Source of the DNA: Salpingoeca rosetta | Lineage: Eukaryota > Protista > Choanoflagellata | Assembly: GCA_033442325.1 (NCBI GenBank) | Contig: JAWQFM010000006.1 | Span: 1,806,873 to 1,870,872 of the forward strand | Direction: 5' to 3' | DNA: 64,000 bases | Shown: one piece after another, positions 1 to 64,000 of the stretch | Layout: every line of letters begins with the position of its first letter | Position numbering within the stretch: position 1 is the stretch's first letter | Position numbers and translations under genes: made by a program | The notes under the pieces: model-generated | The model's database searches: none | What the model was told of the DNA's origin: nothing | Seen by the model: the letters and a program-made list of their open reading frames with translations, nothing else

Positions 1-294
1 TACGATTCTGATTGATTGATTGTTTTATCGTCACAAGCTCACCTTGCGTCCCTGCTCTCCCTTGCTTGCTTGCATTCCTCGCGTTGCATTTGCATGTTCC
101 TTTATGTCGTCTTCTTTGGACTCCTTCCTCTCGGCCAACCTCTCCTTCCCTCATCCAATCGCCGCTCGTGGTTTGTGCTCCTGAAACTGTGCACGTACAC
201 ACCATGCGCACCATGCAATCACCCCCCCCCCTCGATCCTACTCGCCCTGCGCTCAACACACAACACCCGTCCTGTGCATGTTTGAAACCTGAAG

Positions 295-2653
295 TGCTCT
301 CAAGACATTTGAAGACATCGTTGACGAGATTTACACGTTTGTCGATCATCTAGGTTAGTCACGAACGCTGAACAACGCGGTGGCAGCTCGCACCAGCGAC
401 GGTTGCCCATCGTGGATCAGTGGCGTATACGTGCGCGCCGGCAAAAGGCAGGCATGCCCCGAGAAGCGTGTGTGCGCGTGCTGTATGCGCTCTGTGTGTG
501 TGTGCATGTTGTTGTGTGAGACTGTGCCGACGCATGGCGTCTGGTGCATGTGCAGGGCTCGCCAGCCGAGCAAGCCATGGGCACTTGCCCGCACAGTTGC
601 TCGCCACACGCACGCACACACACGCGCGCGCGTCCCCCCCCCCCCCCGCAACAGCAACAGCAAACTATCTTGAACTTGCGCACAAGGCAATGTCTCTTTC
701 CATGTAATTGCCCAAGCGCGCTGCCCTGGTCCTGCTCGTCTGCCCTTGCTGTGAACACTGTCGTTGAATTTGTCGTTGATGTTGCGTCATTGATACCTCA
801 AGTGTCGCGTGCTCCATATCCGTGTGTTCCCACTAACCTTTTGTTCTCCTTGCTTCCTCTCTGCCTTGCTTGGCTTGGTTTCCCCTCCCCTCCCTTCCTC
901 TTCTTGTTCTCTTCGCCTGCGTGGTAACCACAACAGAGCCCATCATCTTGTCGCCGCAGAACTCGCCCAGCACCGCTTTCTGCCTTCTCTACAGGGTGTG
1001 TACGCAATTCAAAGATGCTCTGTGTTTTTTTGTTTGAATATGTGTGTTGTAGTATTCAGTCTGGCTTGATCCACACTGTCCCGCACTCATGGTTCATGTA
1101 CTTACACCCCTTTCTTTCCCCCGCCATCTCCTCCCCCCCCCCAATACCCCACCAGCTGTTCTGCTTGCGCCTGAACGAGGCGCAGCTTGACACGCTTGTG
1201 ACGCACAAGGACTCTGTGTACATTCGGGCCATTGGCTTTCTGTACCTGCGCTACACAGCGGACCCCGAGACGCTGTGGACGTGGTTCAGCGACTACATTG
1301 ACGATCCGGAGCCCGTCAAGGTCAAGATGGCCGCAGCCGCCCCGCAGATGCCGCTCGGCGAATACCTCCGCATGCTCATCACCGTGAGTGCTGCTGCTCT
1401 GCTGTCTGTGGCGCCGTGCGTGCGTGCGTGTGTGTGTGTGCGTTTGTGTGCGTTTGTGTCTGCATTTCAATTGCAGAAGAGTCATGTTGTGACCGTTGTT
1501 CTCCTGACCACCTGCCCATGATGCGTGCGACCACAGGAGCTTCAGTATCTGCATCCCGTGTGCCGCCTCCCGCGCATCCCCGTCATGGAGCACCGCGACA
1601 TGCTCGACTACCTCGACAGCCACCCATACGACTCTCGCAGGTTCACAGGTCCGTCACACCACCCCAGCCAATGTGCGCGTGCACTCGCGTTTGCCTCCCA
1701 CCCCTTCCTTCCTTCCTTCCTTACGTGCGTGTGTGCACCCTTTCCTGCCTCTTCTTCCGGCTGCTCCCCGCCAAACACACACGCGCACACAACACATTCG
1801 CACTCACCGCCCGTCCGTCTCCAACTTGACTGGTGTCCAGGTGAGCTGACAGAGGAGGAAGAGGCCGCCCGTCCCCCGCCGCCACCACGCCCCGATGATA
1901 GGGACGACCCATACGTGCGCGGGTACGTACTTCGCACACCTACACACGCAAACGACCACACACAACACACACACACACATACACACATACACGCACGCAC
2001 GCACACGCACACACACGCACGCACACGCACGCACGCACATGCACACCGCTCATTGCTTCCACCCCACTCCCCCAAACCAACCAATTGACAGCCGCCGCCA
2101 CTCGCCAACGCCCGTGCGCTCCTCGCGTCCCCGTTCGCCATCGCGGTCGCGGTCTCGCCGCCGCCGCAGCCCGAGCAGAGACAGGCGCTCCTCCCGCCGC
2201 ACCCGCAGCCGCACCAGGAGCAGGAGCCGCGATCGCGACCGTGATCGTGATCGTGATCGGCGACGGGACCACCGCAGCAGGAGTCGAGACCGCAGTCGCG
2301 ACAAAGACAGGGACCGCGACAGGGACAGGCGGAGACGCCGCAGCAGGAGCAGAGACAAGGATCGCCGTGACCGTGACCGTGATGATGACAGGCGACGTGA
2401 CCGTGACCGTGATCGTGATCACGAGCGCAGCAGCAGTCGACGTCGTCGCAGCCGTGACCGCCACCGCGATTATGACGATGATGACCGCCGCCGCCGCCGC
2501 CACCGCCATCGCAGCCGCAGCCGTGACCGTGATCGTGATCATGATCGTGATCGTGATCGTGATCGTGACTCTGATCGGAGGAGGGGCAGCCGGCACGACA
2601 GGAGCCGCAGTCGCGATCGTGACAGGCGCTCGTCGTCCCGCCGCCGTGACTGA
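295..2653 (+). CDS. PRPF38B: Pre-mRNA splicing factor 38B-like (PRP38 domain plus RS/RD-rich tail); 5' end lies outside the window
   Basis: Exons 295-353, 937-995, 1156-1383, 1537-1648, 1841-1922 and 2092-2653 join in frame at GT..AG sites. They give ALKTFEDIVDEIYTFVDHLEP...STAFCLLYRLFCLRL...THKDSVYIRAIGFLYLRY...LPRIPV, matching PRP38B motifs, followed by a long RS/RD dipeptide tail. Confidence 0.9.
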
Positions 2654-2657
2654 ATGA

Positions 2658-2935
<278 letters not shown>

Positions 2936-3334
2936 ACCACCACCACCACCACAACTACACCCGCTCAGCCATTGTTGGCCATATTCGACCTGAAACCCCC
3001 CCCCCCCTCCTCCCCCCCCCTCTTCTTTGCCTCTTGCTCGGTGTATGTGTAGCTCGCAAAGCTATGTGTCTCGTGTGTCCCACTCGCCCCGTGCTTGATC
3101 CCGCCCCCTCCCCCAAACACTGTGGTAGGAATAACCCATGCTCCTTCCTTTCTGCCAACTCAACAACGTAAGCTCAAATGGAATCCGTTTACTCGAGAGA
3201 CTTGAACGAACCAACGAACCAATCAAGCAACATCTGACTGACAGCCAGCGAGCGAAGGGGACACACACTCACACACACACACACACACACACTCACACAC
3301 ACACACTCACTCAACACAACGCATGGGACATATG

Positions 3335-6300
3335 CTAGCTGTTTGCCTCTGTGCATGCGAGACAGCCCCTGACGAGCGCCTGGCAGAGCGGCTGCTCGGA
3401 TGCGGAACACACATTCACCAGAGCATGCACCGCTTCCTCAGAGAGAAGACCAGAGTTGAAGAACATGAGCCCAGCCATCAAAAACACGCGGTCAAGATCA
3501 ACGCGTTTGGCCGTCGCCATATCTGCTGCAGTGGCGGCGCCCGCTGTTGCTGCGGATGAACTGCCACTCTCACCCTCACCGACCCGATCACCACCACTAC
3601 CAACAGGGAAACCATCAGCCCTTTGAGTTGACACAGGTGCTGGTGCTGGTGATGATGACATGGACGACACACGGGATGACGGGCCTGTGGTGGTGCTGCC
3701 GAGCGCAAGGAAGAGTAAGCTGCGCTGGCGTGCGTCGCCGCAAGCGGCACTGAACAGACAGATGCACGCCTCGCGCCAGTGCTGTCCACGCAACACGTTG
3801 GGCAAGCTCAGGCACACCCACTCTGCCACCGCTGCGCCAAAACCAAGGCTCAGCATGCGCGCAAACACGTGGTACGTGATGTGTGCATGTGCAATGAGCC
3901 GCGAGCGCACGTCAGACATGAACGTGGGCCCTTCCTGCGGTTTTGTCCACTGCGCCATCACCATTTGCAGGATTTGCCGGGCTGGCCAAAAGTCCGTCAG
4001 CAAAAAGGACAGCGAGCGCGCCAAAACGAGAGCGGACGGCTCGTCCACCACCGTCTCCACCATACGAGTGATGCGATCGCCAAAGTTCAGGGGCAGTCGC
4101 TCCACAACAGCGCGTGGGGACGCGTCTCCAAGCTGCTCGTGGATCAGGTACTCGTCCTTGGAGTACAGCAGCGCCGTGGCGCACACCGTCTCACTCACGT
4201 CCAGAAGAGAGAAGAGCCCAGAGCGGTTGTTGACGTTACCGGCAAGCGTCAGCAGCGCGTCTGTCTCGCGGCTGTCCAGCACAAACGACAGCACGAGCCG
4301 AACGAGCGCAGAGAGCGTGCGGGAGTATGATGCTTCTGAGAGGTTGCCGGGCGCCAAACACATGGACGACAAGTCAGCCGTCAGGTCATACGTCAAGTTT
4401 GCTTTGTCCGCCTCCTCGGGGAACGATATGATCACCTGGCGATGCGTCGTGTGTTTTGGGGGGGGGGGCGGGGAAGGGAGGCGAGAGAGGATGTGAATCG
4501 GTGATTGGTGTGTTTGAAAGTTGTGTACGTGCAATTGAGTGCGGGGGTGTGTGACACACAACAAAGCACACCACACGACTACCCAGAACGACGAGCAGAA
4601 AGCCACACACACACACACACACACACACACAAGACACACACATTCTCTCTCATACACACACGCACACACACACACACATGCACGCACACACGTGCACACC
4701 TGGATTGCTGCATCGAATGCGCGGGCCCAAAACAGGCGGGGAACCCAAGCCGTGGTGGCGGCGGTGATCTGGGAATGCTCGAGCAACGCGTGTTTGGTCA
4801 GCACCTGCACGGCGTCACGAACGTGATCGATAAAGGGCAACGCTGCCAGGCTCAAGTGGCCTTGTGCAAGATACCTGTGACGATGATGATGGTGGTGGCA
4901 GGTGAACGGAAGAAAGGAATGGTGTCTTGCGATTGGATGTTGTATTGCGGCGAACAATAATTGCCGTGACCCACGCGTTCATCGCACATGCCTTGCAGGT
5001 GTGCGAAAAGAGGCACATGCACACACGCACACGCACACACGCACACACGCACACATGCACGCATGCACACATAGGCGGGCGCACACAGTAGCCGTCGTCG
5101 TTTACACTTACTTGATGCCTGTGAGTGCGGCCATGCGAACCGACGGGAGCTGGCTGCCGAGAGCCGTGTGGAGCATGTTCGAGATCAACTCCAGTCGGCG
5201 GTGGTCGCCCTGACAGAACAACCACACAGATAAAGTTGTCATGAAGACAACAACCAACATCGTTCAGCGTGCTTGGGTGATACAATACAATCCTACACAA
5301 CAACAGCGTGGCCATGCGGCTCGGCAATTGCAACACACACACACACACACTACACCCATGCGCACGCGTGAGACCTACACGCCATGGTGTTTCTCAAGGA
5401 GCACGTCGCATGACATACATCGTGGTTAATGGCCTGGAGCTTGCACAGGATGGGGATAACGGAGCGAAGAACAATGTGGTCGTCTGGGTTGGGGTGGGCA
5501 AAGCGAGGAGAGGGGGGGGGCCAAAACAAAATGTGAGTGGGGTGAAGTGGCAGCATTCAGCGCTCCCGATACATAAGCACCTTTCATGGGTTGTTGTTGC
5601 CTTCACACGCAAACACTGACACGCACGCGCGTACTCTTCGTTTCTCATGCACCCACCTGCAATCAGTTCACTGTTGGCCAAGTCGAAGAGGACAACAGCA
5701 ATGTCACTGAGCTGCTTTGCATCATGCACTTTATCCAACAAGACGTGCAGCGCTTCGCAGGCGCCGTTGAGGATCTAAAGAGGCAAAAGTGGTTTGTGAA
5801 GGTGTGTTAATTGGGCACTGGTATGGTATGACGATACATTCCAACGACACATCGCAATCAACCAGACACACGAACAGCATACACGTAAACATGCAGCCAC
5901 ACACATGCAGCCACACACACACACACACACAACGGATTGGGATACCTTGATAGCCTGGGAATCTCGCTGAACAAGCGACAGGCACATCTCGATGACCTGT
6001 GGCAGATAGATCAAGAAGCGGTGGCACTGGAGCTCGCCAGACGCAGCGTGCTCATCAACACAGCGCCGCAGCGAGGACACGGATTTCTGAAATGGGTGTG
6101 GGTGTGGGTGTGGAGATATGTTCAACAGGGGGTGCACAAAATGAGGTTGGTCAATGGTGGTGAACTGTATGAAGGCAATAAACCCACAGTGGTCATCATA
6201 CACACACACACACAAAAGCAAAGGAAACGAATCCAAACGCTTGCACACACACACATACGCGCGCACATACGCGCACACTTACGCATACACACTCTCTCTC

Positions 6301-9300
6301 ACCGCCGTGTCGTCTGGGGAGATTTGGGTCATGCGACGGCCGAGCTGGCGCCATGTTGTGCCGTGCGTTGCCATGTAGTCAAAGCGTTGCATGAGATGCA
6401 CACGGTGCAGATAGAGCCCCGCAACCGTCTCCAGGTACGAGCTCAGGCTGTTCTCCACTTCAAGGTACGGCGGGAACACGCTCGTGTGCGCCTCAGGATC
6501 AATCATGGACAGCACCGTGGTGAGGGAGCGCACCGCCAGCAGCGTCGTCGTCTCTCGCGACTCGCGGGTGAGCTGGTCGTCTCGGAGCTCAACAATGTCG
6601 CGCAGCCACGTCCACAGCAGGCCAAGCGCCTCCTCGCTCGTGTTACGGAAGCCAATGATGCGTACACGGTGCGCCAGCCCCTGTGCAACGTGGTCGTCCT
6701 GTAGGAGCTCGCGTCGCATGCCAACGCCCTCGGACACCTGCAGCTGCTGCAGGAACGTGACAATGCGGCTGGATGGCTTGCACGACTCGGGGTTGCAGCA
6801 CAGCGCGTACTGCTGCATGCTCGTCATCACCAGTGGCGCCACGTTCGCCACAACCGCGTTCAACGACAGCCGGAAGAAGTGTGGCAGCGTCTCATCACGG
6901 CCCCCATATTGGTTGAGCAGTCGCCCCACGGCGCGCGGACTCAGCACGTTGGTCGACTCCTTCGTCAACAGGCCCAAGCGGTGCAGTGTCAGCAGTGTCA
7001 AGCCAGACACGCGTGTCTCTGCAGCCTCCTCCGACGGCTTCTTGTGCTCTTGGTCGTCCGCATCGGCGCCATACATGTCATCGCCTTCCAGTCGCTCCTG
7101 CAGGTCAAGCCGGCTCACGGGGTCGCGCGGGTGCGGTGGCAACCGCGACAGCGTCGTGTAGCGGAAGAGGTCGTACGCAACGTCCACCGTGCTTGAGATG
7201 AGCTCAATACCAAGCGGCGTGAGTTCATCTGGGGCCTCGCGTACGAGGTGCGTTTTTACACCCGGGTGCTTCAGAATGAGCACGACTGTGTCGAGTGCGA
7301 CGGTGACGGGCCAGAGCGGGAGCGGCATGGACGTGTGCTGGTGCAGGCGCACGTTGACCTCTTCCACAGCACACACGGCAGCCTCCGCCAATGCACGCGC
7401 GTGCTCGGGCAGAATGTCCAGCGCTGCGCGCACCTCATCATTCAAATCGCCAAACTCGTCTGTCGTCGTGTCACGCACAAGCTTCCACTGCCAGATGGCC
7501 CGCAGACCGGACGCCTGCGTGTGCAGTTCAGCAAGGGCACCAACAGCTCGCAGCACATCCGCCCCGACTCGGCTCAGCATCACTGGAGTCGGTGACGATG
7601 ACGATGACGATGATGATGATGACGGGGATGAGGGTGAGGATGCAGGTGTTTGTTGTTCGCCTTGCTCACGCTGGCGTTGCTCGTGTTGTTGTTGTTGTTG
7701 TTGCTGCTGCTGCTCTTTCTTCTGCTGCAGCAGGCGTTGCAAGCGGGCAAGAATCACGCGCTTCAGAATGACAATCAGCTGGCCCAGCTTCACAACAGAG
7801 GACGTGCTTGCCTCCTGCGTTGCGCCAGGGTTGTCGCTGCGCACAAACCACTGCCGCTCGCAGGTGACGAGATGGCTCTCGCTGCGCAGGCCCTCGCATG
7901 CTCCCTTGATGAGCGGTTGCAAGTAGCGCGCGTCGAATGACTCGTGCTCAATCAGCAGCCTAACGCAAACGATGGAAGGGGAGGGCAGCGTGTGGTGTGA
8001 GTTAAGGGGGTTGGAGTTGGAAAGGAAGTGTTTGTGAGCATGTTGGAATGGTGGTGTGGGTGCGGATGTACGTGTATGCAATCGATAAAGCAAACAACAA
8101 ACTTGAAACAGACAAGCAAGGCAAAACAAGCGAGAAGAAACCGGACACACAAAGCCGTACAGAGGCGCACAAAACAATACATGCACAGCCGCACACACAA
8201 ACACAAGGAGATGCGCAAAACAACTCCGCGAACATGCAAGCACACACACACACAACAAACGCAGCAACGCACTTGAATTCATCTGGAGTGCCGGAGAGAA
8301 GGAGGTGCACGATGGAGCTGATTGGATACTGCCTGCCAGCGGTGGTGGTGACAAGAGAGAAGGCAATATCCCACCACGACTGTGCCGGTTCCTGTCCCAG
8401 CAGTGCCTCCACTGTGGCCTGTGCTTTCGCCCCAGGCTCTGGCGCAGGTGATGGCATTGTTGTGCTTGTTTCCTCAAGCGCAGCACACAGACACTTGTAC
8501 GTGCGCGGGCAGCGGGACTTGATTGGCGCAACAATGTCGCGCAGATGGGCTGCAACCGTTCGCTGTGTCGCGTGTGGGTGTACATAGGTGTGCGTGTGCG
8601 TGATTGTGTACAGTATGTACATTGTGCACATGTGTGTGTGAGGTGAAAGGAGACAAAATCGTGGCATGAGCGGGTTCATGGTCCATGAGTAAGTGTATCA
8701 GCAACACAGCACGGCAAAGTGCCATCACTGGTCACTCACGTTTGTAAGATCAAGGTCATCAAGGCGGCGCCGAATGAGAAGATCCGCACTCGCACACACA
8801 AACGGCGCGCGTGTGTTGTGAACAATTGCCCGCTGAATCACCATCTCCAGCAGCGGCACGCTGGCAGGTGGACGGTGGCAATTGGAAAGGGGGAAGACAC
8901 GCAAGGGGCAGGGGGGAGTTGATGGAAGGCGTAAGGGTGAGTTGATTTAGCATGTACGCTCACTTGAGTAAGTGCCCAAACCACAATGCACGACAACATG
9001 ACAAAGACACAATAACGGAACCAGTGGCGTAGCCAGCCAGTTCTGCATTGACAAGCACACACACGCACGCACACACGCACACACCCGCACGCACACACGC
9101 ACACACACCCGCACACACACACGCAAGCACAGAGCCCCATCCCCCTCTCCCAAACACACCAAAAACATGCACGCACGCATGGCGAACCTTGCGGGCGCCT
9201 TGCAGAGGCGAGAAGCGAGTGCCTGATCGAGCATTTGCTGCTGCACGCGTGTCATTGCGCTGTGCTCGTGAAGGGCGGCCCACAAGTGGGACACAGCTTC

Positions 9301-9899
9301 AACAGCGGCAGTGTAGTGCGGTGCGTACGGATCACACAGGAGGTGGGTAATGGTTTGCGAGACCGGTGTCTCTGCACTCATGCGCAGCAGCAGCTGGCCC
9401 CACGAAGACTTGTTGCTCTCCAACAGCGCAACCACAGACATGTGGTCTTCAGGCGAGAACTCTGCACAGCCGCACATGTGTGTGTGTGTGCGCGCAGTTT
9501 GTGCGTGAGTGTATACATGTGCAGCATAAGTGCAGTACAAGCAAAGCCGCCAAACACAAAAAACGGCAAAAACAAACACAACACACGCGCGCGCGCGAAC
9601 AAACACGACCGGCATACGACAGCCCACCGGCAAACTGCAAGGCCCATCGTTCGCAGAGGAGGAGAAAAGCCCCGCGCGCAGCAATATCGCGACCAAAGTT
9701 GACGCTGGTCGGCACTGTCGTCTCAAGCGTTCGCAGGCACCCAAACACTGGAGCAAAGGTGGCGTAAGATGGGGTGGGGGCGAGGTGAGGAACAGCGAGC
9801 ACCAACAATTTACACCAACAACACACGACCAGATGGCGCCATTAACACACACGCAACAGCACACCACCACTGATCACAACCACAATCATCCACAATAGC

Positions 9900-9974
<75 letters not shown>

Positions 9975-12900
9975 TGGTCAGTCTACCTTCGTCTGGGCGG
10001 GTCATGCGAGTTGGGTGGAGGCGGCCGTACAGCTGGTACCAGTACACGGCAATGAGTGGGTTTGAGTAGATGACCAGGTCCATCAGCCCGTCAACCGTCT
10101 CGTGCACGCGCGTGACTGCTTCCTGCGCTGCGCGGAAGACAACAGAGGACGGCTGTCGCCCGCACGTGTCCACGAGCCCGTACACAAACTGCAGCAGCTG
10201 TGCAAACTGCTGACTCAGCACTTCGCTGCGAGAGGTGGTCGGGTGCGTGAAGTGGCGGCCAACGAGCACAATCACTTTGAACAGACACTCCACAAGGGCA
10301 AGTGCTCGCTCCTCATCCGTGTCCAACAGTAGCACGGACTGAAGACCCGCAAGCAGCTCCGTCTCTTTGGTCGTGCGCAGAACCTAACACAGCGTGTAAT
10401 CGGTGTGTTGGGGGAGGGAGTGCGCGTGTGTGAACACTTGCGCGTGTGACAACTTGCGCATGGTTATGTGTCGTGTCGTCAACAACTTGGCAATAATACC
10501 ACGAGTAATACCATGCCCCTGCGCTCTTCCCCTTTGTATCTTTCCCTCGCTGACTCCTTGACTCGTCACAGTGCGAACAACCCCTGATCCCAAACCCTCG
10601 CCACGCATGTGGTGTGGACACACCTTCATGACAGCGAGCACGGCCGGCAGCCACGCGTACAGACTCCGCGGTCGCTCCCTCTCCATATCCGGTGCAGTGA
10701 TGTATGACGGTATCTGTGCAGTGTGCGTTTGGGGGGGGGGGGTACGTGTGAGGGTTATGTGTGTGTATGTGTGAGTTATGTGCGTGTGTGAGATACGTGT
10801 GTGTATGTGTGATACGTGTGTGTGTATGTGTGATACGTGTGTGTGTATGTGTGAATTGTACTTTCAAACACCAATCTCCCACATTCAATGAAGACGCATC
10901 ACATCGTGCAAACGCACCTTGATGTTTGGGAGGATGGAGTCGAACATGCAGCGCAGCAGAATCTTGGCGGGACGCAACGCCTGCACGTGGTGTGACAATT
11001 GATGATGATGGGGCGGAGTGATGCATGATGCAGTGGTTGTGTCGCGTGAGTGCAGCATTCAGTGGTGCACGCAACAAGAGTTACATGGGGGGGAGGCAAG
11101 GACTGTTTCACAAAGCAATTGATGCGTGCACGTCCGTGTGTGTTTGAATGCGTGCATGTCAATGTATGTTTGAGATGTGCATGGGTGGTGTCAGTGCACC
11201 TGGGGCGCGACGCTCTCAAAGAGACGATGCAGCGTTTGCAGCGCCCGCACACCGCGCGTCTCCGTCTTTCCCTTTGACAACAGCGGCAGCATGCTGTCCA
11301 CAAACTGTCGCAGAAGAAGCAACAAAGCAAAAAAAGGGAAAGAGGGGAGTAACGAGGGACGTGAGGGCATTCCACGCCGCATTACAAACACAAACACGCA
11401 CACACACATACATGGTCGTTCACACAACAGATAACACACAAACAAAGCAACAGCAGTGGCAACACAGACAGTAAACACAAACATCAACGACGACGATAAA
11501 GTCGACAACAACTTATGTACAGGACCTGTCTGCTGTATTTCTTCCACTGGTCTGGGTCGTGACGAACGGCGCGCAGCAGGATGGCGGCCTGGTCCTGCAC
11601 AGCCGGATCAGACAGCCGCCCCAGCAGCGTCTTCACAACATGCTGCTGCTGCTCCTGAACAGCAGGCGTGCTCTGCGAAATCGTAACCACACGCGCACGC
11701 AAGTGTGCATGTGTGTGTGTGTGTGATTTTGTGTGTGTGTATGCGTACATGCGTGTGTGTGTTGCAATTTGCACGTGAGAGGATTGGAGGCCGCAGCATC
11801 ACTCATGGAGTGGCTTCCTTTCGACACACACACACACACGGACACACACACACACACAACCTCCTCCTCCTCCTCCTCCTCCTCCTCCTCCTCCACAAAC
11901 ACGATAGGAGCTTTCGGTCCGCACCGGTCGGTAGGAGTGCGCCTGCTCAACGAAGAAGTAGCGAATGAACGGCTTGAACGCCGACAGCGTCTCCTGCGGC
12001 TTGAGATGCTTGCTCTCAATGACCTCCGATGCCATGCGCACGACTTGCTCCATGGTCAGGCTCACCCCCTTCTCGTTCACCAGCAGCAGGAAGAACTGGA
12101 AGACGTACGGCAGCAGGATCTGCGCCGAGCGCACGTTGCCGCTCTTGACCAGCCCAATCTGCTTCACCAGACAGCGCACCAGCACCTGATGCGGGGGGGG
12201 GGGAAGGGGAGGGGAGGACACGGGAGGGGAGGAGGGAATGGGTGGAGCACGGTGAAAAATGACGTTCATTTGCCATGCACGCATGTACGCAACTACACGT
12301 ATGACACGCGCACACGCACGCCCACACACGCACATGCACACGACATATACACGCACACGAAACACACACGCACAGCGATTGGCACCTGGTTTGGGTCGAG
12401 GACGGTGTAGGTGACCTTGAGAGTCATGAGGCGGCACAGGAGCCAGATAATCTGCTGCTGTAGCGGAATGGACGACGTGGATGTGTACGAGTTCATCGCC
12501 TTGAGCACCAGCGGCTCAATTTGCCGCACAAACTGCAGCATCCGGTCGCGGTTGGCGGAGCCCGCGCTGCGAGACGGACCTGAAAGATAATGATGGTGAT
12601 GAGTGAGTAAGGTGGTTTGGTGGCGATAGTGGTGGTGAGATGATGTAGTGATGATGGTGGTGGTGATTGTGAACTTGCATGTGTTTCACACGAGTCTTGA
12701 TGCATTACAATAGCGAAGATGTGGATAGGTGGGACACAGAAGAGGGTTGGCGTTGGAGGCAAGAAAAAAATGAATTGAAACGCACTCATGGAAGCGCGTT
12801 GTCGCATGGAACTGTCCACTGTCTTGCTCTGCGACGAGTCTGAGACGCGAGACATGCGAAGGTGGAGATCAGAGAGGTGCGTCCGCGTGACGCCGATGCA

Positions 12901-13780
12901 ACGCTCAAAGAACCCTGAAATGCAAGAACAAGGGCCGAGCAAACGAGGAGAGGTAGGAATGAGCGCGTGAATAGAACGTGAGGGGAACAGAGCAGAGCAT
13001 TGCAACTGTGCACTTACATGTACATACACTCACACTCACATATACACACACAACACGCGCGTTTACACGCTCTCTCATACACACGGACGCACACGCGCGC
13101 TTATAACCTGTGTTTGGCTGCTGCGCAAACTGTTCGTCCGCAATGGCGTCAAGTTCGTCATCAAGCGATTGCAATTCCAGGGAGGACTGCCCACCCATGC
13201 GCCCGAAACGCGCACTTGCACGCGATGACGGAGAGCCAAAGAGGTTCACAATGAGCTTGTGCACGCACACAAGCACATTGTGCGGCTCTGCAGCCATCAG
13301 CGCCTGATGTTGTGCACAGTGTGCATTGTGTATGTGTGCGTGTGTGTGTGTGTGTGTGCGTGTGTGTGTGTGTGAGAAAGAGAGTGAGTGTGTGAAGATG
13401 TGCGGTGCAGCGTGCAATAAGAACAGCATTTGCAACAAGCTCGGCAACAACATCGTGCACACTCGTGCACCGAACGCAAACGAACTCTAGAATACACGCG
13501 CGCACACACACACACACACGCACACACACACACTCCCCTCCAAACAAGTGTCGCCAGCACAGACCTGCAAGTATCCGATGACCTCTTGGGCCATCTGCTG
13601 GAATGCGCTGCCTTCCACGACCACGAGTGACGCCAGCACTTCCAACGTCACCCGCACCATGTCTCCAAACTTGGATGTTTCTTCCGCCTTGAGCGTGATC
13701 TTGCTCGCTTTGAATGTCGCGTTTAGCAGATCGTACAGCTCAACGTAGTGCTCTGCAAAATGTGCAGCGCCGCGCGGTGA

Positions 13781-13823
<43 letters not shown>

Positions 13824-16800
13824 AAGTAGTTGTGAGTGCATGAGTCGTGCATATGAGCGTATGCGTTGTGTGTGTGTTGTGTGTACATGTGTATGTTAAT
13901 GGCTCAGGCATGGATCGCATTGGCGCACCACCAAAGCAAGCAAACGCACACACACACGCACGCATACACATCAGCACATCAACGCATCAGCTTCCCCCCC
14001 CCTTCTCCCTCCAACGTACTCAGGTGTGCAAATGCTCCAATTCGGCCCTCGCGTCCGGAGAAATCGTCCACAGGCGCCGGCATGGACAACGGCGACGAAG
14101 CGCTCTCCTGCGACATGAACCGCAACATTGGGGTACACATAGGCGTCAAGCGGCAAGTTGTATGTACGTGCGTGTGAATGTGTGTGTGCGTGTGAATGTG
14201 TGTGCGCGCGATACACAAAAGATTGGCTTGGTCTGTGGCTGAGGTATGGAACGCGACTCATGCATGGTTTGCGTGCAACCACAACCACGTCGTTCTTCTA
14301 CCCCTCGCACCGACTGCGTGTCACTCATCCAAAACAGACAGCGCAAACAGCAAGAAGAAGCGATTTGTACCTGCTGCGCGTGGTGCCGATGAGTGAAGCT
14401 GGCCGAGCTGATGTCAACCTCCGTCGCCGTGCGCGGACGGGGCGACGTTGTCGCTGCTGTTGACGACACAGATCCACTCACCACCGACCCATGCGAGGCC
14501 GAGACAGTTGTGCGCCGGCGCTCCGGGCGTGCGTCCTTTGCGTTTGGCGCCCGGTTCTCCACCACATGCACGCAGATGTTGAGGATGCGCATGACGTGTG
14601 CCACGAGATCGTGGAAGTGCGGCTCCATAAACGAGCGGTCGGCACGGCGCACAATCGTCGCCACCAGCGCCATAATGTCCACGTGCATGGCTGTGTCGGT
14701 CAGCACGGTGGAGAGGGTGAGGTGGTCCAGTGCAAGCGGCAAAATGTCGCCGACGTACACCGCCGGGTTGCCTGGGCTGTCCGATGCGGGTGTGTAGCGC
14801 ACCTCCATCGGCAGCTCGGTCGTCGATGTGAGCGTGTGCAGGGCGTGGTAGCACCCGGCAAGCGCAAACTTGGACTGCGCCGTACGCAGCTGCTGCACAA
14901 GCATGTCGATGATGCGTGACAGGTTGGCCCGCGGCACGTCAAGGTGCGTCTCTCTGTTGAAGTTTCCCTCACCGTCGCCAAACCACGAGATGGACGTGGC
15001 GACGCCGGCCAGGTAGGTGGCGCGTCGCTCCACCACGGCAGCAAGGGCATCCTGGCCTGGCCAGTCCTCCTCAAAGAACAGCAGCGCCGTTAAACGCACA
15101 AAAGCGTGGGCAGCCTTGGCGCGAACGCGCTGGTCCTCGTCGCCCAGCAGCTGCATGAGCGTGTCGATGGCCATGGGCTGCACGCGGCTGTTGAAGCTGC
15201 TGAGCGGGCGGTTGCGGTGCGGGAAGGAGAGCGTTGTCGTCGGCAGGTGGTCCAGGATGTGGCGTGGCACGCGCTTCTCTTGCTCCAGATAGTGCACCAG
15301 CACATAGTCAATCTCGCCAATCATGTCGGCAAGGTCCACCTTCAACAGCCAGTAGGAGCTGAAGCGGAGCGCCAGCATGTACTGGAGCATCTCAACCCCG
15401 AGCGCGCCCAGCGTGCTGCGAAGCATCGACGGCACGCAGTCCCGCAGCCCAAGCATCACGCTGCGCACAACGGTGGAGATGGGGTCGTTCAGACCCTCCA
15501 CCAGCCGGGCGCACAGCGTGGACAGCGCGTAGTGTCCGTCGCACTCGTCGTAGGGGAAGGGGGATTCGCCCGTTGGTGCGGGCACAAAGTCAAACACATA
15601 GTGCTTGCGCGCCAGGGAGGCCTGGAGGCGATGTGGGTGATGATGGTGGCGGCGGCGGTGGTGGTGGTGGTGGTGGTGGGAGCACAGTAACGCCGACAGA
15701 CATAACAAAGAGGGAAGTTGCACGTGAGTGTCGTCGGTAAGGTGTTGCAATGTGTGGTTGGGGAGAGCAGGTTGCATGAGTCAGACAGGTGGAGTAAGAC
15801 AGACAGGTATGATCATGTGTGTGTGATGCATGGATGTGATGCGTGCACGTGCTGCTATGTGGCGATACACCCAAGCTTGACGGTTCTGTGTCGGGAGCAT
15901 TGGTACCTTGAGCAGGACGGAGATGGCCGTGTAGCAGTTGCCGCGCAACAACGGATCGTCGTGGAATTGGAATCGCACCAACAGCTCTGCAAGCGGCACT
16001 TTCGCTTCCTCCGCATCGCCACCTCCTACTTCTCCTGTTGCTGCAGTTGTTGCTGTCGCTGATGGTGATGCTGACGTGCCGGATGCGGACGGTTTCTTTG
16101 CGGGTTTGGGCGCGTTCTCAACCACCAGTGCACGAAAGAAGCTGCACGCACATGACAAGGGGTGACGATGTTGTGAATGAGTGAATGAGTGTTTGAGTGT
16201 GAATGCGTGTATGTAGGGTGGGGTGGGGTGTGGAGGTGTCAGAGCGCATGAGTGTGAATGTGTAGGTGTGCGCGGGCGCATGCGCTGCTGCTCGCAAACA
16301 TACAACAGCACACATGCACGAACACATGTGCACATGCAAGGTTGAAGTGGCACCTTGGCTCGAAGGTCAGCATCTGCCCGAGACAGGAGATGGCCAGGGC
16401 GGTGACGCTGTCGTTGATGTTGTCAAACCAGGTGATGTGCAGGGTGAGAAGTACAGCACGCTTGGTTCAGCGCATCAGACACAATGGGCACCTTGAGCAA
16501 AACAGGTGGATAAGTCACAACATCCAACTTATTGTACACGCACATTCACACATTCACACATTCACATGCACGAACGCACATTCACACATACACATATTCA
16601 CATGCACACACACACATTCACACATTCAAGCGTGCAGGCCAACATCACAACAGTCAGATTGGCCAAACCTCCTCACCTGACACGGTGCTTTGCTCCCTTT
16701 TGCAGGAATGAAGACAGTTTCTGCAACAGCGGGACGGAGCGCTCTGGATTGCGATACCACGACAGCAGCTCACGACGAAGCACAGACAGCAGCTGTGGGG

Positions 16801-17776
16801 GGAGCGGTGTGTGTGTATGTGTGTAAGAGGAAGGGGGGAGTGATTGTGTATGTGAGGAATAGGGTGCGCGCGCGTGTGCATGCAGTGTATGCTCATATCA
16901 TGGCACAGTGAGCAAGAGCGCAACAACAAGCGTTCTGTCAGGCAAGGCATGCGCCAATGCGCGCGCGTGCGTTGCACACCTGCTGCAGCGTTTCTAGGGC
17001 GGACGTGACGACGTTGTGGTTCTTTCCGTCGAGACAGCTGAACAACAACTCAAACAATCGCTCGAGCAGCGGCTCATCCAACAGCTGATGGAGTTGCACG
17101 TGTGTGTGTGTGTGTGTGTGTGTTTCGTGTGAGTGTGTGTGTGTTTCGTGTGAGTGTGAGCGTGAGCTGGTGAGGTGGTGAGATTGGAATCCAGCTCTCG
17201 GAAAGGAAGACATAACGCGAACGCAAGTGTGAATATGTGCATCACTAGCACCAACGCACGTGCTCCGTCGACCCCCATTCCTTGGAGACTTGCTGGTGTG
17301 TGATCATCACTTTGCGAAACGCAAGCAGCTTGCCCAGCGTTGCGTGGTCTGTGAAACAATACGCACAAAACACACATGCAAGCAAAACGCAAGCACACAC
17401 ACGCGCGCGCAAGCAAGCAAGGGCGAGTGAATACTTGCTGCTGCCATTTTCCACATGGGATAAGGGGCGGGATATGTGCGCAATGATTACAGTTCCTCCC
17501 TGCTGTCTGGCCCACCTTTCATCTTGTCGTCTGCATCGGCGTCGTCTTGGAAGAGAGAAAACAAACTGTTGGTCAATTGCTGCATGTGTGTAGTGTGCGT
17601 GGATTGAGTGTGTATGTGTGTTATGAGCGAGAGGAAGGGACAAAGGAGCACAAAGGAGCACAAAGTAAGCGAGTTTAACTCGTCACAATGACAACAGCAG
17701 ACGCAGCGCAACAGCGCAAACGATGCGAGGTCTCTCTCACCACTACAATGATGATGATCATCATCATCACCATCCA

Positions 17777-17858
<82 letters not shown>

Positions 17859-18462
17859 CCAGAAGCACCACCAGCAGCAACACCACCGCTAGCAGCACCA
17901 CGTGGCAAGACCTGGATGTGGTGCAGAGGCGTGCGGGAGTTTCTGCAGATGGCGATGGCGGCGTCAGAGGCGGCCCGGCGAATGGTCGGACTTGGCGACT
18001 TCATGTTCTTGAGCAGCGCGCGCAGCAGCTTGCTGATGTCCACGTCTTGCACAAACAGACCCAGCGCCTCGAAGATCTTGCTCATGCACACTGCAGCGGT
18101 CTCCTGCAGCAGGCCGCGCAGGGGTATTGTGTGAACGTGCGTGCGTGCGTGTGTGTGTGAATTGATGTGCGCGTATATGTGTGTGTGTGAATTGATGTGC
18201 GCGTATGTGTGTAGCGTGAGAGAGTGAGAGTGTGTGTGTGTGTGTGAAAAATGGGTGTGCAATACCGTGTCCTGTATTCTCGAACGCTTGTGGATATACC
18301 TGCGTGATCAAGCAAACAACACCCCTTTCCTCTGCACATGTGCACGTGTGCGTGCGGTACCTGCACGGATTCGTTGTCTTGGGCCAAGATGCGCTCGAGG
18401 TTTGGCACAAAGGTGTTGACAAACGCCTCTCGTTTCGTTGGCTGTTACCGAACATATCAGAG

Positions 18463-18535
<73 letters not shown>

Positions 18536-19002
18536 GTCGNNNNNNNNNNNNNNNNNNNNNNNNNNNNNNNNNNNNNNNNNNNNNNNNNNNNNNNNNNNNN
18601 NNNNNNNNNNNNNNNNNNNNNNNNNNNNNNNNNNNNNNNNNNNNNNNNNNNNNNNNNNNNNNNNNNNNNNNNNNNNNNNNNNNNNNNNNNNNNNNNNNNN
18701 NNNNNNNNNNNNNNNNNNNNNNNNNNNNNNNNNNNNNNNNNNNNNNNNNNNNNNNNNNNTCAGCAAGCTGGAGATCATGTGCCCTATGTTATACTGCTGG
18801 TCACAAGAAACCCCCCAACTGTTCTTAGAACCCAGTTGGGGATAAATACCTCTAAAGTCGGATCATCATCGCTGATTCATGTAGCATAAAGCATTTTTCC
18901 CTCATGGTTCTTCTGATGCTTTCATACCCCACAGCTGATTTTAATTTAGCCGTATCGTCTCCTATATTCTGGAACGACGTCCGTACGTACGTAGTACGTA
19001 CG

Positions 19003-19073
<71 letters not shown>

Positions 19074-20285
19074 CGTGTGCATGTGAGTGCATACACACAC
19101 ACACACAGAGCCAGATGCAACAATCTGCAAGCTGGCGGGGCTGTTGCACAAAAGCAAAATGGGTCACACCTTGACGAGGTGGGCCAGCTCAGCAAACTTG
19201 TTGAGGGCCGTCCGAAGCGACTTCGGTGCCACGCCTTCCTTCTGCGCACGTGGCAACCAGCAGGGAAATGGAACGAGATGAGCGGACAGTGAGATGCGGG
19301 AGACGGCGTTTAGAGCGAAGGTTGTGTTTTGGCACGTGTGCCTTTCCAATCGGTGATTCGGTCAGGCCAACAAACGGGAGAGCCGGAGAACACAGGCGGC
19401 ACGACAAAGCATGGGCCAGCTTCCAAACCTTCTTGATGACTTTGAGGAGGGCCACTTGTAGGATGGGAAGATGAGCTTCCATCAGATTCTGTACAGCAGA
19501 CACGAGAGAGACAAAGAAATGCACACACACACACGCACACAGCCAGAAACGCGTGTCAGCACATGAACAGCACCACACGATCTCTCGCTGCGTTAATGTA
19601 CAAGGCGTGCTTACCCCAGCGCAGCATGGCGTTGGTGCTTGCGCATGTACCCGAAGCATACATATGCGCGCACGTGACCACGCACACAGAGTACTGATAC
19701 ACACACACACACGCACATACGCACACACACACGCACATACGCACACACACACGCACATACGCACACACACACACACGCACACGCACACACACGCACACAC
19801 GCACACATACACATACATGCACCCAGCGACAGACGCACACAACCGCAGCGGACACAGGCGAGAAACGGGAATGAAAAAGGGGTGGCAGACCTTGATCGTG
19901 CGATTGAGACACTCGTCTGCTTGCAGACGGACATCGGAGTCAACATCCGCACATGCAATGAGCAAGCCTTCGATGGTCAGCTGCAACAAGCGTTTGAAGT
20001 CCTCGCCAGCTCTGCAGCAGGACACATGGTGTACACAGTGCAGCGCAAGACAACATGAGTCAGCCAGTATTTGACAACCTCGCGGACACAAGACATTGGG
20101 AAAGCATTTTAGAGCATCCAAAGCATCTCGCGGTAGAAGGCGTACTTGTTCTGTCGAGAGCACACGGCGTCAGACAAGCTGGTGCATGCCGCCATGCGCT
20201 CCGATTTCTTCGCTGGCGTGTCATGATTGGACGACTTTGGCGCAGTCTCCAGCAGCGTGTACAGCTTCCGCATGCGCTCGCTCAT
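3335..20285 (-). CDS. HTT: Huntingtin orthologue (HEAT-repeat scaffold), about 35 exons
   Basis: Start gccATG at 20285. Joined exons give [134 protein letters not shown] and [10 protein letters not shown]. These are colinear with human HTT from N- to C-terminus. All junctions read as GT..AG except one ambiguous acceptor near 16429. Stop TAG at 3335. Confidence 0.95.
9901..9972. repeat. (ATC)n/(GAT)n microsatellite inside an HTT intron; similar tracts at about 17777-17857 and 35548-35701
   Basis: Direct reading. It lies just after the donor GACGAAG|gtagac on the minus strand, so the poly-Asp in the ORF track is not coding. Confidence 0.9.
18540..18759. other. Assembly gap (220 N) inside an HTT intron
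   Basis: N run. Flanking exons ...AHLVK|PTKREAF... align contiguously with human HLVRPQKC, so no coding exon appears lost. Confidence 0.95.
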
Positions 20286-20549
20286 GGCTAGTGCTTGTAA
20301 GCTGCAGGTTCACCCACCACGAGACAAACAATGATCTACCCCTGTCACACTCTCAGCTGGCAACAAGGGCCACGGTGTTGACGCGACGGCAACCCAACTA
20401 AGTCCGCCGCCACACTACAACGGCCTGAGTGATGCGCTGTGCTGTTGTGGTGTGGGGGAGGGAAGGGAGAGCAACAACAGCAGCAGACAAATCGACTGGA
20501 TATGGCCATGCGACAGCATAAATTGGAACCCAAATAAACCACTGACGTG

Positions 20550-22366
<1,817 letters not shown>

Positions 22367-22930
22367 CCGCAAGCAATGAACCAAGACTGCATGCAAGAAT
22401 CCTTGCATCTCCTCGTTACCTTTGCACCACGAGCATTGTGTACCATCTTTGTTTCGCGCCGTTGCTTTCCATTCTGAATGACACTCCGACTCCTCTCTGT
22501 GTGTGTGTGTGTTGATGATCAACATCCATGACCGCCATGAGGCTTTTCTTCTTTCTCGATGCTCCAGTGCGCAGTTGTTATTTCGCGCAAGCAGCTCTGA
22601 TGATGTGGTGTTGCATGTTCTATGCGGTGTGAATGAATCACAGACATGCACTGACACAAGAAAGCAATCACCTCCCCAGGAGTGATGTGCCAACGAAATC
22701 GTGGTGGTAATGGATGCGAGGGCGTGGGGGAAAGCAAACTTGGGGAGAAAGGGTCAAGACGGCTTAGTGAAATGGAAATCCCCAAGAAGACGAAGAAGTG
22801 AACAAAAGAGAGGAGCGGCTTAAAACTGCCATCATGGCAGCTGACATGCACGACCAGCCAGCTTACAAGTGCATTGCGGGTATGAAACGTAACACGCGCC
22901 ACGAGCCACGCCACCACACCACCACCCCTT

Positions 22931-24218
22931 TCAGATAAACTCGTTTGAGGGCGCGACAGCGATGTTGGGGATGGAAGGTGCTCGCGTCTGGATGCGTGGC
23001 GTGGCAAACGGATGCTTCAGGCACGTGCGCGTCTCCGCGTACAGCGACAGCTGTCGACTGCCACTCTCAATGACCTTGTTTGTGACCAGGCTCGCATACA
23101 GCTGCTCCACGGTGAGCCGTGGCAGTAGCATGCCCTCGTGCATGTCGTCGAGATAGAAGCGGTAGTCCGAGTCGGCGTTGTCGCGCGTGCCTTCCGGGTG
23201 AATTTCCAGCATGAGCTCGCCCAGCGTCATGGACGACGGCACATACGGCAGCTTGATGTCAATGTCACTGCCGTGCACCACGACCTCAAACATGGTGTCG
23301 GGCTTGGGTGGGGGTGGGAGCTGACGCGCCTGTGGCGCTGGCGATGCCGGCACTGGCTGCTGCTGATGCTGCGGCTGTGGCATGACTGTACACAAGAATG
23401 ACAAGAATGACAAGAACAAAGGGTCACGGCGTATGCAGCATGAGATGACGAGTACGATAGGATTGGGGCAACACGACCAGGGCCCACGATGCAAACTTGC
23501 GTTGCACCTCGCACCCCCTTCACTTACAAGTACACTGAACAGCATTTCATACGCACACACGCACGCATACACACCAGTTCATGCATTGGCTTTGACTTAC
23601 AGCCGTACGACGCTGGGCTGCGCGGGTCAGACCCGGCGTGTCCAAAAGCAATGCGCGGCGTCTGCGCTTCGCTCTCATAGTCGCTGGCATCTGGTGGTGC
23701 AAGCTGCATGCTCGAGCCAGCGCGGCCAAGCACAAAGAACGTCTTCATCTCGCCCTTGCCCTTCACGGGCACCGTGCCGCGTTTCAGAATGTTCCAATCA
23801 TCCTTGTTGGGCAGCGCCTTGATGAACGCATAGCTCACCTTGATTTGTATAGTTACGTGTGTGTGTGTCATGTGCGTGCGCCAGTGTGTGTGTGTGTGTG
23901 TGTGCATATGCAGGAGTGAGTGCGTGTGCGTGTGTGTGTGTGTTTGTGTGTGGGAGTGGGGAACGACACACCAGCGAGCCATTATGTACGCATTGGTATG
24001 ATGCGCAACACATCTCACCTGCACGGCACCGCCAACGCCAGTCGACTCCATGCGTGATGCCACGTTCACCGTGTCGCCAAACAGGCAGTAGCGCGGGCGC
24101 TCGCGGCCAACTGAACACATGGATGTTTCGTGGGCACGTGAGGTTGAAACTCCCGAGCAAATCAGATGCATACATATACATACACACATACAACGTCTGC
24201 TCAACCACCATACACGCC

Positions 24219-24300
<82 letters not shown>

Positions 24301-27148
24301 CGAGCGCATCATCATGACCACCACTACCAACACCAACACCACCAACACCAAACATCATCATCATCACCACCAAACATCACCAACACTACCCTCATCCTGA
24401 TTGTCACCACCATCCAACGCACCGACTCCTGCCATGATGCGGCCGCTGTGCATGCCGACGCGAATGTTGATTGGCTCGCCGTCCATGGGACTGATGACCG
24501 TCTCAGCGGCTGCCACCATCTCCACAGCAAAGGCAGCAATCACGTCTGCGTGGCGTGGGTCTGCCTTGGGCAGGCCTGACGCAACCTACGGTGGGCATTG
24601 GTTGAAGGCACAAGCAGCGCGGATGCATGGATGCGGTGTGAGTTAGGGTCATGTACAAGACAGCAGCTACGACAGGTTTAGAGCCACGTCACGGCAAGTC
24701 CACGCATCGTGCATGCCCGCACCACACCCAGTGAACAACACACACACACACATATCACAAAAGCTGACGCCCGCGCACCCTACACAGTAGACAATCACAC
24801 AACCCGCACACACACACACACACATGCGCACACCATGTATGCGTCGCCGATGGTTTCGACTTTGTACACGCCGTGCTTGGTGCACAGGGCATCAAACTTG
24901 GAGAAGAGCTCGTTCAGCATGTCCATCACCTGGCAATGTAACGAATGTGCGAGCGCAACCGAGTTGGAGAGCGGTGGCGGAAGACAGTGTGAGCGAGATT
25001 CGGTGCAGCGGAGTGTACGGACATGGCGCAGCAAACTGTACCAGGGTCCCATGACACGCGAACAACTGAACGTCCACATGAACAAATGTCCACATGAACA
25101 AATGTCCACATGTGCATCTATCCACACACACACACACACATATATACAAACACACAAACACACGCACCCAAACATACAGTTACACGTCCATACCTCGCGC
25201 ACGGGGACGCTTGAGGAGATCTTGGTGAAGCTGACAATGTCCGAGAAGAGGATGCTGACGGCCTCGTAATGCTCGGGCTCGGGAATCTCGCCAGCCTTAA
25301 GCGCTTGTGCAACTTGCTGTGGAGGATCGGTGGAAGTGGTCGTGCCACGCACAGTGGTGAGTGTGGTGGGAGTCCACGCAGGAAATGAAGTGCACGCACT
25401 CGCGCGCACACATGCACACGCACACACACATGCACGCTCACGTATATGCACGCACGCTCACATACGCACACTCACACATGTATGCACGCACACGCACATA
25501 AAATTACACACACTCACATACACACGCACACACACATGCACGCTCACGCACACATTTGCACACTCACATACACACGCACACACTCATGCAATCGCCCCGC
25601 GACCCTCTCCAGCACACACACACACACACACACATACACGCATGTGACAGACCGTTGGGAGGATGCTGTGCAAGAGGCCGTCAACCCGCTCCTTCTCCTT
25701 GTCGAGATCCTCCATGGCCTTGTCGAGCGAAGCCGTCGTGTTTTGTAGCGTCTGCGCCATCAGCACCGTGGCAGACTGGTGCGCCGTGCTGATGACAAGC
25801 TCCCGCCCGTTGCTGTGGATGGGGATGTCTTCCAGACAGATGTCCAGCTTCTCCATCTCCTCCAGGCTGCTGATGGTTGGAATGCACAGGAACAGCATTG
25901 CGTCGTGCTCCGGGCTGAACACAAGCTCGCCCTTGAGAAACAGGCCGTCCTTGAGGATGGTGATGCCGGAAATCGGGTCCTTCCCGCCATCGTCAGGGAA
26001 CACCCCCGGAAGCGCCGTATCGTCGTTCACACCACTCCCCTGCGCGCTCTTGTTCTTGTTCGCCTCCGCTGTATCGCTGTTGCTGCTACTGCTGCTTGTG
26101 CTGCTGCTGCCGGCGGACGTGCTCTGCGAAACAGAGTTGCCCCTGCGCCGCCGCGTTTGATTCGGCTTTGGCGTCGTGGCGCTGCCGGTGGTGCGCGCAG
26201 CAGCAGCAGCAAAGGGGCACCCGGAGGGCGGGGCTGTGCTGGCGTCGCTGCCAGGTGGAACGGCACACGCTTGCACGAGAAGCGGGCTGTGGTCAAACGA
26301 CTCCAGCAGGCTGTCAAACCCAAGGCCGCGGATGTCTGGTCGCACCACGCGCATGAGGCGGAAGAAAGGCTGGCCAACACCACCGGCAGGCAGGCGCTCC
26401 TTCAGGCGGGGGCCGACGCTGGTGATGGTGAACGTGCGATCGAACGAGATATGCCAGGGGAACACCGAATCCACCATGGACGGCCCAAAAGTCAGCTGCC
26501 CGCTGATGGCGTGCGCCTTTTCCGAGTCAAAGTACTCCTTCTCTCCATAGCCCCTGTGGGTGACCGTGATATGTATGTGTGTGTGTGTGCATGTGGTTGA
26601 TACAGTTAGCGTGCGCAGCGGAAGTGTGTGATGTGTTACGTAATGTGTGTGACGCAATGTGTGTCGGTGTGTGTGTGTGTGTGTGTGCTCCAAGTTCGTG
26701 CATAGTAGGTGCAATATGACAGGCATCACGAGCAACAACGGAAACGTCATCTCGATTCGCAGACAACGACGATTGAATCAGCAAGCAGAGCGTGCAAGGG
26801 CATGGCCAGGCAAGGGCGCATGGGAGCATCTGTTTGCTGAACGTACTCTGGCCCCATGAAGATGTGGAACACGTCGTGGTCGTGGTCCTGGCCCTTCTTC
26901 TTCACGTGCTTGAGCTCAATGTCGAGGCTGTACACCTTCTTGGCAATGTCCTTGAGCAAGGCGATGGCATAGGGGTAGATGCCCATGCGCGACGAATAGT
27001 AGTGCAGCAAGAGTGAGCCATCCTTCTGCCTGTGCGGCTTGAAGGAAGGCCCCTTCATGGACGGGTACGCGTTCACGATGTTCAAGTGCATCGAGTCCAG
27101 ATGCAGCAGCAGCTCGTAGAAGTTGTCTCCAAGACTGTTTGTATGCGT

Positions 27149-27215
<67 letters not shown>

Positions 27216-28250
27216 TGCGTGTGTGTGTGTGTGTGTGTGTGTGTGCGTAGGTATGTGTGGTGTGACATGTTGGTGGTGAAATCTACCACCTGCATTAATG
27301 GATGCGTGTCATTACCCATGCTGAAAGAAGGCAGGACAAGGAAAGTGGCGCACCTTTGGACGAGGGGCAGGTAGCCCTTCTCCACGAGCACGCCGACCTG
27401 GAAGAAACCAATCTGAGACAGGCACTCCTCCGCGTCGATGCCAAGCACCTTTGTGTGGTTGTCAAGGTCCCAAGGTGCACAGAGGGAGGGTGAAGAAAGT
27501 GAGCAGCCATACCAGTCTGGTGGTAGGTCCGGTGGAGGGCATGTGGAACAGCCGCGAGGGAGAGTGCAAAGGCGAGTGCAATGTGCTGTGGTGGCAGCTG
27601 AGCGGCGCGGCTCAAGGGTTCAGCATGATTGTCTTGAGATTGCTCGAATACCTTTGCGGCTGAGACGACCATGTTGAGGGTGTGCTCGTCCGAGTATGCA
27701 TGGTGGAAGTTGACTGCGGTGTGCGTGACGTTGGCCTCCCTGCGAATGAGGTCAAGCTTCTCCTTGCCATCTGGGAGAGACAGCACGTAGGCGTTAAGTG
27801 CCTCTTCCACAAACCCGTACCTGACAAGCACCGAGCAATGGAAAGCCACCGTAAGCAATGGAGCCAGGGTCAATGAGAGAGAGAGAGTATGTGTGTGCGT
27901 GTGAGAGTGAGAGAGTGTGTGTGTGTGTGAGAGAGAGTGAGAGAGTGTGTGTGTGTGTGAGAGAGAGAGTGTGTGTGTGTGTGCGAGAGAGAGAGAGAAG
28001 GGGGTGGTGATTGTTCGTTGGTACCACGCTTTGCAGCGTGAGGGGAAGGCAGTGAGCATGGTGTGTGAGCATGGAATGGGTGTCGTGGTTGTGTAGAGGG
28101 TGATGATCTTTCGTGACGACCCATGACATCCACAAGCTCATGATACTCTGGTTTCGACCTTCAAAGCTTCAACGAGCCTCCAACCATCACCAAACGAGCA
28201 GACCAGAGGCATGCTTGGCGAGGGGGTGGGGGATGATGGTGGTCTTACAT
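22931..28250 (-). CDS. Soluble guanylyl cyclase: H-NOX, PAS/HNOBA, coiled coil, cyclase and a C-terminal ubiquitin-like extension
   Basis: N-terminus MYGFV, proximal His in LDSMH, YxSxR heme motif [28 protein letters not shown], and cyclase motifs [54 protein letters not shown]. The last exon 23385-22931 joins in frame (GGC T|gtaagt ... tacag|TC ATG). Confidence 0.93.
24219..24301. repeat. (CAA)n/(TTG)n microsatellite in a guanylyl cyclase intron
   Basis: Direct reading; lies between the ...IMAGV and VGRERPRY exons. Confidence 0.9.
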
Positions 28251-28682
28251 GGTGGTGGATCACTTGCTGCTGAGCTTGTGGAGAAGCCCGAGAGTTGTGG
28301 GGGGGGGTGCGAAGGGGACGCTGTGCGCAAGTGTGTGAGCTGGAGGATTTGCAGGGGAAGCGTATCGTGGAGAAGGAGGAGGTGATGCAAAACAAACAGT
28401 TCAGATCTGCGCCTTGTCTCCTTGTGTGGTGTGGAATCGCGAGGAAAAAATGCTCATCGCAGGGTGTGCGTCGAGGCGGCACAACAACAGAGGACGTGAA
28501 CCGACAACACAACAACGGAACATCGGCCTACACCGACACGAGACCAGGGAAGGAATGCTTCCAAGGCTGCGCTCATGAACACCGAGCGCTTGCACCACCA
28601 CCCTCTCATGAAGGTGAAGTGCAACAATCGTTCAAAACAAGACAACTCTAACTTCAGCCATCAAATTGTTGTGGCGTGTAGC

Positions 28683-28713
28683 TGACGTGCAGCTGCTTGG
28701 GGTGACGTGCAGC
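28683..28713. promoter_or_regulatory. Direct repeat of TGACGTGCAGC (CRE/ATF-like TGACGT core) in the divergent sGC / CRT-like intergenic region
   Basis: Exact 11-mer at 28683-28693 and 28703-28713. Regulatory function is inferred. Confidence 0.35.
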
Positions 28714-28936
28714 CTTGTGTTTTGCCCGAGCCTGACACGGCAACTTTTATTGCGCCCACGTTTCATGAAGCGGTCGAAACGTTTGGGCCTCGACATGTGT
28801 TGATGTCATCGGAGCCTCGCACTGGCGAATGTGGCGAATCGTAGGTTGCCGTCCCTTTTATGCTGTCGCATTCAAAATCAGCGTCCGCCCGTGTTTGTTG
28901 TTGTCTTGGCGGCTGTGTGTGTTGTGACGGACGACG

Positions 28937-30073
28937 ATGAGCCACTCGCTGTCGCAGCACAATCGCAAGGCGGCGAAACCGTCGCCGCTCGCGCACAGCT
29001 CGGCGGACGTACCGCCTTCACACCGCCACAGCATCAATGCGCCCCAACAGGCCAGGTCGCAGCAGCCACAGCACAACAGCAAAGGAAGGAATCGCGCACA
29101 CGCCAGCGATGACACCAGCAGCCATGCTTCCTCCAGCCACACCACAACACAATCACAACACCAATCACAGCAATCACAGCAAGCACAACAGCCCCAACAA
29201 CCCATGCACAGCCAGCACAGCCAGCAGCTACAACAAGAAGAGCAACAAGAACCTTTGGTGGACATAAACAGCGATCCCACCACTCCCCTATTGTCGCACA
29301 CCGATAACCACCAGCACCAGCAGCACCAGTCCCATCGGCGCTCCAAGAGCCTGCGGCAGGGCACGTTCACGACCGAAAGCAATGATGTCGTTGAGTGGGT
29401 TGACACCACCCAGCATGGTTCTGGGGAGGAGGGCCCAGTCAGCTCTGTGCGGTTTGCCCTGCGCATCACCGCGCTCTCCATCCTCTGCGTTCTCTTTGGC
29501 ATCTCAAACAACGTGACCTTCTTTGAGATGGGTCAGCGTATGAAGGACTACCCGGTCTTCCTGCTCTACTTCACCACCATGGCCTATACCTTCCTGTACT
29601 TTGTCTGGGCGGTGTTCAACGCGATTTTCCTGGCCGATCGCACAGAGTCCCTACCCAAGTATCTCCTTGGCGCTTCATACCAGCGCTTGGTGCGTGTGCG
29701 TATTTGGCTGTGTGTTCATGTGTGTATTTGACTGTGCGTGCATGTGTATGTGTGTGCGGTTGGTCGCTTTGGTGCTTGGTTGGTTGTTGGTTGGTTGGTT
29801 GCCTTCATGTTGTGTTCTTACTCACTTTCGCTGCAATATGCATTGATGACCCCGGTTCAGTTTGCATGGCTTGGCTTCTGGCTGACTGTGAACGGTCTCC
29901 TCAGCCAGTTTTCAGACCCTCACGTTGACGGAAACCTCCAGTCCGTGTTGTATCAGGTGAACACCCGCACATGCGTGCTGTATCGCTGGCATGGCACTCG
30001 CACACCACGATCTGCGCTCCTCTGAAACACACACACACACAATTTTTTTTCGCTCTCTCTCACCCACCCTCCC

Positions 30074-30160
<87 letters not shown>

Positions 30161-30770
30161 TTCTTTGCTCTCTCTCACCCACCCTCCCCGCATACACCTA
30201 CCCCCCCCACACACTCACACACTGACAGTTGACGCTGCCTGCGACGGGCACCCTGGCGTACTTCATGCTGCGCGAGCGATTCAGCCTGCTGAACCTGGTT
30301 GGCTCTGCGCTTGTGCTCGGCGGATGCCTCATGGTGGCCCTGCCACCCCTCCTCAAAGAAGAAGACGTGAGTTACCACCAAGCACGCCTGTTTCCCTTAC
30401 CGAGGTTGCTCACACAACAACTGCACCATTATGCGTAGCTCGTGCTTCCTTCGGATCGACACACACGTACACGTGCACACCATCACACTGGTTCACTCAC
30501 ACGCACACACACACACACCATCTCACTGTTTCACTCACACGCACAAACACACGCACATACTCACATACTCACTTCCTCACACCCATACACGCTGGAACAG
30601 TCACACAGCAGCAACAGGACGACGACAGTAGCACCAAGTATACCGCCAGCAGTTGGCGTGGGTGGCGATGATACGGCATCAGCGGACGGTGGCGCTGAAT
30701 GGGTGCGTCGATGATGGTCGATGTGTCCAAAGTTGTCACGCGCGTTGGATCACTTGGTGCTGCTGCTGCA

Positions 30771-30860
<90 letters not shown>

Positions 30861-31185
30861 CGTGTGTGTGTGTGTACTTCCCTCTGTGTTTTCACATATC
30901 ATCTCATGGTTGTTTGGCGTCCTCACACACAACCCTCCCCCCAAACACACCACACCACTGCATGGACAGATCTGGATCATTGTGTTTGCGCTGTCGGTCA
31001 TCCCCAACGGCGTGTGTGCGGTCATCCAGGAATCGCTGTTTCGCGACCATTCGCACGTGGACACTGTTCTCCTCCTCTTTTGGTCCAACTTCTACACCCT
31101 CTTTGGCTACGCCCTCGCCCTTCCCCTCACCATGCTGCCCTACCTCGGCCACCAGGTCAGCCGCGTCGCGGGTGTGTTTGTGTTT

Positions 31186-31265
<80 letters not shown>

Positions 31266-32961
31266 CTCCCTGTGCGCGTGTATATGTTCGAGTACATGTA
31301 CACCTACGTGTGCGCGTATATGTGCATGCACGTGAGGATTTCCAAGCCCGCACCACACACACCAGTCACTCTCACGTCCTCTCCATTCACAACACCCCCT
31401 CCCCAATCCCTGCAACACACATTCACCACCACCGTTGTTGTCGCTGGCAGACGGCCAAAGGTATTGCTCGCCACGAGCGCGACGCCTTCCGCTGTCTCAC
31501 TGGCTCATCCCCACTCCCGCCAGGCTGCGAACAGGTGCAGTTGTGGGGTTGATCATGTGGTTGTGTTCGTGTTTGTATTTGTGGGTGTGGTTGTGTCTTG
31601 AGTGGTTGTGTGGTGCGTCTTGGGTCATGTGATAATGTTCACGCGTGTCTGTGTGTCGTGTGCACTCATGCGAAACTTTTGACTGCTTCTTGTTGCCACC
31701 ACCAGGATGCATTTGTTCCCGTCCTTGCCTTTGTCGTCTCCTACATGGGCTTCTTCTACTTCCTCGCACAGCTTGTTAAAGAGGTGCGCCCGCGAGTGTG
31801 AATGTGTGTGTGTGTTTGTGTCTGAGAGAGAGAAAGTGTGTGTGTGTGTGTTGTGAGAGAGACAGAGAGAGAGTGTGTGTGTGTGTGCGTGAGTGAGTGG
31901 ATGAGTGTGCCTGTGTGTGAGTGAGTGAGGAGTGCTTCCCATCCCAGCGCAAATGACATCGCACAAACACACGCACGCACTACCTCACACACCCCATTCA
32001 CCCCCCCCCACAATCCTCCCTTCCCCGCACAGGTTGGGGCGGTGTTTGAGTCGCTGGTGAACGGCGTGGTGACGCCTGCGAGTGCGATTGCATTTGGGAT
32101 GCGGTGGCTTGTCAAATCCGACACAGAGCCGCTGACGGGGTGGGTCATATCTGCCAGCGTCATCGTGCCCCTCGGCGTGCTGCTGTACAAGGCCGACGAG
32201 CTCAAGACGTACGATCAGCACAGACGAGGCGGGGCGAGGAAGAAGTGGGGTGGATGGATGAGGTGTCAGGGAGCGGGTGCGTAGGAATAGGGGCCGTCAT
32301 GTAGTAGACATGTGCGGTGTATTCAGTGCTGATCTGTGCTCTGTGCACCCCACATTCACACACACACTCACATGGCAAGCACGCTCACTGCATACGATGG
32401 TACATGTGTGTGGGTCGCTCCTTGTCTCTGCCGCTCTATCTGTCTGTCTGTCTTCCTGTCTGTCTGTCTGTCTGCCTGTCTGCCTGTCTGTCTGTCTGCC
32501 TATCTGCCTGTCTCTGTCTCTCTCCACGCATCTCCCCGCCCCCTCCAATCTCTGTCTCTGTGTCTCTGTCCAGGTATTTGGGGTTTGGAAGCGAAGGTCA
32601 AGAGCTGCAGACCGTGCACACGCACAAAGGAGGGCGTGGCAGCACCAGCAGCAGCAGCAGCAGCAGCGGCGGCGGCGCAGCAGATGCCGGCTTTGACGTT
32701 GGCATTGTGCCCGTTACAGACTACCTCGAAAGCGGCACGCATGGCCATCACGATGGCGACGACAACACGCCGCTGCTCTCTGGCCAGCGGACGGGGACCG
32801 GGTCTGTATCTGCGCCGCGGTCGCGTCGACTGTCACCGGCGTCATCCCCGCTTCTGCCACTGCGGTTTGGCCACAGCACGGTGGCGACGCTGCAGGCTGC
32901 GCTGATGGTGGACAGCCAGTCGGAGGCGGCCAGGCGCAGGTCACGCTCCTTCTCCAGGTAG
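28937..32961 (+). CDS. Chloroquine-resistance-transporter-like (CRT/CLT, DMT superfamily) multi-pass transporter with a Q/H/S-rich N-terminal extension
   Basis: FGISNNVTFFEMGQRMKDYPVFL, PHVDGNLQSVLYQLTLPATGTLAYFMLRERFS, VFALSVIPNGVCAVIQESLF, LLFWSNFY, the lumenal DAFRCLTG..PGCE loop and LVKEVGAVFESLV fit the CRT-like family, with about 10 hydrophobic segments. Stop TAG at 32961. Confidence 0.8.
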
Positions 32962-33460
32962 ATGCCACCTCGCCAGGGGACATGCGAACGCGTGTGAGAG
33001 GGCGTGTAAAGGTGTGAATGACAGGAGATGTGTACATGTACGTGTGTGTGTGTGTGTGTGTTGGCCGGACAGAGGACATGCGAGGATGTGATGTGAGAGA
33101 AGATGTGTGCACTTGTGCGTGTATGTAAAACACGAAACAAATGGACACGGGTGTTTCGGTTGTTGTCATTCCATCTGTCTGTATTAGTCCTTTCTTAGCT
33201 TTCCCTTTCCCTTTTGGTCTGCGTGCGTTGCACCCATTAAACGACCCCAAAGCAGACATCAATGACTTGCTGTGGGTGCTGACTCGTGATGACTGTGTGT
33301 ACCTGTGACATGTGACATGACAACATGTGACAGGACAGTGAATGGTCATGTGGATGGATGGATGGCAGAACGCAACGCATCCCAACAAAACAAAAAAGAG
33401 CGCGAGCAAAAACACACAAGCAACAACGCACGACCACAACAGGACAACAGGAGAGACAAG

Positions 33461-35545
33461 ATGCAAGTCGTGGTGCTTGTGGTGATGATGGTGATGGTGT
33501 TGGAGGCACCATGTGCGACGATGGCACAGCAGACAGGACATGCTGTGTGTTCAGTGGAAGACCACCTCCACCACAACCACGAAGTGAAGTGCTCATACGA
33601 GCACATTGAGCGAGTGCGCGCAACGAATCACATGGCACTGGTCATCGACGTTGGTCGAGCAGCAACCACTTTCCACGTCCTCGACATCCAAACTGAAGGG
33701 TGCGTGTGCATGTGTCGTGTGTGTGTGTGTGTGTGCTAGTGTCGTGTGTGATGGTGTGCATGTGTCGTGTGTGATGGTGTCGTGTGTGATTGTGTGTGTG
33801 TGTGTCGTGTGTAAGTGAGAGAGAGTGTGTGTGTGTCAGTCTGATGTCTGGTTTCGTGTGCTTGTTGAAGCTGTCACATCACACATGTAATGCGGACACT
33901 GTCCTGCTCACTGCCAAACGTGTTGTTGTGTTGCGCTTGCTTGCTTGCAGGGAACACGTTTCCGTGACAGATCTGACAGTGGGCGACTCGGGGCAAGTAA
34001 ACACAGACCTTGTCTTCCAGATGTCCATAACACACTTTCCCGAGAGCAAGTACCCAGCGTTTGTGCAGTGCCTGCTGAACGTGTCGCAGCACATCATCAA
34101 GCCCAAATACGTGAGTGGGATGCTGGAGTGATGGAGTAGACTTGCGCATGGGCTGCACAGACTGTCACCGCCTGCGTTGCCTGCATTGCCTGCATTGCCT
34201 TGCGTTTGCGTTCGCATAGTGTGCATTGGCACACATCTCTCTCTCTCTCTTCCCCTCCCTCTCTCGCTCTGTGTGTGTGACACATTCGTACACGCACTAC
34301 GCCCTCTGGCGCACGATGACTGCAGCACCGACACACGACGCTGTTTATCCATGGAACCGGCGGCGTGCGCCTGCTCACGCAGTATCGACAGGTATGAATC
34401 ACGAGGGCAAGGGGCAACTTTGTGCGACCATGTTCCTTCACGCACACATCCCTCTGCACTGCCATCCAATGACATGCTGTGCGCGCGCGTGTGTGTCTGT
34501 ATCTTCAACGTCCAAACTCACACTCACTGCACTGCACTCCCACCCACTCCCAAACTCACTCACACACTCACACGAACACATGCGCTCAGGATGAGTTTGT
34601 TGAGATCACTCGAAACGTGTTCTCCGCAAGCGACTTTATCGTGCGCCCGCAACACATCGACGTCATCCAAGGCGGCCTTGAGGTGCGACGATGCGTGTTT
34701 GCTCGCTTGCGTGTATGTGTGGCGAAGTGTGTGTGTGTGTGTGCGTGTGTGCGTGTGTGCGTGTGTGTGTGTCTGGCTACATCCAGTGAAGGAGCCTGTC
34801 ACCAATGGCAAGAATAGCAGCAACAGCACCTCACACGCCTTTTCTCGCTGTGCGTTTGTCATACCAGGCTGTGTACACGTGGATCTCCGGGAACCTTGAC
34901 AGGCGCGACGCATCTTCGGCTGGCGTCATGGACATTGGTGGCGCGAGCGTGCAGATGGCATTTGACATTTCAGAGACAAAACTCGCAGGTGTCGGTCGTA
35001 AGAGGGAAGGAAAAGGATTGTTGTGTAGTTGGGAGGTTGTTTTGCACCTTGTATGTATGTGGGCGATTTGTGTTTGCGTGTATGTTTGTGGAACGTTGTA
35101 CAATGAAGCCAATGCAGTCCCACACACCATCCACTCACCATCCATTCACCACCATCACCATTCACTCACCATCATCACCACCACCACCACCAACTCCTCG
35201 CCTGAAGGGAAACCTCTATTTCCGGACTCGTTCCTGTTCCACACGCGGCTGCGCGGACAACACCGCCGGCTGTTTGCCTCGAGTTTCAACGACGTTGGCC
35301 TGGAGGCAGTACGCTGTAGGCTCGCTGCCTTCAACAGCACCACATCTCCCGACAGTGCCGGTGGTGGCGTTGACCCGTGTCAGTCCCACCACGGGCAGCC
35401 GGTGGACTTCCACGCGTGCACGCAGGCAATCCAACGCATTCTCAATTCGTCGATCATCGAGATTGCTCACTTCCGGTGAGGAGCAAATGGGAGACTGTGC
35501 GGGCGGGTGTGTGGCGGGTGTGTGGCGGCTGTTTTGGCTCTTGAC

Positions 35546-35622
<77 letters not shown>

Positions 35623-35624
35623 GC

Positions 35625-35658
<34 letters not shown>

Positions 35659-36069
35659 GCATGATGATGATGATGAGCATGATGATGATGATGATGATGA
35701 TACCGGGCAGCTTGCTTGCCATGGGCTGGCACGTTCTGTTTTGCCACCGGTGTGATCTCGATGCTGTTGAGTCATCTCGTCCCCTTTATCTCTCACAAAC
35801 ACGTGTACGCGTGCTTGCGTACCCTGCCCAGGATGTGCAATGTGTGTGAAGCATACTGCTACTGTAGCCTGTCTGGCGTTGCACAGCCGCGTATTACCTC
35901 AGACCTCCCCTTCACCTTTTACGGCGGCCTCTCACAGTATGCCAATCACTCACTCTCCGTGGAATTGCTTGTGTCATCTGTTGGTGCTGCCCATGCTGTT
36001 GCTGCTGCTTCTGTTTTTGTTCGCTTGTGCCAGTTCGTTGTGGTGAATACCGTGCATCACACACACATT

Positions 36070-36128
<59 letters not shown>

Positions 36129-36385
36129 TCTCCCAATGCGCGTGGCATCACGGCTGTGTAGAGTAACAGCTGCGATAAACTGGGGACCGGGCGTGACGCT
36201 GCAATCGATTCAGGACCACGCTCGACGCGTATGTCCATCAAAGCACTGCGCATGGGATGAAACACGAGCTCGATGAAACACCTTTGCACTCGTTATGCGC
36301 ATTCCCTGAGACCCCACACACTCACACACACTCACACACACACTCACACACACTCACACACTCACACACACACACTCACACACTC

Positions 36386-36435
<50 letters not shown>

Positions 36436-37979
36436 ACACACTCACTCACACGTGCACACACTCACACGTATTCACGTGTGCTTCCGCCACTGGCAGGTGT
36501 GTGCCCGCGAGACATCGCCGACGCCAGACGCCGCTACAGGGGTGAGATGTTGCTCATGTGCTTGCGCTGATGTGATGCACACACTGATGCTTCTGCCTTC
36601 ATTTCACCTCAACTTCTATTGATACCCCATGCTTTGCCCCCCCCCACACCCACCGTCTCTCTGTTGCTGTTTGCACCCCGGCCACGACTGCGACCACAGG
36701 TGCGTTGCAGCGACTTCATCTATGCGTATGAGCTGTTGGTGACCGGCTTTGGGTTCAGCGCAAGCGCGGGTGCTGACGTCCTCTTTTTCAGAGACATTCC
36801 CTCGGGCTGGATTCGCGGCTCTGTCTTCACAGCGGCACAAAACAGCGCGGTGCGTGTGTGTTTGTGTGTGCATGTTTGCGCCTGTGTCTGCGTGATAATG
36901 TGCTGTATGTGCTTGCGTGTCCATGTGTCCATATCACAGCGTGCCTTCTGTGAATACGCTTCAATACCGTCTCTTCCACTCATGCGCGCACGTACATCAA
37001 TGCGCACAATCTCCCTGCGTGTCCGCCTCACCGTCTCCAGTCATCCAGCGTGCCCTACCTCAACCCAGCCATCACTGCCGTCACCGTCCTCGCCTGTCTC
37101 ATGGTCGTCGTGCTCGGTACAGCGCTCCCTGTGCAAGTGGCCGTGGCTGCCCATAGTGGTTCATAGTGGTTCACAGTGGTTCACAGTGGTCCATGGGCGT
37201 GCGGCTTGGTTGCGTTCAGTGCTGTGAGCGTGGTTGGATACTATCTCGAGCTGTTGCTTGTATACTGTGTTGTTCACACGTTGTTCACACGTTATTGACA
37301 CGTTGTTTACATGTTGTTTTTCTTCCCTTCGAGCCTTCCGCCTGTCTCCCATTGTCGCTCACGTCATCTGTCACATGTGGTGCTTGGCTTACAGGGGTGA
37401 CATGCGTATGCATTCGAAAGGATGAGGCATCACCCATACTCCCTTTCATGGGGAACCAGAAGCAAAGTACGCTTTCCTGCCATTCGCTCCTCTCACACGC
37501 ACAATAGAGAGAGAGAGAGCGTGCTTGAGTGTGTGTGTGTGTGTGTGAGTGTGAGTGTGAGTGTGAGTGTGAGTGTGAGTGTGAGTGTGAGTGTGAGTGT
37601 GAGTGTGAGTGTGTGTGTGTGAGTGTGAGTATGAGTGTGAGTGTGTGTGTGTGCGTGTGTGGGTGGGTGGGTGAGTAAGTGAGTGTGATTATGGCATAGC
37701 ACAACACAGCGCAGCACAACACAGCGCAGCACAACACAACACAACATGCCCCCAACCTTAAGCTCCAACCTGCTGTCATCATCATCATGCGTCACAGATG
37801 GTCACACTCTCGTTGATGAAGCGAGGCCGCTCGTGGTCGAGGGCATGAGCGCGTGCAGCGACACAGAATGCGACGACGACAACGACTGTGACGACGACGC
37901 GTGTGATGGTGACGATGATTGCGATGCGGAATGCAACACGCGGGATGACAGCTTTTCGTTTCCCGGTACATCGGCGTAA
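33461..37979 (+). CDS. Divergent GDA1/CD39 family nucleoside phosphatase (apyrase/NTPDase), signal peptide plus single C-terminal TM
   Basis: Apyrase conserved regions in order: ACR1-like [14 protein letters not shown]2-like [12 protein letters not shown] (small exon near 34326-34391), ACR3 [20 protein letters not shown]4 [27 protein letters not shown] and ACR5-like SGWIRGSV. Then [25 protein letters not shown] and an acidic tail ending TAA at 37979. Confidence 0.8.
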
Positions 37980-38527
37980 ACGTCCAGCAAGGGGCATGGC
38001 GGTGATTTACTGGCTGTTACACCGCACCACATCACATCACATTCACATTGTCACATCACATCACAGTGTCACATTCACATTCACATTGTCACATTCACAT
38101 CACACGTCTTCTTCACTCGACAACTTGCTTGCGTTATGGCACACGTTCTCAGCGGATGGAAATGGGTGGTGAAGGTATTATTGGTTGCGGGTCTGTTGTC
38201 TCGGGTTGCTTGTTGTGTGTGATGAGATGGTTCCTCGTCTCCTCTTGTTTGCATGCTTCCACAAGTGACAGGTGTTGTCACGTGGTTACATTTGCATGTG
38301 TTACATTACGTCTATCTGCAGCCATGTACTTGTTATGCAAACGCTCTCATGGCGTGCATTCGAACACACCCATCAAATAAACAAGCCAATATCTGCCAGC
38401 AGAACGGGCACCTTGCACACACGAGCGAGCACGTCCTGCATCATCTCATGGTTACAGAAACATCAAGCGAATGCTCGGTGAGAACACGGGTGCCCATGCA
38501 CAAGTGAGTGGGGCGATGAAGGCAAGA

Positions 38528-39371
38528 TCACCGTGGCCGCAAGGATTCGATGGCAGCAGCAGCACGCGCGAGCGCAACCACGTGTTGCTGGAGCGCCTGC
38601 TGCTGTGGATACGTATCCCGCAGCTTCTCTGCTGCCCTCACGTGCTTCAAGAGCAGCTCGCATGCAGAGTGGAGGTTGGGGTCGGCGAGGGCGCTGGACT
38701 CGTCTTGTTGCTGCGCCTGTGCTTGCGTGACGAGCGCTTGCCACGTTGCGGGCGGTGTGGGCGTCGCTGCTGTGTTGATGGTATCTGGTACTGATGGCGA
38801 CGAGGACGGGCGGCTTGAGGAGAGGCCGATGCGGCGTGCGACGGTGCAGAGCAGAGCGGCCTGGAGAAAGTGCATGCTGCTGTAGTCTGAGACGTGGGAC
38901 TTGACCCACGCGGCTGCACGCTCAAGCTCTGCGTCAACGTGTGCGTGGTTGCCCAGGACGTAAGCCGTTTGCAGGACAAAGAGGCGGTGTGACCAGGCGT
39001 AGTAGTTCTTGGGGTGCTGTTCACTCGCACGCGCGCACACACGCGCCTCGTGCTCCAACTCCGCCACTGAAAGACGTTTGTCTCGCCGTACGTGCCTCTG
39101 AAGCAGCCACTGCCTGCAGCATCATAGTTGTTGGTTGTGGGTTGAGGGTGCGAAGCAGACGTTGGGCGACAGAGAATGGCACAAAGCAAGCCACATGGGC
39201 ACATGTGTGAGCGAGCAAAGCATGCTGATGGAGGACCATGGAGTCGCAGGACAAGCAAGTGTGTGTACTCAGACACAAGCGCACACACAGGCAAGGGCAC
39301 GAACGCGAAGGCAGACGTGAACAAATGGACGCACACAGGTAAGGGTACGAGCATGCAGACACATCAATTGT

Positions 39372-39439
<68 letters not shown>

Positions 39440-40074
39440 ACATACACACACACACACACACACGCACACGCACACCTGTGAGCCCATCCCACAGCAGTCT
39501 TTGGGTGGAGGGTGAGGACAACGTCAAGAAATGCCAGGTCGGCTTGCCAAGAAACAACGCCGTCCAGGACCAATTGCTTGCGCATGTTCCACACGTCGTA
39601 GTGGTTCCCATTCACCAGCAGCAAGATGCGGCTTGCGCTGTCTCGGCTGGCACCACTGTTATCCGCACTGCTCCTGCTGTCGCCCGTATCATCTTCGACA
39701 GCAGCATCGACAGCAGCATCGACAGCAGCATCGACAGCAGCATCGACAGCAGCATCGACAGCAGCATCGACAGCAGCATCGACAGCAGCATCGACAGCAG
39801 CATCGACAGCAGCATCGACAGCAGCATCGACAGCAGCATCGACAGCAGCATCAGCAGCGTGGTCACGTTTCATGCGCCTGTTGCCATACAACCTGCGTTT
39901 TGAGGACAGGTAGAGGTCCTTCAGTTCGCTGGCCAGCAGCGCGAGCTTGCACCCTTCCACAACGCACGACTGCTGCACGTCGCCTTCCACCATAGGCACA
40001 ATGCCGGCCTCATCGATGTCAGGATGCTCCTGCAGCAGCGCTGCCAGCCGCTCAAACGCACTGTCACCGTTCAT
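38528..40074 (-). CDS. PTAR1: Protein prenyltransferase alpha-subunit repeat protein, PTAR1-like (GGTase-III alpha)
   Basis: Two exons (40074-39476, 39113-38528). HPDIDEAGIVP (PTAR1 NPHIDEIGLIP), LLLVNGNHYDVWNMRKQLV, HPKTAVGWAHRQWLL, HPKNYYAWSHR and HVSDYSSMHF. The start ATG is my choice; the ORF extends upstream to a TTG at 40143. Confidence 0.8.
39697..39852. repeat. Perfect coding minisatellite (GACAGCAGCATC)x13 encoding (DAAV)13 in PTAR1
   Basis: 13 identical 12-bp units read directly, in frame with the minus-strand exon. Confidence 0.95.
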
Positions 40075-40792
40075 CTCGCTCGCTGCCGCGCCAATCAGAT
40101 GCCGAATATTTACGGGTGTTGCCAACAAGGTTTCTGCATCCAAGATGGCGCACAGATCTGTCTGTTAGTGTGATTTTGGTTTTATTGGGGAAAACTCGCT
40201 CGCTGAAATCTTACACTGCTCCCAGCGCTCAGAGGTGGGGAAAGCGATTGGCGCAAACAAAGGGCAGCGGTGTGCATGGGCGAATGTGTGTGAGAGCAGG
40301 CGCCACATAGGTGGATTTGAGTTTCTTCTTGGGTTCCCCCTCTCCCCCTTTTGTCTCCCCCCCCTCTCCCCTTGTGTCTCTCCCCTTCTCTCTCGGTGCT
40401 GCAGGCCATACAAGCAACGAAGTAGCAGCCAATATACGAGCAAGCAAAGCACCAGCGAGTCACGTCAACACGCGCATGCGTTTGTGGTCTCGTACAATAG
40501 TGATGATCTGAACAAAAGAAGCAACAGCCAGAGTGAAAGAGACGCATTTACGCCGCGTCAAGTGCATCAGCTACGCAAACAAATTACATTGCATTACATG
40601 AAACAGGTTTGCAACAACAGCAACAACACTCATGCCAGAGCAAACAACATCCTAAGATTACAGCAATTGAATGCAAACGAACACAGGCAGATCAAGTGAA
40701 GCAACAGAAGAAAGGAAATGCAGGGCAAATAAATGAGGAGGAACAAGGGAGGGATAAGTGAGACACAGAAGGGCAGACTGAGCCGCACAAGA

Positions 40793-40824
<32 letters not shown>

Positions 40825-40990
40825 CCTCGTCCAACTCAAAATGAACATGATATGCAGAGGACGGACCAAAAATGAACCGAAAGGTCACAAGTCTAAGACA
40901 CCAGCAACCCGTCACACAGGCATGCATAAAGACAGATAGGCACACACACACACACATACATTCACACACACATGCATACACAGGCACACA

Positions 40991-41031
<41 letters not shown>

Positions 41032-41033
41032 AA

Positions 41034-41064
<31 letters not shown>

Positions 41065-41140
41065 TACACAAACATACACACACGTGCATACACGCGCCAA
41101 CCAAACAAAAGCGGTTTACAGCGAGGCAAACAAAAGCTGT

Positions 41141-41533
41141 TTACAGCGAGGCAAACTCCGACGGCTGCACGAGAAGGTCAGCTGCTTCGCGCGTGGCGGT
41201 GATGGAAGGGCGACGTGGCTGCCGGGGAAGCGACAGCCGGCGCTTGGCAAAGGCACGGTCCGTGTGGTCCGAGTAGTGGTTGACAGACACGGGGATGGCA
41301 TGGTCGCGGTCGGCGTGCGCGTGGCGTTCGAGTGACGCGGACAGCGACGTGCCGCGGACACCGAAACGCTGTTCCTGTTCTGGCCGCGGTGGCGGTGGCA
41401 GGAGTGTGGTGTTGACGTATTGGGGGTGACCGTCAGCGTCGAGCCGCAAACTGTTGCTGCTGCGACGCCGCCGCATACCAGAGGCAGTCATCATGTCCTG
41501 TCGTGCACGCGACCTGCTCATGTGGTTGGTTGG

Positions 41534-41624
<91 letters not shown>

Positions 41625-41944
41625 TGAGTGAGTGTTGTGAACAATGACAAGCGTGCATTTTCGCTTGGAACACAAGTGTCAGTTCCAGCAAGCGTCGTGG
41701 CACAGCAGCAGCAGCAGCAGCAGCAGCAGCAAGAGCGCACCGCGGCGACGCAAAGGGCCCGCGAATGGGTGTCGACCACGATGACGACGTCGAGCCGGCC
41801 GTCTGCGTCTGGTGTGTGCGTGTGTGTATGTGTGTATGTGTGTATATGTGTATATGTGTGTGTATGTGTGTGTATGGGTACGTGAAAACAGACGTGTTGA
41901 GTGGTGAGCTGATACCTTGCTTGTTGACGAAGAGCAACCGCACA

Positions 41945-41990
<46 letters not shown>

Positions 41991-42606
41991 CATACACACA
42001 CACACACACACACCCTGAGGGAGGAAGAGGAGTTGATGCTCAGAGAGTTTGCAGTTCCAATGCGTGTGGGCGGTTGAGAGAACGCATTCCTGCGAAGAGA
42101 TGACATGAAAGAGGGGGTGGGGAAGCAAGGAGAATAGCACGGTAGAGAGACGCAATGTTTGAGCGATGGTTATAATTCGTGGTGAGGTGCTTGCTGCCAG
42201 CACAGCACAGCACAGCACAGCACAGCACAGCACAGCACAGCACACGCACGCACGCACGCACGCACGCATGCACGCACACACACACACACACACACACGCA
42301 CGCACGCATGCATGCACACACACACACAAGCGTACCTCTGTTGCTTTGCCATGGGCGATGTGAGGGTGGGAAGCTGCAATGGGCAAACATGAGCATGGGG
42401 AGGAAGCAAACGTGAATGATATATCGATGGTGCAACTCGACAACCAGACAATACAGCGAGCGAGAAACGCTCATGCGTGTGTGTGTGTGTGTTGGAAGAG
42501 AGGAGGATGTGCACATGTGTAAGCACGTACTGGCGAGGATTCAGGGTGGGCCGGGGCCGTGGCGGTCGACCGTGACCTGCGCAGAGAACGCACACAGTCG
42601 TCGAGT

Positions 42607-42699
<93 letters not shown>

Positions 42700-43053
42700 G
42701 CATGTGTGTGTGTGTTCAGAAGAGGACAACGAACGAGGAGTAGCAAGCGCACGGCAACTTGGTGGCCGCGTGCAACAACAAACGCCAACAAACAAACAAA
42801 CACACAACACAACAACAACAGCAACAACACACACACACACACAGTCAGTGCATGCGCTTACATGTGTGCGCGAACTTCTGGTGTTGCCGGCATTCTTCGG
42901 CGCGTTGGGGCTGAGGCCGTGATGGCGGCGCCACGGTTACCGCGGTGGGGACGCGGACTTGGGAGGGGGTGAGGTGGAGATGGAAGAACGGATGAAGGTG
43001 AGCAAAGAATGCAAAGAACAAAGCAGACAGACAGACAGACAGACAGACACGCG

Positions 43054-43084
<31 letters not shown>

Positions 43085-43636
43085 GCGCGCGCGCGCATAG
43101 ACGCGCACACCCAGGGTTCATTGCGACTCACAGGGCGGTGCCGACCATGGGCAGGGCAAGCGCCGGTGTCGAGGAGGACGGGATGCTGCGCGGTGTTGGC
43201 TCAGACTGTCATCACCCAGCACGTGCAAGCAGATGGGGAGGGTGTAAGATGAGCAGCCATGGTGGGCGGTGGGGGGTGGCGTGACGCGTGTGTTTGGGGA
43301 GCGCGAGAGCGGGACATGGCACGAGCACGTACGAGCGAGCGGCGGTGGCGACGTGGTCGTGAGCGTCTGGAGAAGAAGGAGCGTGGCTTCTCAGGTAATC
43401 TCGTGCGGCCCTCCTGAATATATGGTCATGGGCAGCAAGAGGGGATGGGTGGAGTGAGATGCACAAACACGTATGGACACCTGCACTCGCTCTGCCTGCA
43501 TTGTGCACAAGAAATATATAGCCACCGACAGGCAAACACAGACACACACACACAGACACACACAGACACACACACACACACAGACACGCGCAGACACACA
43601 GACACAGACGCACAAACACCCGCAAGCACACACACA

Positions 43637-43668
<32 letters not shown>

Positions 43669-44218
43669 AGCGCGTACAAGCACGCACCTGATGGATCACT
43701 TGTTGTGACGAGGCAGAGGCGAGCACTGCATGAAACGTCTCTGTCTTCTTCTGCAAAGGCACGGCTCTGCGGAACCGAAGGTCTGCGTCGAACGACGTGT
43801 TGTGGGACGTTGCCCTTGGTCTCCCCATCTTCATTGATCTGGATCGGGTTGGCTGTCTGCTGCGACCCTGGCTGTTGTTGGCGCTGTTGTTGGCGCTGTT
43901 GTTGGTGGTATGTTGGTGGTGTTGGTGGTGGTGCACTGCCGACGCAGAGGGCGATGGTGCCGACCTCGGCGATGCCGTGGATGACGACGATGACGGCGAA
44001 GAGGACACCAGGGGAGCCGTCGGTGCACAAGCAGTGTCTTGGTGCTGTGCACAAGAGGAATTCGAAGAAGTGGCTGGGTCGCCGGGGTGGTCTGCAACCG
44101 TCGTGGCGGAAGGCACCGTGACCACAGTCGTTGGTGTTGTCATCCCGTCTGTCGTTGGCACTGCTGGCGCCTTCACCCGCGCAAACAGCATGTCCATGTC
44201 CATGTCCATGTCACTCAT
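41141..44218 (-). CDS. Hypothetical intrinsically disordered S/T/P/R-rich protein, about 9 exons
   Basis: Non-microsatellite blocks between repeat-rich introns join with consistent phases from [18 protein letters not shown] to ...QPSEFASL*. No recognisable globular domain. Confidence 0.6.
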
Positions 44219-44653
44219 ATCTGCACACCACACACCCCTCTTGTTGTCAACCAACCAACCCTTCTTGCTTCTTCCCTTGCGTTGTTGCTTTGTTGTTGGT
44301 TGTTTTCCCCCTCTTCTGTTGTGTGTGTTTGTGCGTACTCCTCTTCTTCTCTTCTGTTTGCCCACGCACACTCTTCACTGTTGGTCGATGGCGACACTGC
44401 CACTCGTGCACCCAACTGCCACTTCTGCTTCACCGTTACCTTCACCGCCAGCGACCTCCGCGACGGCTGCGACTCGCCTTCCATCTACAGTTAAGGTATG
44501 CTTTCGCTTTGGCCCCCCGCCCGCACACATGCCCCATCGTGTGTTTCTTCCTCACATGTCATCCATCTCACATGTCACATCATCGTCATCACATCTTCGC
44601 GGCTCCGTTCGAAGACATACCGGTCCTCCAAGCAGACACACCGACAAACAGCC

Positions 44654-46658
<2,005 letters not shown>

Positions 46659-47130
46659 GCGATCATTTGGAGCCGCTAGTTTGGCGACCGCCCACCATGC
46701 TCGGCTTGTTTCCTGCTGTTGTTACATCACCTCGCACAACCTTCGATGCTCTCGTGTATTGCTTCTCTTCTGCCTGCGACCTTGCTTGATGCTCTTGTTT
46801 GCTTGTGCGTGTGCGTGCGTGTGCGTGTGTTCCTTTCTCTTCCGCCCCCTCTGCGTCACATCGATGCGTGAGCCCGTTTCCTTGCTGTCGTGGAACAACG
46901 GTTTAAACGGAATGATGCAAATCATAACGCGCAGTGGCGAGTGCACACGCACATGAAAGGAAAGCACACAACGGAAAGGGCTCCATGGATGGATGAATGA
47001 ACGGCAGGCACCCAGGCTGGCAGCGGTAAACGCAGCCAGCGGAAGAGATGACATGAGTGTATGTGGGCGAGCGCGTGAGTGTATGTGTGTGTGTGTGTTG
47101 TTGTTGTTGTTGTTGTTGTTGGGCGGCGCC

Positions 47131-47323
47131 TCAGATGGACATGGTCATGGAGATGAAGTCCTCGTAGTAGATGGTGGCGTAGCCCTGGCCCTCGCGGTCG
47201 CGCGCACGGAAGCGCTCTGGTGGCAGTGGCGAATGGGGTGGTGAGATGAGGTGAGGGGAGAGACGTGAGTAGGGATGGGGAGAGACGGGGATGGGGAGAA
47301 GTGGACGGGTCCAAATGCACAGA

Positions 47324-47355
<32 letters not shown>

Positions 47356-47753
47356 GACACACAGACACAGACACACACAGACACACACAGACACACAGAC
47401 ACACACAGACACACACAGACACACACACACACACACAAACACACAGACAGACAAACACACGCACACACACATACAAAAACGCACCTGAGACGGCGCGCAG
47501 GCGGACGCTGAGGGCGATGAAGTCATCGAACATAATCTGCCTGTTGCTGTAGCGCGAGTAGCGGCTCACAATCGCCTCAACCGTGGGGCGGGACAGGTTG
47601 TAACCTGCAACCCGAACGCCCGAGGTGTGGCCGGAGGGGGAGAGGATGAAAGACGCACGTGTTGGTGTGGGAGTCAAGCGAACGAGGACAGTGGACGTGT
47701 GCGAATGAAACACACAAGTGTGCAGATGTACCACACATGGAACGGACACAGAC

Positions 47754-47792
<39 letters not shown>

Positions 47793-48534
47793 CACACACA
47801 CACAGACACACGCGCGCATTCACACATACACCCAAGCAGCACATGAACGGACCAAAAGCGCGGATGGCGTCGTGGAGCTCTGCTGCCTCGATGGTGCCGG
47901 AGCTGTCGCGATCAAACTGCTGGAACGTCCCCTGGTGGTGTCATCATCATCGGTGACAGTGTCCGTGTGAGATCATGTGCTACAGTCACCAGGGTGTGAT
48001 CCTTCTCATGCATGCATGCATGCAGACAGACAGAGAGACAGACAGACAGACACAGGCACAGACACACACACACCAACGACAACGGACCTTCCAACCCTCG
48101 AGGGCACGCCAGAGCTCGCGGAACTCGTTGAGGCCCATGGTGCCGGTGTGGTCTGTGTCCAGCAGCGCAATCATCACCCTGGTACGGTTGGAAACCACGT
48201 TGCGTGAGCATAGGGGAAAAGAAGAAGGAAGCAGGGCGCAGGCAAAGAGTGCAGAGTTGTGGATGAGGCAAGCAGCTGCGCTTGTGGTGCGTGGCATGCA
48301 CACCTGCAGGTCTCGAGGCTGAAGGAGTCGCCAGGACGAGGGTAGGCGCTCATGCCGGACTGAGACAGGCAGCGGCGCAGCTCTTCAGCAGAGATCTGCG
48401 ACAAAGGCGGTGGTGGTGGGTCAACAAAGGGAGTGTGTTGATAGGAAGAGAGATGAACGGCAGGGAACGACATGAGTTGAGATGAGCAGACAGAGAGAGA
48501 CACACACACACACACAGACACACACACACAAACA

Positions 48535-48573
<39 letters not shown>

Positions 48574-49129
48574 AGTCACACACACACACACACAGACACA
48601 CACACAGACACACACACACGACACCTGTCCATCTGCGCCGGCAACGGCTTGAAAGTGCTGGGCAACGGGGTCTGCTGGTGGAGGGTAGGCGGGGTAGCCC
48701 TGCTGTGGTGCAGGGTATCCTTGCTGTGGATAACCCTGTGGCTGCTACTCGACATAGCCAGATGTAGCACGCACGCCAGCGTGACTGGTGGTGGCAATCA
48801 AGCCACAAACGCAAACAAACAAAACAAGACGACGCACACGACGCACACACACACACACACATACATACATACATACACACATACATACATACATACATAC
48901 ATACATACATACATACATACATACAGTACATACATACATACNNNNNNNNNNNNNNNNNNNNNNNNNNNNNNNNNNNNNNNNNNNNNNNNNNNNNNNNNNN
49001 NNNNNNNNNNNNNNNNNNNNNNNNNNNNNNNNNNNNNNNNNACAGAAAAAACACAAGACAAACAAAAACACAGACACACACAGACACACAGCACACAGAC
49101 ACACAGACACACAGACACACAGACACACA

Positions 49130-49227
<98 letters not shown>

Positions 49228-49294
49228 GGCACGCAGTCACCAAGCTTACCCCGTAAGGTGGCTGGCCGTAGGGTGGCTGCTGATATCCAGACAT
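47131..49294 (-). CDS. Penta-EF-hand Ca2+-binding protein, sorcin/grancalcin-like
   Basis: G/Y/P/Q-rich N-terminus, then [77 protein letters not shown] and [11 protein letters not shown]. Confidence 0.92.
48942..49041. other. Assembly gap (100 N) in intron 1 of the sorcin-like gene
   Basis: N run flanked by (CATA)n and (CA)n repeats. Confidence 0.95.
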
Positions 49295-49486
49295 GGCTGT
49301 GAGCTCAACGAAGGGGGAGGAAGAGGCAGATCGCTGGACTGGCTGGTTGGTGGTTGTCGGCAACAAGACACACGATGCAACGAAATGAATGAAACACTGA
49401 ATCAAGCAATCAAGCAATCCTCTCCATCCACAACAACGAATACAAACAAAAGCCTGCAGCAGCTGCGGCGAACACAACAGCGATCG

Positions 49487-50845
49487 ATGATGATGAGGTG
49501 GAGGGGCGGGGTTGCGCTGGGAGCTGGCCCACATGCTGCATCATCATCCGTCCTGCCCTCATTCTCCTGCTTCCCAAGCGCGCTGGTGCTGGTGCTGGTG
49601 CTGGTGCTGGTGCTGGTGCTGGTGCCGTCGGCGTTGCCACTTGTGTGTGCACAGGCTGTGCTGGAGGAGGATGCAGCGGGAGCATTCCACATGAACACAT
49701 CAGCGGCGACAGCGCCTGTTCTCTTGAATGGACTGGACGTGGTTGGTGTGTTGCAGGAGCAGCAAGATGTGATCCACGCGCAGGCGGCTGCGATCGAGAC
49801 GCTGCGAGACAAGAACGCGGCTCTCAAGACGTCGCTATGCAGGAGATACCCGCCTGGTGCAGATACCACCACCATTTCGGACTTCACGGGGATCGAGAGG
49901 TGGCTCGGCGGCGTGCTGGCAAGCAACGGCTTCATCTACGGCATTCCATATCGAGCCACGTCTGTGCTGATCATCGACCCAACAACCAACACGGCAGATA
50001 TAACCACGATCACAGGGTCCCATCTGAGTGGGCTGTGGGGCGGCGGTGTTCGTGCGAAGGATAGCAACTTGATTTACGGGTTCCCTCACACCGCCAGCTC
50101 TGTGCTCATCATCGACCCCGACACCAACTCCGTCGACGTCACCTCCATTCCCGTTCCCGGCGCCGTTGCTGGCGCGTGGGCGAGCGGCCTTACCTCCGAC
50201 TACAACGGCCTCATCTTCGGCATCCCTTGGCTTGCGTCTGCCATCTTGGTCATCGACCCCAACACCAACACTGCCGACACCACAAGCATGCCCACCACTA
50301 CCAGTGCTGATGTGCTGTACAAGTGGTATGGCGGTGCGCTTGCCCCTGACCACCGCATCTTCTGCATCCCCCTCAACGCTGAATCGGTGCTCATCATTGA
50401 CCCCGTCACCAACACGACGGACGAAACAACAATCGCCAGCCTGCCTGGAAGCGGCTGGTGGTACGGCGGCGTGCTCTCAAAGCGCAACGGCCTCATCTAT
50501 GCTGCGCCCCGCAACGCCCCCGCCGTTCTTGTCATCGACCCCTCCACAAACGCCTTTGACTACACCAGCATTGCTGGCCTCCCCATGACCGTTGCAAAGT
50601 GGCGTGGCGCCGTGCAAACCAGGGATGGCCGCGTTGCGTGCATACCCAGCGGTGCCACCTCTGTCCTCCTCATCGACCCAGCCACCAACACCACAGACCA
50701 CACTTCCGTCACCACAACCGACATCCCAGGGAGCTTGTACAAGTGGTTTGATGGCGCGCTTGCTCCCAACGACCTCATCTACGCCATGCCCCACGCCTCC
50801 CCAAGCGTGCTCATCATTGATCCGGGTCTTTGCAACCTACAGTGA
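49487..50845 (+). CDS. Intronless secreted protein: signal peptide, short beta motif and coiled coil, then a 7-repeat beta-propeller
   Basis: One uninterrupted ORF. Hydrophobic LVLVLV...AQA signal, coiled coil LQEQQDVIHAQAAAIETLRDKNAALK, and seven ~45-aa repeats of consensus W-x-GG-(V/A)L-x(3-4)-G-x-IY-x-IP-x2-A-x2-VLIIDP-x-TNT. Confidence 0.85.
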   Translation: MMMRWRGGVALGAGPHAASSSVLPSFSCFPSALVLVLVLVLVLVLVPSALPLVCAQAVLEEDAAGAFHMNTSAATAPVLLNGLDVVGVLQEQQDVIHAQAAAIETLRDKNAALKTSLCRRYPPGADTTTISDFTGIERWLGGVLASNGFIYGIPYRATSVLIIDPTTNTADITTITGSHLSGLWGGGVRAKDSNLIYGFPHTASSVLIIDPDTNSVDVTSIPVPGAVAGAWASGLTSDYNGLIFGIPWLASAILVIDPNTNTADTTSMPTTTSADVLYKWYGGALAPDHRIFCIPLNAESVLIIDPVTNTTDETTIASLPGSGWWYGGVLSKRNGLIYAAPRNAPAVLVIDPSTNAFDYTSIAGLPMTVAKWRGAVQTRDGRVACIPSGATSVLLIDPATNTTDHTSVTTTDIPGSLYKWFDGALAPNDLIYAMPHASPSVLIIDPGLCNLQ

Positions 50846-51457
50846 TGTGTGTAATGTTAATGGCACTTGGTCGTGACGTGACGCGAGTTGGTGGGGACAT
50901 GCATGCTCATTGTACGTTTGCATTCGCCACCCCTTTCCTTCCAATTTCCCTCTGCATCCTCTCGTTCGGATGTTTGCTTGTGTGAGCTCTCCTTGTTGGC
51001 CTTCAACCTTCCTTGACCTCGCATAGACCGTAGCTTCGAGTTCGTTCATAGATCGTGCGGTCGACGAGACCCACACGCAGTGTTACATCTCATTACTACC
51101 CAACTGTGCACGCTTTGTGATATGATGTGCGGTTTGTTACAACTGTATTGACAAGAAGCAGGACTGTCGCATTCACATCTCACACCAAACAGCATTGCAC
51201 TTAAAAAATGAAAGCAGCCCTCAACTGCGTGCTCAGCGTACGCATCGACAACATCCAATACATGCCGCTAACAAGGGAAAGAAGGAAGAGTGTGTGCACG
51301 AGTGAGATGGAATGGGGAGAAGGAGGGATGCATGCCTCGCAACACAAAACCGGCGCACAGGCGAGAGACTCAGTAAGAGGTGAGCATGAGGAATAAACAC
51401 GGCACAATCATCATAATGCCATCACACGGTGACACAAGCGCCCACGTGCTGCTGCTT

Positions 51458-51650
51458 CTAGTTCCACTTGAAGTCAAACTGGATCTCGTCTGCCCGCGCC
51501 ATCAGCTCACGCTGGGCTTGCTCCTGATGGTGATGTGTTGTTGCAGTGTGTGAGGGTGGAGGAGGGGGTGGGACCGTCTGGGTGAGGCACAGAGGTAACA
51601 ACAAGGGAGGGCGTGCCACAAATACGAACGCACACCACACACACACACAT

Positions 51651-51693
<43 letters not shown>

Positions 51694-52103
51694 ACACACA
51701 CACACACACACACATGTGCAAACAACAACACACATGTACACAAACCTTCTCCTCTTCGTCGCGCCTGCGCTTCTCTTCCAGCTCGCGCTGTAAGTGTTCC
51801 ATCTCCGACGACCTCGCTACCTCTTCTTCGGCTTTCTTGCGCAGATACTCGCGGCGCAGCGCCTCGGCATGCTTCTTCTCTTCCTCAGCGCGCTCTGCAC
51901 GCCGTCGCTCAAGCTCAGCCATAAAGTCCTCGTCAAAGTTGATGCTTGTCACTGCAGTGTTGCGATGGCACGTGCCATCGAGGAAGGGAAGGCGCGGGGG
52001 GGGGTGCAGTTGGTCGTGTTGGTGATGAGGGTGCGTGGATGTGAGGGAGAAGCAGCACAGGGTATTAACGCAAGCAGCGAACAAGACAAACCAACACTGG
52101 CAC

Positions 52104-52173
<70 letters not shown>

Positions 52174-52580
52174 CACGCACCCGAGATGACGGAGGAGCGC
52201 TTGTTTGAGCCAGATGCGGTGCTGCTGTTGTTGTCGTCATCGTCGTCGTCGTAGAAATCATCATCGCTGTCGCCCTGACTTGTCTGCAGTGGTGCTGTTG
52301 CGTCTGCAAACGGGTTGCTCATGTCAAAGGGGTTGCTCGACTGTGAGGTGAGCGCTGGCTTTTGCTTCTTCTTCACAGAGGCCGTCTTCTTCGCCACAGC
52401 GGGGCCCTTCTTGCCGCCCCTCGGCTGCTGCTGTTGCGTTGACGCTTTTGAGGAGGAAACGGCCGTGTCAAACTCCGTCATTGTCTCGTGCGCCTGTTGG
52501 GCAGAGGCAACATCACACATGTGAGTGAGCGAGTGTGTGTGTGTGTATGTGTGTGTGTGTGTGTATGTGTGTGTGTGTGT

Positions 52581-52650
<70 letters not shown>

Positions 52651-55600
52651 AGCAGCAGCCGTGCGAAGACTGCAAGAACTTGCATCACGCCCAAACATGC
52701 CACCACCACCACCACCACCACCACCACCACCACCACCATCAACTCCACAGTCTTTCGCACCTTCTTGCGCAGCTCTTCGATGCGGGCCTCGGCCTTGGCC
52801 AAATCCTCGCTGTCCTGGAGCTCAAACCCGAGTTCGCCCCTGGTGTGCACGCACGCGTCAGTGAGATTCCCCGGTGTGGGCAACGCAGACAAAGAACACA
52901 TGCACAGACACAGGAACCCACGCACATGCAAAGGAGCAGACACACACAAACATACACGGACACACAGCCACACACAGCCGCACACAACACACAGACACAA
53001 ACATACACACACACACACAGCCGCACACAGCCACAAACAACCACACACACACACAAAGCTGTGTCACTAACAGGGCGGCCTGTCGTGTCGTCTGCCCTGT
53101 GCCAACACCGGTGAGCACCGTCTTCTTCGCTTCGCGTCGCTTGCGGTCCTCGTCCGTCTCCGCCCACAGCACCTGCGGGTTCAGTGCCTGGTAGATGCGA
53201 CTGTGGCCCGACGCTGCGCTGGCAGACGCAGTCACTGTCTTCGTGGCTGTCGTGGCCGTAGCGCTTGTCACGGTTGCTGTTGTTGTTGTTGTAGTTGTTG
53301 TTGACGACGATGCTGTGATTTGTTCCGCCTTCATTGCCACCTCAGCCTGCTGCTGCTGCTGCTGCTGCTGCGTGACTGGCGCTGCGTCTGGCTTCGCCTG
53401 TTGGGCGTGCCCATCTGCTGTAGACGTGGGCGTGGTCACAGCGTCACTCACGCTGCCACCTGCGCCGCTGCTCGCGGTGCTCACGTTGCTGGCCGTGCGG
53501 CTGTGTGTATCTCTTCTCTTCACGGGCGGAGGTGGTGGCGCCTTCTTCTTCTTCTTCGCTGCAACCGCAGGTGCTGCTGCCGTCCTTGCTGGCGACGCAG
53601 GCGTTGAGGACGTCTGTGACCCTTGCCGAGAGTGGCCGGGCGTCTTGCGCGCAACCGGTGGCGGTGGCGGCTTCTTCTTCTTCGCCGCAATCGCCGCCAC
53701 AGACAGCGGCACACCTGTTGTTGCAGGCGCAGCTGTTATTGCAGATGGTTTCTCTGTTGGCTGTGCCGCTGTCGCCTCCTCGGCTGCTGCTGCCGCTGGT
53801 GTTGTTGCTGGCGTTGCTGTTGCTGGTGCCTGTTGCGCTTCCTGCTTTGGTGCTTCCAGGAAAGCGGCACCTGTTGTTGCCTCTGCTGGCTTCTCTTCAG
53901 GCGCTGGCTTCCCTTCGTGCACATCGACCGTCTCCGTTGTAGGTTTCGGCTCTCCCTCTCTCTTCTCATGGGTAACCTCTGCTGCAACGACCTCCTTCTC
54001 TGCTTGGGTCTCTGGCTCTTCTTGTGGCGCAGCTGCCGTGGTAGCGGCTGGGGTCACATCTCCCTTGGTTGTCTCCGCCTGTTCCTCTGCTTTCACTTCT
54101 TCCTTCTCCTCCCCTTCTTCCTCTTCCTTCTTCACTTCAACTGCCTCCTGCTGCTCCTGCTCTTCCTTCTTCACTTCAACTGCCTCCTGCTCCTCCTGCT
54201 CCTCCTGCTGCTCTTTCGCCTCTCCTTCTGCCTTCTTCTCCTCCTTCTTCTCCTCTTCCTCCTCCTTCGTGACCACCGGCTTTGGCTCATCAAACGTCAC
54301 TGCAAACGCATCCTCGCCCTTTTCCTGCGCTGCTGCTGCGGTTGTTGTGGATGTTGTGGGCGGAGGGGCAAACGGATCGTCGTCGCCAAACCCAGACGCG
54401 CTCGCGTCAGATGCCGTCTCAGCAGCAACAGCGAATGGATCCACAGATGAGTCATCAAACAGGGGGCCTGTGGCGGCGGGTTCTTTGGCGCCGCTGCCTT
54501 CTTCTCCACTGCCCTGCCCACCCTGCTGTTGCTCACGCTCAACAGCAACAGCAGCAGCCGGCGTCTCCTGTGTTGCAAATGCGGCCTCATTGCTATTGTC
54601 CCCTTCCGTTGTGGCGGTTGCTGCCGCTGTTCCCCACGCGTCTGTTGCCCAGTCGCCCGTGGCTGCCGCTGTCACAGCAGTAGTCGTGGTGGTGGTTGCG
54701 GTGGCGCCCTCACCGGCCAACGCATCAGCTGTCGCTGGTGCTGCTGTCACGGGCTGCAGGAACGGGTTTGAGGCGTCAAATGGAGACGAGGACTCCGCAG
54801 CCGTCGCCTCTGGCACAGACTTGATGCGGAACTTGATGGTGTTCGTGCGTGCGCGGGGCTTTCGCTCCTCATCATCGCTATCGCCGCCGCCGTCGCCATC
54901 GCCAGCACCGCCCATGCGCGCGTGTCCCGCAGCATCCGCTTCATCCTCGCGCTCTGTGTCGGTCGTGTCGCTGTCGTCATCATCCTCCCTCTTCTTGTCG
55001 CTGAACGTGGCCTTGAACAGGTCGGCAGGGGACGGCCCAAACGGGTTGCGAGGGTCGTTGTCTTTCACAACCGTGAAGCCTTCCTCGTCCACCTCGGGCT
55101 CGCTGGTCTGGCGCTTGATCTGGTCCTCCAATTGCAGCACCTTCGCCACCGCCTCGTCTTGCGTCAGTTTCCCGCTCTTCACCAGCATTAACACCTCCAG
55201 CTGCTGTTCTTTTGTCAGGTGCAGCTCCGACGCCTTGAACGTGGGCGGCTCGCTGGACTGCCGTTTCACAGCCGCTGCCTGTGACCCTTCATCGCCCTGT
55301 GCCGATGACTCTGATGGCTTTGATGACGCTGCTCCTTGTGCGTCCTCCTGTTGCTGCTGCTCTGCGCCTTCAGCAGCGGCGGTGCTGGCTGCTGTTGTGG
55401 CTGCAGTGGTGGTTGTGGTTTCCTCTTCCCCTTCGTCTTCTTCTTGTTCCGGTTGTTCTTGCCCTTGTTGCTGTGCTTCGCTTGCTGCTGCTTGCGGGTG
55501 ATGGTCTTGTTGCGCTTCAGCCACATCTGCACCAACAGCGGCGCTCTCCTCCTCTGCTTTCTCTGCTTCATTAGCAGCTGCGTCTTCGCTTGATGCCTGC

Positions 55601-56013
55601 GCCGGCGTCTGTGCCTCCTCGCCAGCACCTTCCACGGCCGTTTCCCCCGCTTCTTCCTCATGCTGTTCCTCCTCCACTGCCTCGGTTGACTCTGCTGCCT
55701 CGGTTGAGTGGGCGAGCATGGCAGCGCGGTCCAGGATGGTGCGTTGGTGCCCACCATCTGTGATGCCCATCTCATCAAGATCAGACGCCGTCACGTCAGA
55801 CACAAACTCCGTGTCGTCAAAACCATGCTCGATAAACGTCTGCGTGTATCTCTGCATGAACGCCAACACACGAGTTGTGTGTTGTGTTGTGTTGTGTTGT
55901 GGTGCGTGAGGGGAAATATGCGTGAGTTAAGTGCGGGCACGCGTGCAGGGGTGCACACAACAAGACAAGGAACATCAGGGACATCATGCACATGCACACA
56001 CCATCCCCCCCCC

Positions 56014-56074
<61 letters not shown>

Positions 56075-59000
56075 GGCGACACAATTCCGGCCCACTCAAC
56101 TCAACAACTCCCCAAAAAGCAACGCAGCCCAACGCACACACCTCGAGCTGCATGTCCTGCAGCCAGCTGTGCACGGAGGACGATGCTGCGTCAGATGTCG
56201 ACGTGCGACCAGACGGCGCAACAACGGCAAACGACCCCTGTTCCTGTTCCCGTTCCTGCTGCTGTTCGTCCCGCTGTTGTTGCTCTTGCTCATGTGTGCT
56301 TTCCTCGCTCGTCACGGCAACGGCCTCAGCCACTTGCGTCGTCTCTTCTGTCTCCTCCTCCTGCTCAACATCGACCACGCTCTCGTCAGCGCCAGCGCCA
56401 GTGACCGTGGTAGTGGTGGTGGTCTTTGTCTTGGTTGTCGCGGTGCGAGTGGCAGTGCCCGCGGTCACGGTCAGGCGCCGTGGTGCCTCGCTAAACAAGT
56501 CAGACTTGACTGCGCGCGAGCTGCGAAGCGTCTCTCTGTTGGGCTTACGGTGGCTCATCTTGGGGCGGGAGAGGGTGTTGTGCCGCAGCGGCACCTGGTT
56601 TTCCAGCGCGGCGTTGATGTACGCAAGCTCGTCGGAGGAAAACATTTCCGATTGACTCAGCGCTTTCTTGAAGTCGCGTGTGCGTTTCATTTGCGATTCT
56701 ACATCAAGGATGCGGTTGATTGCCTCGTCCACCGTCAGCTTGCCCAGTTTCACCTGCGCAGTTTCGTTCGAGAAAAGGGAGGGGGGATGATGTGTGAGTG
56801 GGTACGTGTGCACGTGCGTGTGTGTGCACACACAGAGAGAGAGAGAGTGTGTGTGTGTGCATGAGTGCGTGGAAGTGCGTGAGTGTGTGTGTGTGCATGA
56901 GTGTGTGCATATGTGTGTGTGTGCATGTGTGTGTGCATGTGTGCATGAGTGTGTGCATGTGTGCGTGTGGGTGTGTGTGTGAAAGAGAGATAGAGTGCAT
57001 GCGTCTCTGTGTTGGGCACCCGTGTTCCAGGCGCACGAAGCCCATGCGAGAAACAAGACAACAATTTGCCAAGAGACACAATCACACGACCCTGACCGAC
57101 CTGGTGCATGATGGCCTTCCTGGCCTGATCCGGGATGCGAATGTCCTCGTCTTCCTGCTCTTCCGTATCATCGCCTTCCTTTGCGCCATCACCATCAGCA
57201 CCATCAGCACCATCAGCACCATCACCAGCGTCACCGTTCTCGTCGGCCTTGCCTTCATTGCCGGTGCCGCCGCCGGGGAGACTGCCGAGTGCAAGCAGTT
57301 CCTCAACAGCAAGCACTTTCGCGATGGCTTCGTCAACAGACAGCTTGCCATCACGCACCATGCTCATCACGGCGATGCGCTGCTCGTCCGTCATCTTCAT
57401 CTCGTTTGCCTTCAGCTCTGTGCTCGGTTGGATCACACGCACGTGCGAGCCTGCACCCGCACCAGACGCCGTGGAGGCTGACGACGATGATGACGACGAC
57501 ACCCCACCGACGGCTGCGGTCACACCCGCACCGGCGCCATTGTCCTCCTTCTTGCGCCACCGCTTTGTCAGCGATCGCAGGAACTTCTTTCCGCGCGTCT
57601 CGCGCCGGGCCGGGTGTCCGTGTTCGCCACCGCTGCCGCCCAACTCAGCAGCAGCGGCATCCCCGGCCTCGCCGTCCTGCGCCTGGGCGTGCTCCTGCTG
57701 CTCGTGGTGTTCTTGATCTTGGCTGTTGCCAGCTGGGCTATGCTCGTGCGCGTCCGTGTCTGCAATATCCTCTGGCTGAGCAGCAAAGTTGACAGACTTG
57801 TCGTGTTTCTTGTGCTTCTTTGCCTTCTCGTGCTTCTTCTTCTCCTTCTCCTTCTCCTTGTCCTTCTTCTTGTTCTTCTTCCCGCCGTCAGTCCCTGCTG
57901 CTGCTTCACCATCGCCATCAGCGTCCTCCTTGTCTTCTTCCCTGGAGACAGACACGAGCTGTGTCCCCGACGGCGACCGTGCAAACGAGATCATCGTCGT
58001 CGTTCCCCGCGACTCCAGCTCCCCAAGCGTGTCGCTCTGCACAGATGTCAATGGGGTGGTGGTGATGAGTAATGATGAGTAATGATGAGTGGAGGTAAGT
58101 GGTGTGAAATGAAACAAAGCAAGCACAAAACGTATGAAGGTTGGGGTCGTGCGCATGCACGGGTCGTGTGGCAAGCAAGCAGACACACTCGTGCTGTAAA
58201 CACACACAAACACACATACATACATCGCACAAACACACACATACATCGCACACACACGCGCGCACATACCGCCTCGCCGTCGTCTGTGTCTGTATCTTGT
58301 TGGTGCTTGTGCCCGTTTGCAGTGACAGCATCGCCATTTCCTTCGTCCTGCTCTTCCTGCGGTTGTTCTTCCTGCTTTTGCTGCTCCTGCTGGTGGTTGG
58401 AGCCAGGTTGCGCCTCCGCTGCTGCTTCCTGCTGTGCGCGCTGCTTGTACTTGTCCTTGTCGCTGCCGCGCACGCCGGCTGGTGGGTAGTGCTTGAGGCT
58501 TGCCTCATACTCGGCCTGCTGCTCTGGGGTGAGGTCGTCAAAGTAGGCCGGCTCCTCGTCGGGCCGCTTCGGCTTGAGCTGCTGCGATTGCTCCTGCGCC
58601 ATGAAAAACGCGTCGTTCTTAAACGACACCATGTTCTGCGCCAGCTGCTCTCGCCGCTTCTGCCCAGACTTGAACAGGCTCAGGCTGAACGTGCGTGAGG
58701 ATGTGGATGCCGATGACGAAGATGGTGCGGGTTTCTTCTTCTTCTCGGCTTTACGGACAGAGTGCTCCCGCAGATCCTCCAGCACCTCAGCGACGGCAGC
58801 GGTGTCTGAGGGAGAAAAGGGGGGGGGGGTTGGTGGTAGGTCATTGGTGCATGTACGTGTAAAGGGTGCGAGATGAGAACTTGGATGAGATGAGTGAACA
58901 GCTTGTTTGTCACTGCTGATTGCGTGCATGCTCGCACAGCGGCACACGCATGCACACGCACGCACGCACGCACACACACACACACACACACAACATACAA

Positions 59001-59328
59001 CCACGCACACACACACACAACCATACAAGCACACACTCGTCTAACTCTAACCTGATTCCACCAAGTCTGCGATTTCGTTGATGAGGTCGTCTGGGATATC
59101 AGCAGAGCCATCATCTTTCCTGCTCGCGTAGTCACCCGCACAGTCACACAAGGAAAAAAAAACACCCCCAAAGGTGAGCAGATTCAAGACACAGCAGACA
59201 ATCAAAGCCTCCCATGACACCAGTCATGCTGACAGGGCACTGCTCCACACTCACGTATATGGGGGCTTCCACAGCTTGACACCGCGTTGGCGCAGGGCGC
59301 TCTTGATGTTTTGCTTCAACGTCGCCAT
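51458..59328 (-). CDS. Large (~2000 aa) mosaic scaffold: NUB1-like N-terminal domain, 3 SHOCT-like helical repeats, SAM domain, endocytic linear motifs and C-terminal coiled coil
   Basis: Exons 59328-59255, 59119-59052, 58805-58270, 58036-57101, 56753-56142, 55851-53072, 52839-52761 and three further 3' exons join with matching phases and GT..AG sites. SAM: VHSWLQDMQLERYTQTFIEHGFDDTEFVSDVTASDLDEMGITDGGHQRTIL. Ends ...DEIQFDFKWN* at 51458. Confidence 0.85.
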
Positions 59329-60206
59329 TCTTTCTCTGGCGTGGGCATCCACGTGAGCTGTGCCGGGACCTTGAAGGCAGTTGTTGCGTCTGCTGGCCGG
59401 AGTGCTGCTGTCATGCACTGCCGCAGAGGGTGGCGTGCCTTGTGCTAACATGACCAAGCAGGCACAAGTAAGGGAACCAGAAACGTTCAAGGATGAGACA
59501 CCGCAGTGTGTGGTGTGCGTGTGTGTGTGTCAGGAGGTGAGTTGTACGAGTGGTACGAGTGGTACGAGTGGGTCAGGAGTGCGGTGGTGGTTGATTGATG
59601 AATGGGATGAATGAATGAATGAAAGAGTCAATCAATGGCGATGTGTTGGATGGACGGATGACTGTGAACCAACGGATGAATACAAAGTGGTGCTGTGAAC
59701 CAAGCGCGTGTACAGGGGTTGCACAGTTGGTTGTGGACAACGCCACGCTGGCTGACAAGGACGAGGGCTGAACAAGTGCAATGACATGACAGGGAGAGTG
59801 TTGCTGGCTGGATTTGTTGGGTGGTGGAAATCAAAACACAGAGCAGCGTGTGCCCACCTGATGGCAAGCGGTGAGAACCTTCTGAGTCAGTCACAACCGG
59901 CAGCAGCAAACTGTGGCGGTGGTCCTGGGCCGCGAGCAATGCAAGTGTCAGGATAGGGAGGGGGAGACGCGTGTCTCGTATCACAACACAGAGCAGAGAG
60001 TGGTCACGTCTTTGATGTGGTCGAGGTTGGGAGTTGTGTTTGTGTGTGTGTGTGTGGTGTGAGATTGCTCTTGTTGTGTCGCTTTGCCTTCTTGCTTTGG
60101 CTTCAGGGAAAAAATAAACGAACCACCCCCCGATACCAATTTTTTAATTTCTACTGGCGATTCGATGCCGAATTAACGAAAGCTGCCGCTGCTGCTTGTT
60201 GTTGTT

Positions 60207-60213
60207 GTTGCCA
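60207..60213 (+). promoter_or_regulatory. GTTGCCA RFX (X-box half-site)-like motif about 205 bp upstream of the CCDC146-like start
   Basis: Motif read directly. RFX control of ciliary genes is established, but a 7-mer can occur by chance. Confidence 0.4.
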
Positions 60214-60281
60214 AGACGCAGAGACAGCAAACAGCAAACAGCGCGACTGCTTGGAGGTGTGTGGTGCTGTGAGGCAGACCA

Positions 60282-60390
60282 CGAGCACACAGACACGTAC
60301 ATAGACACGTACACAGACACGTACATAGGCACACGAGTACACAGACACACGAGTACACAGACACGTACATAGACACGTAAACAGACACGC
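60282..60390. repeat. Degenerate 12-bp tandem repeat (ACACGTACAYAG-like) just upstream of the CCDC146-like ATG
   Basis: About 9 variant units such as acacgtacatag, acacgtacacag and acacgagtacacag. Confidence 0.7.
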
Positions 60391-60417
60391 ATAGTGCCAG
60401 CATTCACCGGCAAAACC

Positions 60418-61056
60418 ATGGCGGTAAGGTGTCCCGGCTACAGCTGCGTGAGAGTGTTGGTGTGGATTTGATGATGTGCGTGGTGTGCATGATGTGCACG
60501 ATGTGTATGGTGTGTATGTGATATGTATAAACATGGTGTGTGCTTGTGTGTGTCTGTGTGTGATTACAGGATGGGGTTGGCGAGTCGGACGTGCGGGCGC
60601 TGATGGAGCGCCTGCGCTCGGCCTTGGAGCAGTCTGAATCAAGAACAGCAAACCTCGACGACAAGTGCAGATCTCTCGCACGCGATCTAGAGGTGTGTGT
60701 GTGTGAGTGTATGTGTGTGTGCGTGAGTGTATGTGTGTGAGTGTGTGTGTGAGCGTGTGAGTGTGTGTGTGAGCGTGAGAGTGAGGGACTTTGGCGTGAA
60801 CGTGTAATCGCGTGTCCGACACCTGTGTCACGCGAGAGAACGCGATACCCCCACCAGCTCTAAACGCAAGAGGGCCGTGTTGACTCTGCCAACATCATAC
60901 AACAGGAGAGGAAAGCAGGGATACCGGAAGAGGAAGGCAAGGAAGCAAAGCTGCAGCGTGAACTGCAGGACGCGACGAAACAGCTCCACGAGCTGCAAGG
61001 CACAACGGCCTCTCTCAAGCGGCAGCTCTCCCTTCTCCAGGTCAGCACTGTGTGTG

Positions 61057-61088
<32 letters not shown>

Positions 61089-61368
61089 TATGTGTGTGTC
61101 TGTGTGCAACCTTGTGTACGTAAGTGTACCTGATTGTCAAGTATCTGTGTGCTTGTCACAGCAGTCCCTCACCGCCCACCAACGCCGTCATCATCTTCAT
61201 CACCACCACCACCTTTAGGACGAGCGCGATACGCTGAACATGGATCTCGGGGAGCTCCTTGGTCCCGTCGCTTCACAGCACAAGGAAGATGAGGCAAAGC
61301 TCCAGCAGCACATTGCAGACACAGAGGAGTACATGATCAAGGTCTGTAAAAGAGAGAGAGAGAGAGAG

Positions 61369-61408
<40 letters not shown>

Positions 61409-62106
61409 TGTGTGTGTGTGTGTATGTGTGTGTATGTGTGTGTGTGTGCGCGCGTTCCTCCGAGTGTATGTTCTTTTTCCGTGTCGCTGAACATAAGCAA
61501 CGCTCTCCTGTTTCAACGCGGCAGTTGAGACGCGAGAATTCGGCAAACGAGGAGCTCAAGGAGAAGATGCGGATCACCATCGCCCAATATGAGGATGACG
61601 TGGTGCGTACCACGAGCATGCGCGTGTTTGCGCGTGTGTGCGTAAGCGTGAGTGAGTGAGTGAGTGAGTGAGTGTGTGTGTGTGTGTTGTCGTGTGTGTG
61701 TTTGCATGTGTGTGCTCGTGTAGCTTTGTTTGCTTGCGACAATGCGCTGCACGTGTGTGTGTGACGAGCAAGTACGCGTGTTCTGGCGGGCTGCGGGCAT
61801 GTGATGTCTCCACTTCGCCCACTTGCCGCTCACGTCATGCAATCCACGCACTCAACCATCCTCTCATCCATCCACCCAAACAACCATCTGCCCATCCAAC
61901 CAACTATCCATCCTCGTTTTCCCCACCGCAACCAACACAGGAGAGCATGGGCGCGCGTGCAGAAAAGCTCTCCCAGAAGCTTGCCATGATCCAGAATGTT
62001 CCCGTGCGGACGCGGAAGCAGTGCAACGTCATTGAGGCATCCTTCAATCTTGTCGAGGTCGGTTGCTCGCTGCCTGCCTGTATGGCTGGTCTCGACTTTG
62101 TTGAAG

Positions 62107-62143
<37 letters not shown>

Positions 62144-62469
62144 CGCGTGTGTGTGCATGCGCGTGTGTGTGCATGCGTGTGTGTGCATGCGCGTGTGTGT
62201 GCATGCGTGTGTGTGCATGCGTGTGTGTGTGCACGTGTGTGTGTGTGTAACTGGATGTGGCGCTGAGATCCGCACACTTGCACAAACGCACACATGCACG
62301 TACACACATGAACAAACGCGCACACGCTCTGCGTCTGTCTCCTCACATATGCCATGGCAAACGCACATCACAGGACCAGTTGCTGAAGTCTGATGAGCAG
62401 TACAACCAGATTCGACACGACATCACAGCAGCAAAAGACGAAGCGTAAGTGCTCTTGACGTGCGTGTTT

Positions 62470-62532
<63 letters not shown>

Positions 62533-63237
62533 CGTGTGAACGTCGGCGTTCTGATCAACATGCCAGGCACCCACACGCTCTTCTCATTCACAACACCAAC
62601 TCACCCTCTTCCCCTCCCACGCACCACACGCCACCAGGGAACGGCTTCGCACGGCGTTGGAGGAGTGTGGTCTTCAACTGTTGCAAGCGGAACACGAGCG
62701 CGAAAACATGAAACGCCGTCATCAGCACAGCTTGAAGGAGGTGCGCGCGCGTGTGTGTGTGCGTGTGTGTGCTTGATTGTATTGACGACATTCTTGATCC
62801 CAATGCTTTAGGCTTGACGCATACCACAACCACAAACACACACACAACGCCAACAGGTTGAACAGTACAAGGAGGCGGCGACGGGCCAGCTTGGCGATCG
62901 CGCGCTCTACGACACAAAGCGACGACTGGTGGAGAAGGAACTCAAGTCATGCCAGGACCTCGTGAGTCGTGCATGTGTGCAACTGTGCATGTGCGCGAGT
63001 TTATGTGTACGTGTGAATGTGTGTGTGTGTGTGAGCACTTCTTCGTGTGCGTGCTTGTGTACATGCATGCGTTTGTGGGTTTATGCGCCCTGCCTTTCGT
63101 CGTTCTCTCACTTTGCCAAAACGCCAAACATCACACGTTGGCGGCGCTGCGTGTAGCTGACGCGAAAACTTCGCGAGAAGGAGAAACTGCAGAAGCACCT
63201 CAGGCAATCAGAGGTTGGATGGTGTTGTATACATGGA

Positions 63238-63287
<50 letters not shown>

Positions 63288-63549
63288 GATGTGTTATGCC
63301 TTCAGCTCACATTTTGGTTCTCGCTTATTTTATTGCACCTGGTCCTTGCCTCACTTGCACCACCACCACCACCACCACCACGACTGCAGACGAAAGAGGA
63401 GCAACTCGGTGGACTGTGCACACAATTGACAAACATGAAGGCCAAGGTGCACGCGGAGATTGAAGCGGAGCAGAAGCGCGCCATTGAGATTGGCGAATCA
63501 ACCGATAAGGTGAGAGCGTGCTTTCACATGTGTCTGTGCGCACCCATGT

Positions 63550-63641
<92 letters not shown>

Positions 63642-64000
63642 ATGCGTGTACACTCCCTTTGCCAAGCACCAAGTGGTGTGGACAACTGTCATCATGTCAA
63701 CAGCAATAGTTGTTGCTTCCACCTCAACCTCACTTCTTCACTCACCGGGGTTTTCATTTTTTCATTTCGATGTGCGTGTGCTGTGCGTGTGTGTATGTGT
63801 GTGTCCAGTGCGCCGGATTGCGCAACTGCAGCAGGCGGTGGACAACGCGAGCAACGACCGCATCAAGGCAGAGCGCATGCGTGCGCAGGCAGAGGTGCGT
63901 TCGTGGGGCCACAGTGGCGTGCCAGCCACACGTACTGATCACGCTCATGCCCACAAACTTGCAGCAATGCCTGCATTCATGTTCTCCCAACACACCCACG
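60418..64000 (+). CDS. CCDC146: Long coiled-coil protein, CCDC146 (MBO2)-like ciliary/axonemal protein; runs off the window
   Basis: aaaaccATGGCG|gtaagg start and at least 12 small in-frame exons. GQLGDRALYDTKRRLVEKELKSCQDLLTRKLREKEKLQKHLRQSE and IQNVPVRTRKQ resemble human CCDC146 (LTERGILD...DELSRKQREKERDFRNLRKME and HQTIPVQIGKE) as I recall them. Coiled coils are easy to mis-assign. Confidence 0.6.

Follow-up and report, generated by a model that had tools for sequence, protein, structure and literature searches.

From choanoflagellates to mammals, the design of soluble guanylyl cyclases (sGCs) is regarded as fixed at three modules. Among the class III cyclases, the fungal adenylyl cyclase Cyr1/Cdc35 carries a ubiquitin-superfold Ras-association (RA) domain that couples it to a partner. 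A survey of the choanoflagellate sGCs describes the canonical three-domain architecture (bioRxiv 10.1101/2022.02.14.480389). In mammals, sGC alpha2 is brought to synaptic membranes by its C-terminus, which binds PDZ3 of PSD-95 (PMC9914232). The window analyzed here, a 64,000-nucleotide stretch of Salpingoeca rosetta DNA, contains one sGC paralogue that appears to have gained a fourth, folded module. The reading that we consider probable is that of an sGC (H-NOX, HNOBA, and class III cyclase) with a spliced terminal exon that encodes a tether, an integral ubiquitin-like (Ubl) domain, and a tail, from which we infer a role in docking or self-association. What is new on this otherwise canonical sGC is a lineage-restricted, sequence-orphan domain of predicted Ubl fold on its own exon.

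The gene lies on the minus strand. A Pfam scan found HNOB, HNOBA, and Guanylate_cyc on consecutive ORF pieces, in the order expected of an sGC and on one gene, with E-values of 2.9e-24 for HNOB, 3.4e-44 for HNOBA, and 2.9e-18, 1.5e-05, and 1.8e-16 for Guanylate_cyc. The six 3' exons (25316-25194 through 23385-22931) were traced by hand and have GT..AG borders throughout and consistent phases. From the N-terminal end of the protein to the stop codon, the features are the following.

27628..27819, minus strand: H-NOX domain part 1, HNOB profile positions 1-63 (Pfam, residues 81-144 of ORF 27298-28059, E 1.6e-08)
26906..27220, minus strand: H-NOX domain part 2, HNOB profile positions 59-163 (Pfam, residues 77-181 of ORF 26750-27448, E 2.9e-24)
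25653..26489, minus strand: HNOBA (PAS and coiled coil) region (Pfam, E 3.4e-44), with the donor ACG/gtctgt at 25653
25194..25316, minus strand: cyclase exon with the FSDIV metal-binding Asp (Pfam), bordered by cacag and gtatgg
24834..24929, minus strand: cyclase exon (Pfam), bordered by gccag and gtgtgc
24423..24585, minus strand: cyclase exon (VASGLP...) with a phase 1 end (Pfam), bordered by cgtag and gtgcgt; the phase is equal in L003
24019..24110, minus strand: cyclase exon (Pfam), bordered by ttcag and gtgaga
23601..23838, minus strand: last catalytic exon, with the end of the cyclase domain, the acidic stretch, and the start of the tether, ending SYG-T in phase 1 (71% identity to P0002 residues 37-114)
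23386..23600, minus strand: 215-nt intron, GTAAGT, then a pyrimidine tract, then TACAG (sequence reading)
23294..23385, minus strand: start of the terminal exon, a 30-residue Gln/Pro/Ala-rich linker ending P-K-P-D-T (translation and alignment)
23027..23293, minus strand: ubiquitin-like beta-grasp core, domain residues 1-89 (predicted structure and alignment)
22934..23026, minus strand: tail of ~31 residues, predicted to be disordered (pLDDT ~40; alignment), ending A-P-S-N-E-F-I
22931..22933, minus strand: stop codon TGA (sequence)

The catalytic residues of a class III guanylyl cyclase can all be read on this one chain. They are the two metal-binding Asp residues in FSDIV and IGDAYM, the Glu and Cys guanine selectors in KVETIGD and RYCLFGD, and the Asn/Arg pair. 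Because both halves of the catalytic set sit on the same chain, general knowledge of class III cyclases suggests that this enzyme could act as a homodimer, unlike the mammalian alpha/beta heterodimer. Inside the HNOBA (PAS) region, at ~25970-26260 of the minus strand, ~70-100 residues form a low-complexity insertion rich in Ser/Thr/Ala/Arg; the HNOBA match extends over 279 residues against 208 positions of the profile. The introns of the gene are rich in repeats. A (TTG)n microsatellite of ~35 units on the minus strand occupies 24200-24320 in the intron between the exons at 24423 and 24110, and (CA/TG)n tracts fill nearly all of the other introns and generate many long spurious ORFs. On the plus strand, a multi-exon gene at 21233-22366 converges on the cyclase gene and encodes short-chain-dehydrogenase-like peptides. 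Its end is ~565 nt from the cyclase stop, and the 3' UTRs of both genes must therefore share this interval. The terminal exon thus occupies the end at which the two genes converge, where a last exon is expected. The genome holds ~12 H-NOX loci (14 matches, on contigs C2, C5, C6, C7, C16, C27, C31, and C34). Profile and single-sequence searches of the genome found one copy of the Ubl exon, at the locus in the window, and no second copy; it is therefore carried by 1 of the ~12 H-NOX loci.

At the end of the last catalytic exon, the minus strand reads tcg tac ggc t (23610-23601) and continues with gtaagt (23600-23595). On the acceptor side, a pyrimidine-rich tract leads to tacag, of which the ag is 23387-23386, and tc atg cca follows from 23385. 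The split codon T+TC encodes Phe in phase 1, and the frame runs on into ORF 22931..23572. The terminal exon (23385-22931) has 151 codons, which specify the 30-residue Gln/Pro/Ala-rich linker and then 120 residues starting MFEVVVHG. When the intron is retained, the cyclase frame adds 25 codons and stops at 23526-23524 (ORF 23524..24351). The preliminary description had joined the donor gtaagt after SYG-T (23601) in frame to the acceptor tacag before TC-ATG (23385), and these coordinates agree base for base with the sequence. Its unspliced cyclase stop at 23524, reached after the 25 codons of read-through, is likewise correct, and all of the protein stretches that it quoted, including RQLSLYAE, match the translation from 23383.

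The domain has few relatives. When 1.84 billion cluster representatives were searched exhaustively by HMMER, the 120-residue domain had two true relatives, P0001 and P0002, a count that may be low because full-length sGC-Ubl proteins could hide behind cluster representatives without the Ubl. The HMMER matches P0003-P0005 were rejected as repeat proteins (SdrD B-like, low-complexity repeat). No further relatives were found when metagenome contigs were scanned with the three-sequence alignment. A word search, which is limited by candidate length, returned P0001 only when the alignment was used, and P0002 itself only when P0002 residues 140-269 were used.

P0002 is a protein of 269 aa from a JGI metatranscriptome contig (L002) of 1037 nt. 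The contig ends with AATAAA and a poly(A) run and is therefore a cDNA. It has a single ORF, which begins within the cyclase domain (Guanylate_cyc E 1.9e-20) and proceeds through a Gln/Pro/Ala linker and the domain to a stop. The last catalytic exon of the window is 71% identical to P0002 residues 37-114, and the terminal exon is 48% identical to residues 123-250. P0001, a protein of 121 aa, is encoded on the Logan contig L003. This contig is genomic, belongs to another species, and shares the exon layout of the window. The counterpart of the window intron (~1010-1270 of L003) has the donor TAC C/gtgagt and the acceptor ccag/AG, which join in frame, in phase 1, and at the same position. The unspliced frame of L003 ends after two codons. 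No conservation was found when the intron DNA of the window was aligned to that of its L003 counterpart, as expected for an intron. Within the cyclase domain, L003 253-660 has intron positions and phases as in the window (phase 1 after MAGV-G and phase 0 after GAVQ). Those intron sequences differ from the window's and are free of CA-repeat filling.

The exons were searched singly, and the support for the junction is comparative, coming from these two other species. The junction is beyond chance because the intron position, phase 1, and the in-frame join recur in L003 and because the L002 cDNA is continuous across it. In the window, P0002, and L003 alike (3/3), an aromatic residue and then a Gln run stand at the junction, and P-x-P-D-x precedes the Met of the domain. 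Read-through of the intron gives unrelated tails (25 codons in the window versus 2 codons in L003), while the spliced continuation is conserved. In one 17-codon block of the terminal exon, counted by eye, the window and L003 differ by 9 synonymous (third-position) changes and 0 replacement changes; judged by this count, the frame of the terminal exon is under purifying selection. The preliminary description had assigned the exon to the cyclase gene. We consider this assignment very likely right, since the orthologous poly(A) cDNA holds a single ORF, the phase-1 intron is conserved, and P-x-P-D-x stands upstream of the Met.

The three-sequence alignment of the domain has 39 invariant columns, and the domains of the three carriers are 44-52% identical. 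In the 31-residue catalytic-core exon, each relative differs from the window at one residue. On these identities, the three carriers are distinct lineages.

After the cyclase domain, the chain continues for ~190 residues in all, composed of a flexible tether of ~65-75 residues, the Ubl of ~90 residues, and a disordered tail of ~30 residues. The Gln/Pro/Ala linker keeps its composition and length in P0002 and L003 but not its sequence. Directly after the cyclase domain is an acidic stretch of ~20 residues, MQLAPPD..YESE.QTP (23653-23709, minus strand). This stretch is kept in the window, P0002, and L003, while the rest of the tether is not, and is a candidate short linear motif or phosphorylation site. 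The extreme C-terminus (22934-22954, minus strand) is also conserved. It reads APSNEFI, APSNDLI, and APATGEV in the three sequences, with a final Ile or Val, and may be a PDZ-type or other C-terminal ligand.

The structure of the isolated domain was predicted with AlphaFold2 from the shallow, three-sequence alignment. The window model has a pLDDT of 70.3; its core lies at ~80-87, and its first 30 residues and the surroundings of helix 2 lie at 84-87. Strand 1 spans residues 2-7; strand 2, 11-18; helix 1, 24-31; helix 2, 62-71; and strand 5, 81-86. Strands 3 and 4 appear as short bridges around RFYL, and residues 90-120 are disordered. This order is the beta-beta-alpha-beta-beta-(helix)-beta topology of the ubiquitin fold. 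The model of the orthologue P0001 has a pLDDT of 54 and an unchanged order of elements. The conserved hydrophobic periodicity of the alignment fits the predicted strands and helices.

The preliminary description had proposed a beta-grasp fold and had named AlphaFold with Foldseek or HHpred as the way to check it. Foldseek matched the window model to Ubl proteins only in the PDB, with weak E-values of 3e-3 or worse; the matches were the BIRC6 UBL, GABARAP, ubiquitin, Elongin B, FAT10, the Ring1B RAWUL, ISG15, and SUMO. An exhaustive VIA-align comparison to 48,161 chains gave Ubl folds in 50 of the 50 matches listed, over residues 1-89. The best was the BIRC6 UBL (Z 9.6, rmsd 1.6, 74 aligned), followed by the Npl4 UBD (8.3) and RAWUL (8.1 and 7.8), and FAT10, Atg12, SUMO, UBX, and others followed near Z 7, where a score below 8 can reflect a common arrangement. 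All 50 matches listed for the P0001 model were Ubl folds as well, with the BIRC6 UBL again the best (Z 6.4), RAWUL at 5.5, and UBX at ~5. Thus, for both models, solved Ubl structures rank above other folds among the matches listed. A language-model search returned look-alikes from Ubl-type families (GRHL1_C, Ubiquitin_GT-1, TDP-43_N, CIDE-N, PB1, and Par3 N-term), with all scores under the 0.9 trust line. The predicted fold is likely a ubiquitin-like beta-grasp, in line with the earlier proposal.

At the level of sequence, the domain is an orphan. No Pfam family was detected for the window domain at E up to 1, or for either relative at E up to 0.1, and the profile of the domain had no sequence match in the PDB at E up to 10. 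By sequence profile, then, neither Pfam nor the PDB links the domain to a curated Ubl family or a solved Ubl. Conjugatable modifiers (ubiquitin, SUMO, NEDD8, Atg8/12, FAT10) have a C-terminal Gly or Gly-Gly after strand 5. Here, Gly-Gly is absent; strand 5 (QLSLYA) is followed by ~31 residues, and the protein ends ...NEFI. Since there is no Gly-Gly and the domain sits inside the polypeptide, the sequence indicates that it is an integral, built-in Ubl rather than a conjugatable modifier.

Two alternatives deny the fusion or the fold. The exon could be a separate small gene or product, a free-standing Ubl translated from one of two Met codons (at 23383, or at 23293, where the Met is conserved), with the cyclase ending at 23524. 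The domain does start with an invariant Met in three of three species, and P0001 was called as a stand-alone protein of 121 aa by the gene caller. However, ubiquitin also has a structural Met1 in strand 1, and P0001 is just the longest of the ORFs that begin with ATG on its genomic contig, which bears cyclase exons too. In the L002 cDNA, cyclase and domain share a single uninterrupted ORF. The in-frame residues upstream of the Met (P-x-P-D-x and the Gln run at the junction) are conserved, which argues against this Met as a start codon. Moreover, the read-through tails that would end the cyclase are wholly different, and the new start would lie only ~140 nt beyond the cyclase stop. We therefore consider a separate gene very unlikely. 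It is somewhat easier to doubt the fold, since the exon might encode another small alpha/beta domain or a mostly disordered tail. The alignments hold three sequences, pLDDT ranged from 36 to 70 over five models of the window sequence, of which one reached 70, the orthologue reached 54, and no sequence profile of any Ubl family matched. Against an artefact, two models of different target sequences have equal element order and share their top match, each drew Ubl folds alone among the 50 matches listed, the independent language-model search also led to Ubl-type families, and the hydrophobic pattern agrees with the predicted elements. An artefact is unlikely on this evidence, and a Ubl encoded by the last exon of the cyclase gene is the reading that we carry forward.

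The other alternatives accept the Ubl and differ in what it would do. Cyclases are obligate dimers, and RAWUL and PB1-like domains oligomerize. The Ubl could then act in self-association, as do PB1, RAWUL, the TDP-43 N-terminal domain, and the GRHL C-terminal domain, and it would stabilize the cyclase dimer or build higher-order assemblies. RAWUL ranks 3rd and 4th for the window model (Z 8.1 and 7.8) and 2nd and 3rd for the orthologue, the language-model look-alikes are mostly oligomerizing Ubl modules, and a chain with both catalytic halves may well form a homodimer. A tether of ~70 residues is long for clamping a catalytic dimer, however, and the Z gaps between Ubl subtypes are < 1 from rank 2 on. 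Self-association is a minority possibility for these reasons. Binding of p97/Cdc48 by a UBX-like domain, or of a small GTPase by an RA/RBD-like domain, is slightly less likely than a fold artefact. All three sequences have an invariant L-L-P-R in the loop after strand 3, followed by T-x-x-Q/E-L, and this loop is reminiscent of the F-P-R loop by which UBX inserts into p97. The structural matches include several UBX domains as well as the Npl4 UBD. The loop is ~5 residues longer than that of UBX and has Leu in place of Phe, and UBX (PF00789) with its R...F-P-R loop was not found, which leaves a resemblance only. Coupling to a small GTPase through an RA/RBD-like domain had been raised in the preliminary description, and it found no specific support. 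The PI3K-C2alpha RBD and talin/FERM F0-F1 matched at Z 6.8-6.9, tied with dozens of other Ubls, and the PI3K-C2alpha RBD (Z 6.9, rmsd 3.8) was the sole RA/RBD row among the matches listed. The Pfam models of UBX and of RA/RBD (PF00788 and PF02196) match none of the three sequences. In this genome, matches to UBX (n=2) and RA (n=1) are all single intron-split fragments.

Docking of the cyclase to a partner or site is the simplest role for the Ubl, since integral Ubls are protein-contact modules and the tether is long and flexible. The Ubl, perhaps together with the C-terminal motif, would be a module for protein-protein docking or self-association. It would bring this one sGC paralogue, 1 of ~12 H-NOX loci, to a specific partner or location, and gas-triggered cGMP would then be made locally. 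Docking or localization is a plausible role for the Ubl, to which we give slightly less than even weight. A more specific version is tentative, and we think it more doubtful than docking alone. In it, one sGC paralogue of a few choanoflagellates acquired a lineage-restricted orphan Ubl through capture of a terminal exon; with the C-terminal motif, this Ubl would form a targeting cassette that holds the gas-sensing cyclase at a defined cellular site or partner and confines cGMP. The location of the Ubl on its own exon is consistent with exon capture. A sharper version takes the invariant LPR loop as the mark of a UBX-like p97 adaptor or of a new class of effector-binding Ubl; it is a lead only.

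The added fold normally serves docking, scaffolding, or contacts with the proteasome or p97. If the Ubl sets where or with whom the cyclase works, the locus would be a natural example of pre-animal compartmentalization of gas/cGMP signaling, and a small separable domain would be a handle for finding the partners of the cyclase. If the targeting reading is true, a single-celled relative of animals would confine its cGMP signaling spatially in a way that animal sGCs do not show. As an orphan Ubl family with three members among billions of proteins, it is also a data point on the origin of Ubls and their movement by exon capture. Its practical importance is modest, given so small a family and a function that is putative.

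The preliminary description had regarded the H-NOX-PAS-CC-GC-Ubl architecture as undescribed. In the literature searched, no paper brought H-NOX guanylate cyclases together with a ubiquitin-like domain, and the order HNOB-HNOBA-cyclase-Ubl was not encountered. The best structural neighbors of both models are the BIRC6 (BRUCE/Apollon) UBL, the Polycomb RAWUL, the Npl4 UBD, and UBX, with Z-scores that reach 9.6, 8.3, 8.1, and 7.8 (BIRC6, Npl4, and RAWUL twice) for the window model and 6.4, 5.5, 5.5, and 5.2 for the orthologue model. Like the domain described here, these are built-in, non-conjugated Ubls, and they make protein contacts. They have no detectable sequence similarity to it and sit in unrelated hosts, and a common fold is not proof of a common function. 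Cyr1/Cdc35 resembles the S. rosetta protein in joining a class III cyclase to a ubiquitin superfold. It differs in being an adenylyl cyclase without H-NOX, and its RA domain is recognizable by sequence and is N-terminal to LRR and PP2C. Mammalian sGC alpha2 also has a C-terminal appendage after the cyclase, which targets the enzyme (PMC9914232), and the tail here ends in a conserved hydrophobic residue. The appendage of alpha2 is a short PDZ-ligand motif without a folded domain, whereas a folded domain is predicted here and the PDZ ligand is only a candidate. The order of H-NOX, HNOBA, and class III cyclase is common to the S. rosetta protein, the animal sGCs (alpha/beta and the O2-binding Gyc-88E and GCY-35), and Cf-sGC1 of Choanoeca flexa. 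None of those enzymes has been described with a folded domain after the cyclase, whereas the S. rosetta paralogue continues for ~190 residues of tether, predicted Ubl, and tail.

What the first reader, a model, noticed from the sequence alone, without database searches (positions are those of the whole stretch)
26960..27450. H-NOX domain with O2-sensor signature (distal Tyr plus polar residue at position 74)
Seen: [12 protein letters not shown] puts Tyr (codon 26971-26969) six residues after the YxSxR Arg. IGFFQ puts Gln three residues after the conserved Gly71, and the proximal His (LDSMH) is intact. Known: that Tyr position is Ile145 in NO-selective mammalian beta1 but Tyr in O2-binding H-NOX proteins (Tyr140 with Asn74 in the T. 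tengcongensis H-NOX; atypical sGCs of C. elegans and Drosophila). Inference: an O2-regulated cyclase and a candidate sensor for aerotaxis, which has been reported in S. rosetta.
Basis: partly seen in the sequence, partly recalled or inferred. Interest (0 to 1): 0.75.

Follow-up and report, generated by a model that had tools for sequence, protein, structure and literature searches.

The report
Choanoflagellate guanylate cyclase, polar haem pocket
This is an intact soluble guanylate cyclase gene of the choanoflagellate Salpingoeca rosetta whose haem sensor carries the tyrosine, plus a partner glutamine, that marks oxygen-binding relatives; that prediction is already published for this gene's group and remains untested.

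Summary
The minus strand carries an 11-exon, roughly 873-residue soluble guanylate cyclase (H-NOX, HNOBA/coiled coil, cyclase, ubiquitin-like tail). Its H-NOX lines up with human beta1: His105, Tyr134-x-Ser136-x-Arg138, Tyr144 (codon 26971-26969) at the beta1 Ile145 column, and Gln74 (27400-27398) at the Phe74 column.

The genome is S. rosetta. It has at least 12 H-NOX loci and no NOS. Only three loci carry the Tyr, and all three also carry Gln74. Across 14 distinct choanoflagellate cyclases with that Tyr, 13 have Gln74. None of about 30 sequences with another residue there does. Neither do two animal cyclases with that Tyr, including a Gyc-89Db-like one.

The closest named relative is Choanoeca flexa sGC4. 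Reyes-Rivera et al. 2022 predicted it to bind O2 from the same tyrosine, in a survey that covered the S. rosetta genome. The O2 reading is therefore reasonable but not new, and nobody has tested it. The Tyr alone is not sufficient, because I145Y full-length sGC does not bind O2. The C. elegans GCY-35 type has its Tyr two residues earlier; this protein has a Tyr there too (Tyr142).

The aerotaxis link is unpublished speculation with three candidate paralogues. This scan already reached the same reading on a paralogue elsewhere in the genome (s1-442171).

The parts
28249..28250 (-). Last two bases of exon 1: 'AT' of the start codon, preceded by CCACCACC and followed by donor GTAAGA. The G of ATG is the first base of exon 2.
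   Evidence: Read. The orthologues begin MYGFV.
27652..27820 (-). Exon 2: H-NOX residues 1(G)-57, with Val5 and Leu9.
   Evidence: Translation. Pfam HNOB E 5.8e-8, profile 1-55. 38% identity to C. flexa sGC4.
27354..27448 (-). Exon 3: residues 58-88, with Gly71 and Gln74 (codon 27400-27398).
   Evidence: Translation. Ungapped 52% match to C. flexa sGC4 residues 60-90, Gln opposite Gln. Same Gly71-to-Gly82-Tyr83 spacing as beta1.
26847..27134 (-). Exon 4: residues 89-185. His105 (27088-27086), Pro118, Tyr134 (27001-26999), Ser136 (26995-26993), Arg138 (26989-26987), Tyr142 (26977-26975), Tyr144 (26971-26969).
   Evidence: Translation. Pfam HNOB E 2.6e-21. PDB alignments to beta1 and Nostoc H-NOX.
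25653..26553 (-). Exon 5: HNOBA (PAS-like) domain, a low-complexity insert and the signalling coiled coil, ending ...LLHSILPT.
   Evidence: Pfam HNOBA E 1.8e-44. 44% identity to C. flexa sGC4.
25194..25316 (-). Exon 6: start of the cyclase domain, with the first metal-binding Asp (LFSDIVSFT).
   Evidence: Sequence. Pfam PF00211 on the enclosing ORF.
24834..24929 (-). Exon 7: cyclase, with [10 protein letters not shown] (guanine-specifying Glu and second metal-binding Asp).
24423..24585 (-). Exon 8: cyclase, from VASGLP to RIMAGV.
24019..24110 (-). Exon 9: cyclase, with [19 protein letters not shown] (guanine-specifying Cys, catalytic Asn and Arg).
23601..23838 (-). Exon 10: end of the cyclase domain and a linker.
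   Evidence: Close match to the C. flexa sGC4 C-terminal cyclase segment, read.
22931..23385 (-). Exon 11: Pro/Gln-rich linker and ubiquitin-like tail, stop TGA at 22933-22931.
   Evidence: 32% identity to the C. flexa sGC4 tail, E 9e-12. No Pfam family. Subject of earlier finding s1-436179.

Best explanation
The gene encodes a soluble guanylate cyclase of about 873 residues, of the choanoflagellate sGC4 type. Its N-terminal H-NOX domain should hold a b-type haem through His105, with the propionates held by Tyr134, Ser136 and Arg138. Unlike NO-selective beta1, the distal side of the pocket is polar. Tyr144 sits at the column of beta1 Ile145 and bacterial Tyr140. Gln74 sits at the column of bacterial Asn74. 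The inferred mechanism is that Tyr144, oriented by a hydrogen bond from Gln74, donates a hydrogen bond to haem-bound O2 and so stabilises a six-coordinate Fe(II)-O2 complex at ambient O2. The change in haem ligation would then pass through the HNOBA domain and coiled coil to a homodimeric, GTP-specific cyclase and change cGMP output. The sign of the response is unknown. Shown here: the gene structure, the domains, the haem-binding and catalytic residues, the column assignments, and the strict co-occurrence of Tyr and Gln. Inferred: haem loading, O2 binding, the Tyr-Gln hydrogen bond, homodimerisation, and any role in behaviour.
For: Domains: HNOB, HNOBA and the cyclase domain all match above Pfam cut-offs, exon by exon. 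All introns have GT..AG boundaries.

Column mapping: the alignment to human beta1 and Nostoc H-NOX has no gap through YxSxR and the Tyr. The single-exon paralogue L001 aligns Gln to beta1 Phe74 and Tyr to Ile145.

Literature: position 145 lies in the beta1 distal pocket, and the Drosophila-type O2 clade has Tyr there (PMC1435932). Asn74 and Trp9 hydrogen-bond Tyr140 in the O2-binding bacterial H-NOX, and residue 74 borders the distal pocket in Nostoc H-NOX (PMC7356049).

Conservation: 13 of 14 distinct choanoflagellate sequences with Tyr at Arg+6 have Gln74. These include the three S. rosetta genes, the M. brevicollis protein and C. flexa sGC4. None of about 30 sequences with another residue at Arg+6 has Gln74, and neither do the two animal sequences with that Tyr.

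Catalysis: both metal-binding Asp, the Glu/Cys guanine pair, and the Asn and Arg are all in one chain. Beta1-type chains have Gly at the first Asp.

No NOS oxygenase domain was found in the genome, so an endogenous NO signal is unlikely.

The closest named relative, C. flexa sGC4, was predicted to bind O2.
Against: No O2-type choanoflagellate sGC has been tested. Only the NO-selective Cf-sGC1 was.

A distal Tyr is not sufficient: full-length I145Y sGC does not bind O2 (Martin et al. 2006, as reported in PMC9592903). Two bacterial H-NOX proteins with the same ligand-contacting pocket residues differ about 1000-fold in O2 affinity (PMC7356049).

Trp9 of the bacterial triad is Leu here and is not conserved in the class.

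The Tyr-Gln association may reflect one shared ancestor rather than repeated co-evolution.

The Tyr-Gln geometry was not measured. The joined protein was neither searched nor folded, and the script machine was lost.
Confidence: 0.55

Rival explanations
1. The protein senses NO from outside the cell, or CO. It excludes O2 despite the Tyr, and Tyr144 and Gln74 only tune ligand on and off rates or haem redox potential.
For: Full-length I145Y sGC stays NO-responsive and does not bind O2. Reyes-Rivera et al. suggest that species without NOS may detect NO from bacteria. A green-algal sGC is activated by CO (reference cited). The Trp9 member of the triad is missing.
Against: The Tyr-Gln pair is conserved between S. 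rosetta, M. brevicollis and C. flexa, and is absent from the nine other S. rosetta paralogues. Those nine have an apolar Phe, the pattern expected of NO-type pockets. The genome has no NOS.
Confidence: 0.28
2. It is the O2 sensor that drives S. rosetta aerotaxis. This is the reader's strong form: O2 binding changes cGMP, which changes flagellar beating or reorientation rate.
For: Aerotaxis is documented in S. rosetta and its mechanism is unknown (PMC5122458). sGCs mediate O2 behaviour in C. elegans. cNMP-binding domain genes exist in the genome.
Against: There are no expression, localisation or genetic data. Two further paralogues (L001 and L010) carry the same signature, so redundancy is likely. 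The aerotaxis paper proposes ROS and O2-sensitive channels instead. No paper in the library connects choanoflagellate aerotaxis with sGC.
Confidence: 0.15
3. It is a haem-independent or redox-sensing cyclase, or a regulatory partner in heterodimers with other paralogues. The Tyr-Gln pair would then be structural.
For: Some bacterial H-NOX proteins act haem-free as redox sensors (PMC7108781 abstract). The 12 paralogues allow many heterodimers.
Against: Every listed haem contact is kept: Val5, His105, Pro118 and YxSxR. All catalytic residues are in one chain.
Confidence: 0.07

Closest known systems
Choanoeca flexa soluble guanylate cyclase 4 (P0279), with the Monosiga brevicollis protein MONBRDRAFT_37136 (P0277, in the P0023 cluster)
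   Same: Same architecture, including the ubiquitin-like tail. Identity to C. flexa sGC4 is 38-52% in exons 2-5 and 32% in the tail. Same Gly71-x-x-Gln74, same Tyr at Arg+6, and the same KGYLP and YPSM-x-GPSF motifs. C. flexa sGC4 was predicted to bind O2 from the Tyr.
   Different: This protein has a second Tyr (Tyr142), where C. flexa sGC4 has Ala and M. brevicollis has Arg. It also has a longer low-complexity insert in the HNOBA region. None of the three proteins has been tested.
Animal atypical sGCs of the Drosophila Gyc-88E/89D type. These are O2-sensitive according to PMC1435932. They are represented here by a Tachypleus protein named 89Db-like (P0286) and a Seison protein (P0123).
   Same: Tyr at the beta1 Ile145 column. 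The haem contacts are kept.
   Different: The animal proteins have Phe at position 74, not a polar residue. They have no ubiquitin-like tail. According to Reyes-Rivera et al., choanoflagellate sGCs diversified separately from the animal paralogues. Drosophila Gyc-88E itself was not retrieved.
C. elegans GCY-35-type O2 sensors, represented by the Caenorhabditis protein P0079
   Same: sGC architecture, and a Tyr close after YxSxR. This protein's Tyr142 lies in the column of the GCY-35-type Tyr.
   Different: The GCY-35 type has Ile at Arg+6 and Leu at 74, and the paper places its Tyr at a different column.
O2-binding bacterial H-NOX of Caldanaerobacter subterraneus (T. tengcongensis), with the Trp9/Asn74/Tyr140 triad
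   Same: A Tyr at the equivalent distal column, and an amide side chain at column 74 (Gln here, Asn there).
   Different: Trp9 is Leu here. The bacterial domain is too distant to be found by sequence search from these exons, so the mapping runs through beta1 and Nostoc H-NOX and the literature. The bacterial output is a chemotaxis receptor, not a cyclase.
Mammalian NO-selective sGC beta1 (PDB 5mnw, 6jt0)
   Same: Collinear H-NOX, E 8e-16 for exon 4 alone. Same His105, YxSxR and Pro118.
   Different: Beta1 has Phe74 and Ile145. It lacks the first metal-binding Asp and needs an alpha subunit.

Membership tests
H-NOX / HNOB domain (PF07700) | Profile match above the curated cut-off | tested here: met
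   Exon 2 scores 33.3 bits and exon 4 scores 76.7 bits against a cut-off of 25.5. The genome scan hits the same place.
H-NOX / HNOB domain (PF07700) | Haem contacts: proximal His, YxS/TxR, the conserved Pro, and Ile/Val/Leu5 | tested here: met
   His105, Tyr134, Ser136, Arg138, Pro118 and Val5, read. The list of contacts comes from PMC1435932.
H-NOX / HNOB domain (PF07700) | Binds a b-type haem | not testable with these tools
   Needs purified protein.
Soluble guanylate cyclase | H-NOX, HNOBA, coiled coil and class III cyclase in one chain | tested here: met
   Pfam matches exon by exon along one strand with GT..AG introns. The joined protein was not searched.
Soluble guanylate cyclase | GTP-specifying Glu and Cys, plus catalytic Asp, Asp, Asn and Arg | tested here: met
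   [29 protein letters not shown]. All are in one chain, so a homodimer could be active.
Atypical O2-binding sGC | Tyr in the distal pocket at the beta1 Ile145 column | tested here: met
   Tyr144 lies opposite Ile145, with no gap between YxSxR and the Tyr.
Atypical O2-binding sGC | Forms a stable Fe(II)-O2 complex, with activity that depends on O2 | not testable with these tools
   Needs spectroscopy and an enzyme assay. No choanoflagellate member of this class has been tested.
Atypical O2-binding sGC | Belongs to the animal Gyc-88E/GCY clades by descent | not tested
   No tree was built because the script machine was lost. The paper reports that sGCs diversified separately in choanoflagellates.
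Bacterial O2-binding H-NOX hydrogen-bond triad (Trp9/Asn74/Tyr140) | Tyr at 140 and an amide residue at 74 | tested here: met
   Tyr144 and Gln74 (Gln instead of Asn). The mapping to the bacterial protein rests on beta1 and Nostoc numbering and the literature, not on a direct alignment.
Bacterial O2-binding H-NOX hydrogen-bond triad (Trp9/Asn74/Tyr140) | Trp at position 9 | tested here: not met
   Leu9 here. Position 9 is Thr or Ala in the paralogues and varies across the class.

The most novel reading that the evidence does not exclude
Choanoflagellates keep a class of sGC in which the distal Tyr is paired with Gln74. This rebuilds the core of the bacterial O2-binding hydrogen-bond network, which animal atypical sGCs lack. 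These enzymes would then be true O2 sensors of useful affinity. The three S. rosetta copies, including this one, would be the long-sought receptors for its aerotaxis, which would argue that O2 sensing was an early role of sGCs in the animal stem lineage.
Probability: 0.2. Interest if true: 0.65.

Novelty: new member of a known kind. Interest (0 to 1): 0.35.

Why it matters
S. rosetta swims towards oxygen, and the paper that showed this left the mechanism open. S. rosetta is a laboratory model for studying animal origins. A short list of three candidate O2-sensing cyclases, each with a defined Tyr-Gln pair to mutate, would make the question testable by knockout and by spectroscopy. The gain over the literature is modest. 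O2-type sGCs were already predicted for choanoflagellates as a class. The additions here are three. The window gene is identified as the sGC4-type copy. The Tyr is strictly paired with Gln74, a pairing absent from the animal atypical sGCs examined. Nine further paralogues have an apolar pocket, and several of them have lost the haem-propionate Arg.

Tried and rejected
(1) The script machine failed at the first call. No tree, no test of co-evolution and no joined-protein computation could be run.

(2) Exon 3 alone against PDB sequences gave only a chance repeat-protein hit. Column 74 was mapped instead through the single-exon paralogue L001 and through the fixed Gly71-to-Gly82-Tyr83 spacing.

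(3) The bacterial O2-binding H-NOX was not reached by sequence search from exon 4 or from L001. No direct alignment to Asn74 and Tyr140 was obtained.

(4) Two word searches did not return the window's own annotated product. They returned only its paralogues P0151 and P0153 and the orthologue C. flexa sGC4.

(5) Drosophila Gyc-88E itself was not retrieved. The nearest named stand-in is a Tachypleus 89Db-like protein. Huang et al. 2007 is not held.

(6) Structure prediction was not run. The tools return no coordinates or residue-level superposition, so it could not have placed Tyr144 or measured the Tyr-Gln distance.

(7) I considered that the ORF 26747-27448 was one exon and rejected it. Its middle is a translated (CA)n intron bounded by GT and AG.
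Full report
**What is there.** The region lies in a spliced gene on the minus strand. Reading the sequence and translating by reference gives 11 exons with GT..AG introns. Many of the introns are full of (CA)n.
- Exon 1 ends with AT at 28250-28249.
- Exon 2 is 27820-27652. Its first base completes the ATG.
- The remaining exons are: 3, 27448-27354; 4, 27134-26847; 5, 26553-25653; 6, 25316-25194; 7, 24929-24834; 8, 24585-24423; 9, 24110-24019; 10, 23838-23601; 11, 23385-22931.
- The product is about 873 residues.

Pfam matches, exon by exon:
- HNOB on exon 2 (E 5.8e-8) and on exon 4 (E 2.6e-21).
- HNOBA on exon 5 (E 1.8e-44).
- The cyclase domain on the ORFs holding exons 6-10.
- Nothing on the last exon.

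The joined protein was never searched, aligned or folded.

**The observation.** Exon 4 holds LDSMH (His105, 27088-27086) and [12 protein letters not shown]. Exon 3 holds IGFFQ, with Gln74 at 27400-27398. The alignment of exon 4 to human beta1 (5mnw, 6jt0) has no gap between YxSxR and the Tyr. It puts Tyr144 opposite Ile145. The printed Nostoc H-NOX alignment shows Met in that column. Exon 3 is too short to search alone. However, the paralogue L001 encodes its H-NOX in a single exon, and it aligns its Gln to beta1 Phe74 and its Tyr to Ile145. The window protein has the same 11-residue spacing from Gly71 to Gly82-Tyr83. The only corrections are that a one-residue loop deletion shifts the numbering to 144, and that the stated range includes an intron.

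**Organism and gene family.** Two paralogous loci translate exactly to NCBI proteins of Salpingoeca rosetta (P0151 and P0153). The 55.4-Mb genome has at least 12 H-NOX loci and no NOS oxygenase domain. I read the residue at Arg+6 and at column 74 in every locus.
- The window gene, L001 and L010 have Tyr with Gln.
- The other nine have Phe at Arg+6, with Phe, Ser or Val at 74.
- Most of those nine have also lost the Arg of YxSxR.

**Wider comparison.** A search of 1.84 billion representative proteins with exon 4, two word searches and cluster look-ups supplied the comparison set.
- Of 14 distinct choanoflagellate sequences with Tyr at Arg+6, 13 have Gln74. The exception, P0005, has Thr.
- None of about 30 sequences with another residue at Arg+6 has Gln74. 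This set covers the Phe class, beta1, beta2, green algae and nematodes.
- The two animal sequences with that Tyr, treated below, also lack Gln74.
- The Tyr sequences may form a single clade, so this is strict conservation. It is not proven to be repeated co-evolution.

**Closest named relative.** Choanoeca flexa soluble guanylate cyclase 4 (P0279) matches every part of the gene: exon 2 at 38%, exon 3 at 52% without gaps (Gln opposite Gln), exon 4 at 45%, exon 5 at 44% and the tail at 32%. It has the same Gln and Tyr. A Monosiga brevicollis protein has them too.

**What is known.**
- Reyes-Rivera et al. 2022 searched the S. rosetta genome among others. They predicted NO or O2 preference of choanoflagellate sGCs from the distal Tyr. 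They predicted C. flexa sGC2-4 to bind O2. They tested only the NO-selective sGC1, which did not bind O2.
- Fitzpatrick et al. 2006 report Tyr at the beta1 Ile column in the Gyc-88E/89D and GCY-31/33 clade, but at an earlier column in the GCY-35 clade.
- My data agree. A GCY-35-like protein has Tyr at Arg+4, Ile at Arg+6 and Leu74. The window protein has a Tyr at Arg+4 as well (Tyr142).
- A protein named 89Db-like and a Seison relative have Tyr at Arg+6 but Phe74. A polar residue at 74 is therefore not part of the animal pattern.
- It parallels Asn74 of the bacterial Trp9/Asn74/Tyr140 triad. Trp9 is Leu here.
- The Tyr is not sufficient for O2 binding. Full-length I145Y sGC does not bind O2. 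Bacterial H-NOX proteins whose ligand-contacting pocket residues are the same differ about 1000-fold in O2 affinity.

**Mechanism.** The cyclase part carries both metal-binding Asp, the Glu/Cys pair for guanine, and the catalytic Asn and Arg, all in one chain. Beta1-type chains have Gly at the first Asp. A homodimer could therefore be active. The best reading is a haem-loaded H-NOX in which Tyr144, positioned by Gln74, stabilises bound O2, and ligation is relayed to the cyclase. Shown here: the residues, their columns and their conservation. Inferred: O2 binding, the hydrogen bonds, the dimer state and the sign of the response. I put this at about 0.55. An NO or CO sensor that excludes O2 is the main rival, at about 0.28.

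**Aerotaxis.** S. rosetta aerotaxis is real and its mechanism is unknown. The authors suggested ROS and O2-sensitive channels, and did not mention cyclases. No paper in the library joins choanoflagellate aerotaxis and sGC. cNMP-binding genes exist in the genome. The link is an untested idea with three redundant candidates.

**Novelty.** The prediction for this class is already published. This scan had already reached the same Tyr-plus-Gln reading on a paralogue on another contig (s1-442171). The additions here are:
- the assignment of the window gene to the sGC4 type;
- the full survey of the 12 paralogues;
- the contrast with animal atypical sGCs at position 74;
- the second Tyr at the GCY-35 column.

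The finding is a new member of a known kind and of moderate interest.

Noticed in passing
L002-L009 and L012 (G000 contigs C27, C16, C5, C34, C31, C7); Nine of the 12 H-NOX paralogues have Phe at the distal column. Most have lost the Arg of YxSxR: Asn in L002, L003, L007 and L009, His in L006, Ser in L008. L012 also lacks the HYY motif. The proximal His is kept in all of them. Haem propionate binding may be altered in a large part of the family.
   Followed up: partly
window 28250-28248 and 27820: The start codon is split by intron 1. AT, in a CCACCACC-AT context, is followed by donor GTAAGA, and the G comes from exon 2. The two word searches did not return the window's own product. The M. brevicollis orthologue model P0277 starts with unrelated residues in place of the first part of the H-NOX, compared with P0023.
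   Followed up: partly
window 26977-26975: A second Tyr (Tyr142) lies two residues before Tyr144, in the column where GCY-35-type nematode cyclases have their only Tyr. The other Tyr-class choanoflagellate proteins have Trp, Arg or Ala there.
   Followed up: partly
window 22931-23385; P0002-P0009, P0151-P0154, P0023, P0279: The ubiquitin-like tail of this cyclase aligns to C. flexa sGC4 (E 9e-12). By eye, similar tails end most of the Tyr-class choanoflagellate cyclases and one Phe-class protein (P0008). It therefore seems more widespread than the three species given in earlier finding s1-436179.
   Followed up: partly
window 27135-27353, 27880-28010, 24200-24330: The introns are packed with microsatellites: (CA)n and (CT/CA)n in introns 1 and 3, and a long (GTT)n run in intron 8. 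These create long spurious ORFs on both strands.
   Followed up: no
whole genome G000: No NOS oxygenase domain (PF02898) was found in the genome that carries the 12 H-NOX cyclases. At least two loci carry cNMP-binding domains: two matches about 650 bp apart on C27 and two about 4 kb apart on C12.
   Followed up: partly

What the first reader, a model, noticed from the sequence alone, without database searches (positions are those of the whole stretch)
54810..55095. FCHo/SGIP1-like AP2-activation motifs in a protein with no F-BAR or mu-homology domain
Seen: EVDEEGFTVV, then an acidic/Ser tract (DDDDSDTTD...DSDDEERK), then IKFRIKSV. Known: the AP2-activating linker of FCHO1/2 and SGIP1 has the same ordered blocks, VDEEGYSI, an acidic SDSEDEE tract and K(Y/F)xI(E/K)IKP. 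Inference: this protein may be an undescribed AP2 activator or clathrin-pit nucleator that carries the muniscin linker in a different chassis.
Basis: partly seen in the sequence, partly recalled or inferred. Interest (0 to 1): 0.8.

Follow-up and report, generated by a model that had tools for sequence, protein, structure and literature searches.

The report
Muniscin-like AP2-binding cassette, new chassis
A large choanoflagellate scaffold protein with no F-BAR or mu-homology domain carries a conserved run of short motifs. They match the part of animal FCHO proteins that grips the AP2 clathrin adaptor, so this switch-on module may be portable and may act here from a different protein.

Summary
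On the minus strand at 55101..54808 lie EPEVDEEGFTVVKD, an acidic/Ser tract ending in DSDDEE, and RK..IKFRIKSVPE.

The blocks are conserved in the same order in six other choanoflagellate sequences, four of them named species: Barroeca, S. infusionum, Choanoeca and Mylnosiga. The surrounding disordered sequence does not align.

A profile built only from these cassettes ranks the human FCHO2 linker (PDB 7og1) first of 177,635 PDB sequences. E is 0.079, and 0.071 without the window row, so the E-values are marginal. The alignment runs co-linearly from PDVDEEGY to IEIKP. None of 20,000 shuffles of the FCHO2 segment reaches the real score.

Pfam finds only SAM and SHOCT-like two-helix modules, with no F-BAR and no muHD.

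Two muniscin blocks are missing: the N3 helix that binds the beta2 trunk and the LFGPxL C block. NPF and DPF motifs follow instead.

My reading is a choanoflagellate-specific multivalent endocytic scaffold with an FCHO-type C-mu2-binding cassette. AP2 binding is likely. Allosteric activation is unproven.

Published tables list no FCH-muHD protein in S. rosetta or M. brevicollis, which raises the stakes. I rate it a new variant of a known kind.

The parts
51461..59304 (-). Approximate span of the multi-exon gene, with GT/CA-repeat introns. It encodes a roughly 2000-aa scaffold that is co-linear with the S. infusionum orthologue P0002.
   Evidence: tblastn of P0002 on the window; frame scan; peptide coordinates
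55123..55239 (-). Third helical module (FKASELHLTKEQQ...VLQLED), a two-helix hairpin directly upstream of the cassette
   Evidence: AF2 helices with pLDDT 77-86; SHOCT-like PF22746 hits in orthologues; conserved in all orthologues
55060..55101 (-). N1-like block EPEVDEEGFTVVKD. Phe at 55075-55077 corresponds to FCHO2 Tyr323.
   Evidence: Aligned to FCHO2 PDVDEEGYSIKPE; P, D, G and the aromatic residue invariant in the family
55039..55050 (-). RNPF, an EH-domain ligand-type motif between N1 and the FxxxF helix. Conserved in 3 of 6 orthologues.
55000..55029 (-). PADLFKATFS, a conserved FxxxF segment predicted as a short helix. It aligns loosely with HFY of FCHO2.
   Evidence: AF2 H77-85; alignment; conservation island
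54934..54990 (-). First acidic/Ser-Thr tract (N2-like, variable length)
54865..54885 (-). GDSDDEE, an acidic Ser of casein-kinase-2 type (S-x-x-D/E) just before the basic stretch. DSD(D/A)E is present in four of six cassettes and DSDFD in a fifth; S. infusionum has SSSGD at this position.
   Evidence: CK2 consensus is my own knowledge
54808..54864 (-). Basic stretch plus IKFRIKSVPE, matching the FCHO2 N2/N3 junction [10 protein letters not shown]
   Evidence: exactly one such motif per orthologue
54760..54771 (-). SNPF directly after the cassette (DPF in Choanoeca, Mylnosiga and P0005)
54370..54444 (-). Two conserved DPF motifs (VDPFAVAAE, DDDPFAPPP), alpha-appendage or muHD ligand type
   Evidence: the same pair occurs in Barroeca P0001
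55714..55860 (-). SAM domain, second exon part. The first part is at 56142-56174 across a CA-repeat intron.
   Evidence: Pfam SAM_1 E 2e-08, SAM_2 E 2.2e-07
57299..57400 (-). Helical module 1 (MKMTDEQRIAVMSMVRDGKLSVDEAIAKVL...)
   Evidence: (SHOCT-like, E 0.0014)
56694..57142 (-). Helical module 2, split by an intron (57098-57142 and 56694-56750)
52302..52340 (-). C-terminal NPF pair (SSNPFDMSNPFAD)
   Evidence: also present in P0002
51878..51943 (-). Conserved C-terminal charged helical segment, probably coiled coil (INFDEDFMAELERRRAERAEEE)
   Evidence: tblastn, 45% identity to P0002

Best explanation
The segment is a conserved cassette of short linear motifs inside the disordered tail of a choanoflagellate-specific scaffold of about 2000 aa. 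The scaffold has an N-terminal NUB1-like segment, three two-helix modules, a SAM domain, NPF, DPF and poly-Pro motifs, and a C-terminal charged helical segment. The cassette reproduces the N-terminal half of the FCHO/SGIP1 AP2-activating linker: N1 (P-x-V-D-E-E-G-aromatic), the acidic CK2-type N2 tract, and the basic phi-x-phi-x-I-K..P junction. Proposed mechanism (inferred): the N1 turn and the probably phosphorylated acidic tract bind the BR3 and BR4 PtdIns(4,5)P2-binding patches of C-mu2 on cytosolic AP2, as in FCHO2. The downstream DPF motifs engage the alpha-appendage, taking the role of the missing LFGPxL block. NPF motifs link to EH-domain proteins. SAM and the charged C-terminal helix may add avidity through oligomerisation. 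The protein would concentrate and orient AP2 at nascent pits and hand it to the membrane. Shown here: the motifs, their order and conservation, their specific similarity to FCHO2, and the absence of F-BAR and muHD. Inferred: AP2 binding. Weakly inferred: allosteric opening of AP2.
For: Every cassette-bearing sequence from the exhaustive search and the word searches has exactly one N1 and one IKP-like motif, in that order, right after the last helical module. They come from Barroeca monosierra, Salpingoeca infusionum, Choanoeca perplexa and Mylnosiga fluctuans, plus two unnamed sequences (taxa). The blocks are islands of identity in otherwise unalignable sequence. The cassette-only profile A3, which contains no muniscin, ranks the FCHO2 linker 7og1_GGG first of 177,635 PDB sequences at E 0.079, co-linear from N1 to IEIKP. 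Two further FCHO2 chimeras are in the top six. A replicate profile without the window row again ranks it first, at E 0.071. In shuffle tests the full FCHO2 segment scores 24.3 bits against a mean of 3.9, SD 1.9 and maximum 17.7, so 0 of 20,000 shuffles reach it. N1 alone and the remainder alone are each reached by 1 of 10,000 shuffles. Nothing else in the six-frame window scores above 7 bits. The short-spacer orthologue P0005 spans N1 to IKP in 46 aa, against 47 in FCHO2. The aromatic residue equivalent to Tyr323, whose Y323S mutation abolishes C-mu2 binding (PMC9054013), is invariant F/Y. The cassette sits among DPF, NPF and PxxP motifs typical of endocytic scaffolds.
Against: The PDB E-values are marginal at about 0.07-0.08. 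hhalign aligns only N1 (P 0.003, probability 10%). Single cassettes and the second half alone retrieve nothing from PDB. No helix equivalent to N3 is predicted downstream of the IKP block, and N3 was needed for rescue in FCHO2. No LFGPxL block is present. The N1 residues after the aromatic differ (TVVK versus SIKP), and the two glutamates are K-D or A-E in some orthologues. Acidic Ser tracts are common in disordered proteins. No muniscin profile from diverse species could be built (one search gave only vertebrate FCHO2 fragments). No binding, localisation or expression data were obtained.
Confidence: 0.55

Rival explanations
1. The cassette is a conserved functional motif set with a different partner. 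Candidates are the mu subunit of another adaptor complex, a CK2-regulated acidic-cluster reader, or an intramolecular contact with the Lys-rich poly-Pro segments. The likeness to FCHO N1/N2 would then be convergent use of 'acidic turn plus aromatic plus acidic tract'.
For: Acidic clusters bind basic patches on several partners; SERINC3 loop 10 also uses BR4. N3 and C blocks are missing. An N1-like string alone also occurs in unrelated folded proteins: TRIM71 NHL repeats hit VDKEGF at about 9.6 bits.
Against: Two separate blocks each match FCHO2 beyond composition, and in the same order and spacing. FCHO2 is the top PDB hit in two searches. The surrounding DPF and NPF context points to AP2 and EH-domain endocytic machinery.
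Confidence: 0.25
2. The resemblance is by chance. The blocks are conserved for reasons unrelated to adaptors, for example N1 as a structural cap of the adjacent two-helix module, and low-complexity composition produces the rest.
For: E-values are about 0.07. hhalign probability is 10%. AF2 gives the N1 region moderate confidence next to the module (pLDDT 63-72).
Against: Shuffles never reach the real score. The target family was named before the search and came first of 177,635 sequences in two searches. The other copies of the helical module, in this gene and in other proteins, are not followed by a DEEGF turn.
Confidence: 0.17
3. Not a real coding feature: an artefactual open frame in GC-rich repeat-bearing DNA.
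For: No reads could be laid. The listed holder runs are only guessed to be RNA.
Against: Complete transcriptome-derived orthologues carry the same cassette in frame. There is a Pfam SAM domain in the same frame. The gene is co-linear with P0002 over about 8 kb.
Confidence: 0.03

Closest known systems
FCHO1/FCHO2 interdomain linker (AP2 activator, APA; blocks N1, N2, N3, C)
   Same: N1 (PxVDEEG plus aromatic), the acidic CK2-type Ser tract, and the basic phi-x-phi-x-IKP junction occur in the same order. In the short orthologues the spacing is also the same. The cassette sits directly after a folded or helical element, as N1 follows the F-BAR.
   Different: No F-BAR and no muHD. No N3 amphipathic helix after the IKP block and no LFGPxL C block. 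Instead there is an FxxxF mini-helix between N1 and N2, and NPF/DPF directly after the cassette. The acidic spacer is much longer in the Salpingoeca and Barroeca versions.
SGIP1
   Same: It is a precedent for the APA working without an F-BAR: there the APA follows a membrane-phospholipid-binding segment (PMC4215536).
   Different: SGIP1 keeps the muHD and is a muniscin paralogue. This protein shares no domain with it. The SGIP1 sequence was not retrieved by any tool here.
Eps15/intersectin-type endocytic scaffolds
   Same: A long disordered tail with DPF and NPF motifs, poly-Pro SH3 ligands, a charged helical (probably coiled-coil) segment, and a predicted oligomerising domain. The logic of a multivalent early pit scaffold is shared.
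   Different: No EH, SH3 or UIM domains. It carries NPF ligands rather than the EH domains that read them.
N1-like 15-residue segment in FCHO homologues of early-branching fungi (PMC4824007)
   Same: It shows that the start of the APA can exist without the rest.
   Different: That segment lies in bona fide FCH-muHD proteins and lacks the N2/IKP part, which is present here.

Membership tests
Muniscin family (FCHO1/2, SGIP1, Syp1) | C-terminal mu-homology domain | tested here: not met
   Pfam scans of all large exons and of full-length or long orthologues P0002, P0006, P0003 and P0001 find only SAM and SHOCT-like hits.
Muniscin family (FCHO1/2, SGIP1, Syp1) | N-terminal F-BAR/EFC domain (or the SGIP1 MP segment) | tested here: not met
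   No FCH/F-BAR hit. The N-terminus is a NUB1-like KLWKPPYT segment.
FCHO/SGIP1 AP2-activating linker (APA) | N1 block: acidic turn plus an essential aromatic residue (FCHO2 Tyr323), binding C-mu2 BR3 | tested here: met
   PEVDEEGF aligns with PDVDEEGY. D, G and F/Y are invariant in six sequences. N1 alone scores 10.9 bits, reached by 1 of 10,000 shuffles.
FCHO/SGIP1 AP2-activating linker (APA) | N2 block: acidic tract with CK2-type serines, binding C-mu2 BR4 | tested here: met
   DSD(D/A)E, or a similar acidic tract, occurs in all orthologues before the basic stretch. The feature is compositionally generic, so its weight is low.
FCHO/SGIP1 AP2-activating linker (APA) | Basic residues plus phi-x-phi-x-IKP at the N2/N3 junction | tested here: met
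   IKFRIKSVP, LKFRINAEP, IQVSIRP, FRLRINSKP, LQISIKP and ISFNIKP compare with YRIEIKP. The remainder of the cassette scores 14.4 bits, reached by 1 of 10,000 shuffles.
FCHO/SGIP1 AP2-activating linker (APA) | N3 amphipathic helix that binds the beta2-trunk groove | tested here: not met
   AF2 with the orthologue alignment predicts no helix after the IKP block. The only short helix is ADLFKATFS, upstream of N2. There is no sequence match to SLDELKVSIGNITL.
FCHO/SGIP1 AP2-activating linker (APA) | C block LFGPxL, binding the alpha-appendage | tested here: not met
   The regex finds none in any orthologue. NPFGPSP in the window is not conserved. DPF motifs may substitute functionally, which is inference.
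FCHO/SGIP1 AP2-activating linker (APA) | Binds AP2 core and shifts it from the closed state | not testable with these tools
   This needs pull-down, ITC or rescue assays, or complex structure prediction. No multimer tool was available.
SAM-domain proteins | SAM fold match | tested here: met
   SAM_1 E 2e-08 and SAM_2 E 2.2e-07; P0002 SAM_1 E 1.4e-10. No SAM hit or SAM-like sequence was found in the complete Choanoeca and Mylnosiga orthologues.

The most novel reading that the evidence does not exclude
Choanoflagellates lack a canonical FCH-muHD FCHO, and this SAM scaffold is their AP2 activator and pit initiator. On this reading the AP2-activating cassette is a portable disordered module that moved between chassis in the holozoan stem. 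The sister group of animals would then start clathrin pits with a non-orthologous protein.
Probability: 0.25. Interest if true: 0.85.

Novelty: new variant of a known kind. Interest (0 to 1): 0.68.

Why it matters
The APA was described as conserved in metazoan FCHo/SGIP1 proteins (PMC4215536). A proteome-wide HMM survey later reported it as unique to holozoan FCHO proteins (PMC4824007). Here an APA-like cassette sits in an unrelated chassis.

The supplementary tables of that survey list no FCH-muHD protein and an FCHO count of 0 for both S. rosetta and M. brevicollis. Capsaspora, Sphaeroforma, a sponge and fungi each have one. I did not test this, and several animals also score 0 in the count table.

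If the cassette binds AP2, three things follow. A cassette of disordered motifs would have moved between proteins as a unit, or evolved twice. That would fit the worm result that the APA alone carries most FCHO function. It would also give a concrete, genetically tractable candidate for how clathrin pits are initiated in the closest relatives of animals.

Tried and rejected
- phmmer of the window segment against PDB gave no FCHO hit. Single cassettes of P0005 and P0006 against PDB gave no hits at all. The profile of the second half of the cassette alone gave no hits at all. These queries are too short and too biased for HMMER's filters.
- I could not build a diverse muniscin profile. A word search with the FCHO2 linker taken from PDB returned only five vertebrate FCHO2 exon fragments. 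hhalign of the cassette profile against them aligned N1 only.
- The Atlas feature search gave no usable hit in two tries.
- Foldseek of the AF2 model against PDB gave nothing meaningful for the two-helix module.
- A findings search for FCHO, muniscin or AP2 in this genome returned nothing.
- I rejected NPFGPSP as a C-block (LFGPxL) equivalent because it is not conserved in orthologues.
- I rejected N1 as an intrinsic part of the helical module because the other copies of the module lack it.
- P0031 is identical to the human FCHO2 linker. I used only its protein letters, which equal PDB 7og1, in alignment A4. I did not fetch or search its contig.

Full report
**Observation**

The finding lies in a 1003-codon open frame on the minus strand, 55869..52861.
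- EPEVDEEGFTVVKD at 55101..55060
- RNPF
- PADLFKATFS
- an acidic Ser/Thr tract at 54990..54934
- GDSDDEE at 54885..54865
- RKPRARTNTIKFRIKSVPE at 54864..54808
- SNPF

The coordinates and strings are therefore correct.

**Gene and chassis**

The frame is one exon of a multi-exon gene with GT/CA-repeat introns. The gene runs from about 59304 to 51461 and is co-linear with a complete 1768-aa transcriptome protein of Salpingoeca infusionum, P0002.

Pfam finds a SAM domain, split by an intron at 56142-56174 and 55714-55860 (E 2e-08). It also finds sub-threshold to significant SHOCT-like hits on three copies of a roughly 35-aa two-helix module. No F-BAR or mu-homology domain is found in the window exons or in the long orthologues. 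The rest of the protein is disordered and carries these motifs:
- two conserved DPF motifs
- four NPF motifs
- two Lys-rich PPPPP motifs
- a conserved GHSRIYQALNPQVLWAE motif
- a C-terminal charged helical segment

**Orthologues**

The word search found one relative, P0001. The exhaustive profile search of 1.84 billion representatives found 26 hits, and five of them carry the cassette. A further word search added Choanoeca. Source records name four species:
- Barroeca monosierra (P0001/P0038)
- S. infusionum (P0002)
- Choanoeca perplexa (P0036/P0037)
- Mylnosiga fluctuans (P0006)

P0003 and P0005 are unnamed. To my knowledge Barroeca is the sister species of S. rosetta, so the window is probably S. 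rosetta. The run table codes the organism's name.

Every one of these sequences has exactly one N1-type motif and one IKP-type motif. They always occur in that order and always right after the last helical module. In an alignment of the whole exon, identity is confined to islands: the module, N1, FxxxF, the acidic tract, NPF and two later motifs. The remainder does not align. The refutation criterion 'blocks not conserved in orthologues' is therefore not met.

**Is it FCHO-like beyond composition?**

I took the real human FCHO2 linker from PDB chain 7og1_GGG. My typed strings served as bait only; the sequence I used is what the tool returned.

A profile of six choanoflagellate cassettes, containing no muniscin sequence (A3), was searched against 177,635 distinct PDB sequences.
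- The top hit was the FCHO2 linker at E 0.079, aligned co-linearly from PDVDEEGY through HFY and [11 protein letters not shown] to KKYRIEIKP.
- Two AP2-mu/FCHO2 chimeras were also among the six hits.
- The only other hits were TRIM71 NHL repeats, which match VDKEGF alone.

A second profile made without the window sequence and with Choanoeca added (A7) again put 7og1_GGG first at E 0.071. It aligned N1 and the acidic/IKP part as separate pieces.

Local tests gave the following:
- The A3 profile scores the 51-aa FCHO2 segment at 24.3 bits (19.8 with composition correction). Shuffles have mean 3.9, SD 1.9 and maximum 17.7, so 0 of 20,000 reach it.
- N1 alone scores 10.9 bits and the remainder alone 14.4 bits. 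Each is reached by 1 of 10,000 shuffles.
- With N1 fixed and the rest shuffled, 68 of 10,000 reach the real score.
- In 110,642 residues of six-frame translation of the window, which includes poly-Asp tracts, nothing but the cassette itself exceeds 7 bits.
- In the reverse direction, phmmer with FCHO2 ranks P0005 first in a small local set. The alignment is end to end over 46 versus 47 residues, but weak at E 0.13.

The weak points are these. The PDB E-values are marginal. hhalign aligns N1 only (P 0.003, probability 10%). Shorter queries retrieve nothing. I could not assemble a diverse muniscin profile.

**What the blocks do in FCHO2**

This section follows PMC9054013.
- N1 (residues 314-328) winds round the N-terminus of C-mu2 and contacts the BR3 PtdIns(4,5)P2 site. 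Y323S abolishes binding.
- N2 (334-357) is acidic with CK2 sites and binds BR4.
- N3 (358-397) is a strand plus a three-turn helix in grooves of the beta2 trunk. Replacing it abolishes rescue.
- C (423-438) is LFGPxL and binds the alpha-appendage platform, in competition with DPF and FxDxF motifs.

In the choanoflagellate family, the residue equivalent to Tyr323 is invariant F/Y, and the preceding P, D and G are invariant. A DSD(D/A)E-type serine precedes the basic stretch in four of six cassettes, with DSDFD in a fifth. The I-K/R/N..P motif is always present.

AF2 run with the orthologue alignment predicts the two-helix module (pLDDT 77-86) and a short helix at ADLFKATFS. It predicts no helix after the IKP block. 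No LFGPxL exists in any orthologue. NPF or DPF follows immediately instead.

**Interpretation**

The cassette meets three of the five sequence features of the APA and fails two. I therefore do not file it as a full APA. The protein is not a muniscin.

The best-supported function is AP2 capture through C-mu2 (N1/N2-like) plus the alpha-appendage (DPF), within a multivalent early endocytic scaffold. Whether it also opens AP2 without an N3 helix is open. The FxxxF helix could conceivably replace N3, but that is speculation.

The main rival readings are a different basic-patch partner, or a chance likeness combined with a structural role for N1 next to the module. Against the structural role, other copies of the module lack the DEEGF turn.

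**Context from the literature**

Hollopeter et al. (PMC4215536) showed that about 90 aa of APA suffices to rescue fcho-1 worms, and noted that yeast Syp1 lacks it. Dergai et al. (PMC4824007) searched 151 proteomes with an APA HMM. They reported the motif as unique to holozoan FCHO proteins, with only an N1-like 15-mer in early fungi.

Their supplementary tables give FCHO = 0 and no FCH-MHD protein for both S. rosetta and M. brevicollis. Capsaspora, Sphaeroforma, Amphimedon and fungi each have one. I did not verify this, and several animals also score 0 in the count table, so it is a lead rather than a result. If it holds, the cassette described here may be the only APA-like element in choanoflagellates.

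I found no paper describing an APA-like cassette outside muniscins.

**Limits**

- Runs that hold the stretch are only guessed to be RNA. Expression rests on transcriptome-derived orthologues.
- P0031 is identical to human FCHO2. Its contig was not fetched or searched.

**Verdict**

- Observation: confirmed.
- Novelty: new variant of a known kind.
- Interest: 0.68.

Noticed in passing
window 57299-57400, 56694-57142, 55123-55239 (minus strand): The roughly 35-aa two-helix module (L-T-x-E-Q-R-x-x-V-M-x-L-V-K-x-G-K-L-T-V-D-E-A) occurs three times in this gene. It also recurs in unrelated small protist proteins with polybasic stretches that end in CaaX-like boxes (for example Lotharella P0013, also P0004, P0009, P0018, P0019). 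It also occurs in P0020, an unnamed 384-aa protein whose tail holds six NPF motifs. This hints at membrane-proximal or endocytic use.
   Followed up: partly
window 56523-56573 (minus strand): A basic motif, LSRPKMSHRKPNRETLR, lies between module 2 and the SAM domain. It is conserved in all orthologues (RPKV.HRKP.R, RPQHRKPNR). Function unknown.
   Followed up: no
window 53158-53208 (minus strand): GHSRIYQALNPQVLWAE is a strongly conserved island late in the disordered tail. It is also present in S. infusionum, Choanoeca and P0003. Function unknown.
   Followed up: no
window 54292-54315 (minus strand): A second FxxTF-type motif, EDAFAVTF, resembles DLFKATF of the cassette and is conserved in P0002 (EAFAVTF). 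It may be a repeated ligand motif of unknown partner.
   Followed up: no
P0036, P0006 (orthologues): The complete Choanoeca perplexa and Mylnosiga fluctuans orthologues lack the SAM domain but keep the module plus cassette. SAM is therefore dispensable for whatever the cassette does.
   Followed up: partly
window 59254-59304 (minus strand): The N-terminal KLWKPPYT segment, which by my recollection resembles the N-terminus of NUB1, is conserved in S. infusionum, Choanoeca and Mylnosiga orthologues. It is not matched by any Pfam model in the local library.
   Followed up: partly
window about 9901-10017, 17777-17878, 35537-35683: Long poly-Asp coding-like tracts elsewhere in the window appeared as low-complexity tblastn hits to the acidic tract of P0002.
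   Followed up: no
They encode part of a Glu/Lys-rich stretch of the same exon. Nothing was laid and they were not searched afterwards.
   Followed up: no

What the first reader, a model, noticed from the sequence alone, without database searches (positions are those of the whole stretch)
58745..59328. NUB1-type N-terminal domain grafted onto an unrelated giant scaffold protein
Seen: three small exons, mostly invisible in the ORF track, splice to MATLKQNIKSALRQRGVKLWKPPYTKDDGSADIPDDLINEIADLVESDTAAVAEVLEDLREHSVRKA. Known: human NUB1 begins LQAKLTQFLREDRIQLWKPPYT...EVEKVIEEIRCKAIER and is followed by UBL and UBA domains, acting in NEDD8/FAT10 delivery to the proteasome. Here no UBL or UBA follows; the protein continues into SHOCT-like repeats, a SAM domain and endocytic motifs. 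Inference: the NUB1 N-terminal domain can act as a mobile module, possibly linking ubiquitin-like-modifier biology to membrane trafficking. I know of no described protein with this architecture.
Basis: partly seen in the sequence, partly recalled or inferred. Interest (0 to 1): 0.85.

Follow-up and report, generated by a model that had tools for sequence, protein, structure and literature searches.

The report
NUB1/SASH1-type helical domain on choanoflagellate scaffold
The first three exons of a 1,897-residue choanoflagellate scaffold gene really do encode the small three-helix domain found at the start of human NUB1, but Pfam already lists that domain (PF26285, named after the scaffold protein SASH1), so this is a new arrangement of a known module.

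Summary
Observation confirmed.

The homology to the NUB1 N-terminal domain (NTD) is solid:
- An HMM of 55 animal NUB1 NTDs, none chosen through my query, scores it 62 bits (E 4e-12 at a library size of 1.8 billion).
- It still scores 28 bits with KLWKPPYT masked.
- Profile against profile gives 99.7%, E 1e-25.

The exons belong to one 10-exon, 1,897-aa gene. It aligns end to end (E 7e-177) with a complete transcript ORF of Salpingoeca infusionum that has the same layout. RNA-like runs hold only the exon-sized share of words.

The module is mobile: it sits at the N-terminus, the C-terminus or on both sides of a SAM domain in other choanoflagellate proteins, and a second gene of this genome carries it. 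It is not unknown, though. Precomputed Pfam calls it PF26285 'SASH1_Homeodomain' on NUB1 and on the orthologue.

Deleting the NUB1 NTD has no effect on FAT10 degradation in vitro, so no link to ubiquitin-like modifiers follows.

The protein most likely works as a disordered multi-docking endocytic or cortical scaffold. It has SAM, NPF/DPF motifs, polyproline runs and a coiled coil.

A specific kinship with SASH1 rests partly on my memory of its sequence. The scan has not noted this before.

The parts
59255..59328 (-). Exon 1 (74 nt): start codon and helix 1 plus the KLWKPPYT loop of the PF26285/NUB1-NTD-type domain
   Evidence: Matches NUB1-NTD HMM positions 8-31. RNA-like runs hold exon-only word shares.
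59052..59119 (-). Exon 2 (68 nt): loop and helix 2 of the domain (KDDGSADIPDDLINEIADLVES)
   Evidence: Contiguous HMM alignment across the junctions.
58270..58805 (-). Exon 3 (536 nt). The first ~74 nt (to ~58732) encode helix 3 of the domain. The rest is a disordered region with segments shared with the orthologues (MVSFKNDAFF, YFDDLTPEQQAEYE).
57101..58036 (-). Exon 4: disordered region, SHOCT-like motif 1 (residue 441) and the start of motif 2 (residue 527)
   Evidence: Pfam SHOCT-like_DUF2089-C 18.8 bits, below the cut-off. The orthologue P0002 scores 40.4 bits, above it. Repeat list.
56142..56753 (-). Exon 5: rest of SHOCT-like motif 2, disordered region, first helix of the SAM domain
53072..55851 (-). 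Exon 6 (2,780 nt): rest of the SAM domain, SHOCT-like motif 3, NPF x2, DPF x2, two PPPPP runs, long low-complexity regions.
   Evidence: SAM_1 56.2 bits on the spliced E5/E6 peptide. Motifs.
52737..52839 (-). Exon 7 (103 nt)
   Evidence: Junctions placed in frame (GT..CAG), guided by the order of P0002's sequence
52181..52493 (-). Exon 8 (313 nt): NPF x2 (SNPFDMSNPF)
51746..51951 (-). Exon 9 (206 nt): conserved C-terminal charged, probably coiled-coil helix (INFDEDFMAELERRRAERAEEE...)
   Evidence: tblastn of P0002 residues 1679-1749, 45% identity. No coiled-coil predictor was run.
51458..51523 (-). Exon 10 (66 nt with the stop): C-terminus ...IQFDFKWN*
   Evidence: P0002 ends ...MQFSFQW.

Best explanation
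The finding is the start of one expressed, 10-exon gene (59328-58... down to 51458, minus strand) of a choanoflagellate, most likely Salpingoeca rosetta. It encodes a 1,897-residue, mostly disordered scaffold protein that is conserved among choanoflagellates.

Residues 1-72 form a genuine member of the three-helix domain family that makes up the N-terminal domain of NUB1. Pfam lists this family as PF26285 'SASH1_Homeodomain'.

Downstream lie:
- three ~40-residue 'ASE..(S/T)DE(E/Q)R..V..V+.G.L(S/T)V(D/E)EA' helical motifs (SHOCT-like);
- one SAM domain;
- two polyproline runs;
- six NPF/DPF motifs;
- a C-terminal charged, probably coiled-coil helix.

Shown: the exon structure, the domain homology, the conserved architecture, expression at the level of exon-only word shares, and the mobility of the domain.

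Inferred: the protein acts as a multi-docking adaptor at endocytic or cortical sites. NPF motifs would recruit EH-domain proteins. DPF motifs would recruit the AP-2 appendage. Polyproline would recruit SH3 partners. SAM and the C-terminal helix would mediate self-association or partner binding. The N-terminal domain would be a protein-protein docking module with a still unknown ligand. It is not a ubiquitin-like-modifier or DNA-binding device.
For: Gene model:
- The ORF is 5,694 nt with no internal stop, and all nine introns are GT...CAG.
- A single blastp HSP covers residues 5-1896 against 8-1768 of P0002, E 7e-177.
- P0002 is a 'type:complete' transcript ORF of Salpingoeca infusionum.
- tblastn of P0002 hits the exons in order.
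- The spliced E5/E6 peptide restores a full SAM domain: 56 bits, against 31 for exon 6 alone.
- Runs of four studies hold 0.61 of the words of 56700-59400 and 0.49-0.57 of 59052-59480. Those are the shares expected from exons alone; DNA-like runs hold 0.99-1.00.

Domain:
- NUB1-NTD HMM, 62 bits.
- hhalign of non-NUB1 modules against NUB1 NTDs: 99.7%, E 1.3e-25, 71 columns.
- The family profile hits human NUB1 residues 3-70 at 2e-16.
- PF26285 is listed on NUB1 orthologues, P0002, P0017 and P0007.
- The AF2 model has pLDDT 84.5 and three helices. The weak structural neighbours are mostly homeodomain-like folds, best Z 6.8.

Scaffold reading:
- [ND]PF occurs 6 times against 0.18 in shuffles, 0 of 2,000 reaching it. 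P0002 has 11 against 0.35.
- Other module proteins also carry NPF/DPF (P0004, P0005, P0008, the C1 gene). P0008 lies next to an ArfGap ORF.
Against: - The junctions in this species rest on frame, GT-AG sites, domain continuity and orthology.
- The 'RNA' label of the runs that hold the words is the tool's guess.
- An upstream in-frame ATG at 59451 could add 41 residues.
- The sequence itself could not be scanned against PF26285, which is absent from the local Pfam copy.
- Nothing here tests binding to EH domains, AP-2 or any other partner.
- The ligand and function of the domain are unknown even in NUB1.
- SHOCT-like in this sequence is below Pfam's cut-off.
Confidence: 0.78

Rival explanations
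1. SASH1-arm reading (compatible with the best explanation, but stronger). The protein is a pre-metazoan relative of the parts that set SASH1 apart from its SLY-family paralogues: the N-terminal arm with an 'MSDEERIQLMMMVKEK..' motif, and the helical bundle just before SAM2. Under this reading SASH1 arose when such a scaffold fused with an SLY-type SPIDER-SH3-SAM core.
For: - Pfam's name for the domain is SASH1_Homeodomain.
- A 2026 review describes an uncharacterised, confidently predicted helical bundle at SASH1 residues 1092-1170, just before SAM2 (PMC13467429).
- Two SASH1 segments typed from my memory score 33 bits against the NUB1-NTD HMM and 48 bits against an HMM of the choanoflagellate SHOCT-like motifs.
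- Module and SAM occur together in P0001 and in this protein.
Against: - The SASH1 letters came from memory, and no tool could supply them.
- No SH3 or SPIDER/SLY region is found here or in P0002.
- The SAM domain is closer to SHIP2, Caskin and ANKS1 SAMs (E 1e-16 to 1e-14) than to SASH1 or SAMSN1 (E ~1e-7).
- The domain order differs: the module is N-terminal and ~660 residues from SAM.
- Shared short motifs and shuffled domains do not show orthology.
Confidence: 0.3
2. One reading: the module carries NUB1-like ubiquitin-like-modifier (NEDD8/FAT10) or proteasome function into a trafficking scaffold.
For: The domain homology to NUB1 is real. The scaffold has endocytic motifs.
Against: - Deleting the NUB1 NTD does not change FAT10 degradation, and FAT10 binding is unchanged when NTD and UBL are removed together. 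The UBL, core and UBA regions do that work (PMC12285911).
- None of those regions occurs here.
- FAT10 is described as acting in the mammalian immune system (abstract of PMC12285911).
Confidence: 0.06
3. Gene-model artefact: exons 1-3 belong to a separate small gene, and the scaffold starts further downstream.
For: No junction reads were obtained. Exon 3 ends in a low-complexity region.
Against: - Transcript ORFs of two other choanoflagellates carry the same N-terminal module joined to downstream features: S. infusionum (1,768 aa, the whole architecture) and Mylnosiga fluctuans (764 aa, SHOCT-like and DPF motifs but no SAM).
- The S. infusionum ORF aligns end to end with this model.
- There is no in-frame stop, and phase-0 GT-AG junctions link E3 to E4.
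- The word shares fit exon-only contigs across the whole stretch.
Confidence: 0.03
4. The domain is a working homeodomain-like DNA binder, which would make this a nuclear protein.
For: Pfam's name. The weak structural neighbours are mostly homeodomains.
Against: - The structural scores are in the range common for any three-helix arrangement: Z 5-6.8, and no Foldseek match at E<=1e-3.
- The module has net charge 0, whereas DNA-binding homeodomains are strongly basic (my own knowledge).
- The columns kept across the family are L12, L19, W20, P23, Y24 and L59. That they are buried core residues is my inference.
- The rest of the protein looks cytoplasmic or endocytic.
Confidence: 0.04

Closest known systems
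NUB1 (NEDD8 ultimate buster 1) N-terminal domain, residues 1-72
   Same: Homologous ~70-residue three-helix domain with the (I/V)KLW-x-PPY(T/S) loop and LExLR in helix 3. It sits at the very N-terminus in both proteins.
   Different: NUB1 continues with a UBL, a helical core 'trap' and three UBA domains. Here none of these follows. A NUB1 core profile finds nothing in this genome at E<0.1, which is weak evidence only.
SASH1 (SAM and SH3 domain-containing protein 1) and Pfam PF26285 'SASH1_Homeodomain'
   Same: The same Pfam domain family by precomputed hits on the orthologue. Both are long, mostly disordered multi-docking scaffolds with SAM. SASH1 possibly shares the 'SDEER..MVK' motif, but that comes from my memory of its sequence.
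   Different: No SH3 or SPIDER/SLY region, and one SAM instead of two. The module is N-terminal and far from SAM, rather than directly before SAM2.
Endocytic adaptor scaffolds rich in NPF/DPF motifs (Eps15, epsin and Dab2 type; from general knowledge)
   Same: Long disordered regions carry repeated NPF and DPF motifs far above chance, plus polyproline and a probable coiled coil.
   Different: No EH, ENTH/ANTH, PTB or UIM domain was detected. No binding was tested.
Other choanoflagellate PF26285-type proteins (P0001 S. punica, P0005 S. kvevrii, P0004 Mylnosiga fluctuans, and the gene at G000:C1:2922773-2922925)
   Same: The same module combined with SAM, SHOCT-like motifs or NPF/DPF-rich disorder.
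   Different: The module sits at the C-terminus (P0005, C1 gene) or on both sides of SAM (P0001). These proteins are much shorter (538-764 aa).

Membership tests
PF26285 / NUB1-NTD-type three-helix domain | Significant profile match over the whole ~70-residue domain, not only the LWKPPY core | tested here: met
   - 62.1 bits against an HMM of 55 NUB1 NTDs.
- 27.9 bits with the core masked.
- hhalign 99.7%, E 1.3e-25.
PF26285 / NUB1-NTD-type three-helix domain | Hit to the curated Pfam model PF26285 itself | not testable with these tools
   The model is absent from the local Pfam copy. Precomputed hits list it on the orthologue P0002 and on NUB1, P0017 and P0007.
PF26285 / NUB1-NTD-type three-helix domain | Three-helix fold | tested here: met
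   AF2 model with pLDDT 84.5 and helices at 2-15, 35-45 and 49-71. Structural neighbours are weak and mostly homeodomain-like.
NUB1 family (full protein) | UBL domain directly after the NTD | tested here: not met
   No ubiquitin or Ubiquitin_5 hit in any exon or in P0002. NUB1 orthologues do hit.
NUB1 family (full protein) | Helical core and three UBA domains | tested here: not met
   No UBA hits. The NUB1 core profile A4 finds nothing in this genome at E<0.1.
SASH1 / SLY family | SPIDER/SLY region followed by an SH3 domain | tested here: not met
   No SH3 or SLY hit in the exons scanned or in P0002.
SASH1 / SLY family | SAM domain | tested here: met
   SAM_1 scores 56.2 bits (cut-off 23) on the spliced peptide. 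The nearest solved SAMs are SHIP2, Caskin and ANKS1, not SASH1.
SASH1 / SLY family | SASH1-specific N-terminal 'MSDEER...' motif and the pre-SAM2 helical bundle | tested here: inconclusive
No tool-supplied SASH1 sequence was available.
SHOCT-like_DUF2089-C (PF22746) | Score above Pfam's gathering cut-off (27 bits) | tested here: inconclusive
   This sequence scores 18.8 bits. The orthologue P0002 scores 40.4 bits and P0004 20.9 bits.
NPF/DPF endocytic adaptor | Several NPF (EH-binding) and DPF (AP-2 appendage-binding) motifs in disordered regions | tested here: met
   4 NPF and 2 DPF against 0.18 expected. The motifs are also enriched in P0002.
NPF/DPF endocytic adaptor | Binding to EH-domain proteins or AP-2, and location at endocytic sites | not testable with these tools
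   Needs experiments.

The most novel reading that the evidence does not exclude
PF26285 is an ancient docking module with one conserved ligand, still unknown, shared by NUB1, SASH1 and a set of choanoflagellate endocytic scaffolds. This 1,897-residue protein represents the pre-animal scaffold from which SASH1 took its N-terminal 'MSDEER' arm and its pre-SAM2 bundle. If so, a genetically tractable choanoflagellate could show what the uncharacterised NUB1 NTD and the SASH1 1092-1170 bundle do.
Probability: 0.25. Interest if true: 0.6.

Novelty: new variant of a known kind. Interest (0 to 1): 0.38.

Why it matters
The domain's function is unknown in both human proteins that carry it.
- In NUB1 it can be deleted without effect in the FAT10 assay (PMC12285911).
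- In SASH1, a 2026 review still asks whether the predicted bundle before SAM2 is a real folded domain (PMC13467429).

Finding the same domain in several choanoflagellate proteins and in a dinoflagellate NUB1-like protein argues that it is a real, autonomous, ancient module. In the choanoflagellate proteins its position varies and it mostly keeps company with SAM and NPF/DPF motifs.

This also gives a unicellular, genetically tractable setting in which to look for its ligand. It does not reveal a new kind of system. The domain family is already in Pfam, and the rest of the protein is an ordinary, if very long, adaptor.

Tried and rejected
- **Homologue search on the long ORF.** The search for homologous proteins on the 1,003-aa exon-6 ORF gave nothing; low-complexity words swamped it. 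The whole-length search with P0002 returned only P0002 itself.
- **Read laying.** After that call those places went to no database or search tool. They were masked in the local tblastn. They were otherwise handled only inside closed local scripts: translation, a local hmmsearch and a local blastp against P0002.
- **PF26285.** It is absent from the local Pfam library and from the paper library. SASH1 peptide strings were also not found in papers.
- **ESM Atlas.** Feature searches of P0002 residues 1-75 and 530-650 gave no usable hit. Fold search 'atlas' failed four times because the machine was down.
- **Foldseek against the PDB.** No match at E<=1e-3.
- **Complex prediction.** P0002 module with P0002 SAM gave no verdict (score 0.01) and is no evidence either way.
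- **Canonical NUB1 in this genome.** Not found with P0010 or with a core profile. The genome is intron-rich and partly masked, so this does not show absence.
- **Rejected readings.** Chance similarity, a separate small gene, DNA binding and a ubiquitin-like-modifier role; see the rival explanations.
Full report
**Organism and setting.** The window is G000:C6:1806873-1870872 of a 55.4 Mb, 68-contig genome. Its introns are rich in (GT)n and (CA)n. The nearest relatives of the gene are choanoflagellate proteins. Other agents' notes name the genome Salpingoeca rosetta. I did not check the name beyond these points.

**Observation.** On the minus strand an ATG at 59328 (context GAAAGAATGG) opens a 74-nt exon that ends at a GTGAGT donor. 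A 68-nt exon follows at 59119-59052, and a third starts at 58805 after CTCAG. Exon 3 is not small, however: it is 536 nt.

**Is the NUB1 likeness real?** Yes.
- phmmer of the peptide against every PDB sequence ranks human NUB1 first, at E 9e-4. Query residues 7-65 align with NUB1 10-69, so the position at the N-terminus is the same.
- A HMMER pass over 1.84 billion representatives gave 17 hits at E<=1e-3. They include canonical NUB1 orthologues. P0010, for example, matches human NUB1 over its full length at E 2.7e-80.
- To avoid choosing NUB1s by their likeness to my query, I collected NUB1 orthologues by full-length similarity to P0010 and built an HMM from 55 of their N-terminal domains.
- That HMM scores the spliced peptide 62.1 bits, E 3.7e-12 even at a library size of 1.84 billion. 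With KLWKPPYT replaced by X it scores 27.9 bits, and helices 2-3 alone score 27.0 bits.
- Among 812 window ORFs used as decoys, the only one to score was the ORF that contains exon 1.
- A profile of nine non-NUB1 modules against a profile of 28 NUB1 NTDs gives 99.7% probability, E 1.3e-25, over 71 columns.

The match runs unbroken across both exon junctions, which supports the splicing.

**Do the first exons belong to the large gene?** Yes.
- A 10-exon model has 5,694 nt, no internal stop and GT...CAG at all nine introns. It encodes 1,897 residues.
- Exon coordinates are 59328-59255, 59119-59052, 58805-58270, 58036-57101, 56753-56142, 55851-53072, 52839-52737, 52493-52181, 51951-51746 and 51523-51458.
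- P0002 is a 1,768-residue ORF marked 'type:complete' from the Salpingoeca infusionum transcriptome in EukProt.
- It aligns with the model in one HSP, residues 5-1896 against 8-1768, E 7e-177. It also hits the exons in order on the genome.
- P0002 has the same N-terminal module, the same conserved segments after it, three SHOCT-like motifs, a SAM domain, many NPF/DPF motifs and the same C-terminal helix.
- A 764-residue ORF of Mylnosiga fluctuans (P0004) also starts with the module and carries SHOCT-like and DPF motifs.
- The E5/E6 junction restores a complete SAM domain: 56.2 bits over profile positions 5-63, against 31.1 bits for exon 6 alone.

I could not see junction reads.

There is indirect evidence of expression. 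Runs of four studies hold 0.61 of the sampled words of 56700-59400 and 0.49-0.57 of 59052-59480, while DNA-like runs hold 0.99-1.00. By my count, 31-letter words lying wholly within exons would give about 0.60 and 0.49-0.59. The second range depends on how far the 5' UTR reaches.

That UTR may include an in-frame ATG at 59451, which would add 41 residues. The orthologues start directly before the module, so I keep 59328 as the start.

**What the domain is.** The local Pfam copy has no model for it. The precomputed annotation of the protein collection uses a newer Pfam release and lists PF26285:
- on most NUB1 orthologues;
- on P0002;
- as the first family along NUB1 P0010;
- as the only family on P0017 and P0007.

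Its name there is 'SASH1_Homeodomain'. The module is therefore already a curated family that joins the NUB1 NTD with a region of SASH1.

A 2026 review of SASH1 describes a confidently predicted but uncharacterised helical bundle at residues 1092-1170, directly before SAM2. The review asks whether it is real (PMC13467429). I take this to be the PF26285 region. A SASH1 segment from that area, typed from my memory, scores 33 bits against the NUB1-NTD HMM. This is unverified.

The AF2 model of residues 1-74, built from a 43-sequence alignment, has mean pLDDT 84.5 and helices at 2-15, 35-45 and 49-71. The conserved LW-PPY stretch lies in the loop after helix 1. Structural neighbours are weak: no Foldseek match at E<=1e-3, and a best VIA Z of 6.8. 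They are mostly homeodomain-like folds. That fits the Pfam name but shows only a common three-helix arrangement.

**Mobility of the module.** Module positions found:

| Protein | Species or source | Arrangement |
|---|---|---|
| This protein, P0002, P0004 | this genome, S. infusionum, M. fluctuans | module at the N-terminus |
| P0001 | S. punica | module on both sides of a SAM domain |
| P0005 | S. kvevrii | C-terminal, after SHOCT-like motifs (three by eye, two caught by my pattern) and NPF motifs |
| P0006, P0012, P0017 | Logan assemblies (P0006), ENA metagenome (P0017); P0012's source was not looked up | C-terminal, after proline-rich regions |
| P0008 | metagenome | after ankyrin-like sequence, next to an ArfGap ORF |

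In this genome a profile search finds the module at only one other place, G000:C1:2922773-2922925 (-). There two exons encode a C-terminal module that scores 51 bits once spliced. It lies after a DPF-bearing region.

NUB1-like NTD-plus-UBL fragments also occur outside animals, for example in Symbiodinium.

**Function.**
- In NUB1 the NTD (residues 1-72) can be deleted without effect on FAT10 degradation, and removing NTD and UBL together leaves FAT10 binding unchanged. The UBL, core and UBA regions do that work (PMC12285911).
- None of those regions is present here. No tie to NEDD8 or FAT10 follows from the domain.
- The module has net charge 0. The columns kept across the family are L12, L19, W20, P23, Y24 and L59. 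I read these as core residues, so DNA binding looks unlikely to me.
- The rest of the protein has the marks of a multi-docking adaptor. It has four NPF and two DPF motifs against 0.18 expected, with 0 of 2,000 shuffles reaching that count.
- It also has two PPPPP runs, a SAM domain and a conserved C-terminal charged helix.
- My best reading is an endocytic or cortical scaffold whose N-terminal domain docks an unknown partner. The function is inferred, not shown.

**Relation to SASH1.** By Pfam the protein shares the PF26285 domain and a SAM domain with SASH1. It may also share a third element. An HMM of ten choanoflagellate SHOCT-like motifs scores 48 bits against a segment of the SASH1 N-terminal arm typed from my memory.

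It is not a member of the SLY family. No SH3 or SPIDER region is present. Its SAM is nearer to the SHIP2, Caskin and ANKS1 SAMs. I rate a specific evolutionary link to the SASH1-specific arms at about 0.3, pending a check with the real SASH1 sequence.

**Novelty.** No paper in the library links NUB1 or SASH1 with choanoflagellates, and none mentions PF26285. The domain family is known and the orthologue already carries its label. What is new is this architecture and the set of shuffled architectures in choanoflagellates. It is a new variant of a known kind, of moderate interest. The scan's earlier notes hold nothing on NUB1, SASH1 or SHOCT.

**Limits.** There are no junction reads. The SASH1 comparison rests on memory. 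The 'RNA' label of the runs is the tool's guess. A canonical NUB1 was not found in this genome, which does not show that it is absent. The module-SAM complex test gave no verdict.

Noticed in passing
G000:C1:2922773-2922925 (-) = L007 about 8330-7895 (-): A second gene of this genome carries the same module, encoded by two exons at its C-terminus (...VKTELRQKRIKLWLLPYTDEHG... / ...RRHVASAVEKLRVMAYNKK..., stop after NTLA). The upstream exon holds two DPF motifs. Long N runs lie further downstream in the locus.
   Followed up: partly
window 57100-56754, 56141-55852, 52736-52494, 52180-51952 (introns of this gene, minus strand): Introns begin with GT-rich or (GT)n tracts and end with CA-rich or (CA)n tracts before a CAG acceptor. 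Another reader noted the same polarity elsewhere in this genome (s1-435464).
   Followed up: partly
window 59451 (minus strand): An in-frame ATG lies 41 codons upstream of the chosen start, with two out-of-frame ATGs (59414, 59348) between them. Word shares suggest the 5' UTR may reach this far.
   Followed up: partly
window ~49400-50845 (+): Neighbouring long ORF with about eight repeats of an '...IYG(I/F)P...A..VL(I/V)IDP.TN..D.T.I...' unit, which looks like a beta-propeller-type repeat protein. A 100-N gap lies at 48942-49041 within the listed ORF, upstream of the repeats.
   Followed up: no
window 39364-40143 (-): ORF with a perfect (DAAV)x13 tandem repeat inserted in what looks like a helical-repeat protein exon.
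   Followed up: no
L017 (JGI metagenome contig), 1965-2579 and 3001-4080: The module-bearing fragment P0008 (ankyrin-like sequence, then the module, then NPF) lies about 400 nt downstream of an ORF with an ArfGap domain on the same strand. This may be one eukaryotic ArfGAP-ANK-module gene split by prokaryote-style gene calling.
   Followed up: no
They lie in a low-complexity, acidic or lysine-rich part of exon 6.
   Followed up: no
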